NCBI GenBank assembly: GCA_963675785.1
Contig: OY776562.1
Span: forward strand, 2,208,001 to 2,272,000
DNA: 64,000 bases
Direction: 5' to 3'
Source of the DNA: Anaerolineae bacterium
GTDB lineage: Bacteria; Chloroflexota; Anaerolineae; UBA1429
Shown here: positions 1-64,000 of the stretch, piece after piece
Layout: each line of letters starts with the position of its first letter
Position numbering within the stretch: position 1 is the stretch's first letter
The notes under the pieces: generated by a model
What the model was told of the DNA's origin: nothing
The model's database searches: none
Seen by the model: the letters and a program-made list of their open reading frames with translations, nothing else
Program-made: the position numbers and the translations under genes

Positions 1-202
1 CGTAATCGGGTGCTTGCACCTGGGCCTGCTCGTAATAACGGAAATCGGTGGCCAAAAAGGCGCGATCCGGCGTGATAATCACCGTACCCGCCGAGCCCGT
101 GAATCCCGTCATGTAGCGACGGTTGGGGGCATACTCGACGAGTATGGCGTCCAGGCCCTCTTTGGTAAGAATGCTGACAAGCCGTTCCAATCTCTGATTC
201 AT
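1..202 (-). CDS. Xaa-Pro aminopeptidase (M24 family), N-terminal part; runs off the window edge
   Basis: Not in the ORF track. ATG at 202 overlaps the lipB stop (ATGA). Manual translation MNQRLERLVSILTKEGLDAILVEYAPNRRYMTGFTGSAGTVIITPDRALLATDFRYYEQA matches the creatinase/prolidase N-domain (NxxYxTGF, TDxRY). Confidence 0.85.
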   Translation of the reverse strand, partial: MNQRLERLVSILTKEGLDAILVEYAPNRRYMTGFTGSAGTVIITPDRAFLATDFRYYEQAQVQAPDY

Positions 203-942
203 GAACTGCTCCTATCTGATAACGCGGGCCTGATGCCCGATATGGCCTCTTGAAACTCGGGTTGAGCCAACGAAACCGGCATCAGCTCACCGTCAAACTG
301 CCGACAAAACTCCTGGGCGACGCGTTCGCGCACCTCATCCAATGAGGGCACATCAGCCATCTCCAGGTGCATACTGGTCACGCCACCATCGCGGATACCG
401 CAAGCCACAATATGCGCCCAGTGGGTCATATTTGTCTGCACGTTGAGCGCAAATCCGTGAAAACTCACCCCGCCACGGATGCGCGTGCCCAGGGCACAAA
501 TCTTGTTCTCGCCCACCCATACACCAATGACGCCCTGCCGACGATGCGTGGCAATGCCGTAGCTTGCCAGCACAGCCATAATGGTCTTTTCCAGCGCGTG
601 CATGTAATCGCTGGCCCCCAAATCGCGACCCGGCAAATGCACAATGGGATAGCCCACCAACTGGCCGGGGCCATGATAGGTTACGTCGCCGCCCCGCTCA
701 ATGCGCCTGACAATAATACCCTCGCGAGCCAGCTCGTCGGCGCTGCAAAGGATGTTGTTCTCCTCGGCACGGCGCCCCAGAGTAATCACTGGCTCGTGTT
801 CCAACAATATCAGTGTATCCTGAATGAGCTCAGCCCGGCGCAATTCCACTAACCGGTGCTGTAACACTTCGACTTTATCATAGGGCACCCGCCCCAGGTT
901 CAGCACCCAAATGGGCTCCCCCTGTGTATCCCCTCTGGCCAT
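199..942 (-). CDS. lipB: Lipoyl(octanoyl) transferase LipB
   Basis: Motifs LEHEPVITLG, RGGDVTYHGPGQLVGYP, KICALG, HGFALN and ACG. Confidence 0.95.
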   Translation of the reverse strand: MARGDTQGEPIWVLNLGRVPYDKVEVLQHRLVELRRAELIQDTLILLEHEPVITLGRRAEENNILCSADELAREGIIVRRIERGGDVTYHGPGQLVGYPIVHLPGRDLGASDYMHALEKTIMAVLASYGIATHRRQGVIGVWVGENKICALGTRIRGGVSFHGFALNVQTNMTHWAHIVACGIRDGGVTSMHLEMADVPSLDEVRERVAQEFCRQFDGELMPVSLAQPEFQEAISGIRPALSDRSSS

Positions 943-943
943 G

Positions 944-1885
944 TTAACGCGCTACCGCCAGTTGGCTACCGATAAAGCCGCGCTGCCCACAAACAAAGGC
1001 CTGCGCCTCCATTGCCCGCTTGCCTGCCATCTGCACGCGATCGAGTACCAGCAAGCCCTGGCCAGTAACCACAGCCACTTTTTTATTATACTGGATCACC
1101 GTCCCCGGTTTTTCTTCCACAATCGTCTCAACCACATGCGCCTGGAGTATCTTTAATCGGCGCTCATCACAGCCTGTATAGGCCTGCGGCCAGGGGGTAT
1201 AAGCGCGAACAGCCCGTTCGATCTCGACAGCAGATCGCGACCAATCGATGCAGCCATCCTCCGAATCGAGCATAGGCGCACTGGTAGCCAACGCATCCTC
1301 TTGCGGCACGGGGGTAATTTTGCCTGCCAGCCAATCGGGAAGCGTATCGATGACCAGTTCGGCACCCAAGTGGGCCAATCGCTCGGTCAATGTTTCCGTG
1401 GTATCCTCCGCCGCAATACGCAGAGAGCGGGCAGCAACAATATCCCCCGTATCCATACCGGCATCGGTGCGCATCAGGGTGACACCTGTCTCCGCATCGC
1501 CAGCAAGAATAGCTGCCGTAATGGGCGAAGCACCCCGCCAGCGCGGTAAAAGTGAGGCATGCACTCCCAGAATCCCATAAGGAGGAATATCCAGCACATT
1601 CTGGCGCAGAATCTGGCCAAAGGCGGCCAGCACGAACACATCAGCGCCCAGTTCAGCAAGGGTTTGAACCGATTCGGGTTCGCGACGCAGGCTCTTGGGC
1701 TGCATTATAGGAAGGCCCAACCGCCTGGCGGCCTTTTTGACCGGCGGGCTGGTTAGTGTAGTACGTCCGCGGCCTGCCGGACAGTCGGGCTGTGTCACCA
1801 CCGCCAGCACCTGATGATGTTCAGCCAGAGCTTCAAGCACGGGAACACCATACTCGGGGGTTCCCATAAACACCACTTTTGCCAT
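944..1885 (-). CDS. fmt: Methionyl-tRNA formyltransferase
   Basis: MAKVVFMGTP, VTQPD, HASLLPRWRGASP, MDTGD. Start moved from 2038 to the ATG at 1885 (1888 possible) behind a GGAGG RBS. Confidence 0.95.
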   Translation of the reverse strand: MAKVVFMGTPEYGVPVLEALAEHHQVLAVVTQPDCPAGRGRTTLTSPPVKKAARRLGLPIMQPKSLRREPESVQTLAELGADVFVLAAFGQILRQNVLDIPPYGILGVHASLLPRWRGASPITAAILAGDAETGVTLMRTDAGMDTGDIVAARSLRIAAEDTTETLTERLAHLGAELVIDTLPDWLAGKITPVPQEDALATSAPMLDSEDGCIDWSRSAVEIERAVRAYTPWPQAYTGCDERRLKILQAHVVETIVEEKPGTVIQYNKKVAVVTGQGLLVLDRVQMAGKRAMEAQAFVCGQRGFIGSQLAVAR

Positions 1886-2037
1886 CATCTGCCCTCCTTC
1901 CGCAGCGATTCTAGCACAGCCGCAACAGTGCCGCAAAGCCCGCATCCCTTTGCGCAACCTTGCTGCCCGCAATACGTAAAGATAAATAAGGGAACCGAAA
2001 CACGGCCCAATTGCAAACTTTTTTGAGGAGAGAAACA

Positions 2038-2454
2038 ATGTCTGACATGCCTAATGAACCATTCCAAATCGACGAGGAACCCAAATTGGGGGATACTACG
2101 CCGAGTCAGAATGACAAGGCACTCGCCGGCTGCGCATACATCAGCCAGTTCGTCATCCCCGCTGTGCTGCCTGTCGTCCTGTTGCTTACCGATGAGGCCA
2201 AGCGCAGCAGTTTCATCAAGTATCATGCGGTGATGAGTCTTGGGCTTACCGCCGCCGCGGTAGTTTATGAAATCGTCGCTGGCATCGTCTTCGCCATCAC
2301 GGCCGCCATTATCCCTTGCATCGCTGCTATCACTTGGGTTTTGTTCCTTCTACCCATTGTGCCCATGGTTTACTATGGCATCAAGGCCTTCCAGGGCGAG
2401 ATATTCGATATCCCCTACTTGACTGATTTCTGCCGTAAAAACGGCTGGGTCTAA
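2038..2454 (+). CDS. DUF4870-like membrane protein
   Basis: GAGGAG RBS before ATG 2038; three hydrophobic segments; FIKYHA..S motif and a C-terminal KAFQGE.F.IP typical of the DUF4870/Tic20-like family. Confidence 0.7.
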   Translation: MSDMPNEPFQIDEEPKLGDTTPSQNDKALAGCAYISQFVIPAVLPVVLLLTDEAKRSSFIKYHAVMSLGLTAAAVVYEIVAGIVFAITAAIIPCIAAITWVLFLLPIVPMVYYGIKAFQGEIFDIPYLTDFCRKNGWV

Positions 2455-2464
2455 CCCCCACTTG

Positions 2465-2492
2465 AGCCCCCGGACAAAACCCGGGGGCTTTT
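2465..2492 (+). terminator. Intrinsic terminator
   Basis: AGCCCCCGG-loop-CCGGGGGCT followed by TTT, just after the stop codon. Confidence 0.7.
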
Positions 2493-2494
2493 CC

Positions 2495-2522
2495 TTGCCC
2501 GTTACACCATCCCCGCTATAAT
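2495..2522 (+). promoter_or_regulatory. Putative sigma70-type promoter of recJ
   Basis: TTGCCC-16 nt-TATAAT, 27 nt before the GTG start. Confidence 0.55.
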
Positions 2523-2549
2523 CAACCCACAGACTGATGGGAGTGTAAC

Positions 2550-4256
2550 GTGGCTGAACAAGAACGTTGGATCCTGGCCCGCTCGGCACCCGCCGTGGTG
2601 CAGCAAATGTCCCAGTATTACGACCCCCTGCTGGCTCGCGTGCTAGTTTCTCGCAAACTCGATACCCCCGACAAGGCTCAAGCCTTTCTGCACCCCATCG
2701 CAGAACTCGCTGATCCCTTTTTGTACAAGGGCATGCGCCAAGCTGTTGATCGAATCCTTCAGGCCATTGCTGATCAAGAAACCATTGTCATCTATGGCGA
2801 TTTTGACACTGATGGCGTGACTTCAACCTGTGTCATGGTCACAGCGCTGGAGCAACTCGGCGCCCGGGTCAGCAGCCATATCCCCAATCGCTTTGATGAA
2901 GGTTACGGCCTCAACACCGATTCGCTCAAATCCTTGCAAGAACAGGGCGCTGACCTGATTGTCACTGTGGACTGCGGCGTTCGTGCCGTGGCAGAAGCCG
3001 CCTATGCCCACGAGATCGGCCTCGATATGGTCATTACCGACCACCACTCGGTACCCGAAATCCTGCCTCAAGCTGTAGCCGTCGTCGATGCCAAACAGTC
3101 TGATTGCACTTACCCTTTCAAAGAGCACGCTGGCGTGGGTGTTGCCTACAGCACAGCGCGCGCCCTGTATGCCGCCTGGAACGCTCTCCATCCGCAAGAT
3201 GCGCCGCTTGATGCCAGCGAGCTTCTCGACTTGGCGGCAGTAGGTACAGTGGCCGACATGGTGCCGCTGGGCGGAGAGAATCGCATCATGGTGCAACAGG
3301 GTCTCAAACGCATCGCCGAGAGGCCGCGCCCGGGAATCGCCGCGCTCATTCAGGTATCAGGATCCAAGCCAACCGATATCGACGCTTCTACCATCGCCTT
3401 TCGGTTGGCGCCACGCCTGAACGCTATGGGACGGCTAGAACATGCTGACACCTCGTTTGACCTACTGCGTGCGAAAACCCCTGAAGAAGCCTCTGAGCTA
3501 GCCAATCAGCTCGACGAGACCAACAGACAACGCCAAGATATGCTCTCTGAGCAAGTCAATACTGCTGAAAAACTGGTCGATCCCCTGACGGATCAACTAT
3601 TCTTTGCCTTTGATGAGAACTTTCATGAGGGCATCGTAGGCTTGGTAGCCAGCAGGCTGATGAACCACTATTATCGCCCCGCCCTGGTGATGCGCCGCGG
3701 AGAGAGCGAAACCACGGGGTCTGCTCGTAGCGTCGAGGGCTTTCACATCACCCAGGCATTGGAATACTGCGCCGACCTGCTGGTGCGTTTTGGCGGGCAC
3801 GCCCAAGCCGCCGGATTTACGCTGGAAAACGGCAATATCGAGGTCTTTCGCCAACGACTATTAGCCTATGCCGACGAACACTTGACCGAAGAAATGCTCC
3901 AGCCGCGCATTCTGGTTGATGCCATCGTCGATCTGCCCGAACTCAACGAACGTTCGGTGGCCGCTCTTACCGAATTGGAACCCTGCGGCACTGGCAACCT
4001 ACCCCCCGTTTTTGCCAGTCGCGGCGTACGCGTCGAATTTGCTCGCTGCGTGGGCGCGGATGGACGCCATCTGCAAATGCAGCTCTCGCAAAACAATGGT
4101 GCCCGGCTCAAAGCCATTGCTTTTGGCCTGGGTGAACTCGAAGGCCGCCCCAATCAGGGGGACCTCATCGATATTGTCTATACGCCGCGCATCAATCACT
4201 GGAACGGCAACACCAGTGTCGATCTGGAAATCCAGACCTGGCGGCCTACACAATAG
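2550..4256 (+). CDS. recJ: ssDNA exonuclease RecJ
   Basis: YGDFDTDG, TVDCG, TDHH (DHH), GTVADMVPL, PRLNAMGR and GGHAQAAG motifs, plus an OB-fold C-terminus. Confidence 0.97.
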   Translation: MAEQERWILARSAPAVVQQMSQYYDPLLARVLVSRKLDTPDKAQAFLHPIAELADPFLYKGMRQAVDRILQAIADQETIVIYGDFDTDGVTSTCVMVTALEQLGARVSSHIPNRFDEGYGLNTDSLKSLQEQGADLIVTVDCGVRAVAEAAYAHEIGLDMVITDHHSVPEILPQAVAVVDAKQSDCTYPFKEHAGVGVAYSTARALYAAWNALHPQDAPLDASELLDLAAVGTVADMVPLGGENRIMVQQGLKRIAERPRPGIAALIQVSGSKPTDIDASTIAFRLAPRLNAMGRLEHADTSFDLLRAKTPEEASELANQLDETNRQRQDMLSEQVNTAEKLVDPLTDQLFFAFDENFHEGIVGLVASRLMNHYYRPALVMRRGESETTGSARSVEGFHITQALEYCADLLVRFGGHAQAAGFTLENGNIEVFRQRLLAYADEHLTEEMLQPRILVDAIVDLPELNERSVAALTELEPCGTGNLPPVFASRGVRVEFARCVGADGRHLQMQLSQNNGARLKAIAFGLGELEGRPNQGDLIDIVYTPRINHWNGNTSVDLEIQTWRPTQ

Positions 4257-4307
4257 CCCTACGTGCACTTCACCCAAATGGAACTGTGCAACTCCCCCAT
4301 ATGGAGG

Positions 4308-4336
4308 ATGACACCCTTTTCAATCCATGATATTCT
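4308..4336 (+). promoter_or_regulatory. Putative promoter of the glutamate synthase operon
   Basis: ATGACA-17 nt-TATTCT with an extended -10 TG (TGaTATTCT). Predicted start ~4343, at the first leader hairpin. Confidence 0.6.
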
Positions 4337-4343
4337 ATCCATA

Positions 4344-4405
4344 GTGCAGCGTAGCATAATATTGACTGGCATTGGCGCCGCCCGACAGGTTCGGGCGGTG
4401 TTTTT
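4344..4405 (+). promoter_or_regulatory. ANTAR-type dual-hairpin motif overlapping an intrinsic terminator (attenuator)
   Basis: P1 GTGC-AGCGTA-GCAT and P2 GGC-ATTGGC-GCC both have hexaloops with A1 and G4. The P2 3' arm overlaps the terminator CGCCGCCCGA-CAGGT-TCGGGCGGTG-TTTTT, which lies upstream of the RBS. Confidence 0.75.
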
Positions 4406-4422
4406 CGTATTAAGGGAGGAAC

Positions 4423-5934
4423 ATGGCCCTTTCACTGGCTACCTCTACATTTGTTATCGATCGCGATCCCAATCGTTGTATCTCGTGCCAGGTGTGCGTC
4501 CGCCAGTGTGCCAACGACGTGCATTATTATGTCGAGTCAGAGGACGCTGTGAAGAGCCGCGAACAGAACTGCGTGGGCTGTCATCGTTGTGTCACCCTCT
4601 GCCCGACCCATGCGCTAACCATCCGCGAGAATCCCCTCGATTTTCGCCCACACGCCAACTGGTCCGCTGATGTCCTCAAGAACATCTACAAGCAAGCACA
4701 GACCGGCGGCATGTTGCTGTCTGGTATGGGTTGCGATCAGCCTTATCCCATCTACTGGGATCATATGCTCATCAATGCTTCGCAGGTCACCAACCCCTCC
4801 ATTGACCCTCTACGTGAACCAATGGAACTGCGCACCTACCTGGGGCGTAAAACGGATCAAATAGCTCTGAATGCCGATGGCAATATCGATCTTTCCGTTC
4901 AGCCCTCGCCGCAGCTCCAGCTCGAAGTGCCCATCATGTTCTCTGCCATGTCCTACGGTTCGATTAGTTTTAATGCCTGCCTGTCACTCGCCCGCGCCGC
5001 CAGCGAGATCGGCACCTACTGGAATACCGGAGAGGGCGGCTTGCACCCCGAACTCTACCAGTTCGGCGAACACACCATCGCCCAGGTGGCCTCGGGGCGT
5101 TTCGGCGTCCATTTGGATTACTTGAATGCTGCGGCTGCCATCGAAATCAAAATCGGCCAGGGCGCCAAGCCCGGCATCGGCGGGCACTTGCCCGGCGAAA
5201 AAGTTTCGGCCGAGATTTCGCGCACCCGTATGATTCCAGAAGGCACGGATGCTATCTCGCCCGCACCGCACCACGATATCTATTCCATTGAGGACCTGCG
5301 CCAGCTCATTTTTGCCCTCAAAGAAGCCACCCATTACGAAAAGCCGGTCAGTGTCAAAGTAGCGGCTGTGCACAATATCGCCCCCATCGCCAGTGGCATC
5401 GTGCGGGCCGGCGCCGATATCGTCGCCATTGACGGGCTAAGGGGCGGCACCGGCGCAGCACCGACTGTGGTTCGCAATAACGTGGGCATCCCCATTGAAA
5501 TGGCCCTGGCGGCTGTAGACCAGCGCCTACGCGAAGAAGGTATCCGCAACCGCGCCTCTATCGTGGTGGGCGGCAGCGTACGCAGTAGCGCCGATGTGGT
5601 CAAAGCCATTGCCCTGGGCGCCGATGCCGTCTATATCGCCACCAGCGCCGTAGTTGCCATGGGCTGCCACCTTTGCCAGCACTGCTACACCGGCAAATGC
5701 AACTGGGGTATTGCCACACAAGACCCCTACCTGACCAAGAGACTCAATCCCAACATCGGGGCCCAGCGCGTCAAGAATCTGCTGCGCGCCTGGTCATTAG
5801 AGATCAAAGAAATGATGGGCGGTATGGGCGTCAACTCGATCGAAAGCCTGCGCGGAAACCGTGACCATCTGCGAGGCGTCGGCCTCAACCAGGTCGAGCT
5901 GGACACCCTGGGCATCAAGGCCGTCGGGCAGTAG
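4423..5934 (+). CDS. Glutamate synthase FMN-binding subunit with N-terminal 2x[4Fe-4S] domain (split/archaeal type)
   Basis: Two CxxCxxCxxxC motifs; MSYGS, NTGEGG, QVASGRFGV, EIKIGQGAKPGIGGHLPGEKV, SPAPHHDIYSIEDL; Cys cluster GCHLCQHCYTGKC. Confidence 0.93.
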   Translation: MALSLATSTFVIDRDPNRCISCQVCVRQCANDVHYYVESEDAVKSREQNCVGCHRCVTLCPTHALTIRENPLDFRPHANWSADVLKNIYKQAQTGGMLLSGMGCDQPYPIYWDHMLINASQVTNPSIDPLREPMELRTYLGRKTDQIALNADGNIDLSVQPSPQLQLEVPIMFSAMSYGSISFNACLSLARAASEIGTYWNTGEGGLHPELYQFGEHTIAQVASGRFGVHLDYLNAAAAIEIKIGQGAKPGIGGHLPGEKVSAEISRTRMIPEGTDAISPAPHHDIYSIEDLRQLIFALKEATHYEKPVSVKVAAVHNIAPIASGIVRAGADIVAIDGLRGGTGAAPTVVRNNVGIPIEMALAAVDQRLREEGIRNRASIVVGGSVRSSADVVKAIALGADAVYIATSAVVAMGCHLCQHCYTGKCNWGIATQDPYLTKRLNPNIGAQRVKNLLRAWSLEIKEMMGGMGVNSIESLRGNRDHLRGVGLNQVELDTLGIKAVGQ

Positions 5935-5946
5935 GAGAAACCCCAG

Positions 5947-6387
5947 ATGAAAAGAATTGTCATCCATGAAGAATACTGCATCGGCTGCCGGCTCTGCGAG
6001 GTGCACTGCCTGGTGCAGCACTCGGAATCTCATGACATCATCCGTGCCTTTCGCACTGAACGCAACAGCATCATGCCACGGCTGACGATCGAAGAAAGCG
6101 GGCCTGTATCCTTTGCCTTACAGTGCCGCCAGTGTGAAGAACCAGCTTGCCTCGAAGCCTGCATCTCTGGCGCCATGCATCGCGATCCCGAAACCGGAGC
6201 TGTGATGTGTGACGAGAGCCGTTGCGTAGGCTGCTGGATGTGCATCATGGTTTGTCCCACAGGGGCCATCCAGCAAAATCTGCTGGGCAACCGCATAGCC
6301 AGCAAGTGCGATCTGTGCTATGGCGCAGATATGCCGGCCTGCGTGGCCAATTGCCCCAATGAAGCGCTCACTTACGAGGAAATATAA
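5947..6387 (+). CDS. 4Fe-4S dicluster electron-transfer protein (CooF/DmsB-like)
   Basis: Four Cys clusters: CIGCRLCEVHC, CRQCEEPAC, CVGCWMCIMVCP, KCDLC...CVANCP. Confidence 0.9.
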   Translation: MKRIVIHEEYCIGCRLCEVHCLVQHSESHDIIRAFRTERNSIMPRLTIEESGPVSFALQCRQCEEPACLEACISGAMHRDPETGAVMCDESRCVGCWMCIMVCPTGAIQQNLLGNRIASKCDLCYGADMPACVANCPNEALTYEEI

Positions 6388-6401
6388 CCAGGAGGAAACC
6401 T

Positions 6402-7682
6402 GTGCGAATTGTCATCGTTGGCAACTCGGCAACTGCTGTGGGCGCCGTTGAAACCATTCGGCAGCACGATCAGGCCAGTACTATCACCATCGTCTCCGAA
6501 GAACCCCACGGCATCTATTCCCGCCCCATGCTTGACCATTATCTGGGCGGTGAAATCGACGCGGCACGGCTCAATTACCGGCCATCCGACTTTTACGTAA
6601 CTCACAACGTGCAGCCGCTTCTCGCGGATCGCGTATCATCCATCAATCCTGAGGCTCATACGGTAAATACCGAATCTGGCCAGGTACTGTCCTACGACAA
6701 ACTCTTGCTGGCCACCGGCGGTCAACCCATCGTGCCGCCGATGAACGGCCTGGATACCGGCGGAGTCTTTAGCTTTACTCGGCTCGATGACGCTCGCGCC
6801 ATCGAACAAGCCTTCAGCGAGCGTAGCGTCCAAAACGCCATCGTTGTGGGCGGCGGCATGATCGGCATGAAGGTCACTGACGCACTCTGCCATCGCGGCC
6901 TCAAGGTAACCCTCGCTGAACTGGCCCCGCGCATCCTCAGCGCAGCCATGGATGAAATCGGCGCCAGCATCATGACCGAGGTACTGCTCAATGGCGGCGT
7001 CGAGGTACTCACCGGTAATACTGTCAGTGAAATTCACAGTGAAGATGGCTGGATCAGCAGTGTCACCATGAAGGACGGCTCTGAAAAAGCTTGTGACCTA
7101 CTCGTATTCGGCATCGGCGTTCGCCCCAATGCTGGCCTGGCCCGCGATGCTGGCATTGAGGTTAACCGCGGCATCGTCGTCGATCGTTACATGTGCACAT
7201 CAGCACCTGATGTCTATGCCGCCGGTGATGTGGCTGAAGCCTATGACCTAGTGGTGGACATGAACCGCACCGTAGCCATCTGGCCCAACGCCTACCGACA
7301 GGGAGCCATTGCTGGCGCTCATATGGTGGGCATTGAAGAGCCCGACCAAGGTGGCGTCGCTATGAACGCAGTGCAGGCCTTTGGCATTCCGGCCATGGCC
7401 ATTGGCAACGGCAACGTCGAACAAGAAGGCTATTCCATCCTTGCCGATGAAAACAAGCGCAACCATCGCTACAAGAAACTCGTGTTCGATGAAAAGAATC
7501 ATCTGGTCGGTGCTATTTTGGTCGGTGATATCAACCGAGCTGGCATCTATACTGGCTTGATCCGCGCCAAACTGGATCTCTCCGAGTGCAAAGATAGCCT
7601 GCTCAGTGATCATTTCGGGCTGCTCTCACTGCCGGGGTCTTATCGCAAACACGTCGTTCGCGGCCTGGGCATAGAAGTCTAA
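6402..7682 (+). CDS. NAD(P)/FAD-dependent oxidoreductase (NirB/rubredoxin reductase-like); likely electron-input subunit of the split GOGAT
   Basis: YDKLLLATG, VVGGGMIG, GVRPN and TSAPDVYAAGD motifs; GTG start with GGAGG RBS. Confidence 0.85.
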   Translation: MRIVIVGNSATAVGAVETIRQHDQASTITIVSEEPHGIYSRPMLDHYLGGEIDAARLNYRPSDFYVTHNVQPLLADRVSSINPEAHTVNTESGQVLSYDKLLLATGGQPIVPPMNGLDTGGVFSFTRLDDARAIEQAFSERSVQNAIVVGGGMIGMKVTDALCHRGLKVTLAELAPRILSAAMDEIGASIMTEVLLNGGVEVLTGNTVSEIHSEDGWISSVTMKDGSEKACDLLVFGIGVRPNAGLARDAGIEVNRGIVVDRYMCTSAPDVYAAGDVAEAYDLVVDMNRTVAIWPNAYRQGAIAGAHMVGIEEPDQGGVAMNAVQAFGIPAMAIGNGNVEQEGYSILADENKRNHRYKKLVFDEKNHLVGAILVGDINRAGIYTGLIRAKLDLSECKDSLLSDHFGLLSLPGSYRKHVVRGLGIEV

Positions 7683-7693
7683 AGGGGAATGCC

Positions 7694-8854
7694 ATGAGTT
7701 GGTTGATGCAAGAAAACGCCTATGGCGACGATAAAGTATTCGATGCCTGCGGCCTGATCGGTTTCATCGATACCGACGGTAAGCCCCATGGTGGAGACGG
7801 CATTGTGGCCGGTTTGGTAGCCATGAAGGAACGCGGCAACGGCCTGGGTGCAGGTTATGCCGTATATGGCCTCTATCCCGAATTCGAGAGCCATTATGCT
7901 TTTCACGTCATGTGCAAAAGCGAAAATGCCCGCCAAAAACTCGATGTCTACCTGCGTAGCCATTTTGCCGTAGTCCACGACGAACCCATCCCCACCCGCT
8001 TTGTACAGGATATCCTCGATCCGCCCGTGGTATGGCGCTATTTCATGCTACCGCATCGCGCTGAACTGGGGGGGCGCGAAGAAGAGGACTATATCGTCCA
8101 CCAGGTGATGCTCATTCACAGCACTATTCCGGACGTGTTTGTTGTCTCTTGCGGCAAAAACATGGGCGTGTTCAAAGGTGTCGGCCATCCAGAGCAGATT
8201 GCCGAGTTTTACCGCATCGAAGATTACAGTGGTTACATGTGGACTTCGCACAACCGCTTTCCCACCAACACCCCAGGCTGGTGGGGTGGTGCTCATCCCT
8301 TTGGCTTGCTGGACTGGACGGTGGTGCACAATGGCGAGATCAGTTCCTATGGCATCAACCGACGCTATACCGAGATGTACGGCTATCGCTGCGACATGCG
8401 CACTGATACCGAAGTGATCACATATGCAGCCGATTTGCTTATGCGTCGGCACAAGCTGCCCATGGAGCTGGCCGCGCGCGTGTTTGCTGCCCCTCTCTGG
8501 CAAGAGATCGAACACGTCTCTGATGACGATAAAAAGCTCTACACCGCCCTTCGGCAGACCTATGGGCCGCTTTTGCTCAACGGCCCCTTTACCATCATTG
8601 TGGCTCGCAACGGCGAAATGATGGGCCTCTCGGATCGCGTTCGTCTGCGCCCCATGGTCGCGGCCAGCAGCGGCAGTATTCTGTATGTCTCTTCCGAGCT
8701 GGCAGCTATTCACGTCATCAATCCCAATCTCGATAACGTCTGGATTCCAGAAGGCGGCGAACCGGTTATCGGCCGGTTGGGTATAGCCCCTGCCCCTTCA
8801 AAACCCCTTTCGCTGCAAAGAAAGCCTGCTCAAAAGGAGTTGGCGCATGTCTGA
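7694..8854 (+). CDS. Class II (Ntn) glutamine amidotransferase subunit of the split glutamate synthase
   Basis: DACG after an 18-aa propeptide, ERGNGLGAG, HNRFPTNT, AHPF, VHNGEI, TDTE, LNGPF, DRVRLRP. Confidence 0.9.
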   Translation: MSWLMQENAYGDDKVFDACGLIGFIDTDGKPHGGDGIVAGLVAMKERGNGLGAGYAVYGLYPEFESHYAFHVMCKSENARQKLDVYLRSHFAVVHDEPIPTRFVQDILDPPVVWRYFMLPHRAELGGREEEDYIVHQVMLIHSTIPDVFVVSCGKNMGVFKGVGHPEQIAEFYRIEDYSGYMWTSHNRFPTNTPGWWGGAHPFGLLDWTVVHNGEISSYGINRRYTEMYGYRCDMRTDTEVITYAADLLMRRHKLPMELAARVFAAPLWQEIEHVSDDDKKLYTALRQTYGPLLLNGPFTIIVARNGEMMGLSDRVRLRPMVAASSGSILYVSSELAAIHVINPNLDNVWIPEGGEPVIGRLGIAPAPSKPLSLQRKPAQKELAHV

Positions 8855-9626
8855 GATGCTAAACGTGCAAGAATGCGTTGTTTCGGATACAATTGCCGTC
8901 GATGTTGGCAGTACATATTATCGTGAGCTTAACAACCGGCTGTACGAACTCGTCCAGCAAGGGTACAAACGCTTTCAATTGCAGAATGTACTCGGCCAGC
9001 GCTACCTGGGCACCAGCCTGCAAAAGGCCATCGACATGGACATCCATGGCGTGCCCGGCAACGATCTGGGTGCCTTTATGGACGGCCCACGAATCAATGT
9101 GCTAGGAAACGCGCAAGATGGCTGTGGTAACACCATGAACAGCGGCAGTATCGTCATCCACGGTCATGCGGGTGATGTACTCGGCCTTTCCATGCGTGGC
9201 GGCGAGATCTTTGTGCAGGGAAATGTGGGTTATCGTGTGGGTATTCACATGAAGGAATACGGCGATACACGACCGCTCATTGTCATTGGCGGCACCGCCC
9301 AGCATTTTTTGGGTGAATACATGGCCGGTGGTACGCTGGTAGTATTCGGCATGAATCTTGAGGCCGACCAGCCTCATCCTTCACGCTATGTGGGCACTGG
9401 CATGCACGGTGGAGCCATTTACTTGCGGGGAGAGATCGACGATACCTTCCTTGGCAAAGAAGTGGGCATTGTCCCCCTGAATGAGGCAGATACGGCTCTC
9501 ATCAGGCAATGCGCAGCCAGGTATGCCAACTATTTTGATGCAGATTTGAACGAGATTCTGGATCGACCTTTTATCAAACTGGTACCCCTAACTAAACGCC
9601 CTTACGGGCAACTCTATGCCTATTGA
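8847..9626 (+). CDS. Glutamate synthase GXGXG (GltB domain 3 / FwdC-like) subunit
   Basis: Repeated G-x-x-M-x-G-G beta-helix motifs (GNDLGAFMDG, GNTMNSG, GLSMRGG, GEYMAGG, GTGMHGG). Confidence 0.9.
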   Translation: MSEMLNVQECVVSDTIAVDVGSTYYRELNNRLYELVQQGYKRFQLQNVLGQRYLGTSLQKAIDMDIHGVPGNDLGAFMDGPRINVLGNAQDGCGNTMNSGSIVIHGHAGDVLGLSMRGGEIFVQGNVGYRVGIHMKEYGDTRPLIVIGGTAQHFLGEYMAGGTLVVFGMNLEADQPHPSRYVGTGMHGGAIYLRGEIDDTFLGKEVGIVPLNEADTALIRQCAARYANYFDADLNEILDRPFIKLVPLTKRPYGQLYAY

Positions 9627-9637
9627 CGAGGTGATAT

Positions 9638-10429
9638 ATGCTCTCCGAGCTTGCTCTCGATTGTGAAACAGAAGCAAAACGGATCAAGGCATTCATTCGC
9701 GAGAAACTGGCAGAGGCTGGTTTCTCGCGTGTTGTTGTGGGGCTCTCTGGCGGCATTGATTCGGCGCTAACCTGCGCCCTATGTGCAGAGGCTCTCGGCG
9801 CCGAGAACGTTCAGGCCATGATTCTGCCCTATAAAACCAGCAATCCGGATAGCGCTACCCACGCCTGCCTCGAAGCTGAGCGCCTGGGCGTCGTCTGTGA
9901 GCAATTCGAAATCACCGATATGGTTGATTCTTTGGTTCGCGCCTACCCAGAGATGTCCTCGGGGCGCAAGGGCAACATTATGGCGCGTTGTCGCATGACG
10001 GTGCTGTTCGATCAATCCGCCGCCTTTAACGGGCTGGTGATGGGTACCAGCAATCGCACCGAGTTACTGCTCGGTTACTTTACCATGCACGGCGATGGCG
10101 CCGCCGCCATGGAGCCTTTGGGCCATCTCTACAAATGCCAGGTCAAAGATATTTCTCGACACCTGAACGTCACTCGTGCTATACTTGACAAGCAGCCGAG
10201 CGCTGACCTCTGGAAGGGACAAACCGACGAGGCCGAACTCGGCTTTAGCTATGACGAGGCTGACCAGGTGCTGTATTGGGCAACTGAAGTTGGCTTGAAC
10301 AAACAAGAAATCGCCTTGAAAGGCTTATCCCCAACGACTGTGGATGCCGTGCTGCAACGGATGAATGCAATGGCCTTTAAACTGCGCCCCATTCCAATGC
10401 CGGATACCCGCGGGCGCTGCAGCGAATAA
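9638..10429 (+). CDS. nadE: NH3-dependent NAD+ synthetase (no glutaminase domain)
   Basis: GLSGGIDS, GNIMARCRM, GTSNRTE, GYFTMHGDG, PSADLW.GQTDE; 263 aa. Confidence 0.95.
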   Translation: MLSELALDCETEAKRIKAFIREKLAEAGFSRVVVGLSGGIDSALTCALCAEALGAENVQAMILPYKTSNPDSATHACLEAERLGVVCEQFEITDMVDSLVRAYPEMSSGRKGNIMARCRMTVLFDQSAAFNGLVMGTSNRTELLLGYFTMHGDGAAAMEPLGHLYKCQVKDISRHLNVTRAILDKQPSADLWKGQTDEAELGFSYDEADQVLYWATEVGLNKQEIALKGLSPTTVDAVLQRMNAMAFKLRPIPMPDTRGRCSE

Positions 10430-10440
10430 CGGAGAACACA

Positions 10441-11562
10441 ATGGTTGAACGAACAAAAGGCCTCCTCGTACTCGAAGACGGCAGTGTATTTCCTGGCTAC
10501 TCGATGGGTGCCCAGGGTGAATTCGTCGGCGAGTTGGTTTTCAACACCAGCATGACGGGCTATCAGGAAATCATTACGGATCCCTCTTATTGGGGGCAGA
10601 TGGTAACCTTTACCTGCCCGCACATCGGCAACGTGGGCATCAACCGCGAAGACGCCGAATCGTGTGAGCCCATGGTGCGCGCCATCCTGGTGCGCGAAAT
10701 GTGCGAAACCCCCAGCAACTGGCGAGCGCAGCAACCATTGCCAGAGTACCTCGCTGAGTACAATATCCCCGCACTGGTGGGTTTGGATACCCGCCGCCTG
10801 ACACTGACCCTTCGCGATAAAGGTGTCATGCGCGCAGCCCTGGCCACTAACAGCACCGATAGTGCGCGTCTTTTGGAGATGGCCCGCAATGCGCCGGACA
10901 TGAGCGCTCTCTCGCCGGTCGAGCAGGTTGACACCGAGGCGGTGAGCGATTGGGCCGAGCCCGTTGCTGAAGCCTGGGATGCCATCAAGTTCAAGCAAAA
11001 AGACGCTCCGCACGTTGTGGTTATCGACTGCGGTATCAAGCACAACATCCTGCGCATTCTAAAAACACTGGGAGCCCGCGTTACAGTGGTGCCAGCCAAC
11101 ACCAGTGCTACTGATATCCTGACCCTAAACCCCAACGGTGTGCTCATTTCTAACGGCCCCGGCGACCCTGTTCAGGTACCTGCCACCGTAGAAAGCGTCC
11201 AACAGCTCATGGGCCAGGTACCCATCTTTGGCATTTGCCTGGGGCATCAGATCATTGGCCTCGCTTGCGGCGCCAAAACCTATAAATTGCCCTTTGGGCA
11301 CCATGGTGGCAACCATCCCGTCAAGAATCTGGCCACCGGCCAGGTAGAGATCACCGCCCAGAATCACAACTATGCAGTCGATGCCGAATCCATCAAGGAT
11401 TTGCCACTTGAGGTTACCCGTATCAACCTTTATGACAACACCATAGAGGGGCTCAAGCACACCAAGATGCCCGTCTGGTCTGTTCAATACCATCCGGAAG
11501 CTTCTCCGGGCCCACACGATAGTCTGCACGAGCTGGCAAGTTTCGTTGCCTCTATTGCCTGA
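10441..11562 (+). CDS. carA: Carbamoyl-phosphate synthase small subunit
   Basis: GELVFNTSMTGYQE, TDPSY, SNGPGDP, GICLGHQ and QYHPEASPGP. Confidence 0.97.
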   Translation: MVERTKGLLVLEDGSVFPGYSMGAQGEFVGELVFNTSMTGYQEIITDPSYWGQMVTFTCPHIGNVGINREDAESCEPMVRAILVREMCETPSNWRAQQPLPEYLAEYNIPALVGLDTRRLTLTLRDKGVMRAALATNSTDSARLLEMARNAPDMSALSPVEQVDTEAVSDWAEPVAEAWDAIKFKQKDAPHVVVIDCGIKHNILRILKTLGARVTVVPANTSATDILTLNPNGVLISNGPGDPVQVPATVESVQQLMGQVPIFGICLGHQIIGLACGAKTYKLPFGHHGGNHPVKNLATGQVEITAQNHNYAVDAESIKDLPLEVTRINLYDNTIEGLKHTKMPVWSVQYHPEASPGPHDSLHELASFVASIA

Positions 11563-11582
11563 GCGCAACACAGGGAGTCGCC

Positions 11583-12536
11583 ATGAACGACAGCATCATC
11601 GATATCCAGAGCCTCACCAAACGCTACCCCGGTAGTGCTATGCTGGCAGTGGATCATCTCACCCTTTCCATAAAAAGGGGGGAGATCTTTTCACTGTTGG
11701 GCCCCAACGGTGCCGGCAAGACCACAACCATCTCAATGTTGAGCTGTCTCCTTACCCCCACTGAAGGCGACGCCCTTATAAGTGGACACTCTGTTACCAA
11801 CGACTCTTTGGCTGCCCGCCGCATCATCGGCATCGTGCCCCAAGAAGTTGCTCTCTATGATGATCTCAGTGCCCGTGAAAACCTGCTTTTCTGGGGGCGC
11901 ATGTACGGGATGCAGGGCAAGCCACTTTCAACCAAAGCAGACGAGATTCTAGAGCGCATCGGCCTCACAGATCGAGCCAAGGATCGGCTCTCTACCTTTT
12001 CGGGCGGTATGAAACGCCGCCTGAATGTGGGCGTAGGCCTCATTCACAGTCCCGAAATTGTCTATATGGATGAACCCACAGTTGGCATCGATCCGCAAAG
12101 TCGCCGCAGTATCCTCGACATGGTCAAAGATTTGAACCAGCAGGGCATGACCGTGCTCTATACCACCCACTATATGGAAGAAGCTCAAGAGCTCTCAGAC
12201 CGCGTGGGCATTATGGACCACGGCAAGATCATCGCCCTGGGCACCCAGGCCGAGCTCACCGAAATGGTGGGCGAACGCGAGGTGCTGCGCCTCTATCTCA
12301 GCGAAATACAATCTGCCGAAAATCTGGCTACCCTATTGCAAGAGCTGGATGTCGTCTTTGATGCTTCTGCTGTCGACCATCAAGTCATTATAAGCACCGC
12401 AGACGCCAGTGAAGCTTTGCCCGCGGTCATGTCAGCCGCCGCCGTAAACGGTTTTACCATTCGCTCTGTCGACATCCAAGAGCCCAACCTGGAAGCCGTG
12501 TTCCTGCACCTCACCGGTCGAGCATTGAGAGATTAA
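11583..12536 (+). CDS. ABC exporter ATP-binding protein (DrrA/LnrL-like)
   Basis: GPNGAGKTT, FSGGMKRR, MDEPTVGIDPQSR, TTHYMEEA, and C-terminal EPNLEAVFLHLTGRALRD. Confidence 0.92.
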   Translation: MNDSIIDIQSLTKRYPGSAMLAVDHLTLSIKRGEIFSLLGPNGAGKTTTISMLSCLLTPTEGDALISGHSVTNDSLAARRIIGIVPQEVALYDDLSARENLLFWGRMYGMQGKPLSTKADEILERIGLTDRAKDRLSTFSGGMKRRLNVGVGLIHSPEIVYMDEPTVGIDPQSRRSILDMVKDLNQQGMTVLYTTHYMEEAQELSDRVGIMDHGKIIALGTQAELTEMVGEREVLRLYLSEIQSAENLATLLQELDVVFDASAVDHQVIISTADASEALPAVMSAAAVNGFTIRSVDIQEPNLEAVFLHLTGRALRD

Positions 12537-12537
12537 C

Positions 12538-13779
12538 ATGAAAATCCTCAACGTGGCCTGGAAAGAGATTCTCACTACTTATCGAGATCGCGCAGCGCTC
12601 ATTACCATGCTCGTAGCCCCCTTTGCGCTGACCCTGGTGATGCTTTTTGCCTTTGGCAACTCTGGTACTGTAGTCTTGGAGAATATCCCCGTGGCTATCG
12701 TGAACCAGGATGGCGGGGAACTCGGACAGGCACTTGTTGATGTTTTCGAAAGCGACGAACTCGCAGACCTCCTCGAACCCAGTTTGGTTGGCACTGCTAC
12801 CGAAGCCAAAGCCTTGGTAGACGAAGACAAAGCTGCCGCAGCCGTCATTATTCCGGCAGAACTGACCTCGATCATTACCACGGGCGGCCCCCCGGCAACA
12901 GATGCCCTGGCCACCATTGAAGTCTACCAAAACCCCGGGCGCACACTCAGCGCTCAGATCATTGCTGGCATCACGGATCAATTCGCAGGCAACATAGTTG
13001 CTGGTTATACCAGCGGCCATCTTCTTTGGGAGACGCTGACTGCATCTGGCAGCATTCCAACTGATGAATTGCAGATTCAAATCGAAAGCCTCGTCAACGC
13101 CTCTATCAGTAACACGATCATCACAGTGAACGCGACTGAACAAAATATCAGCCAAGCACAATCGAGCAGCGACTTTAACTGGGCCCAGTACATGGGCCCC
13201 AGTATGGCCATCCTTTTTCTCATGTTCAGCGTTGCGCGTGGGGGGCGCATCTTGCTTGTTGAGCAAGATCAGGGGACCTTGTCGCGTATGCTGGCCTCGC
13301 CCACACGCCCGAGCCACATTCTGATTGGCAAAGTGCTGGGCATTGTATCCGCCAGTATCTTGCAAATGCTCATTCTCATGGTGGCCATGCGTTTGCTTAT
13401 GAACGTAAGCTGGGGCCCCTTTGGCCCCGTGCTGGCCATCATCGTAGCAGTAAGTCTTGCGGCAACAGCCTGGGGCATTCTGATCGGAACCCGCGCACGT
13501 ACGGTCGCTCAAGCTGGCAATCTGGGCACGGCCATCTCGCTCATCTTTGCCGCTGCATCCGGGAACTTTTACCCGCGCTCAACCCTGCCCGAGTTTCTTC
13601 AAAAAGCCAGCCTCATATCACCCAATGCCTGGGCGCTCGATGCTTTTGAAAGCCTAGCCCAGGGCGGTGGAATGCAAGATGTCCTCATCCCTGTCATCGG
13701 GCTATTGGTCATGACCTTGATACTGGGCAGTATCGCCGTGCTTTCCTTCCGGCGCCGCTATGCGAGTGCACAGGCATGA
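12538..13779 (+). CDS. ABC-2 type exporter permease
   Basis: N-terminal TM, large extracytoplasmic loop, EQDQGTLSRMLASP motif, five C-terminal TMs. Confidence 0.88.
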   Translation: MKILNVAWKEILTTYRDRAALITMLVAPFALTLVMLFAFGNSGTVVLENIPVAIVNQDGGELGQALVDVFESDELADLLEPSLVGTATEAKALVDEDKAAAAVIIPAELTSIITTGGPPATDALATIEVYQNPGRTLSAQIIAGITDQFAGNIVAGYTSGHLLWETLTASGSIPTDELQIQIESLVNASISNTIITVNATEQNISQAQSSSDFNWAQYMGPSMAILFLMFSVARGGRILLVEQDQGTLSRMLASPTRPSHILIGKVLGIVSASILQMLILMVAMRLLMNVSWGPFGPVLAIIVAVSLAATAWGILIGTRARTVAQAGNLGTAISLIFAAASGNFYPRSTLPEFLQKASLISPNAWALDAFESLAQGGGMQDVLIPVIGLLVMTLILGSIAVLSFRRRYASAQA

Positions 13780-14987
13780 GAAAAATACTGGCCCTGGCCT
13801 GGAATAACATCCGCCTGGAACTCTCTGATCGATCTTCCCTAGTCTTTTTGCTGATTCTGCCCTTGGCCTTTACCTACATCATCGGCATTGCTATGGGGGG
13901 CGCCTATGAACCAGAATCCAATGCCAGCACCGATACCCGACACCCCGTCATCGTGGTCGATCAGGATGCATCCGCACTATCAGCACAGCTCATTGCTGTC
14001 ATAGAGACCTCGCAGATCATTCGTCCTGTTGAACAGAATCTATCCGATGCCATTGATATTTTTAAGGGCCAAGGGGTATCTGCCTACGTAGTTATACCAG
14101 CTGGCTTTGGCGCAAGCATCACTACTGGGCAGCCCACTTTGCTGGATCTGGTAACGGCTGCGGGAGACAATTATGCCCTGACCACGGGGCAGGCCGTACA
14201 GGCTGCCGTTGCTGAACTCAACGCAATCCTAAGCGCCGCAAAAACAACAACGGATATACTGGTCAGCCTCAATGCCTCGTCTTTACCCTATGACCAACTG
14301 CTTCAAGAAAACCTGCAAGCCGCCAGTGCCGTCGCTGCAGAGGCTCCGGTTACGGTGCTGCATACAGGCCCCTCGGCCACAACATCAGAAATAGCTGTTG
14401 GCTTTGCCCAAACTTCTCCCGGCCAGTTGGTCACCTGGGTACTGATCACACTCCTAGGCAGCTCTGTAGTCATTGCCAGCGAGCGCACCAAAGGCACACT
14501 TTATCGCCTTATGGCCGCCCCCTTGAGTAAAGGGCAAATACTCGCCGGCATCATTCTGGGGCGGCTGGCGTTGGGATTGGTTCAGATCATCATTCTCATC
14601 GGTTTTGGATCTCTGGTTTTAGGTGTAGACTGGGGAAGTTCATATTCAGCTTTGGCGCTGCTCTCGCTCAGCTTTGCGCTGGCTGCCGTAGCGCTTGGTT
14701 TGCTCATCGGCGTGCTTAGTAAAACAGCGGCACAGGCGCGCGAGCTAACCACTGCCATATCCATGATTACAGCAGCCCTTGGCGGCGCTTGGTGGCCCAT
14801 GGAAATCACACCCCAGCTCTACCAGACTGCTGTCAAAATCCTGCCAACAACTTGGGCTATGCAGGGCTTCACAGATGTAATTCTGCGAGGACAGGATGTT
14901 TCGGGTATACTGATAGAAACACTTGTCCTGTTAGGGTTCGCTGTCGCATTCTTTGCTTTCAGTGCTAAAAAGTTTGACTATGAGTAA
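13776..14987 (+). CDS. ABC-2 type exporter permease
   Basis: Same topology; ERTKGTLYRLMAAP and LGGAWWP motifs; ATGA overlap with the previous gene. Confidence 0.88.
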   Translation: MRKILALAWNNIRLELSDRSSLVFLLILPLAFTYIIGIAMGGAYEPESNASTDTRHPVIVVDQDASALSAQLIAVIETSQIIRPVEQNLSDAIDIFKGQGVSAYVVIPAGFGASITTGQPTLLDLVTAAGDNYALTTGQAVQAAVAELNAILSAAKTTTDILVSLNASSLPYDQLLQENLQAASAVAAEAPVTVLHTGPSATTSEIAVGFAQTSPGQLVTWVLITLLGSSVVIASERTKGTLYRLMAAPLSKGQILAGIILGRLALGLVQIIILIGFGSLVLGVDWGSSYSALALLSLSFALAAVALGLLIGVLSKTAAQARELTTAISMITAALGGAWWPMEITPQLYQTAVKILPTTWAMQGFTDVILRGQDVSGILIETLVLLGFAVAFFAFSAKKFDYE

Positions 14988-15249
14988 AGGCAGAGCGGTA
15001 AACATGCATCATAGACACTCGCCTCTTTGTACTCCCGGCGCCGCGTGCGTCCAGTTTCGTCTGAGGACCAAGGCAGGCATCGTCTAGGTGTCTGCCTGAT
15101 CCGTGGAACCTCACCATACTATCATCGAAGATAGTATGCGGCTGTGAAGCCGCCCCATCACCGTACGATATCACACCCCATCGCCAAAGAAACAACGCGT
15201 TTGCGCCCTTGTGTGAACGCATGACATACTACAGATACGAGAGGCTGTT

Positions 15250-18465
<3,216 letters not shown>

Positions 18466-18468
18466 CCC

Positions 18469-19971
18469 ATGGAAAACGACGGAAGCGTTACGGTCTCTGA
18501 AGTACTTCATCTGGCGTTACCACCCAACTCGCATGTATTGGGAGGTCAAGCGGGATTGTGCCGCATTGTGCGCGGCTTGGCCATTCAGAGAAGCACCTTT
18601 CCTCTGTTCGGCTCCATGAAACCGGGCTTTGCTGTTCTAGCACAGCCAAGCAAGGCACAACTCGTCGATAGTAACCTGACACCCGCTTACCTCTTGCGCG
18701 AGATGGGCCGTATGCGCATGGCTGTGCTCATCATCGATGAACCAGCTGCAGAAGAAGATATCCAGACTGCTGAAGAGCTGGGCATTCCGTTAATTCTCGT
18801 CCCGCCTATTGACGACACAGCGCTGTTGCAGCGAGCCATCCTGCGCAGTATCCATGACCACGATGCTCAGTTGGTAATCCGCGAACGAGAGCTTCGCACC
18901 CATCTGGAGCAACTTTTAAGCCAGGGGAGTATCCAGCCCGTGTTGGATGAGCTGTCTAGTCTCATCGGAAATGCCGTACACCTCATCGATGAGAATGGTC
19001 TTACCGTCGGCCAAGATAGCAACCACAAAAACGAGCCCCTCTCAGAAAACTCGGCACGCTTTGCAGTGCGCGTCGGAGGGCGCCATCTGGGTATGCTGCA
19101 TATCAACATCTCTCGGGCCGAATGTACGCCCGTTCAGATGATGTATGGCCGCGAAGGGGCCAATGTTTGTGCCATTGAGCTCATTCAGACTGTTGCACGC
19201 CGCGAAACTGAAGATCGTATTGGGGCTGACCTCGTAGCTAGTGTACTTTCTGGAGAGATTGATACAGACACCGTGTATGCCAGATTATCTCGACTAGGCT
19301 ATGTTCCCGATGCTGCCAGTATGCAAATCGTCGTAGCAATTGATGAGCATAAGGGCAAAGGCCAGGCCAGGCGCGTGGCCAATGATCTTGCCTGGGCAGC
19401 CCAGAGCCGCAATCGGCTCGCCGTAGCGCTCAAACACGGCAACCTAACGCTGGTACTCTCCGAATGGCCAACCCAGGTAAGCGAGATAGCCATCAAATCT
19501 TGGTTAGCGCAGATCAACGACTCGGCAGAAAACTGCGCCATTGGTGTAAGCCGCAAAACGCGAGACATGAACGAGCTTGAACACGCCATCGTTCAGGCAA
19601 TCGAGGCTTGCGAGATGGGTCAGCGTGTGCAGGGCATTCCCAGTCCATATCACTATGAAGACCTAGGACTCTATCGGTTGCTCACTGGCTTGCGCGATCG
19701 CAAAGAACTCCGCATGTTTTACCAGGAGACGCTGGGGGCTTTGCTCGCTTACGATCAAGAGCACCATGGCGATCTTTTGCGCACACTCGAAGTCTATTTT
19801 GATCAAGGCATGAACGCCAGCAGCACCGCCCGTGCGCTGTATGTACATCGCAACACGTTAACCTATCGACTGCGCCGCATCGAAGAGATCACCGAAGTTT
19901 CCTTACAAGATGCCCAAGCGCGTCTTACACTGCAGGTAGCCCTCAAGGTTCACCAACTCATTCTGGAATGA
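18469..19971 (+). CDS. PucR/CdaR-family transcriptional regulator
   Basis: N-terminal PucR-like domain (V..VL..ALP...VLGG..GL.R.V), GGDEF-like middle (AIGVS), YEDLGLYRLL, and C-terminal HTH TARALYVHRNTLTYRLRRIEE. Confidence 0.92.
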   Translation: MENDGSVTVSEVLHLALPPNSHVLGGQAGLCRIVRGLAIQRSTFPLFGSMKPGFAVLAQPSKAQLVDSNLTPAYLLREMGRMRMAVLIIDEPAAEEDIQTAEELGIPLILVPPIDDTALLQRAILRSIHDHDAQLVIRERELRTHLEQLLSQGSIQPVLDELSSLIGNAVHLIDENGLTVGQDSNHKNEPLSENSARFAVRVGGRHLGMLHINISRAECTPVQMMYGREGANVCAIELIQTVARRETEDRIGADLVASVLSGEIDTDTVYARLSRLGYVPDAASMQIVVAIDEHKGKGQARRVANDLAWAAQSRNRLAVALKHGNLTLVLSEWPTQVSEIAIKSWLAQINDSAENCAIGVSRKTRDMNELEHAIVQAIEACEMGQRVQGIPSPYHYEDLGLYRLLTGLRDRKELRMFYQETLGALLAYDQEHHGDLLRTLEVYFDQGMNASSTARALYVHRNTLTYRLRRIEEITEVSLQDAQARLTLQVALKVHQLILE

Positions 19972-19973
19972 GT

Positions 19974-20027
19974 ATAGTGTTGTGCAATATGCACAACACT
20001 ATGTCTACATGACTTGTGCATGAACAA
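19974..20027. promoter_or_regulatory. Inverted-repeat operator upstream of glnA (TTGTGC-N5-GCACAA) with a second imperfect site
   Basis: Perfect 13-bp arms ATAGTGTTGTGCA-ATA-TGCACAACACTAT (19974-20002), then TTGTGCATGAACAA (20014-20027). No U-tract. Confidence 0.7.
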
Positions 20028-20044
20028 CGAGGTTCGAGCCGAGG

Positions 20045-20073
20045 TCTTGAACTATATTATCCTTTGTTATTCT
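20045..20073 (+). promoter_or_regulatory. Putative glnA promoter
   Basis: Extended -10 TGtTATTCT (20065-20073), same hexamer as the glt promoter; weak -35 region TCTTGA. Confidence 0.5.
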
Positions 20074-20149
20074 TACGCCGACTGCGAATGAACCGCGCTA
20101 TCAACGAGGATGCCTGGTGCGCTCGGCCCAGTGACTTTGGGAGAAAAGC

Positions 20150-21481
20150 ATGGTAACCAAAACCAAGGAAATGATCCTCAAGGCAGCCAGCGAAAAGGAA
20201 CTTCGCTTCCTCGACCTCCAGTTCACAGACATCGTCGGTATGGTCAAGAACATCACTGTACCCGTGTCGCAGCTCGAAAGCGTTCTCGATAACGGGATCT
20301 GGTTCGATGGTTCTTCAATCGAGGGCTTTGCTCGTATCAGTGAGAGCGACATGTTCTTGCGCCCCGATCTCGATACATTTGCCTTTATTCCCTGGCAGAA
20401 TGGCGAACACAAGACCGCTCGAATCATCTGCAACGTATTCACACCATCCGGCGAGCGCTTTATGGGCGCCCCGCGCACGGCCCTTCAGGTTGCCCTAGAA
20501 GAGGCTGCCGAGTTGGGTTATGATTTCCGCACCGGCCCAGAGCTAGAGTTCTTCCTTTTCAAGACGGATGAAAACGGTGACCCCATTCCGGGTGCAACGC
20601 AAGATGATGCCGGCTATTTCGATTCCAGCATCGATCGCGGCACCTACGTTCGCCAGGCCATTACCACCGCCCTTGAGGGTTTTGGTATCGAGGTTGAAGC
20701 GGCTCACCACGAGGTGGCCAAAGGCCAGCAGGAAATCGACTTTAAATACGGCAACGCCCTCAAATCAGCCGACAGCGCTGTAACATTCAAGCTCGCTGCC
20801 AAGGCCATTGCTGAACAGAACGGGCTGCATGCTACTTTTATGCCCAAACCCATTGCTTATATCAACGGCTCGGGCATGCATGTTCACATGAGTCTTGCCG
20901 ACATCAAGACCGGCGAAAACCTCTTTGCAGATGACGCCGATCCTTATAGCCTCTCCAAGATCGCCAAGTTCTTTATGGCCGGCGTTCTCAAGCACGCCCG
21001 CGCTCTGGCAGGCATTGTTGCACCTACCGTCAACTCCTACAAGCGCCTTGTCCCCGGCTACGAAGCACCCGTTTATGTTAGTTGGGCGCGCATCAACCGC
21101 TCTGCACTCATTCGTATCCCGCGGTTTGCAGTACCCGCCGCCACCCGCATTGAGCTGCGCTGCCCCGATCCCAGCTGCAACCCTTACCTGGCCTTTAGTG
21201 TCATGCTCAAGGCCGGCTTGGATGGTATCAAAAACGAGATCGAGCTGATTGAACCGACCGAAGAGAACCTATTCGAGTCCGAATGGGCCCGTGAAGGTCT
21301 CGCCACGCTACCTGGTTCTCTCGGCGAAGCCATTGAAGAAATGCAAAAAGATCCCCTCATCGAAGAAGCTCTCGGTTCCCATATCTATGAGCGCTTTATC
21401 GATGCCAAGCAGCAGGAATGGGACGAGTATCGCCTTTCGGTCAGCCCATGGGAGCTCGACCGTTACATGAAAAAGTTCTAA
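20150..21481 (+). CDS. glnA: Glutamine synthetase type I (GSI-alpha-like)
   Basis: FDGSSIEGF, GPELEFFLF, HHEVA, TFMPKP...NGSGMHVH, NSYKRLVPGYEAP, RIELRCPDP; 443 aa. NLF rather than NLY at the adenylylation site. Confidence 0.96.
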   Translation: MVTKTKEMILKAASEKELRFLDLQFTDIVGMVKNITVPVSQLESVLDNGIWFDGSSIEGFARISESDMFLRPDLDTFAFIPWQNGEHKTARIICNVFTPSGERFMGAPRTALQVALEEAAELGYDFRTGPELEFFLFKTDENGDPIPGATQDDAGYFDSSIDRGTYVRQAITTALEGFGIEVEAAHHEVAKGQQEIDFKYGNALKSADSAVTFKLAAKAIAEQNGLHATFMPKPIAYINGSGMHVHMSLADIKTGENLFADDADPYSLSKIAKFFMAGVLKHARALAGIVAPTVNSYKRLVPGYEAPVYVSWARINRSALIRIPRFAVPAATRIELRCPDPSCNPYLAFSVMLKAGLDGIKNEIELIEPTEENLFESEWAREGLATLPGSLGEAIEEMQKDPLIEEALGSHIYERFIDAKQQEWDEYRLSVSPWELDRYMKKF

Positions 21482-21507
21482 ACAACGACTTTAAATTCAA
21501 CCAATTA

Positions 21508-21539
21508 AGAAAGGCCATGCATAAATGCATGGCCTTTCT
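21508..21539 (+). terminator. Terminator after glnA
   Basis: Perfect inverted repeat AGAAAGGCCATGCAT-AA-ATGCATGGCCTTTCT. Confidence 0.8.
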
Positions 21540-21940
21540 GGTTCTGCTCGGCAGCTTTTTGAGATGCCCCAACCTAAATAGAACGCGTCAGGGAAGGGAG
21601 CTGGTCACAAATGTAATACACTAGGCACAAGTGGCACCCCAACAATCTGGAGCAGTAAACCCAATTTTGCAGTGATGAGGTAGCAAGAACATACTCGCTA
21701 GAGAGATCCGGGAGAGACGCCTTTGTCTTCTCCCGGGGAATTTTCACCAAAGCAGCCAAATGATCACGCTGGCAGACACAGGGAGATTTGGATTTTGCGG
21801 CTGCTTTGGATGGCTTGACCTGTGTAATAGCACCTCCTCCCTCTACTAGAGTGCTTTTTACCCCACCCACGCCTACATCATAGGCAAGGCCTGTTCAAAA
21901 GCTGTTCAGCAAAAGTGAGGATAAAGTTGGGTTCGAAACC

Positions 21941-23197
21941 CTAACAATCTCGTGGAAGTCCTATTACCAATGCAAGAGAAGCCAATTGGATGATACCAGC
22001 AGCTGTCAAAGCACCTCGAATGCCTACCCAATCTGCAAGCGCCACGCCCACCACCGGCCCGAGGAATATCATCAGTTGACCGATCATGTTCCATACTGCG
22101 CCGAATCGTGGCTGCATCTCGCGAGTGCTATAGCCCAGCATCATATCGAACAAACCAACATCGATGCCGCCTACACTCAATCCCCACACCAAAGCAACGG
22201 GTACGATCCATACTGCCGAAGGGACCAGCGCCGTCAACAAAGGATAGAGCGCAGCACCTGCCCCTCCGAAAACTGCCAATGAACGATGCCCTAAACGATG
22301 AGCAAGCCGTCCCCACATCAAATAGCCCAAAACCAAGGCAAAATTAGCTACGGTGCCGCGAAAACCAATCAATGTGTCGGTTGCCGCAAGCTCGTTGACC
22401 CAAAAGAGGCTGTAAAGAGGAACGGCTATATTGAGAGAGAGGCGAAACGGCGCTGTTCGTAGAACAAAACGCATAAAGGGCTTGTGCTGCATAATTGGCT
22501 TGAAAAACTCTCCCCACCCTCCCTTGAGCATTGTGCTAGTGCGGGAAAGAGTAGCAAACGGCTCGATGCGTACCCGCGAGTAAATGAGGGGATCGAGCAG
22601 CGAGAGCAGAACTGTGCCCAAAAAAACAACCTGATAGTTGGTGGGGAATACAATCCTATCCAAAATCCAGCCGCACAAGGCGCTGGAGATAGCCATAGCT
22701 CCAGCCATCACAGCCCAGCGCACACTGTTCACGCGGGGGCGCCTTGCAGGACTAACAGCTCGACTTATCACCGTAGTAAAGGCAGGAGTCCCAAAAGCAT
22801 CAAGCAGTGTTGCCAAGGTCCATACGACGACCAACGCGTAAATAAGTGGCTCACTACTAAAGAAGAAAGGGAGTATCCCGCATATCAGCTGCACTACTCG
22901 CTTCACTGCCTGAACCTTACAACGCACTGCAACTTGGTTTGCGTAACGTTCAGAAAAAATGCTACCTGGTATCAGCAGAGCGCCCATCAACAAACCCGGT
23001 ACTGAATTGTAAATACCAAGTATCTCGGTCGAGGCTCCAAGTCTAGCGAGGAACACGGGCATGAACGCGACAATGCCCCCCATAGCAAGTCCCATGAAAA
23101 AGGCACTCGTAGTCAAAAACCAGGCATTGCGGTCCTCTTCATTGCGAGGACGTAGTTTGTTCCCCATACGCGTGATCACGGGAAACCGCACAGTCAT
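21941..23197 (-). CDS. MFS transporter
   Basis: About 12 hydrophobic segments and the WGRLAHRLGHR motif. Start moved to the ATG at 23197 (GGAGG RBS). Confidence 0.85.
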   Translation of the reverse strand: MTVRFPVITRMGNKLRPRNEEDRNAWFLTTSAFFMGLAMGGIVAFMPVFLARLGASTEILGIYNSVPGLLMGALLIPGSIFSERYANQVAVRCKVQAVKRVVQLICGILPFFFSSEPLIYALVVVWTLATLLDAFGTPAFTTVISRAVSPARRPRVNSVRWAVMAGAMAISSALCGWILDRIVFPTNYQVVFLGTVLLSLLDPLIYSRVRIEPFATLSRTSTMLKGGWGEFFKPIMQHKPFMRFVLRTAPFRLSLNIAVPLYSLFWVNELAATDTLIGFRGTVANFALVLGYLMWGRLAHRLGHRSLAVFGGAGAALYPLLTALVPSAVWIVPVALVWGLSVGGIDVGLFDMMLGYSTREMQPRFGAVWNMIGQLMIFLGPVVGVALADWVGIRGALTAAGIIQLASLALVIGLPRDC

Positions 23198-23325
23198 TAT
23201 TGAGCCTCCATCATAGCCAATAGACCGAATTCTAGGCACAATAACGTTTCGGGCAACTGCCTGCATTGACACAGATTGGGCTCTCGCCTAGATTAGAAGC
23301 GAATTAACTTTGATGGGAGTACGCG

Positions 23326-23877
23326 ATGCAAATCATTAAAACACAGATTCCGGATGTCCTCATCATTGAGCCCCGTGTATTCGAGGATAGCCGCGGCTTT
23401 TTCATGGAGAGCTACAACAGACGCGATTTTACTGCTTTGGGGATTACAGACGATTTTTGCCAGGATAATCATAGCAAGTCCGTCAAGAACACGCTTCGCG
23501 GTCTGCATTATCAGACGGAGCCCGGGCAGGTCAAGCTTGTGAGAGTGATAGCTGGTGCAGTGCTTGATGTGGCCGTGGATATCCGTCACGGCTCGCCCAC
23601 CTTTGGCCAATGGGTGGGGGTAGAACTCTCTGCCGAGAACAAGCGCCTGCTTTATGTTCCAGTTGGCTTTGCCCACGGCTTTTGCGTCCTCAGTGACACA
23701 GCCGAGTTTCTTTACAAAGTTACTTCATATTATGATCCATCTGCCGAACGAGGTCTTGCCTGGGATGATCCCGATATCGCCATAGATTGGCCCACAGATA
23801 GCCCCGTCCTCTCAGAACGCGACAGACACCATCCGAGATTGTCCAAAGCCAAAGCGGACTTTTACTACAAAGGCTGA
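23326..23877 (+). CDS. rfbC: dTDP-4-dehydrorhamnose 3,5-epimerase
   Basis: DSRGFFME, QDNHSKS, LRGLHYQ, DVAVDIR.GSPTFG, VPVGFAHGF. Confidence 0.96.
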   Translation: MQIIKTQIPDVLIIEPRVFEDSRGFFMESYNRRDFTALGITDDFCQDNHSKSVKNTLRGLHYQTEPGQVKLVRVIAGAVLDVAVDIRHGSPTFGQWVGVELSAENKRLLYVPVGFAHGFCVLSDTAEFLYKVTSYYDPSAERGLAWDDPDIAIDWPTDSPVLSERDRHHPRLSKAKADFYYKG

Positions 23878-23899
23878 TGCCAGGAATCTCCAAAAGAAA

Positions 23900-23923
23900 A
23901 ACGGGGCTCTTACGAGCCCCGTT
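23900..23923. terminator. Terminator between convergent rfbC and mtnA
   Basis: AACGGGGCTC-TTAC-GAGCCCCGTT with an A-run on the left. Confidence 0.8.
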
Positions 23924-23931
23924 ACTTATTT

Positions 23932-24981
23932 CTAGAGAGGTAATTCATCCGGCCGGTGAATGCCCAGTTGAGTGATGATGGCCGTCACCAGGCTGGCAGG
24001 TGTTACATCAAAGGCTGGATTCACCGCTTGGGCCCCCGAGTGGGCCAAGCGCACGCGTCCGAATTCGCCCGAATCGAGCAGCCCATAGGCATAGAGCACT
24101 TCGTCCGCTTCTCGCTCCTCAATAGGGATAGAATTACCAGAGGGGCAACTCACATCAAGGGTACTGATAGGCGCGGTTACATAAAAGGGAACGCCATGTT
24201 CCCTGGCGCACAGCGCTTTTTCATAGGTGCCGATCTTGTTGGCCACATCGCCATTGGCAGCAATGCGGTCAGCACCCACAATGACAGCATCCACCATACC
24301 ATGGCGCATCAGGTGGGCCGCCGCGTTATCGGCCAGAATAGCGTGGGGAATCCCCTCGCCTTCGAGTTCCCAAGCGGTGAGCCGAGCACCCTGGCTTCGC
24401 GGACGGGTCTCGTCCGCATAAACGAACACGCTCTTGCCCTGGCGCGCCGCTGCATAAACAGGTGCCAGAGCACTGCCCCAATCCACAAAAGCAAGCCAGC
24501 CCGCGTTGCAATGGGTCAACACACGGCATCCATCCTTCAGCAGCTCGGCGCCGTACTTGCCAATGCGTTCACCAGCCAATGCGTTCTCATCGGCAAGGGC
24601 TTCAGCGCGGTCCACCGCTGCCTGGCGAGCCGTAGCATATGATCCTGCTGCCACTGCCGCCGCCAAAACGGCATCCACTGCATAAAAGAGATCTTGAGCC
24701 GTAGGCCGGGTTTTGCGCAATGTCTCGGCGCCCGCCTGTAAATACGAATCAAAGCCGTCTCCATCGGGGGCTTCCAAAACGACCTGGGCCATGCCATAGG
24801 CAGCAGCAGCACCAATAGCGCCAGCACCGCGAACTATCATCGTTTTGATGGCGCACGCAGTATCAGTATGGTGTTTCAAATCAACGATCTCAAAACGATG
24901 AGGGATGAGCGGTTGATTGATCATACGCACCACGCCACCTACCATCCAGACCGTGCGATAGGGCACTCCGTCTACCAACAA
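23932..24981 (-). CDS. mtnA: S-methyl-5-thioribose-1-phosphate isomerase
   Basis: MIVRGAGAIG, TRPTA, LTHCNAGWLA, DETRP..QGARLTAWEL, GADRIAANGD.ANKIGT, NPAFDVTP. TTG start at 24981 behind GGAGGT. Confidence 0.93.
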   Translation of the reverse strand: MLVDGVPYRTVWMVGGVVRMINQPLIPHRFEIVDLKHHTDTACAIKTMIVRGAGAIGAAAAYGMAQVVLEAPDGDGFDSYLQAGAETLRKTRPTAQDLFYAVDAVLAAAVAAGSYATARQAAVDRAEALADENALAGERIGKYGAELLKDGCRVLTHCNAGWLAFVDWGSALAPVYAAARQGKSVFVYADETRPRSQGARLTAWELEGEGIPHAILADNAAAHLMRHGMVDAVIVGADRIAANGDVANKIGTYEKALCAREHGVPFYVTAPISTLDVSCPSGNSIPIEEREADEVLYAYGLLDSGEFGRVRLAHSGAQAVNPAFDVTPASLVTAIITQLGIHRPDELPL

Positions 24982-24994
24982 AACATCACCTCCG

Positions 24995-25654
24995 CTACTG
25001 CTCTTCACCCTGCAAAAACTGCGCAATACCCTGCGCTATGCCTTCAGCCACAATCTCTGGCCTATCCTCCAGCAAACTGCGGTCATCGCTCATAAAACCA
25101 CATTCAATGATGGCTCCCGGTGTGGAAATATCGATCTCGCGAAAAGCATGATAATCGCTCATATCAGTAGTGATCGAGTTCAAATGCTTGGCCAGCCCCG
25201 TCGTCTCGGCATAAGCTGTGTATAGATACGAAACGAGCGCATCTTGATTTGCAGCCGTCGAAACAGTTGACCCGGCGATCTTGAACCCAGAAAAGCCAGC
25301 TACGCAAGAATCGCAGTGTATTGAAACAAAGGCATCGGCCTCCAACCCTTCAAGATCGGGGGAAAACTCGGCCATCACCCAGGCATCATAGCCCATATCC
25401 TCCAAACGCTGTGCCACCAGTCGGGCAATGGTCAGGTTGAGATCAACCTCACGCAACCCATCCGAGCAAACAGCCCCTGAATCGCTCTGCCAGTGCCCAG
25501 CGACAATGCCCACGCGTTGTTCAGCCGGCCGCACTGATTGCCACAAGCTCTGCACAGCCGGAAGCTCGCTCGCCGCCAACAGCAACAAGCCCACCACCAG
25601 AACCACCACAGCAAAGCGCACAAACCTCATAAACTTGCGTATCAAATCCCACAC
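24995..25654 (-). CDS. N-acetylmuramoyl-L-alanine amidase (Amidase_3), membrane-anchored
   Basis: N-terminal TM; Zn/catalytic residues in AGH, REVDLN, SIH and IIECGF. Confidence 0.88.
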   Translation of the reverse strand: MWDLIRKFMRFVRFAVVVLVVGLLLLAASELPAVQSLWQSVRPAEQRVGIVAGHWQSDSGAVCSDGLREVDLNLTIARLVAQRLEDMGYDAWVMAEFSPDLEGLEADAFVSIHCDSCVAGFSGFKIAGSTVSTAANQDALVSYLYTAYAETTGLAKHLNSITTDMSDYHAFREIDISTPGAIIECGFMSDDRSLLEDRPEIVAEGIAQGIAQFLQGEEQ

Positions 25655-25719
25655 TCTTTCAGCAGCCCTTATTCCGCCCTAGTTTACGGTCTACAGTGTG
25701 CACGGTCAATTGGTGCAAT

Positions 25720-25757
25720 CTGTGCATATTGACACAATCTACTTATGGGACTAGCAT
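25720..25757 (+). promoter_or_regulatory. NSS transporter promoter overlapped by a TGTGCATATTGACACAA site
   Basis: TTGACA (25729)-17 nt-TAGCAT. The overlapping motif differs from the reverse complement of the glnA operator core (TGTGCATATTGCACAA) by one inserted base. Confidence 0.6.
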
Positions 25758-25851
25758 CGGCCCCGCGCTGTCTGCACATTCTTTCACAAGATGCGAATGC
25801 AGCAACAACGCAGTGATCTCATTTTTCGCTCAATGCTGAGGAGAGAGTACT

Positions 25852-27246
25852 GTGGAACGAAAAGCTTCACCCACCCAACGAGACGCCTTTGCAACACGTC
25901 TAGGCGTCCTTGCCGCCACCCTTGGTTCTGCTGTGGGCCTTGGTAACATCTGGAAGTTCCCCTATCTAACCGGGGAGAATGGCGGCGCCGCTTTTGTCAT
26001 CGTCTACATTGTTGCCACCCTGTTCGTTGGCCTACCAGTAATGATCTCTGAACATGCCATTGGCCGCATGACGCGCGCCAACGCCACCGATGCTTTTCGC
26101 AAGCTGGCTCCGAAAACACCATGGTGGCTCGTAGGTGTTGCGGGCGTTCTATCTGCTTTTTTCATCATGGCCTTTTATTCCGAAGTGGCCGGCTGGGTAT
26201 TGGCCTACATCGCCAAATCTGGCATCAGCCTGTTCCAGGGATCTGCAGGCGCACTGGCTACCAGTGACCCACTGGCCACATCCGCCGTTTTCAATGAGCT
26301 AGTATCCGATCCCCTGTGGTCTCTCATTGTCCAATGGGTGGCCCTGATCGGGGTGGGCGCCATCATTGCTGCTGGCGTCAGCAAAGGCATCGAACGCATG
26401 ACGAAAAGGCTCTTGCCCATCCTTTTTGTGCTTTTGCTTGTCGTATGTATACGCAGCCTTACCCTGGATGGCGCCAGCGAAGGGCTGAAATTCCTGTTCA
26501 AACCAGATTTCTCGCAACTTACCAGCAGTGCTGTTCTCGTAGCTATGGGCTTGGCCTTCTTTAAACTCTCAGTAGGCATGGGCACCATGATCACCTACGG
26601 CAGCTATTATCCAGATGATGCCAATATTCCTCACAACGCGATAAGAGTAATGCTCGCGGATGTTCTAGTTTCACTACTCGCTGGAATGGCCATATTCCCG
26701 GCCGTGTTTGCTTTTGGATTTGAGCCAGCAGCCGGACCTTCCCTGCTCTTTATCACCATTCCGGCAGTATTCAGCTCCATGCCCTTTGGTAGCTTCTTCA
26801 TGGTGCTTTTTTTCATTCTCAGCGCTGTTGCCGCCACCGGAGCCATGGTTTCCCTAGTAGAAGTGCCTGTCGCCCTGCTGCACGAGAAACTAGGCTGGAG
26901 CCGAATCGTCTCGACGGTTGTCACCGTGGTGCTCTTGGCTGCAATTGGTTCAACCGCAGCCTTATCCAGCAGCACCCTGGCTAATTTCCAGCTCTTTGGC
27001 AAGAACATGTTCGATCTCTTTGACTTTGCATCGTCGAACATCTTGCTGCCACTGGGTGGGTTCTTTATCAGCCTGTTCATTACCTGGCGCTTTGGCTTTG
27101 GCAACAAGGAACTGGTAGCCACATTGACCAATAATGGTACCCTCAAGAACACCTGGTTGGTCAAGACTTTTCTTGCGATCATCACAGTCGTAACACCAAT
27201 TGCTGTATTGATCATCTTGCTGGATGGCTTGGGGCTGTTCGCTTGA
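25852..27246 (+). CDS. Sodium-dependent transporter, NSS/SNF family (probable amino-acid uptake)
   Basis: GSAVGLGNIWKFPY..GENGGAAF, AFFKLSVGMGTMITYGSY and AGPSLLFITIP. Confidence 0.93.
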   Translation: MERKASPTQRDAFATRLGVLAATLGSAVGLGNIWKFPYLTGENGGAAFVIVYIVATLFVGLPVMISEHAIGRMTRANATDAFRKLAPKTPWWLVGVAGVLSAFFIMAFYSEVAGWVLAYIAKSGISLFQGSAGALATSDPLATSAVFNELVSDPLWSLIVQWVALIGVGAIIAAGVSKGIERMTKRLLPILFVLLLVVCIRSLTLDGASEGLKFLFKPDFSQLTSSAVLVAMGLAFFKLSVGMGTMITYGSYYPDDANIPHNAIRVMLADVLVSLLAGMAIFPAVFAFGFEPAAGPSLLFITIPAVFSSMPFGSFFMVLFFILSAVAATGAMVSLVEVPVALLHEKLGWSRIVSTVVTVVLLAAIGSTAALSSSTLANFQLFGKNMFDLFDFASSNILLPLGGFFISLFITWRFGFGNKELVATLTNNGTLKNTWLVKTFLAIITVVTPIAVLIILLDGLGLFA

Positions 27247-27427
27247 GCACGTTCTACCTGGCGAGGAGCATTGCAAAAGCGATGCTCCTCTGATATGGAA
27301 CGAACATTTGCGAGCCAACTCTCGCCTGCCTATAATTGGAGATGGTGGGCGTGAAACAAGCAGTAGCCCTATTGCATAGTGCATATTGATATTGCGCTCG
27401 CAAAAAAAAGCTCGGAGGTATTGATAA

Positions 27428-27709
27428 ATGCCAACTTATGGCTATAAATGTGACGAATGCGGCATCTACTTTGAGCGCTTTCAGCACTTCTCAGAAGATC
27501 CCATCAAGACATGCCCTGAATGCGGCGGCGATGTGCATCGCGTTATTCATCCCGTTGGAATCGTATTCAAGGGTAGCGGCTTTTATGTGACAGATAACCG
27601 CGGAAACTCGTCTACGGCTATCCCTGGCAAAAAAGCCGAAACCCCGAGTACCACTAGCGAAACTCCAGCCAAAGCCCCAGAAGCCCAAAAGAGCACCGCC
27701 AAGGATTAA
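27428..27709 (+). CDS. FmdB-family zinc-ribbon protein
   Basis: MPTYGYKCDECG...CPECGG...IVFKGSGFYVTD followed by a low-complexity tail. Confidence 0.9.
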   Translation: MPTYGYKCDECGIYFERFQHFSEDPIKTCPECGGDVHRVIHPVGIVFKGSGFYVTDNRGNSSTAIPGKKAETPSTTSETPAKAPEAQKSTAKD

Positions 27710-27724
27710 CAATCGTAAAAGCAC

Positions 27725-27755
27725 AAAGGCGTCACTCTGATTGAGTGACGCCTTT
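27725..27755. terminator. Bidirectional terminator
   Basis: AAAGGCGTCACTC-TGATT-GAGTGACGCCTTT between convergent genes. Confidence 0.85.
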
Positions 27756-27775
27756 TATTTATCCTGAACATCGGG

Positions 27776-28075
27776 TCAAATCTGAAAACCGGATACTCGT
27801 TCTGTAACCTTGTATACAAGGTCAGCGCCAAACTCTTGAAGGCGCGTATGAAGTTCGGCCCATTCTGCTGAGGCAAGAACCAGGTCAAGCGCTGCCTGGT
27901 CATCTGCCAGACTGCAAAGTACCGCGCGAGGGCCTTTGCTCCAGGGCGCATACCATGCTTCCGAAGGCTGCAAACCGATGGTTGGCATGATCTCGGCAAA
28001 GTCATGATTGATAAATTCGAGAAACTCGTTCTCCTTGCCGGCACGTATGTCGCAGGTGACAATCAACTTGATCAT
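27776..28075 (-). CDS. Hypothetical protein, probably a small alpha/beta-barrel (NIPSNAP-like) fold
   Basis: GGAGG RBS before ATG 28075; 99 aa with an alternating beta/alpha pattern (KLIVTCDI, E.EFLEF, AWY). The fold call is tentative. Confidence 0.65.
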   Translation of the reverse strand: MIKLIVTCDIRAGKENEFLEFINHDFAEIMPTIGLQPSEAWYAPWSKGPRAVLCSLADDQAALDLVLASAEWAELHTRLQEFGADLVYKVTERVSGFQI

Positions 28076-28151
28076 GGTATCCTCCAACCCATAGTGCACC
28101 TATACTAGTGCTGGTTGGGCTGTATCGCAACTGAATTGGCGAGGAACAAAC

Positions 28152-28619
28152 ATGAGAGCACTAGTACAACGCAGCAAGCGCGGCGCTGTCAGCGTCGATA
28201 CTGAGATGCTGGGGGCCATTGGACAGGGATTAGTTATCATGGTAGGCGTCACACATGATGATCTGGAACAGGATGCCGCCTGGTTGGCCCAAAAGATCGC
28301 CCATCTGCGTATCTTTGAAGATGAGGCCGGCAAATTCGATCGTTCGCTCGTCCAAATCAGCGGCGGGGCGCTGGTTATATCCCAATTCACGCTTTATGGT
28401 GATACTCGCAAAGGGCGCCGTCCAAGCTTTAGTGATGCTGCTCAGCCCGCTGTTGCAGAACCCCTCATTGAACGCTTTTGTGAATTCCTCAAGACAGAAG
28501 GGGTGCCGGACGTTCAAACTGGCAAATTCGGGGCTCACATGTTGGTTGAAATTGAGAACGATGGCCCTGTCACCCTTTGGCTGGATACCAACATCTCTCG
28601 ACGCGGCAATCAAAAGTAA
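28152..28619 (+). CDS. dtd: D-aminoacyl-tRNA deacylase
   Basis: MRALVQR, LRIFED, SQFTL, KGRRPSF, FGAHM.V...NDGPVT. Confidence 0.96.
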   Translation: MRALVQRSKRGAVSVDTEMLGAIGQGLVIMVGVTHDDLEQDAAWLAQKIAHLRIFEDEAGKFDRSLVQISGGALVISQFTLYGDTRKGRRPSFSDAAQPAVAEPLIERFCEFLKTEGVPDVQTGKFGAHMLVEIENDGPVTLWLDTNISRRGNQK

Positions 28620-28621
28620 AC

Positions 28622-29422
28622 TCAGAGAGTCTCGTTGATACGCGCAGAAACTTGAGCAAGAGCATCTGGCTCACGATAGAGCAAGGCATCAATCTGAACC
28701 GCTGCAGCACCGTTCTCCAAGTACCAAAGAGCATCTTGTGTACTGGCAATGCCGCCACGGGCAATCACAGGAAGGTCTGTAGATTGCTGTACCTCTAGAA
28801 AGAGCCCCGTATAGAACGGCCAAGTGCCAGAACCATGCAATACACCCATCGTAGTCTGCTTTGGTACAAGAGCGGGTAGAGGCGCAGCGCAAACCAGGGC
28901 ATCGGCGCCGCCATCTGCCGCCATCTGCGCCATATCTTGAGCAAATATGGGAGAAAGCCTTACCAGAATCGGCAGGCCCACGCGTGGTTCCAGTACATCT
29001 AGGGCGAGGCTCACCATCTCGGCCTGATCCAAGTGCAATTCTATCGCGGCAAACACACGATTACGCGATAACCAGTTGGCTATATCGAGCAGACTATCCT
29101 CAGCCGCAATACGAATGGCCGCAATGATCGGCAGATCCAGTCCTTGCCACAAACGGCCATACTTGGAAAAAGCATGAGGCAAACCGGGGTTATAGTCACC
29201 AGGTGAAACAACCACACCCCCTGGCACACGATACAGCCGACGCTGCTCATCTCCTCGTGATTGCTCCCAAAACATCTCGGGGGTAACAAAAGCTCCGGCG
29301 CCGTCAAAAGAACCCGGCGGCGTCGGAGCCCAACCCAATGCGCCGCTAGCAGGCATAACACGCGAGTTCATCACGAGCTCGCGTTTGCCTATGCCAAGCA
29401 CAAGGGGTTCGCTGTTATTCAA
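28622..29422 (-). CDS. Dihydroorotate dehydrogenase (PyrD 1B)-like protein lacking catalytic motifs
   Basis: VMPASG, NPG, PILVRLSP, GADAL, PVIARGGI and GAAAVQ retained; NxSCPN loop absent. Probable TTG start at 29422 overlapping the upstream stop. Confidence 0.75.
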   Translation of the reverse strand: MNNSEPLVLGIGKRELVMNSRVMPASGALGWAPTPPGSFDGAGAFVTPEMFWEQSRGDEQRRLYRVPGGVVVSPGDYNPGLPHAFSKYGRLWQGLDLPIIAAIRIAAEDSLLDIANWLSRNRVFAAIELHLDQAEMVSLALDVLEPRVGLPILVRLSPIFAQDMAQMAADGGADALVCAAPLPALVPKQTTMGVLHGSGTWPFYTGLFLEVQQSTDLPVIARGGIASTQDALWYLENGAAAVQIDALLYREPDALAQVSARINETL

Positions 29423-30341
29423 CGGGATAAAGCTCAAAATAAGCCTTGATGGCCTCAAAATAAGCTTCAGCTAACATCTGCTGCACCTCTGGCTCTCCCA
29501 TCATTAGCCCTTCTACAGGGTTTGTCATAAAGAGAGGTTCATCCAAGGCCCCGGGGGCGTTAGAAGGACGCACAATGCGATCTGTTTGCGGCCCCAGTAG
29601 AATCAGATAGCCACCGAGCGTATCGTAATCCTCTAGGCTGCCAAAGTCGACAATATCATAATCGATTGAGGCAAAACCATCGAGGACGTATTCATGAACC
29701 AAATCTGCAAAGGTCCTGTTCTGCTCGCCGAATTCGCGATCAGCACAATAGTACGTCGTGCTGCCACTCACATTAGTAGCCACGCTGCCATCGGGATTCT
29801 CGTAAGCATTCCCATGAATAGAGAGAATCAAATCCACGTTTGCTTCATTAATGAGATCCACCCGAGCTTGCATTTCATCCGCCAGATCGAGAATGCCATC
29901 TCCATTGATCTCGTCCCAATCGTCATTCAGGCCGTAATCATCATCGCGAACCATCACAACTTCGTACCCATCGGCTTCCAGCAGTGCCTGCAATTTTTGG
30001 GCAATGGGCAGCGTCACATCCTTTTCACTCAAAAGGTACTCGCCATCCACCGAGAAACAGCGAGCGCCATAATCAATGCCCCCGTGGCCCGGATCAAGCG
30101 CCACTACAGCAGGGCGCGTTGTTGGCGCAGGTGTAGCAGTAGGAGGAACCTCTGTCGCCGTAGGAATTTCTGTGGGCACTTGGGTTGGCGCCAATGTCGG
30201 GGTTTCTGTTGGTACAGGAGACGATAACGCAGCCACCGTGTCTATAGGCTCTGCAGTAGCTGTGGAACTGGTTTCATTGCAACCCACAAGAGTAAAAACC
30301 AATACCAATAAAATCAGGACGACTGTCTTTATTTTACTCAC
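29415..30341 (-). CDS. N-acetylmuramoyl-L-alanine amidase lipoprotein (Amidase_3)
   Basis: GTG start at 30341 (GTGA overlap), lipobox LVGC, P/T-rich linker, then DPGHGG, SEK, SIHGN and DEPLFMTN. Confidence 0.88.
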   Translation of the reverse strand: MSKIKTVVLILLVLVFTLVGCNETSSTATAEPIDTVAALSSPVPTETPTLAPTQVPTEIPTATEVPPTATPAPTTRPAVVALDPGHGGIDYGARCFSVDGEYLLSEKDVTLPIAQKLQALLEADGYEVVMVRDDDYGLNDDWDEINGDGILDLADEMQARVDLINEANVDLILSIHGNAYENPDGSVATNVSGSTTYYCADREFGEQNRTFADLVHEYVLDGFASIDYDIVDFGSLEDYDTLGGYLILLGPQTDRIVRPSNAPGALDEPLFMTNPVEGLMMGEPEVQQMLAEAYFEAIKAYFELYPVE

Positions 30342-31072
30342 AAAAAATCCCCCAATTCCAAAAATGGACCGTCCGTACATTCGTATCGAATTCCACCAGC
30401 TGTCATCACTGCGCAGCCCTCGCAACGCTTCATACCACAATGAACATGCTCCATATGCCAAACTCGTCCCCAATCGCGGGGCACTGTAGGGCGAACGCGC
30501 CTCACCATATCTGCTAACCTGGCATAAAAAGCATCGCTGCCTGTGGCAAAGAGGACATCAGCCCAAAGGCAAAGAGCCTCCAGTGCTTGCCAAAATGCCT
30601 GCGTTGCACCGGCACCCAGATGTACCGAGTACTCGACATTCGCTGGCAAAAGCGATGGCGGGAACAACTGGCCCATTGTGGGTGGGTGTATAATCAAGTG
30701 CCCCGCGTCTTTATCCGAAACCATCCCCAGTAAAGGAGAGGGTGAAACGCCCTCACAAACAAGGCCGATACGTCTATTGCTAAAGCCTTCATCAACTGCT
30801 CGTCCGCAAGGCCCCAACAAACTTAGCTCATCGCCAATAACGAGCTTGCCGCAGCTATGTGCTTGTAAGGATACAACCAATCCTGTCTCCGTGCGGCTAA
30901 ATATAGGCCAGGCTTGCAACAAATAATCCTGTTGATCACGAGCGGCCCGCTCTCCCATAACAAACTGCCCTGGCCTAAGCGCCATGCTCAGTTCAGGGCA
31001 TTGCAGCCATACCAGCTCGATCGTGGATACGGGCTCTACAATGGCCTGTACATATGCTCTGTATTTTTTCAT
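30338..31072 (-). CDS. PyrK-like (DHOD electron-transfer subunit) protein with degenerate FAD/NAD sites
   Basis: PGQFVM, GPCG and the [2Fe-2S] motif CGMKRCEGC...CTDGP are present; RPxS and GGGxG are missing. Confidence 0.75.
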   Translation of the reverse strand: MKKYRAYVQAIVEPVSTIELVWLQCPELSMALRPGQFVMGERAARDQQDYLLQAWPIFSRTETGLVVSLQAHSCGKLVIGDELSLLGPCGRAVDEGFSNRRIGLVCEGVSPSPLLGMVSDKDAGHLIIHPPTMGQLFPPSLLPANVEYSVHLGAGATQAFWQALEALCLWADVLFATGSDAFYARLADMVRRVRPTVPRDWGRVWHMEHVHCGMKRCEGCAVMTAGGIRYECTDGPFLELGDFL

Positions 31073-49258: not shown

Positions 49259-50491
49259 TTAGGGCATAAAGACCCGACGAATAAACTCTACCACGGTCCT
49301 CAGCCAGCCATTCTTTCTGATTGGGTCGGCTTCCGTTTGCTCTCGCCTGGTTTCTTCGCGATCCGCCCAAAGCAATAGCCCAACAGCCGTTGCATATTGG
49401 GGGCCGCTTATGGTTTCTACAAGCCCGCTCAAGCGCCGGGGCAATCCCACACGCACGGGCATACCCAGGTGTTCTTGAACTGTCTCACGCAATCCGTGCA
49501 AACAAGAAGTGCCACCAGTAAGAACGATGCCCGCTGGCAGTTTATCCCAGCAGCCAGCTCGGGCTATCTCGCGTCCGACAAGATCAGCAGTTTCTTCGGC
49601 ACGCGCGGCAACGATTGAACACAGTTCCCGCCGCGAAATACTCGTCAGGCTTTGTTCGCCAAAGGTCAACACCTCAATACGTTCATCGGTGCCAACCCCA
49701 CGGACATCTGTGCGGCCATAACGAAGTTTTATGTCCTCCGCCGTAGCCAACGGAGTGGAGAGGCCAACTGCAATATCGTTAGTAAAGTGGTGGCCACCTA
49801 CCGGCAGTACACAAGTTTCACGGATTGCCCCGTCGGTAAAAATGGCTAGGTCGGTGGTACCGCCGCCGAGATCTACAATAGCAGCACCGATCTCACGCTC
49901 GTCTTCTTCCATGACTGCTTCTGCCGAAGCCAAAGGCTGGGGCACGAGCTGGATCACCTCAATCTCGTTGGCCTCGATGCACTTGACGAGGTTCTGTATG
50001 CAAGTGGTCGAGCCGGTTACGAGATGGGTATTCACCTGCAAACGGTAACCCAATAAACCGATCGGATTACGTACACCGTCGTTGCCATCAACGTTAAACC
50101 CGCGCGCAAGGGCAAAGATCACTCGCCGATTATGCTCTAGTGAAACAGCGTTGGCTTGCTCAAAGGCTCGGTCCACGTCTTCACGATCAATGGGCCGTTC
50201 ACCCTTGCCTGTTGCCACCACGCCGGTGCTATTCATGGAGGTGATGTGGCTGCCGCCGATGGAAACATAGGCCCGCGTAATGGAGCGTCCAGACACACGC
50301 TCCGCCTTACGCACAGATTCGCCTATGGCCGCTGCAGCAGCATCTACATCGGTAACTACGCCCTTACGCAAACCTCGTGAGGGGGCTACCCCTACGCCCA
50401 CGACGCTTAGCTGGCCACTACCCGTTCGCTCTGCAACAAGCGTACAGACTTTGGTGGTACCAACATCAATGCCCACAATGGTCTGTTCCAA
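49259..50491 (-). CDS. ftsA: Cell division protein FtsA
   Basis: GIDVGTTKV, GLRKGVV, VDLGGGTTD, VLTGG, YATAVGL and an amphipathic C-terminus. Confidence 0.96.
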   Translation of the reverse strand: MEQTIVGIDVGTTKVCTLVAERTGSGQLSVVGVGVAPSRGLRKGVVTDVDAAAAAIGESVRKAERVSGRSITRAYVSIGGSHITSMNSTGVVATGKGERPIDREDVDRAFEQANAVSLEHNRRVIFALARGFNVDGNDGVRNPIGLLGYRLQVNTHLVTGSTTCIQNLVKCIEANEIEVIQLVPQPLASAEAVMEEDEREIGAAIVDLGGGTTDLAIFTDGAIRETCVLPVGGHHFTNDIAVGLSTPLATAEDIKLRYGRTDVRGVGTDERIEVLTFGEQSLTSISRRELCSIVAARAEETADLVGREIARAGCWDKLPAGIVLTGGTSCLHGLRETVQEHLGMPVRVGLPRRLSGLVETISGPQYATAVGLLLWADREETRREQTEADPIRKNGWLRTVVEFIRRVFMP

Positions 50492-50512
50492 AGCATCCTC
50501 CTTCCGGCCTGC

Positions 50513-51310
50513 TCACTCTGCCAAGTGATACAACGGACGGTCCTCATTCCTGAGGTCGATGTACTCGATATTAGCCGTATCACTTCCGAGATAGCTTAGA
50601 AGGCTCTGCAGTACGGCGATTTTCTGACAAGCGTCTCCATCATCGCCAAGCATGACAGGCACGCTGTCACTCGACGCATAGATGAGCAGCCCCGAATCCG
50701 GTGTGTAATCAAACGTCTGTTGCTCGGACATACAAGCGCTCAAGTCCTGCACTAGATCCACAGGCACTAGCGGCAAGTAACCCACAGGCTCTGACGCAAT
50801 GCTTCCCAGATCATGCACCACAACAAGGCCATCGCCCCCCTCAGTCTCACCATAGACCTTGCCCTCGCTCCCCACCCACCAGTAGCGACCGCCGCTCTCC
50901 CAAACCATGACGACATCGCTCTCTTGGATGATAACAACCACCTGATTCGGCAGGGTGCATTCAATACTTACATTGGCCAACGTTGGAAAGGTCTCTTCCA
51001 ACAATTGCTCTGCTTGCGTCTCACCAATGGCAAAGATCGAACGCCCCCCAAAGGCCAGAGCCTCTTCGATCTGCGAGACGGACAAGTTCTCTGTCCCCTC
51101 GATAGTCACGGCCTCTACCCGGAAGCGCGAATCCGTCATGAACATGACAAAGAGTACCAAAGCGCCCACCGCAAGGAGGATACCGGGAATCCTTGCCCAC
51201 AGGGAAAGGCCTTCTTCCTGACGCTCAATATGAACAGGCTCAGCATCCAACTGCGCAGAACGCGTTTGCGATCGCGGTTTCTTTTGACCAAGAATAGTGC
51301 GGATGCCCAT
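50513..51310 (-). CDS. ftsQ: FtsQ/DivIB
   Basis: Single TM, POTRA domain (F.V..V.IEG...L), C-terminal YIDLR, and position between ddl and ftsA. Confidence 0.85.
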   Translation of the reverse strand: MGIRTILGQKKPRSQTRSAQLDAEPVHIERQEEGLSLWARIPGILLAVGALVLFVMFMTDSRFRVEAVTIEGTENLSVSQIEEALAFGGRSIFAIGETQAEQLLEETFPTLANVSIECTLPNQVVVIIQESDVVMVWESGGRYWWVGSEGKVYGETEGGDGLVVVHDLGSIASEPVGYLPLVPVDLVQDLSACMSEQQTFDYTPDSGLLIYASSDSVPVMLGDDGDACQKIAVLQSLLSYLGSDTANIEYIDLRNEDRPLYHLAE

Positions 51311-51321
51311 GGCTATAGCCC

Positions 51322-52416
51322 CTAGTGATCATAGATGTAACGCGTCTCGGATCGTCCCTTTTCTTCAGCCCTTTCCAGAGCCAGCGCGATAAGGCGATCG
51401 AGTAAAGCCGAGTAGGAAAGACCACTAGCTGCCCATAATTTAGGGTACATGCTAATGGGTGTAAAGCCCGGCATGGTGTTCAGCTCGTTCAAGTAGACGC
51501 TCGAATCGTCTCTGGAGACGAGAAAATCCACTCGTGCCAGACCAGCACAATCCATAGCTACAAAAGCCTGCGCCGCCCAGTCTCGAATCTGCGCGGTCAA
51601 GTCCTCCGGCAAATCCGCAGGAATGATGAGCTCCGAGTCGCCATCAAGGTATTTGGCGGCATAATCATAAAATTCGTTGCAGGGAACGACCTCACCCAAC
51701 ACGGATACCTCGGGCGATTCGTTACCCAGCACGCTGCACTCTATTTCACGAGCATTGACGGAACGCTCTACCAGCAAACGTCTGTCGTAACGCGCGGCCA
51801 ACTCTAGCGCCTGAATCAGTTCATCGTGGTTATGCGCCTTGGATACACCCACACTTGAACCCATATTGGCCGGTTTAACGAATACGGGATACGCAAAGCG
51901 CTCTTCGATATCGCGAACAATGGCAACAGGATCGTTCCGCAAGGCAATGCGCGTGGTGGCATAGTAATCCACAAAAGGTACGCCTGCTGTCTCTAGAATC
52001 GCCTTGGTAGCGATTTTGTCCAGGCCAAGACTCGACCCCAAAACCCCACTGCCCACATAGGGCACACCAGCGAGTTCCAACATGCCCTGAACTGTACCAT
52101 CCTCGCCAAAGGTGCCGTGCAACACAGGCACAATGACATCCGCCGAAAAGACGGGAGAATCTGGCGATGGGACTCGCGCTCTGTCTTTTTTCTCAAGCCC
52201 GAGTTCATCTGCCAACAGGCGCACCAAATCCGAATCAATGACCCGCAACGAAATATCCGCATTCAGCCAATAGCCTTCGAGCGTGATGCCGATGGGGATT
52301 ACGTCATAGCATCTGGAATCCAGGGCTGAGGCCGTTGATCGTGCAGATTCAAGCGAGACTTCATGCTCACCAGATTTTCCGCCAAACAATACGACTACCC
52401 TGGGCTTTTTAGCCAT
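51322..52416 (-). CDS. ddl: D-alanine--D-alanine ligase
   Basis: FGGKSGEHEVS, LHGTFGEDG, KPANMGSSVG, FYDYAAKY (Tyr, D-Ala-D-Ala type), NELNTMPG. Start at 52416. Confidence 0.96.
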   Translation of the reverse strand: MAKKPRVVVLFGGKSGEHEVSLESARSTASALDSRCYDVIPIGITLEGYWLNADISLRVIDSDLVRLLADELGLEKKDRARVPSPDSPVFSADVIVPVLHGTFGEDGTVQGMLELAGVPYVGSGVLGSSLGLDKIATKAILETAGVPFVDYYATTRIALRNDPVAIVRDIEERFAYPVFVKPANMGSSVGVSKAHNHDELIQALELAARYDRRLLVERSVNAREIECSVLGNESPEVSVLGEVVPCNEFYDYAAKYLDGDSELIIPADLPEDLTAQIRDWAAQAFVAMDCAGLARVDFLVSRDDSSVYLNELNTMPGFTPISMYPKLWAASGLSYSALLDRLIALALERAEEKGRSETRYIYDH

Positions 52417-53365
52417 TTTCCGTCTCTCCGCTGTCCTCATTCGGCCAATCGCCCACAAGCTGAATCTCGGGTTCAAGTTGCTCGCCAAATTGCTCGACAA
52501 CTCGCTCTTGAACTAGTTTCAAGAGGGTCCAAATATCCTGCGCCGTAGCGCCCCCTTCATTGATGATATAATTGGCATGCTGCTCAGAAACCACAGCCTT
52601 ACCCAAGCGCGTACCCTTGAGGCCAGCCTGTTCGATCAAAAAGCCGGCGGGGTATTGTATTGTGCGCTTGAAAACACTCCCCGCACTCCAACCGTGGGGG
52701 TGCCGCTCACGGCGTTTCTGGGTGATGCCGGCAATATACTCAGCTAATAACTCTGGGTTCTCCGGCTTGAGTTCAAATACGGCATCCAGCACAATCCAAT
52801 TGACACCACAATTGGCGCTGCGCTTGAGCACACTGTTGCGGTATTCATAGCCCAGATCCTGAGGCAACGCCTGCTCGATCTGCCCATCATCTCGCAACCA
52901 GCGAACACCAGCGAGCACATCGGCAATTTCACCGCCATAAGCGCCCGCATTGCCCACTACAGCACCGCCCACCGTGCCAGGAATGCCGCTGGCCCATTCG
53001 AGCCCCCGCCAGCCAGTTCGCGCCGACCAGCGAGCCAGCCGCGCCAAAGAAGTTCCACTCTCAGCATAGAGGGTTCCCTCATTCATGGAAAAACCTGCTG
53101 CCCGGTTGAGTACCACCAACCCACGTATCCCTCGATCTGATACGAGAATGTTGGTGCCGCCACCGATAAACCGCCGAGGAACCTCATACTCACAAGCCAG
53201 ACGCCACAGGTGAATCAGCTCGTCACTGCTCTGTGCTTCGACCAACACATCGGCCGGGCCGCCCACATGAAAGGACGTATGCCGTGCAAGCGGCTCGTCA
53301 AACAATGTTCGCTCGGCAAATTCTGTATGGCGCAATGCCTCAATCAGGCCTTGTAGATTACTCAT
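52409..53365 (-). CDS. murB: UDP-N-acetylmuramate dehydrogenase
   Basis: HTSFHVGGPA, GGGTNILV, GIPGTVGGA..NAGAYG, YRNS, SAGSVFK, HANYIIN, LEPE. Confidence 0.96.
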   Translation of the reverse strand: MSNLQGLIEALRHTEFAERTLFDEPLARHTSFHVGGPADVLVEAQSSDELIHLWRLACEYEVPRRFIGGGTNILVSDRGIRGLVVLNRAAGFSMNEGTLYAESGTSLARLARWSARTGWRGLEWASGIPGTVGGAVVGNAGAYGGEIADVLAGVRWLRDDGQIEQALPQDLGYEYRNSVLKRSANCGVNWIVLDAVFELKPENPELLAEYIAGITQKRRERHPHGWSAGSVFKRTIQYPAGFLIEQAGLKGTRLGKAVVSEQHANYIINEGGATAQDIWTLLKLVQERVVEQFGEQLEPEIQLVGDWPNEDSGETENG

Positions 53366-54747
53366 TTCTCCGCCTGACCCATTTCTACTATCAAGTCTTC
53401 ACCAATTTTGTAACCATCACCCGCACCCAGTGTAATGACCAGATCGCCGCTTTGAACGTTCATACGTAGATATTCACGAGCAGCATCCATGCTATCCGCA
53501 TAGTGCGCCTTCGGGTTCTTGATGCTTGCTGCCAGAGCCTCGGATGTTACCGTCTCATGCTCTTTTAAACGTGCCGCAAAGACGGGAATAATGACCAGCT
53601 CATCGGCATTGCCAAAACAACAGCAAAACGCATCCCAAAGTGTCTCGGTGCGGCTGTAGGTATGGGGCTGAAATACCGCCCATATACGCCGGTCAGGAAA
53701 CTTTTCCCGTACTGCCGCCAGGGTCGCACGAATCTCGGTGGGATGATGCGCATAGTCATCATAAAACGTGATGCCGGCTACTTGGCCCTTTTTCTCCATG
53801 CGCCGCTGAACGCCGCCAAACGAACCTATCTCTTTTGCAGCAGCAGCTGGATCAATTCCCAGGCTATCAAGTGCGACAAGAACCGCCGTGGCGTTGAGCG
53901 CGTTGTGCCCACCTGCTACAGCTTGTTCAAACTGGGCCCACACACGGCCGTCATGCAGCACTGTACAATGCTCGGCGCAACGTTCCAGGCGATAGTCAGC
54001 TTGAGCACCACGACCAAAGGTGCGTATTTCTGTTGGAATGGCAAGCTGCTCCAACACCCGATTCACCGAGGGACTATCGCTGCACGCTATGATTGCTCCT
54101 CCGGGCCGTTTGTTTTCCAGAAAAACCCGAAAGGCGTCTTCCATATCGGCCAGATCACGATAGCAATCGGGATGGTCCATCTCGATGTTGGTCACGATGG
54201 TCACATCAGGGTGCAGACCCAGGAATGTGCGATCATACTCGTCTGCTTCAATAACAAAATGGGGGCCACTTCCCGCAGCCGCGTTCGCTCCAAACTCTTG
54301 TAATATGCCGCCCACAATGAATGTGGGACTCTTGCCCAGATGCTCCAAGACAGTCGCGCACATGGCCGATGTTGTCGTTTTGCCATGGGTTCCGGCCACG
54401 GCAATGGAAATCTTGCCCTTGAGCATCTCGCCAAGAAGTTGATGCCTCTTAATGATGGGAATGCCCGCTGCTCGGGCAGCAACCAACTCTGGGTTATCCT
54501 CAGGCACGGCCGAGGACATGACGACGAGATCTACGCCAGCAATTTGCTCAGCACGCTGCCCCACAAAGGTTGGGATGCCCAATTCATTCAAACCACGCGT
54601 AATATCGCTTTCTCGCAAATCCGAGCCCTGTACGCAATGTCCCCAGGCAAACAGCACCCGGGCGATGGCAGAGAGCCCGATCCCCCCTATGCCCACCAAA
54701 TGTATTGTCTCTGGCAATGTTGGTGCTGAAAATTCTAGAGTCTTCAT
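53362..54747 (-). CDS. murC: UDP-N-acetylmuramate--L-alanine ligase
   Basis: HLVGIGGIGLS, AGTHGKTTT, EADEYD, DHPD, DDYAHHPTE, FQPH. Start at 54747. Confidence 0.96.
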   Translation of the reverse strand: MKTLEFSAPTLPETIHLVGIGGIGLSAIARVLFAWGHCVQGSDLRESDITRGLNELGIPTFVGQRAEQIAGVDLVVMSSAVPEDNPELVAARAAGIPIIKRHQLLGEMLKGKISIAVAGTHGKTTTSAMCATVLEHLGKSPTFIVGGILQEFGANAAAGSGPHFVIEADEYDRTFLGLHPDVTIVTNIEMDHPDCYRDLADMEDAFRVFLENKRPGGAIIACSDSPSVNRVLEQLAIPTEIRTFGRGAQADYRLERCAEHCTVLHDGRVWAQFEQAVAGGHNALNATAVLVALDSLGIDPAAAAKEIGSFGGVQRRMEKKGQVAGITFYDDYAHHPTEIRATLAAVREKFPDRRIWAVFQPHTYSRTETLWDAFCCCFGNADELVIIPVFAARLKEHETVTSEALAASIKNPKAHYADSMDAAREYLRMNVQSGDLVITLGAGDGYKIGEDLIVEMGQAEK

Positions 54748-54757
54748 TCTAACTCCA

Positions 54758-55309
54758 TCAACGCAACACACGGCCAAGTATAAGCAATGCTGTAAGATAC
54801 AATAGGAGGCTCTCACCCAGAAATACAGGTTGCCCCAATAACCGTGAAGGCAAGTAATCGATCATCTGTTGGGCGACTGTTGAAAGAGTACCCCCATCCA
54901 TGCCGATGAAACCAAAAGGATAAGAGAATTTATCCAGATAAAACCAAATCGTGCCAGCGATGAGATACCCATTTAACGCGCCCGTTACAGCCCCCAGAAT
55001 CAGACCCTGTGTCCTGCTAGGAAGCTCTCCCGGAAAGTCCAGTGTAGCGCCGTGATAAGATATAAAGGCAACACCTGAAACGACAAGCATCATCAGCAGA
55101 CACTCAGCAGTAGCCGCCCCGTCGCCAAAGGTCGCTCCACCCATCAATTTTTCAAGACCGCTTTCAATATAGGGTTCAAAGCGGTCGAGAACATAGAGCA
55201 TGCCCATCATTACGGTGGTCACACCGAGTTCCCGCAGATACCCCCTGGTCATGCCAATCAATGCAAACATGACGACCAGTGCGGCAAAGAGCACTTCGAT
55301 GGGTGCCAA
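54758..55309 (-). CDS. CvpA-family membrane protein
   Basis: G..RG..REL N-terminal motif, LG..TG.LNG, 4-5 TMs. Confidence 0.7.
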   Translation of the reverse strand: MAPIEVLFAALVVMFALIGMTRGYLRELGVTTVMMGMLYVLDRFEPYIESGLEKLMGGATFGDGAATAECLLMMLVVSGVAFISYHGATLDFPGELPSRTQGLILGAVTGALNGYLIAGTIWFYLDKFSYPFGFIGMDGGTLSTVAQQMIDYLPSRLLGQPVFLGESLLLYLTALLILGRVLR

Positions 55310-55320
55310 GCGACTGCCTC

Positions 55321-56415
55321 CTATGTCTGCGCAAAGCGGGTCATCAACCCGGCAATGCGCTCCGCTGCATCTCGAACCGCCAGCGCATTCATCTTTTCTC
55401 GCATTGTCTGCAAACGGGCACGATCACTCAATAATTCGCTCACCAGGGAACTCAGCTGCTCGCCGATATCGCCATCATCCACGACTACGGCCGCCCCTTT
55501 GTCCCCCAGAAAATCCGCGTTCAGGCGTTGATGCTGTCCGGAATAAGGATAAGGCACCAGAATGGCGGGGAGCCCCGCTACGGGAAACTCGGCCAACGTA
55601 GCCGCCCCCGCTCTGGCCACAACCAGATCGGCCCCCAACAACAGATTCTCCATGCCCTCATGAACATAGTCATACAATCGATATCGTGTCGCCTGGCTCT
55701 GAGACAACCCGGCCAATTGAGTAGCGGCCTCGTCGTAATCGAGCGGCCCGGTCACATGAATCAACACACAGGACGCTAACAGCTCGTTCAAATGCCTGGC
55801 CACAGCCTGATTCAACGACCGCGCCCCGCGGCTGCCCCCCAGCACGAGCAACACATGTTCATCAGCGGTAATGCCCAAAGCATCGCGTGCCTCGGCTCGT
55901 GTCTTTTCAACCAGGGCTCGGCGCACCGGATAGCCCGTTACTATGGCGTTATCAAAGAACCCAGCTACCGAATCAAACGAGACGGCCACGGCCTTAGCTC
56001 TGGACGCCAAGCGCTTGATGGCCACCCCGGGCACCATATCCGGCAGATAAATGATGACAGGCACACGCCCGGCAGCCAGAATCAGTGGTGCCGATACATA
56101 ACCCCCGGTGGAAAGAATCACATCCGGGCGAAAGCGGGCCAAATAGCGGCGGCACTGAAACCACCCTCTTATAACCTGGAATCCACTGCGAGCCATGCGC
56201 CAGGGGCTCATGCCCCGAAGCGGACCGGACGAGACGGACTGAAAAGCGATGGCCTCGCGCTGCATCAAACGCTCTTCAATACTGTCGCTTTCACCGAACC
56301 AGAGCACGTCCTCACGCGATACGCCCCAACGCGAATCAGCCAAGAGCTCTTCAATGACCGAGAGCGCCGGGTAAACATGGCCACCAGTTCCGCCACCCGT
56401 AACTGCTACACGCAT
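55321..56415 (-). CDS. murG: Lipid II synthase MurG
   Basis: GGGTGGHVYP, TGGYVS, GYPVR, GGSRGA, RAGA.T.AE, HQRLNA. Start at 56415 (TGATG overlap). Confidence 0.96.
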   Translation of the reverse strand: MRVAVTGGGTGGHVYPALSVIEELLADSRWGVSREDVLWFGESDSIEERLMQREAIAFQSVSSGPLRGMSPWRMARSGFQVIRGWFQCRRYLARFRPDVILSTGGYVSAPLILAAGRVPVIIYLPDMVPGVAIKRLASRAKAVAVSFDSVAGFFDNAIVTGYPVRRALVEKTRAEARDALGITADEHVLLVLGGSRGARSLNQAVARHLNELLASCVLIHVTGPLDYDEAATQLAGLSQSQATRYRLYDYVHEGMENLLLGADLVVARAGAATLAEFPVAGLPAILVPYPYSGQHQRLNADFLGDKGAAVVVDDGDIGEQLSSLVSELLSDRARLQTMREKMNALAVRDAAERIAGLMTRFAQT

Positions 56416-57575
56416 CAGCCGTCTACCTCGCGTTTGCTGTGCAAAGAAACGCTCAGTAACAGCCCCATCATCGCCAGCCCGGTCACCATGGAAGAACCAC
56501 CATAACTCAAAAAGGGCAATACGGTGCCCGTAAAGGGAATAAGCCGTGTGATAACACCCACGTGTACAAAAGCCTGTATGGCGATCCAACAAGTGATGCC
56601 CGTTGCAAGAAGCATGCCAGAGCGATCGCGTGCATTGGCCGCGATTTTGAGGCCGCGCCAGATGAGCAAGGCATAAAGCACGAGAACGAATAATGCGCCT
56701 ACAAGTCCCAGCTCTTCGCCAATGATTGCAAACATGCCGTCAGTGTGGACAGCGTAATAGACGGCCTTTTGCTCGCTCTGACCCAGACCAACGCCAAATA
56801 GGCCACCGCGCTCCAGAGCAATGATGGACTGTGCCGATTGCAGCCCCTGACTCGTCACATCAGCCAGCGGATTGGAGCGGTTATACCACCATGACCAAAC
56901 GCGCGAGCTGCGATAGGACTCGGTTAGAGCGAGCAAAAGGCCAAGCCCACCGCCGCCCACGATCAAGAGCGCCATCTGCCAAAGCTTGCCGCCCGCCGCA
57001 TAAAACATTGCTACTGAAGTAAGTGCCAGAATCACCACCGTCGACATATCGGGCTGTTCAAGGATAAGAAAAGCCACAACGCCCAGCACTGCGATAAAGG
57101 GCAAAAATCCCCAGCGAAGATCACCGATCGCCTTTTCGCGAGAAGCCAACCATGCAGCGACATAGATGATAAAGCCTACTTTGGAGAGCTCAGAAGGTTG
57201 CACGGAGCCATCAAAAAGTTGCCGGGTGGCGCCGCCAATCTCCTCGTTGGTACTCAAAAGGAACAAGGGCAACAGAACGAGAATAGAAAGAAGCAGAATT
57301 AGGAAAGAGTGTTGGGTCCAGAATTTGTAATCAACAAGCGCCAGAATGATTGCGCCTGCAGTGCCCACAACGACAAAGAACAGCTGCCGCATAAAGTAGT
57401 AATTAGGCAGCCCATAGGTGGCAGATGTCTCGGAAAAGCTATAAGCATAGGTTGCGCTTCGCACCATAATCAAGCCCAGCACGATGAGGGCGAGGAGCAC
57501 CAACACCAGCACCACATCAAAGCGGAACCTGCGATAAGAGCGCACGTTACTATTGGCCCGTGTTGTCGCTATCAC
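56415..57575 (-). CDS. ftsW: SEDS peptidoglycan polymerase FtsW
   Basis: GATR, QPSELSK, EQPD, GGLFGVGLG.S.QK, HTD, IGEELG, PFTG..LPFLSYGGSS. Confidence 0.95.
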   Translation of the reverse strand: MIATTRANSNVRSYRRFRFDVVLVLVLLALIVLGLIMVRSATYAYSFSETSATYGLPNYYFMRQLFFVVVGTAGAIILALVDYKFWTQHSFLILLLSILVLLPLFLLSTNEEIGGATRQLFDGSVQPSELSKVGFIIYVAAWLASREKAIGDLRWGFLPFIAVLGVVAFLILEQPDMSTVVILALTSVAMFYAAGGKLWQMALLIVGGGGLGLLLALTESYRSSRVWSWWYNRSNPLADVTSQGLQSAQSIIALERGGLFGVGLGQSEQKAVYYAVHTDGMFAIIGEELGLVGALFVLVLYALLIWRGLKIAANARDRSGMLLATGITCWIAIQAFVHVGVITRLIPFTGTVLPFLSYGGSSMVTGLAMMGLLLSVSLHSKREVDG

Positions 57576-59008
57576 TGCGCCTCCTTTAGCTCATTCACGA
57601 GACGACGAAACTCGATACCACGTTCTTCAAAATCTCGATAGGCATCAAAGCTTGTTCCACCAGGCGAGAGCAAAACGACTTCACCGGGCCGAGCATTGGC
57701 TGCAGCGGTACGTACAGCTTTTGCCAGATTCTCGGCAACGACAAGTTCGACGGAATACTCTTCAAGTGCGTCGCGAATGATGGGCACCGCCTCACCAAAG
57801 GCGACGACCAGCCTAGTGTGTTCGCTCACAACCTGAGCCCATACATCCCAGGGCAAATGCTTATCTCGCCCGCCGGCCAACAACACAACGGGGCTCCGAA
57901 AAGCGCGCAACGCCGCAATCGCTCGCTCAGGAGAGGTGGCGATAGAATCGTTGATATAGGTAACACCATCGACCACACGAACCACCTCAAGGCGGTGCGG
58001 CACACCCTCGAATTCGGCAATAGCCGCGCGTATCCCCTTGATGCTTGCACCAGCCGCCAGCGCTGTACAAGCCGCTGTAAGCACGTTAGCCAGGTTGTGG
58101 CGCCCCCGCAGATGCACCTCGTTCACTGTACCGAGGCTGTGGGTTTCGCCGTCAAAACGCAACACCAGTTCATCCTTTTCCAGCCAACCACCCTGCGCCA
58201 CTTTGTGCTCGATGGAAAAGTAGAGCTTTTGGGCAGGTGTCAGTTCAGCCAGGCTGGGCGTCCAGGGATCATCGGCATTCAATACCACCCAGTCTTCAGG
58301 TGACTGATAGCGCAGGATATTGGTTTTGGCCTGCACATAGTTTTCCATTGACGGATGTCGATCCAAATGGTTGGGCGTAATGTTGGTTACAACGGCCACA
58401 TGCGGGCTGCTCCCCTGCAGATTAACCGCCCGAGAACCAGCGGTTCGGCGTTGCCAAGTACTCTGCCCTTGGTAATCCGGCGAAAAAAGCTCCAACTGAA
58501 AGCTGGAAAGCTCCATGACTGCCGTATCGGCAGAGTCTTCTGTATCGAGTTTTTCGATGAGGGGGGTGCCAATGTTCCCGCCCACCCAAACCGATTGACC
58601 ACTCTTTTCCAACATGAGCCCCGTGAGCGCGGTGGTTGTGGTTTTGCCACTGCTGCCCGTAATGCCCACAATAGGCATACCGCAAAGCTGAATGAATAGT
58701 CTGGGTTCGCTACTCAGCGGGATACCCATCTCTCGGCAGCGTACAACGATGCTTGCCGTTGGAGGCACGCCCGGGCTCAAAAAGACCACATCCGTTTGCG
58801 CCAGAGCAGGTTCTTGCCCACCTAGACAAAAGGTGATACCTAATTCCTCGAGGCCGTTCAATTGTTCGGCCAACGCCTCACGAGACTTGGCATCCGCCAG
58901 CGTAACCCGAGCGCCACAGGCAGCCAGAAAGCGCGATAGAGCGGTTCCTTCACGGGCCGCTCCTACAATCACTGCCTTCAAACCCTCTAGCTGAGGAAAC
59001 CGACTCAC
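57572..59008 (-). CDS. murD: UDP-MurNAc-L-Ala--D-Glu ligase
   Basis: SPGVP, ITGSSGKTTT, GGNIG, ELSSFQL, NHLDRH, HRLE, NDSIAT, LLSPG.TSFD. Confidence 0.95.
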   Translation of the reverse strand: MSRFPQLEGLKAVIVGAAREGTALSRFLAACGARVTLADAKSREALAEQLNGLEELGITFCLGGQEPALAQTDVVFLSPGVPPTASIVVRCREMGIPLSSEPRLFIQLCGMPIVGITGSSGKTTTTALTGLMLEKSGQSVWVGGNIGTPLIEKLDTEDSADTAVMELSSFQLELFSPDYQGQSTWQRRTAGSRAVNLQGSSPHVAVVTNITPNHLDRHPSMENYVQAKTNILRYQSPEDWVVLNADDPWTPSLAELTPAQKLYFSIEHKVAQGGWLEKDELVLRFDGETHSLGTVNEVHLRGRHNLANVLTAACTALAAGASIKGIRAAIAEFEGVPHRLEVVRVVDGVTYINDSIATSPERAIAALRAFRSPVVLLAGGRDKHLPWDVWAQVVSEHTRLVVAFGEAVPIIRDALEEYSVELVVAENLAKAVRTAAANARPGEVVLLSPGGTSFDAYRDFEERGIEFRRLVNELKEAQ

Positions 59009-59985
59009 AGGCCAACTCCCATCAGTAAAATACCGGCTGCAGCTGTCACTGCTCCCGTAATCCAGAACCGAAGCGTCACCTGAACTTCGGACATGCCGGC
59101 CAATTCGTAATGATAATGCAACGGCGCCATACGGAATATACGTTTGCCCTCACCGCGATGAATGCGTGTGTACTTGAAATAGCTTACCTGCAACATCACC
59201 GAAACCGCCTCAGCGAGGAATACCAGCCCGATCACTGGCAGCACAGCCAAACAACCGGTCATCATAGCGATGGCAGCCAATGCTGCGCCCAAAGCCTGCG
59301 ATCCCGTATCACCCATAAATACGCGTGCCGGGTTGACGTTGAACCAAAGAAAGGCTAGCAGCACACCAACCAGCGCGCCACAGAACAAGGCCACCATCTG
59401 CTGCCCCAGCACCAGGCTAATTATGCCATAAGCGCCCACGGCCAATACTGCCAACCCCCCAGCCAAACCATCCATGCCATCGGCGAGATTGACGGCATTA
59501 GAGAACAAGGCCGCTAGAAATGCGGCAATAGGCACATACCACCACCCCAAGTCTACTGTCGTACCGCTGAAAGACAGCACCAATACGGGTGAATCATCCA
59601 CTAAATAGAGCGCCAAGCCCACAAGAAATGCCGCTGCCCACTGGCTGATGAATTTACCGCGCACCTGCCAACCCACACCGCCAGCGTCCTGCAGGCCGCG
59701 CCAATCATCATAGGCACCTAAAAGGCCATAGAGCAGGGTGGCACCCAGCAGTACGAATATATCGTTATGACCGAACAAGGCGATGATAAGACAGGCGACA
59801 GAGAGACCAACTAGAAAATAGAGCCCCCCCATCGTGGGCGTCCCAGCCTTGGCCTGATGTTCGTCGGGTTCATCATCGCGAATATTCTTGCCGATGCCGT
59901 GGCGAACGAGTCCTCGAATAAAGGGCTTGCCCCAGGGCAGCAATAACAAAAAGGAGAGAACCATCACGATCAAGACATTAACCAC
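59005..59985 (-). CDS. mraY: Phospho-N-acetylmuramoyl-pentapeptide transferase
   Basis: KAGTPTMGG, DD, NAVNLADGMDGLA, FMGDTGS, MAPLHYHYE. Confidence 0.96.
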   Translation of the reverse strand: MVNVLIVMVLSFLLLLPWGKPFIRGLVRHGIGKNIRDDEPDEHQAKAGTPTMGGLYFLVGLSVACLIIALFGHNDIFVLLGATLLYGLLGAYDDWRGLQDAGGVGWQVRGKFISQWAAAFLVGLALYLVDDSPVLVLSFSGTTVDLGWWYVPIAAFLAALFSNAVNLADGMDGLAGGLAVLAVGAYGIISLVLGQQMVALFCGALVGVLLAFLWFNVNPARVFMGDTGSQALGAALAAIAMMTGCLAVLPVIGLVFLAEAVSVMLQVSYFKYTRIHRGEGKRIFRMAPLHYHYELAGMSEVQVTLRFWITGAVTAAAGILLMGVGL

Positions 59986-61423
59986 GGGCCGAGTCCTCCA
60001 AAGCCTCTACACAGACTTCTAGCCCCATACTGTGAGAGCCCTTGACAAGCACTGTATCGCCAAATTGGACGACATCGGCCAACGCCTGAACCGCCTCATC
60101 CGCCGAAGCAACTTGCATTACATTTGCCGCTGGCAATCCGACCTCTATTGCGGACTCTGCAAGCAGGCGTGCGCGCGTACCCACAGTCAATAGTTGATCG
60201 ACTCGCCCAAGGCAATGACGGCCGACCTCGCGATGCCCCACATCCTCAAGAGCGCCAAGTTCGAGCATATCGCCCAGAATAGCCACACGTCGCCCGGGCA
60301 TCTCGGCCAGCACATCGAGCGCCGCTTTCATTGAAGCCGGCCCCGCGTTATAGCTGTCATCCAGAATCCGTACGCCCTCGCGACCAACGCGTGGCACAAG
60401 CCTCAACCCATGCCCCTGAGCCACTAACCCGGCGGCAATTTGCTCCCAGTTCAAGCCCTCAATCAGGCCGACGGTTACAGCCAGCAGTGCCGCATTCACC
60501 GTATGGCGCCCAATGGTACTCGTCCGCAATTCCTGTTGGGTATCGTCCACATCGAAATCCTGCAGGCCAGACACATGTACGGTAAAGCGCATACCATCCA
60601 TGCCCAGATTTACGAACTCATCAGCACGAATATTGTTGTTCGCACCAAAACCGCACAGTATGCGAGATACGCCCTCAGCAAGAGGCATATCGGTCACACG
60701 CTCATCATCACCATTCAGTATGGCTACGCCACCAGCAGTCAAAGCACGCGGCAGCTCACTTTTGGCCTCAGCAATTCTCTCAATAGTTCCCAGGCGTTCC
60801 AAATGAAGCGGCTGCACGTTGGTAACTACACCCACATTGGGGCGAGCAATGCGACAAAGCAAGGCTATCTCGCCAAGGGCATACATGCCCATCTCGAGCA
60901 CAGCATGGGAATGTCGTTCTTCAAGCGCCATAAGGGTCAACGGCAGGCCGATCTCGTTGTTATGGTTGCCCTCACTCTTGAGCGTGCAGTATTTTTGCGA
61001 GAGAACCGAGGCGATAGCCTCTTTGGTCGTCGTTTTGCCAACACTGCCAGTAACAGCCACCACTTGCAGATCGCTGCGGCGCGCACGACGTGCTGTAGCC
61101 AACAACTGTAACGCCGCCAGGGTATCTTCTACAAGAATGGTTACCGGCCCTTGAATCTCATCGGGCGGTTCTGATACCTTGATACAGTCCACATCGTCGA
61201 TGGGACGAGAGATCAGAGCCGCAACGGCGCCTTCTCGAATAGCCGCGGCCACATAGCGATGGCCATCGGTTTTCTCTCCCAACAAGGCCACAAACAGGTC
61301 TCCCTGTTGAACCTCGCGGGAATCGATGCACACCCCCGAGATCACGACATCTCTGGCTCCAGCAGGTACCTTGAGACAACCGAGATCAAAAAGTACCTGC
61401 GCCAAATTCGTCAAGCCACTCAT
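59978..61423 (-). CDS. murF: UDP-MurNAc-tripeptide--D-Ala-D-Ala ligase
   Basis: DSR, DGH, TGSVGKTTTKE, NNEIGLPLT, LEMGM, DDSYNA.P.SM, GDMLELG, LVKGS. Confidence 0.96.
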   Translation of the reverse strand: MSGLTNLAQVLFDLGCLKVPAGARDVVISGVCIDSREVQQGDLFVALLGEKTDGHRYVAAAIREGAVAALISRPIDDVDCIKVSEPPDEIQGPVTILVEDTLAALQLLATARRARRSDLQVVAVTGSVGKTTTKEAIASVLSQKYCTLKSEGNHNNEIGLPLTLMALEERHSHAVLEMGMYALGEIALLCRIARPNVGVVTNVQPLHLERLGTIERIAEAKSELPRALTAGGVAILNGDDERVTDMPLAEGVSRILCGFGANNNIRADEFVNLGMDGMRFTVHVSGLQDFDVDDTQQELRTSTIGRHTVNAALLAVTVGLIEGLNWEQIAAGLVAQGHGLRLVPRVGREGVRILDDSYNAGPASMKAALDVLAEMPGRRVAILGDMLELGALEDVGHREVGRHCLGRVDQLLTVGTRARLLAESAIEVGLPAANVMQVASADEAVQALADVVQFGDTVLVKGSHSMGLEVCVEALEDSARG

Positions 61424-63147
61424 GATGATGTCGCCCCAACGGTATAGCTGTATGCCTGCGGTTTCAGGCCATAGTAATCGACGAGATATTGGGCCATATC
61501 GTGAAAAACGTCTTCCGTTGGATCAAAAAGCCAGTGCTGTGTCTCTGTCTTTTCCAACTTGACCAGAATAACGAATTGGGGATCAGGAAGAGGCCCATAG
61601 CCGATATAGATCATATAGGGCTCATCGTGCAGGTTGCCTGAATCGCCCGGCTCAGTCATTCGTCCCCACTGCGCCGCAAACGAATAGCCACTGGGGATGG
61701 CATCCGGCGTATTTTGTGCAGCAGAATTTGCCATCATGCCGGTAATATCAGCGCTTACCTGTTCAGAAACCACGCGCCGAACGGCAGTCGGCGATGTCTC
61801 AGTAGTCCCCGAATCCGTGCAAACTTCTTGAACGATGTATGGCCGCATCAAGATGCCGCCATTGGCCAGCGCCGCATAGGCGTTGACCAACTGAAGAGGC
61901 GTAACAGAAATCGCCTTGCCGATACTGTTACTGCCGAGCAAGCTCGTAGTCCACTCATCGCTGCCAGGAAAATAGACTGTACCCGCTGCTTCGCCGTACA
62001 AGTCAATGCCCGTGCGCTCGCCGAAACCAAACTCGCGAATCGATTCGTAGAATCGTGCCGATTGCAAAAGAGAAGCAACATAAGCCGTGCCCACATTGAG
62101 CGACTCGGACAGGATTCTGGACATAGAAGTTTCGCCATAAAAATCAGTGTTCTCATTCCAGATCGTCATTCCGCCGACGGTAATCTCGCCCCGATCGTCA
62201 TAAGTACTATTAGCCAGAACGACTCGCTCTTCCAGCCCCGCCGCCAGAGTAAGCGGTTTGAAGGTCGAGCGCGGCTCGAATATGTCACTAATCACCGTAT
62301 TCACATAGGCAGAAGAAGATGAGGCATTACCGTAATTGCCCGGATCATAAGTAGGCGAACAGGCCATAGTGATAATGGCGCCCGTATCTACATCCATCAC
62401 AACAATGTTACCAATTTCGGCACTGCTGGTATAGACGGCTTCAGCCAATAGTTCCTCGGCATAAGCCTGTACATTGCGATCGATGGTGAGGACAACGTCG
62501 CTCCCATCCTTCACTGGCACATAATCCTCTCTGGAGAAAGCCAGATCGCCGCCCATCACGTCGCTGACGGCATACCATGTACCATCCAAACCTTCGAGCT
62601 CGTCGTTATAACTGACCTCAATCCCGTACCGAGGAACAAAATCCCCTTCCCACAACTGGATAAAGCCAAGGACATTCGCTGCTAGCTGACCATTGGGATA
62701 AACGCGAGCACTTTTCTGTTCCAGCAGAAAAGCCGCGTAATCGAGATCCTCGATCTGCAGTGCCTGAGTCAAAGGCACATCATCAGCCACCAAAGAATAG
62801 TCTGTGGTCTCATCAGTCAGGGCAGCCACCATATCCTCAAAGGGCAGATCTAATATCTCTGAAAGTGTGACTGCCAGTTCTTCCACATCTTCCTCCCAGA
62901 TCATACTGGGAGAGCAGGTAATCTTGTACGAGCTGCTGCTAACAGCCAAAAGCTGCCCCGTGGCATCTAGGATGTTGCCACGTATGGCCTCAACAGTTTC
63001 GATCTCTACTGTAGATGTTTCTTCTGCATCCCAGGGGCGCAGCACTTGAATTTGTACAAGGCGCCCAGACATGACAAGGCCCACCGCCGCAAAAATCACA
63101 GCAACCAGATAAAGCCGGCTTGTCTGTCGCAAAGGGCCATCGTTCAT
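61420..63147 (-). CDS. ftsI: Class B PBP, FtsI-like, with a degenerate transpeptidase motif 3
   Basis: RGNILD, RVYP.G, G.E..YN..L.G, LTID..VQ; STFK (SxxK) and SLN (SxN) are present, but the KTG position reads QWG. Confidence 0.85.
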   Translation of the reverse strand: MNDGPLRQTSRLYLVAVIFAAVGLVMSGRLVQIQVLRPWDAEETSTVEIETVEAIRGNILDATGQLLAVSSSSYKITCSPSMIWEEDVEELAVTLSEILDLPFEDMVAALTDETTDYSLVADDVPLTQALQIEDLDYAAFLLEQKSARVYPNGQLAANVLGFIQLWEGDFVPRYGIEVSYNDELEGLDGTWYAVSDVMGGDLAFSREDYVPVKDGSDVVLTIDRNVQAYAEELLAEAVYTSSAEIGNIVVMDVDTGAIITMACSPTYDPGNYGNASSSSAYVNTVISDIFEPRSTFKPLTLAAGLEERVVLANSTYDDRGEITVGGMTIWNENTDFYGETSMSRILSESLNVGTAYVASLLQSARFYESIREFGFGERTGIDLYGEAAGTVYFPGSDEWTTSLLGSNSIGKAISVTPLQLVNAYAALANGGILMRPYIVQEVCTDSGTTETSPTAVRRVVSEQVSADITGMMANSAAQNTPDAIPSGYSFAAQWGRMTEPGDSGNLHDEPYMIYIGYGPLPDPQFVILVKLEKTETQHWLFDPTEDVFHDMAQYLVDYYGLKPQAYSYTVGATSS

Positions 63148-63162
63148 GCCATTAGCCGCCTG

Positions 63163-63651
63163 TTACTCTTCACTATCGGGGGGCTCAGCCACCCAGCCCA
63201 AATACTGTAAAAGTCTGCTGAACAAACTCGATTCAGCTGCATCACTATTTGTAGATGGAATATCTGCTACAGAAGAAGGCGACACAGAAGACTCTGCGAT
63301 TTCCTCCACGACAATCTCTACTACAGAGGCGTCATTGGCGCTGGTCAAGGTGTAGTCGTTCGCTTCTGCATAAGCCTCTATATCAGCCAAAGCGCTGGCC
63401 TGGGCGATTTCGGCATTCAGACCCGAGATCTCAAGCCGAAGCCGCTGCTTTTGCTCTTCCAGCAAGCGAACATCGTTACTGTAGCTAGCTACACGGCTGG
63501 TCTCTTCCAGGTTAAGCCAGGCTCCAATAGACAAAACGAGCAAAGTCAGGCCAAATACAAGCCAGCGACGCACATAGATATGCGTCCAGCCCCCACGAGA
63601 AAGCGGCCCGCCAGCCTGATAGAATATCTCTTTGTCGCGATCACTCGTCAT
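63163..63651 (-). CDS. FtsL-like protein
   Basis: Single TM followed by a coiled coil ([15 protein letters not shown]), located between rsmH and ftsI. Confidence 0.7.
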
Positions 63652-64000
63652 TTGCTGCCTCTTTCAGGGGCAGACAGCCTAGCTGCTATGCGCAGTCGAG
63701 AGCTCCGGCTTCGAGGATTCAGCGCGATCTCAGCCTCATCCGCCATAATCGGCTTCCTCGTCACCCGTTCAACTGTCGCCACATGATCACAAACACATTG
63801 AGGAACATGGGGCGGACAGATGCAATCCTGTGATTCTCGAACTATAAACTGCTTGACGATACGGTCTTCAAGCGAATGAAACGAGATTACCGCCAGCCGT
63901 CCTCCCGGCTTTAACAGGGAAACTGCTTGCGGCAGCACCTCAGTTAACTGATCGAGTTCTGTGTTTACAGCGATGCGCAGCCCCTGAAAGGTGCGTGTCG
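63648..64000 (-). CDS. rsmH: 16S rRNA m4C1402 methyltransferase RsmH (MraW), C-terminal part
   Basis: [15 protein letters not shown] at the window edge, [18 protein letters not shown] and [10 protein letters not shown]. Confidence 0.96.

What the first reader, a model, noticed from the sequence alone, without database searches (positions are those of the whole stretch)
4308..4422. ANTAR-type antitermination switch in the leader of the glutamate synthase operon
Seen: a promoter (ATGACA-17-TATTCT) is followed at once by two short hairpins with 6-nt loops, AGCGTA and ATTGGC (both A1, G4), 10 nt apart. The second hairpin shares its 3' arm with a strong terminator (10-bp stem plus T5) that sits before the RBS of the first gene. 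Established: this is the architecture bound by ANTAR proteins (EutV, NasR, AmiR), which block terminator formation. Inference: the glt-nadE-carA transcript is off by default and needs an ANTAR protein encoded outside this window, probably signalling nitrogen status.
Basis: partly seen in the sequence, partly recalled or inferred. Interest (0 to 1): 0.72.

Follow-up and report, generated by a model that had tools for sequence, protein, structure and literature searches.

The report
Conserved hexaloop attenuator before glutamate synthase
The leader of a glutamate synthase–NAD synthetase–carbamoyl-phosphate synthase operon in an Anaerolineales bacterium carries a terminator overlapped by a small six-base-loop hairpin of the kind ANTAR proteins bind; this extends a known type of nitrogen-gene switch to a new phylum.

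Summary
A -10 element, two hexaloop mini-hairpins (AGCGTA, ATTGGC) and a 10-12 bp terminator with T5 lie between recJ and a split, archaeal-type glutamate synthase operon.

In this genome alone the motif is not above chance. The evidence comes from relatives. All 25 orthology-selected leaders of the family carry [G/T]GC-RNNGNN-GCC, with the GCC forming the first bases of a leader terminator. Loop position 4 is always G and position 1 is A or G. An upstream hexaloop hairpin with G4 is also enriched. The arrangement holds where the upstream gene is divergent, so it is not the recJ terminator.

The genome has one REC-ANTAR gene, 1.65 Mb away, next to a HisKA_2 kinase. It keeps the EutV residues that contact the loop G4.

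My best reading is an ANTAR-type antitermination attenuator (confidence about 0.6). It is a new member of a kind already predicted in 2012 for glutamate synthase genes of Firmicutes.

Weak points:
- Binding is untested and no RNA data exist.
- P1 is not universal.
- No second target was found.
- The ANTAR gene does not co-vary with the element.

A conserved palindrome at the -35 position (ATCCTCC-N4-GGAGGAT) marks a second, separate control layer.

The parts
4292..4309 (.). Degenerate copy (CTCCCCCATATGGAGGAT) of an 18-bp palindrome, ATCCTCC-N4-GGAGGAT. It is a probable transcription-factor operator overlapping the -35 position.
   Evidence: The right half ends 21-22 nt before the -10 in about 24 of 31 family leaders, counted by eye. 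The same palindrome lies upstream of gdh and PF01645 genes in relatives. It is the only noncoding site with 2 or fewer mismatches beside a nitrogen gene in this genome.
4308..4336 (+). Promoter-like site: ATGACA, 17 nt, TG-n-TATTCT. The -10 is conserved in position; the -35 hexamer is not.
   Evidence: Scan. Relatives show TATGAT, TATAGT, TATTAT or TAGGAT at the same distance from the palindrome.
4344..4357 (+). P1 mini-hairpin, GTGC-AGCGTA-GCAT (hexaloop with A1 and G4). It would start at or next to the predicted transcript 5' end.
   Evidence: -3.5 kcal/mol. In relatives, a hexaloop hairpin with a stem of at least 4 bp lies within 14 nt of P2 in 21 of 29 leaders, against 7.9 in shuffles. It carries G4 in 13 of 29 against 2.6, and A1+G4 in 6 of 29 against 0.57.
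4368..4379 (+). P2 mini-hairpin, GGC-ATTGGC-GCC (hexaloop with A1 and G4). This is the proposed protein-stabilised antiterminator.
   Evidence: [G/T]GC-RNNGNN-GCC is present in 25 of 25 orthology-selected leaders, with G4 invariant and positions 2, 3, 5 and 6 free.
4376..4405 (+). Intrinsic terminator: 10-12 bp G+C-rich stem, 5-nt loop and T5. Its 5' arm contains the P2 3' arm.
   Evidence: -20.0 kcal/mol. In the 25-leader alignment the helix is 89.7% paired and 3 of 8 pairs show changes on both sides.
4412..4425 (+). RBS AAGGGAGG and the ATG of the first gene.
4423..11562 (+). Regulated operon. It encodes a Fer4+FMN glutamate synthase domain protein, a ferredoxin, a pyridine-nucleotide oxidoreductase, a GATase_2 protein, a GXGXG protein, NadE and CarA. 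Three ABC-transporter genes (to 14987) follow with no intergenic terminator.
   Evidence: Pfam and NCBIfam. Gaps between genes are 11-20 nt or overlaps. No intergenic terminator-like site lies between 5934 and 14987.

Best explanation
This is a transcription attenuator of the ANTAR type. Transcription starts a few bases after TATTCT (4331-4336). By default the nascent leader folds into the strong terminator (4376-4405), and RNA polymerase stops before the glutamate synthase-nadE-carA operon. When the genome's single REC-ANTAR response regulator is phosphorylated by its adjacent HisKA_2 kinase, it dimerises and binds the hexaloops, first P1 and then P2. The flipped-out G at loop position 4 is the main contact. 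Holding P2 closed keeps the GCC (and sterically the following bases) out of the terminator stem, so the polymerase reads through.

Shown:
- the anatomy in this genome;
- its conservation in the family;
- the presence of one ANTAR protein with intact RNA-contact residues.

Inferred:
- the transcription start;
- that the terminator works;
- that this protein is the binder;
- that the signal concerns nitrogen or glutamine.

A separate activator-type operator at -35 probably sets initiation.
For: 1. Anatomy in this genome. The terminator is 12-18 kcal/mol more stable than P1+P2, so a protein would be needed to hold P2.

2. Conservation of P2. All 25 leaders chosen only by orthology of the first gene (80-84% aa identity, 16 genera) carry [G/T]GC-RNNGNN-GCC. 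The loop is always 6 nt, G4 is found in 25 of 25, and position 1 is A in 17 and G in 8. The other loop positions vary, giving 24 distinct loops among 31 leaders. The GCC always opens the terminator.

3. Strand asymmetry. G4 is invariant, while its palindromic partner, position 3, is C in only 10 of 31. This argues for recognition of RNA rather than of a DNA palindrome.

4. Match to the solved complex. In passages of PMC8934654, G4 stacks on Tyr164 and is bonded by Arg142, Lys149 and Glu160. A1 makes no specific contact, and a single hexaloop is the minimal motif. That fits an invariant G4 and a looser position 1.

5. P1. Hexaloop hairpins carrying G4, or A1+G4, just upstream of P2 exceed all 500 shuffles.

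6. Linkage to the operon. A covariance model of the element hits only this operon's leader in 42 genomes. That includes G006, G022 and G004, where the leader precedes nadE-carA without the glt genes.

7. The candidate protein. The genome has one REC-ANTAR gene. Its best solved relatives are 1s8n (8.9e-59) and EutV 6wsh (3.4e-43). Arg142, Lys143, Lys149, Glu160 and Met172 are identical to EutV, Tyr164 is Phe, and the phospho-acceptor Asp55 is present.

8. Precedent. Table S2 of PMC3369931 lists 11 predicted ANTAR RNA hits beside glutamate synthase genes, all in Firmicutes.

9. No Rfam family explains the leaders.
Against: - There is no experimental or RNA evidence. No RNA run is listed.
- The P2 stem is invariant, so no covariation supports it. 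Four leaders have TGC, which leaves only 2 bp.
- A slid register (+3) also pairs in 89% of cells.
- Position 1 is G in 10 of 31. In 7 of 31 leaders positions 1 and 6 could pair and shrink the loop to 4 nt.
- P1 is not universal. Eight of 29 leaders have no hexaloop hairpin with a stem of at least 4 bp, and L011 has no room for one. In E. faecalis both hairpins were needed (PMC3369931 passages).
- The ANTAR gene does not co-vary with the element. It is present in 39 of 42 family genomes whether or not they carry the element.
- It was not detected in two genomes that have the element: G004 (94% complete) and G056 (77% complete).
- G026, in another family, has an ANTAR gene and a glt leader terminator but no hexaloop.
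- No second target with this architecture was found in this genome.
- The element was not found at 78 distant glt loci.
- Related leaders are not independent, so the shuffle statistics overstate the case.
Confidence: 0.6

Rival explanations
1. The leader is a real regulated attenuator, but the conserved GGC-RNNGNN-GCC hairpin is read by something other than the ANTAR protein. That could be another RNA-binding protein, a small RNA or a metabolite. The REC-ANTAR two-component system would then serve unrelated targets.
For: - The ANTAR gene is a near-universal single-copy gene of the family (39 of 42) and of other families. It does not track the element.
- It is unlinked, 1.65 Mb away, and its neighbours have no nitrogen genes.
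- Two element-bearing genomes show no ANTAR gene.
- No further ANTAR-like target was found in this genome.
- The P2 stem shows no covariation.
Against: - The conserved part is only about 14 nt, and the sequence upstream of it is not alignable between genera. That is too little for a metabolite aptamer.
- No Rfam match was found.
- The pattern found here is an exact 6-nt loop, an invariant G4, free positions 2, 3, 5 and 6, and overlap with the terminator's 5' arm. This is the published ANTAR signature.
- From my own knowledge, PyrR, TRAP, HutP, LicT/SacY RAT sites and T-boxes have other recognition motifs. This was not tested here.
Confidence: 0.25
2. The hairpin plus T-run is a constitutive element with no switch. 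It would be a partial terminator or pause that damps expression, or the terminator of the upstream gene. The hexaloop resemblance would then be chance plus shared ancestry.
For: - In this genome alone the motif is at chance level.
- The relatives share ancestry, so conservation is partly inheritance.
- recJ ends 120 nt upstream in this genome, and a recJ-like gene end lies upstream in some relatives.
Against: - The leader terminator persists where the upstream gene is divergent (L003, L005, L007). It also persists after loss of the glt genes.
- Sequence around the 12-mer has diverged freely (24 distinct loops, unalignable flanks), while G4, GC and GCC stay fixed across 16 genera.
- A terminator needs none of the bases 5' of its stem.
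- A promoter-like -10 at a conserved distance from an operator lies upstream of the terminator.
Confidence: 0.08
3. GGC-N6-GCC is a DNA palindrome bound by a dimeric DNA-binding repressor acting as a roadblock downstream of the promoter.
For: GGC/GCC is invariant and symmetric. A second DNA operator exists at this promoter, so protein-DNA control does occur here.
Against: - The conserved inner positions are asymmetric. G4 is found in 31 of 31, but its symmetry partner, position 3, is C in only 10 of 31.
- The site always abuts a terminator.
- Three-base half-sites are too short for a typical operator.
Confidence: 0.05

Closest known systems
EutV/EutW and the eut leaders of Enterococcus faecalis (dual-hexaloop ANTAR antitermination; PMC3369931, PMC8934654)
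   Same: - Two mini-hairpins with 6-nt loops carrying A1 and G4.
- A linker within the 5-12 nt range.
- A P2 3' arm shared with an intrinsic terminator.
- A regulator of REC-ANTAR architecture, with the EutV RNA-contact residues conserved.
   Different: - The operon is for biosynthesis and assimilation, not ethanolamine catabolism.
- The regulator is unlinked.
- There is one terminator, not four.
- In the family, P1 is degenerate or absent and position 1 is often G.
- The aromatic residue that stacks on G4 is Phe, not Tyr.
Predicted ANTAR RNA hits beside glutamine and glutamate synthase genes in Firmicutes (Table S2 of PMC3369931: Carboxydothermus, Desulfotomaculum, Desulfitobacterium, Pelotomaculum, Thermoanaerobacter wiegelii)
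   Same: The regulated function is the same, including a split glutamate synthase with a 4Fe-4S ferredoxin in T. wiegelii. The RNA architecture is the same, and the status is the same: prediction only.
   Different: - Those genomes often encode the ANTAR regulator next to the target.
- They show multi-operon regulons.
- That table has no Chloroflexi entry.
- Here the element is confined to one operon.
PdtaS/PdtaR two-component system of Mycobacterium tuberculosis. The solved structures are 1s8n 'putative antiterminator' and 2ykf 'PdtaS'. That 1s8n is PdtaR/Rv1626 is recalled, not taken from a call.
   Same: The REC-ANTAR protein's closest solved relative is 1s8n (8.9e-59). Its partner is a cytoplasmic HisKA_2 kinase whose N-terminal part weakly matches the PdtaS sensor (E 6e-4).
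   Different: Mycobacterial ANTAR RNAs are reported to act on translation at ribosome-binding sites (abstract of 10.1101/660928 and PMC8164766, from the listing). Here the hairpin overlaps a terminator. The kinase match is weak.
NasR/nasF, NasT and AmiR antiterminators
   Same: They are ANTAR output domains acting on a hexaloop hairpin upstream of a leader terminator of a nitrogen-metabolism operon (PMC3369931 passages).
   Different: Their sensor modules differ (NIT domain, NasS or AmiC partners), whereas this one has a phospho-accepting receiver. This comparison rests on the literature only and was not tested here.

Membership tests
ANTAR target RNA (dual-hexaloop antiterminator) | Two short stem-loops, each with a hexanucleotide loop | tested here: met
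   This genome has P1 at 4344-4357 and P2 at 4368-4379. In the family, P2 has a 6-nt loop in 25 of 25 leaders. A P1-like hexaloop hairpin (stem of at least 4 bp) is present in 21 of 29 and absent in 8.
ANTAR target RNA (dual-hexaloop antiterminator) | A at loop position 1 and G at loop position 4 | tested here: met
   This genome has AGCGTA and ATTGGC. In the family, P2 has G4 in 31 of 31 and A1 in 21 of 31, with G otherwise. P1 has G4 in 13 of 29 and A1+G4 in 6 of 29. So the feature is met in this genome and only partly across the family.
ANTAR target RNA (dual-hexaloop antiterminator) | Linker between the hairpins of roughly 5-12 nt | tested here: met
   The linker is 10-11 nt in this genome. 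The range is from PMC3369931 passages. Relatives range from 0 to 14 nt.
ANTAR target RNA (dual-hexaloop antiterminator) | P2 3' arm overlaps the 5' arm of an intrinsic terminator | tested here: met
   The overlap is at 4377-4379, inside 4376-4385. The same arrangement holds in all 25 aligned leaders.
ANTAR target RNA (dual-hexaloop antiterminator) | An ANTAR-domain protein is encoded in the same genome | tested here: met
   There is one PF03861 match at 80.6 bits, and 39 of 42 family genomes have one. Two genomes with the element, G004 and G056, show none.
ANTAR target RNA (dual-hexaloop antiterminator) | The ANTAR protein binds the RNA and suppresses termination | not testable with these tools
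   No RNA run is listed. No protein-RNA tool is available.
REC-ANTAR response regulators (EutV/PdtaR type) | Receiver domain with a phospho-acceptor Asp, a coiled-coil linker and a C-terminal ANTAR three-helix domain with RNA-contact residues | tested here: met
   Pfam finds Response_reg at 6-115 and ANTAR at 134-186. In the alignment to 6wsh, Asp55, Arg142, Lys143, Lys149, Glu160 and Met172 are kept and Tyr164 is Phe (read against the passages).
Intrinsic (Rho-independent) terminator used as a leader attenuator | G+C-rich hairpin followed by a T-run, placed between a promoter and the start codon | tested here: met
   The hairpin and T5 are shown. The promoter is only predicted, from its conserved -10 position. 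The transcription start itself is not testable here.

The most novel reading that the evidence does not exclude
The PdtaS/PdtaR-type two-component system is conserved across Chloroflexota and Actinobacteria, and its natural RNA targets and signal are poorly defined. In Anaerolineales it may act as a classical terminator-based antiterminator of a single glutamine-consuming operon (GOGAT, NadE, CarA). It would work on top of a separate, still unidentified transcription factor whose 18-bp operator, ATCCTCC-N4-GGAGGAT, defines a glutamate regulon (glt, gdh, PF01645 genes). That would give PdtaR-type regulators a clean, testable physiological target. It would also reveal a two-layer nitrogen control circuit in a phylum where none is described.
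Probability: 0.4. Interest if true: 0.55.

Novelty: new member of a known kind. Interest (0 to 1): 0.4.

Why it matters
ANTAR antitermination of nitrogen genes, glutamate synthase included, has been predicted since 2012, so the mechanism itself is not new. Three things are new.
- The phylum. No Chloroflexi entry appears in Table S2 of PMC3369931. The paper searches turned up no listed title or abstract on ANTAR RNA targets in Chloroflexi (one search listed 12 of 17 papers holding both words).
- The natural variation. Thirty-one leaders keep G4 while position 1 and P1 relax, in line with the 2022 EutV-RNA structure.
- The candidate regulator. The only ANTAR protein available is a PdtaR-type regulator.

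If confirmed, this would give that regulator family a defined terminator target. It would also show how an uncultured-rich group gates glutamine use.

Tried and rejected
- Rfam on the leader and on 13 related loci gave nothing at or near gathering scores.
- Expression data: no RNA holder is listed for this stretch. Read laying was not used, because contigs cannot show transcript ends.
- Earlier notes of this scan gave nothing for this genome.
- Regulon search in this genome:
  - A rigid GGC-RNNGNN-GCC scan found 38 noncoding hits, against 19-32 for controls. Only the glt leader combines a noncoding position with a terminator.
  - Three of the four other dual-hairpin loci were examined and are gene-end terminators. 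The fourth (near 222,7xx) looked coding but was not examined.
  - Model R1 finds only the glt leader.
- amtB: the leader in this genome has a single GGC-AACGGC-GCC hairpin but no terminator. The relatives' amtB genes (48% identity or less) have a different upstream organisation, so no comparison was possible.
- glnA: the leader has no such element. No P-II gene was found with PF00543.
- Distant glt loci from other phyla: R1 hit only the two family members among 83 sources. Of 75 loci, 8 had any upstream terminator-like site and none had an R1/G4 hexaloop on it.
- Co-occurrence of the ANTAR gene with the element is uninformative: 39 of 42 genomes have the gene.
- The order-level search returned the same 42 genomes as the family and added nothing.
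- A second copy of the palindrome in this genome was not found above control level.
- A leader-peptide reading was rejected. I saw no ATG and no ribosome-binding site between 4343 and 4405.

Full report
**What is there.** The window is G000:C1:2208001-2272000 of a 3.2-Mb, 53.6% G+C single-contig genome. Two family members appear among named public records as Anaerolineales/Chloroflexota MAGs (L032 and L033).

recJ (2550-4256) is followed by a 166-nt spacer and then a run of tightly packed genes:
- a 4Fe-4S plus FMN-domain glutamate synthase protein (4423-5934);
- a ferredoxin;
- a pyridine-nucleotide oxidoreductase;
- a GATase_2 protein;
- a GXGXG protein;
- NadE;
- CarA;
- three ABC-transporter genes.

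No intergenic terminator-like site occurs up to 14987. carB, a PucR-type regulator and glnA follow.

**The observation.**
- ATGACA-17-TATTCT, 4308-4336;
- P1, (G)TGC-AGCGTA-GCA(T);
- P2, GGC-ATTGGC-GCC;
- a 10-12 bp terminator with T5, whose 5' arm contains the P2 3' arm;
- the RBS and ATG.

The terminator (-20.0 kcal/mol) far outweighs P1+P2 (-7.8 kcal/mol).

Taken alone, the motif is not special in this genome. Single A1/G4 hexaloops on terminator 5' arms number 72 of 2554 sites, within the 39-90 range of the other letter pairs. Dual ones number 7, against 0-7. The other three dual-hairpin loci that I examined are gene-end terminators. A fourth I judged to be coding by eye only.

**Comparative test.** The family (which is also the whole order) holds 42 species genomes, and 26 have an orthologue of the first gene. 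I took the leaders of 25 of them by protein orthology alone.
- All 25 carry [G/T]GC-RNNGNN-GCC, with the GCC opening a leader terminator.
- The loop is always 6 nt.
- Position 4 is G in 25 of 25.
- Position 1 is A in 17 and G in 8.
- Positions 2, 3, 5 and 6 vary.

I located the 12-mer with a pattern that required R1 and G4. The fair statement is therefore that every orthology-selected leader matched it at the expected place, and none failed. L013, from another family, has a leader terminator but no such hairpin.

The terminator helix is 89.7% paired, with changes on both sides in 3 of 8 pairs. The P2 stem never varies, apart from TGC in four leaders, so covariation neither supports nor contradicts it.

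**A model search.** A covariance model of the element (R1) found, across the 42 genomes, only leaders of this operon. These include six not used to build it:
- G005 and G056 are glt leaders.
- G021 lies at a contig end.
- In G006, G022 and G004 the leader precedes nadE-carA with no glt genes.

With these six the counts become G4 in 31 of 31 and A1 in 21 of 31. The six were found by a model trained on the motif, so they are not independent.

**P1.** Among 29 leaders (L005 and L010 were dropped by a stricter pattern), I counted hexaloop hairpins with a stem of at least 4 bp within 14 nt upstream of P2.

| Feature | Leaders with it (of 29) | Mean in dinucleotide shuffles |
|---|---|---|
| Any such hairpin | 21 | 7.9 |
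| With G4 | 13 | 2.6 |
| With A1+G4 | 6 | 0.57 |

None of 500 shuffles reached any of these values. Related sequences inflate such statistics.

P1 is clearly not universal. Eight leaders lack it. Several have 4-, 5-, 7- or 9-nt loops instead (my reading). In L011 only about 15 nt separate the -10 from P2.

**It is not the recJ terminator.** In L003, L005 and L007 the upstream gene is divergent, with its RBS and ATG on the other strand in the printed sequence. The promoter-terminator-gene order is kept all the same.

**The candidate protein.** The genome has one ANTAR gene. It encodes a 193-aa REC-ANTAR protein at C1:562430-563011, 1.65 Mb from the window. It lies directly downstream of a 358-aa HisKA_2/HATPase kinase.

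Its closest solved relatives are 1s8n (8.9e-59) and EutV 6wsh (3.4e-43). The kinase's N-terminal part weakly matches the PdtaS sensor 2ykf (E 6e-4).

I read the alignment to 6wsh against the contacts described in PMC8934654 (passages). Arg142, Lys143, Lys149, Glu160 and Met172 are identical. Tyr164, which stacks on G4, is Phe. The acceptor Asp is present.

That paper also reports that A1 makes no specific contact and that one hexaloop is the minimal binding motif. This fits an invariant G4 with a relaxed position 1.

**What does not fit, or stays open.**
- The ANTAR gene is in 39 of 42 family genomes regardless of the element. It is also in other families.
- It was not detected in G004 (94% complete) or G056 (77% complete), both of which carry the element.
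- No second terminator-linked target exists in this genome.
- The amtB leader has a lone GGC-AACGGC-GCC hairpin without a terminator.
- glnA has nothing comparable, and no P-II gene was found.
- Distant glt loci lack the element.
- There are no RNA data.

**A second control layer.** The -35 hexamer is not conserved. In its place, about 24 of 31 leaders (counted by eye) have an 18-bp palindrome, ATCCTCC-N4-GGAGGAT.
- Its right half ends 21-22 nt before the -10.
- A second copy often lies 23 bp upstream.
- The copy in this genome (4292-4309) has two mismatches.
- Leaders of one genus lack the palindrome and instead have TTGACA-17-TATATA.

Across the family the palindrome (1 mismatch or fewer) occurs 1-12 times per genome in 39 of 42 genomes. 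The backwards control gives 0-2. I inspected one locus per genome. The intergenic copies there lie upstream of PF01645 glutamate-synthase-like genes in seven genomes and of glutamate dehydrogenase in two.

This looks like the operator of an unidentified glutamate or nitrogen regulator, placed at the glt promoter as a class-II activator site would be. It is independent of the attenuator.

**Comparison with what is known.** The dual-hexaloop and terminator architecture, and its association with nitrogen genes, were defined in PMC3369931 (abstract and passages). Its Table S2 lists 11 rows naming glutamate synthase, all in Firmicutes, and none from Chloroflexi.

Two paper searches gave no listed title or abstract on ANTAR RNA targets in Chloroflexi. 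The second listed 12 of 17 papers that hold both words.

**Verdict.** This is a new member of a known kind. I put confidence at about 0.6 for ANTAR-type antitermination and about 0.9 that it is a conserved leader attenuator of this operon.

Noticed in passing
window 4292-4309; relatives L204, L208, L210-L214, L218: An 18-bp palindrome, ATCCTCC-N4-GGAGGAT, sits at the -35 position of the glt promoter. In relatives it also lies upstream of glutamate dehydrogenase and PF01645 glutamate-synthase-like genes. It is probably the operator of an unidentified glutamate or nitrogen regulator. In this genome only the glt copy exists.
   Followed up: partly
window 15115-15153 (carB leader): Two adjacent hairpins: CATACTATC-ATCGAA-GATAGTATG (hexaloop with A1 and G4), then GCGGC-TGTGAA-GCCGC followed by CC. 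The second resembles P2 but has T at position 1, can close to a GUGA tetraloop, and has no terminator after it. Relatives have carA and carB contiguous, so no comparison was possible.
   Followed up: partly
L126:2833-2844 (-), i.e. G000:C1 about 351881-351892, amtB leader: A GGC-AACGGC-GCC hexaloop hairpin (A1, G4) lies about 50 nt before the amtB start codon and is followed by A6 rather than a terminator. It is preceded by a long extended hairpin. It is not conserved in the divergent amtB loci of relatives.
   Followed up: partly
window 19975-20001: A perfect 12-3-12 inverted repeat, TAGTGTTGTGCA-ATA-TGCACAACACTA, lies just after the stop codon of the PucR-type regulator gene and about 150 nt before glnA. 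It has no T-run. It could be an operator or a terminator hairpin.
   Followed up: no
L143 (G006), L153 (G022), L163 (G004): In three relatives the same leader (operator where present, hexaloop hairpin and terminator) precedes nadE-carA directly. The five glutamate synthase genes are absent from that place.
   Followed up: partly
L120, L122, L123 (one genus): These leaders lack the palindrome and have a consensus TTGACA-17-TATATA promoter, while keeping GGC-GTKGAA-GCC plus the terminator. Here the attenuator may be the only control.
   Followed up: no
L126 about 4050-4060 (-), upstream of amtB: The selD-like gene (a PurM/AIR-synthase-like sequence, 317-aa ORF) seems to continue upstream through an in-frame TGA. 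This would be a possible selenocysteine codon, as in many SelD proteins. Seen by eye only.
   Followed up: no
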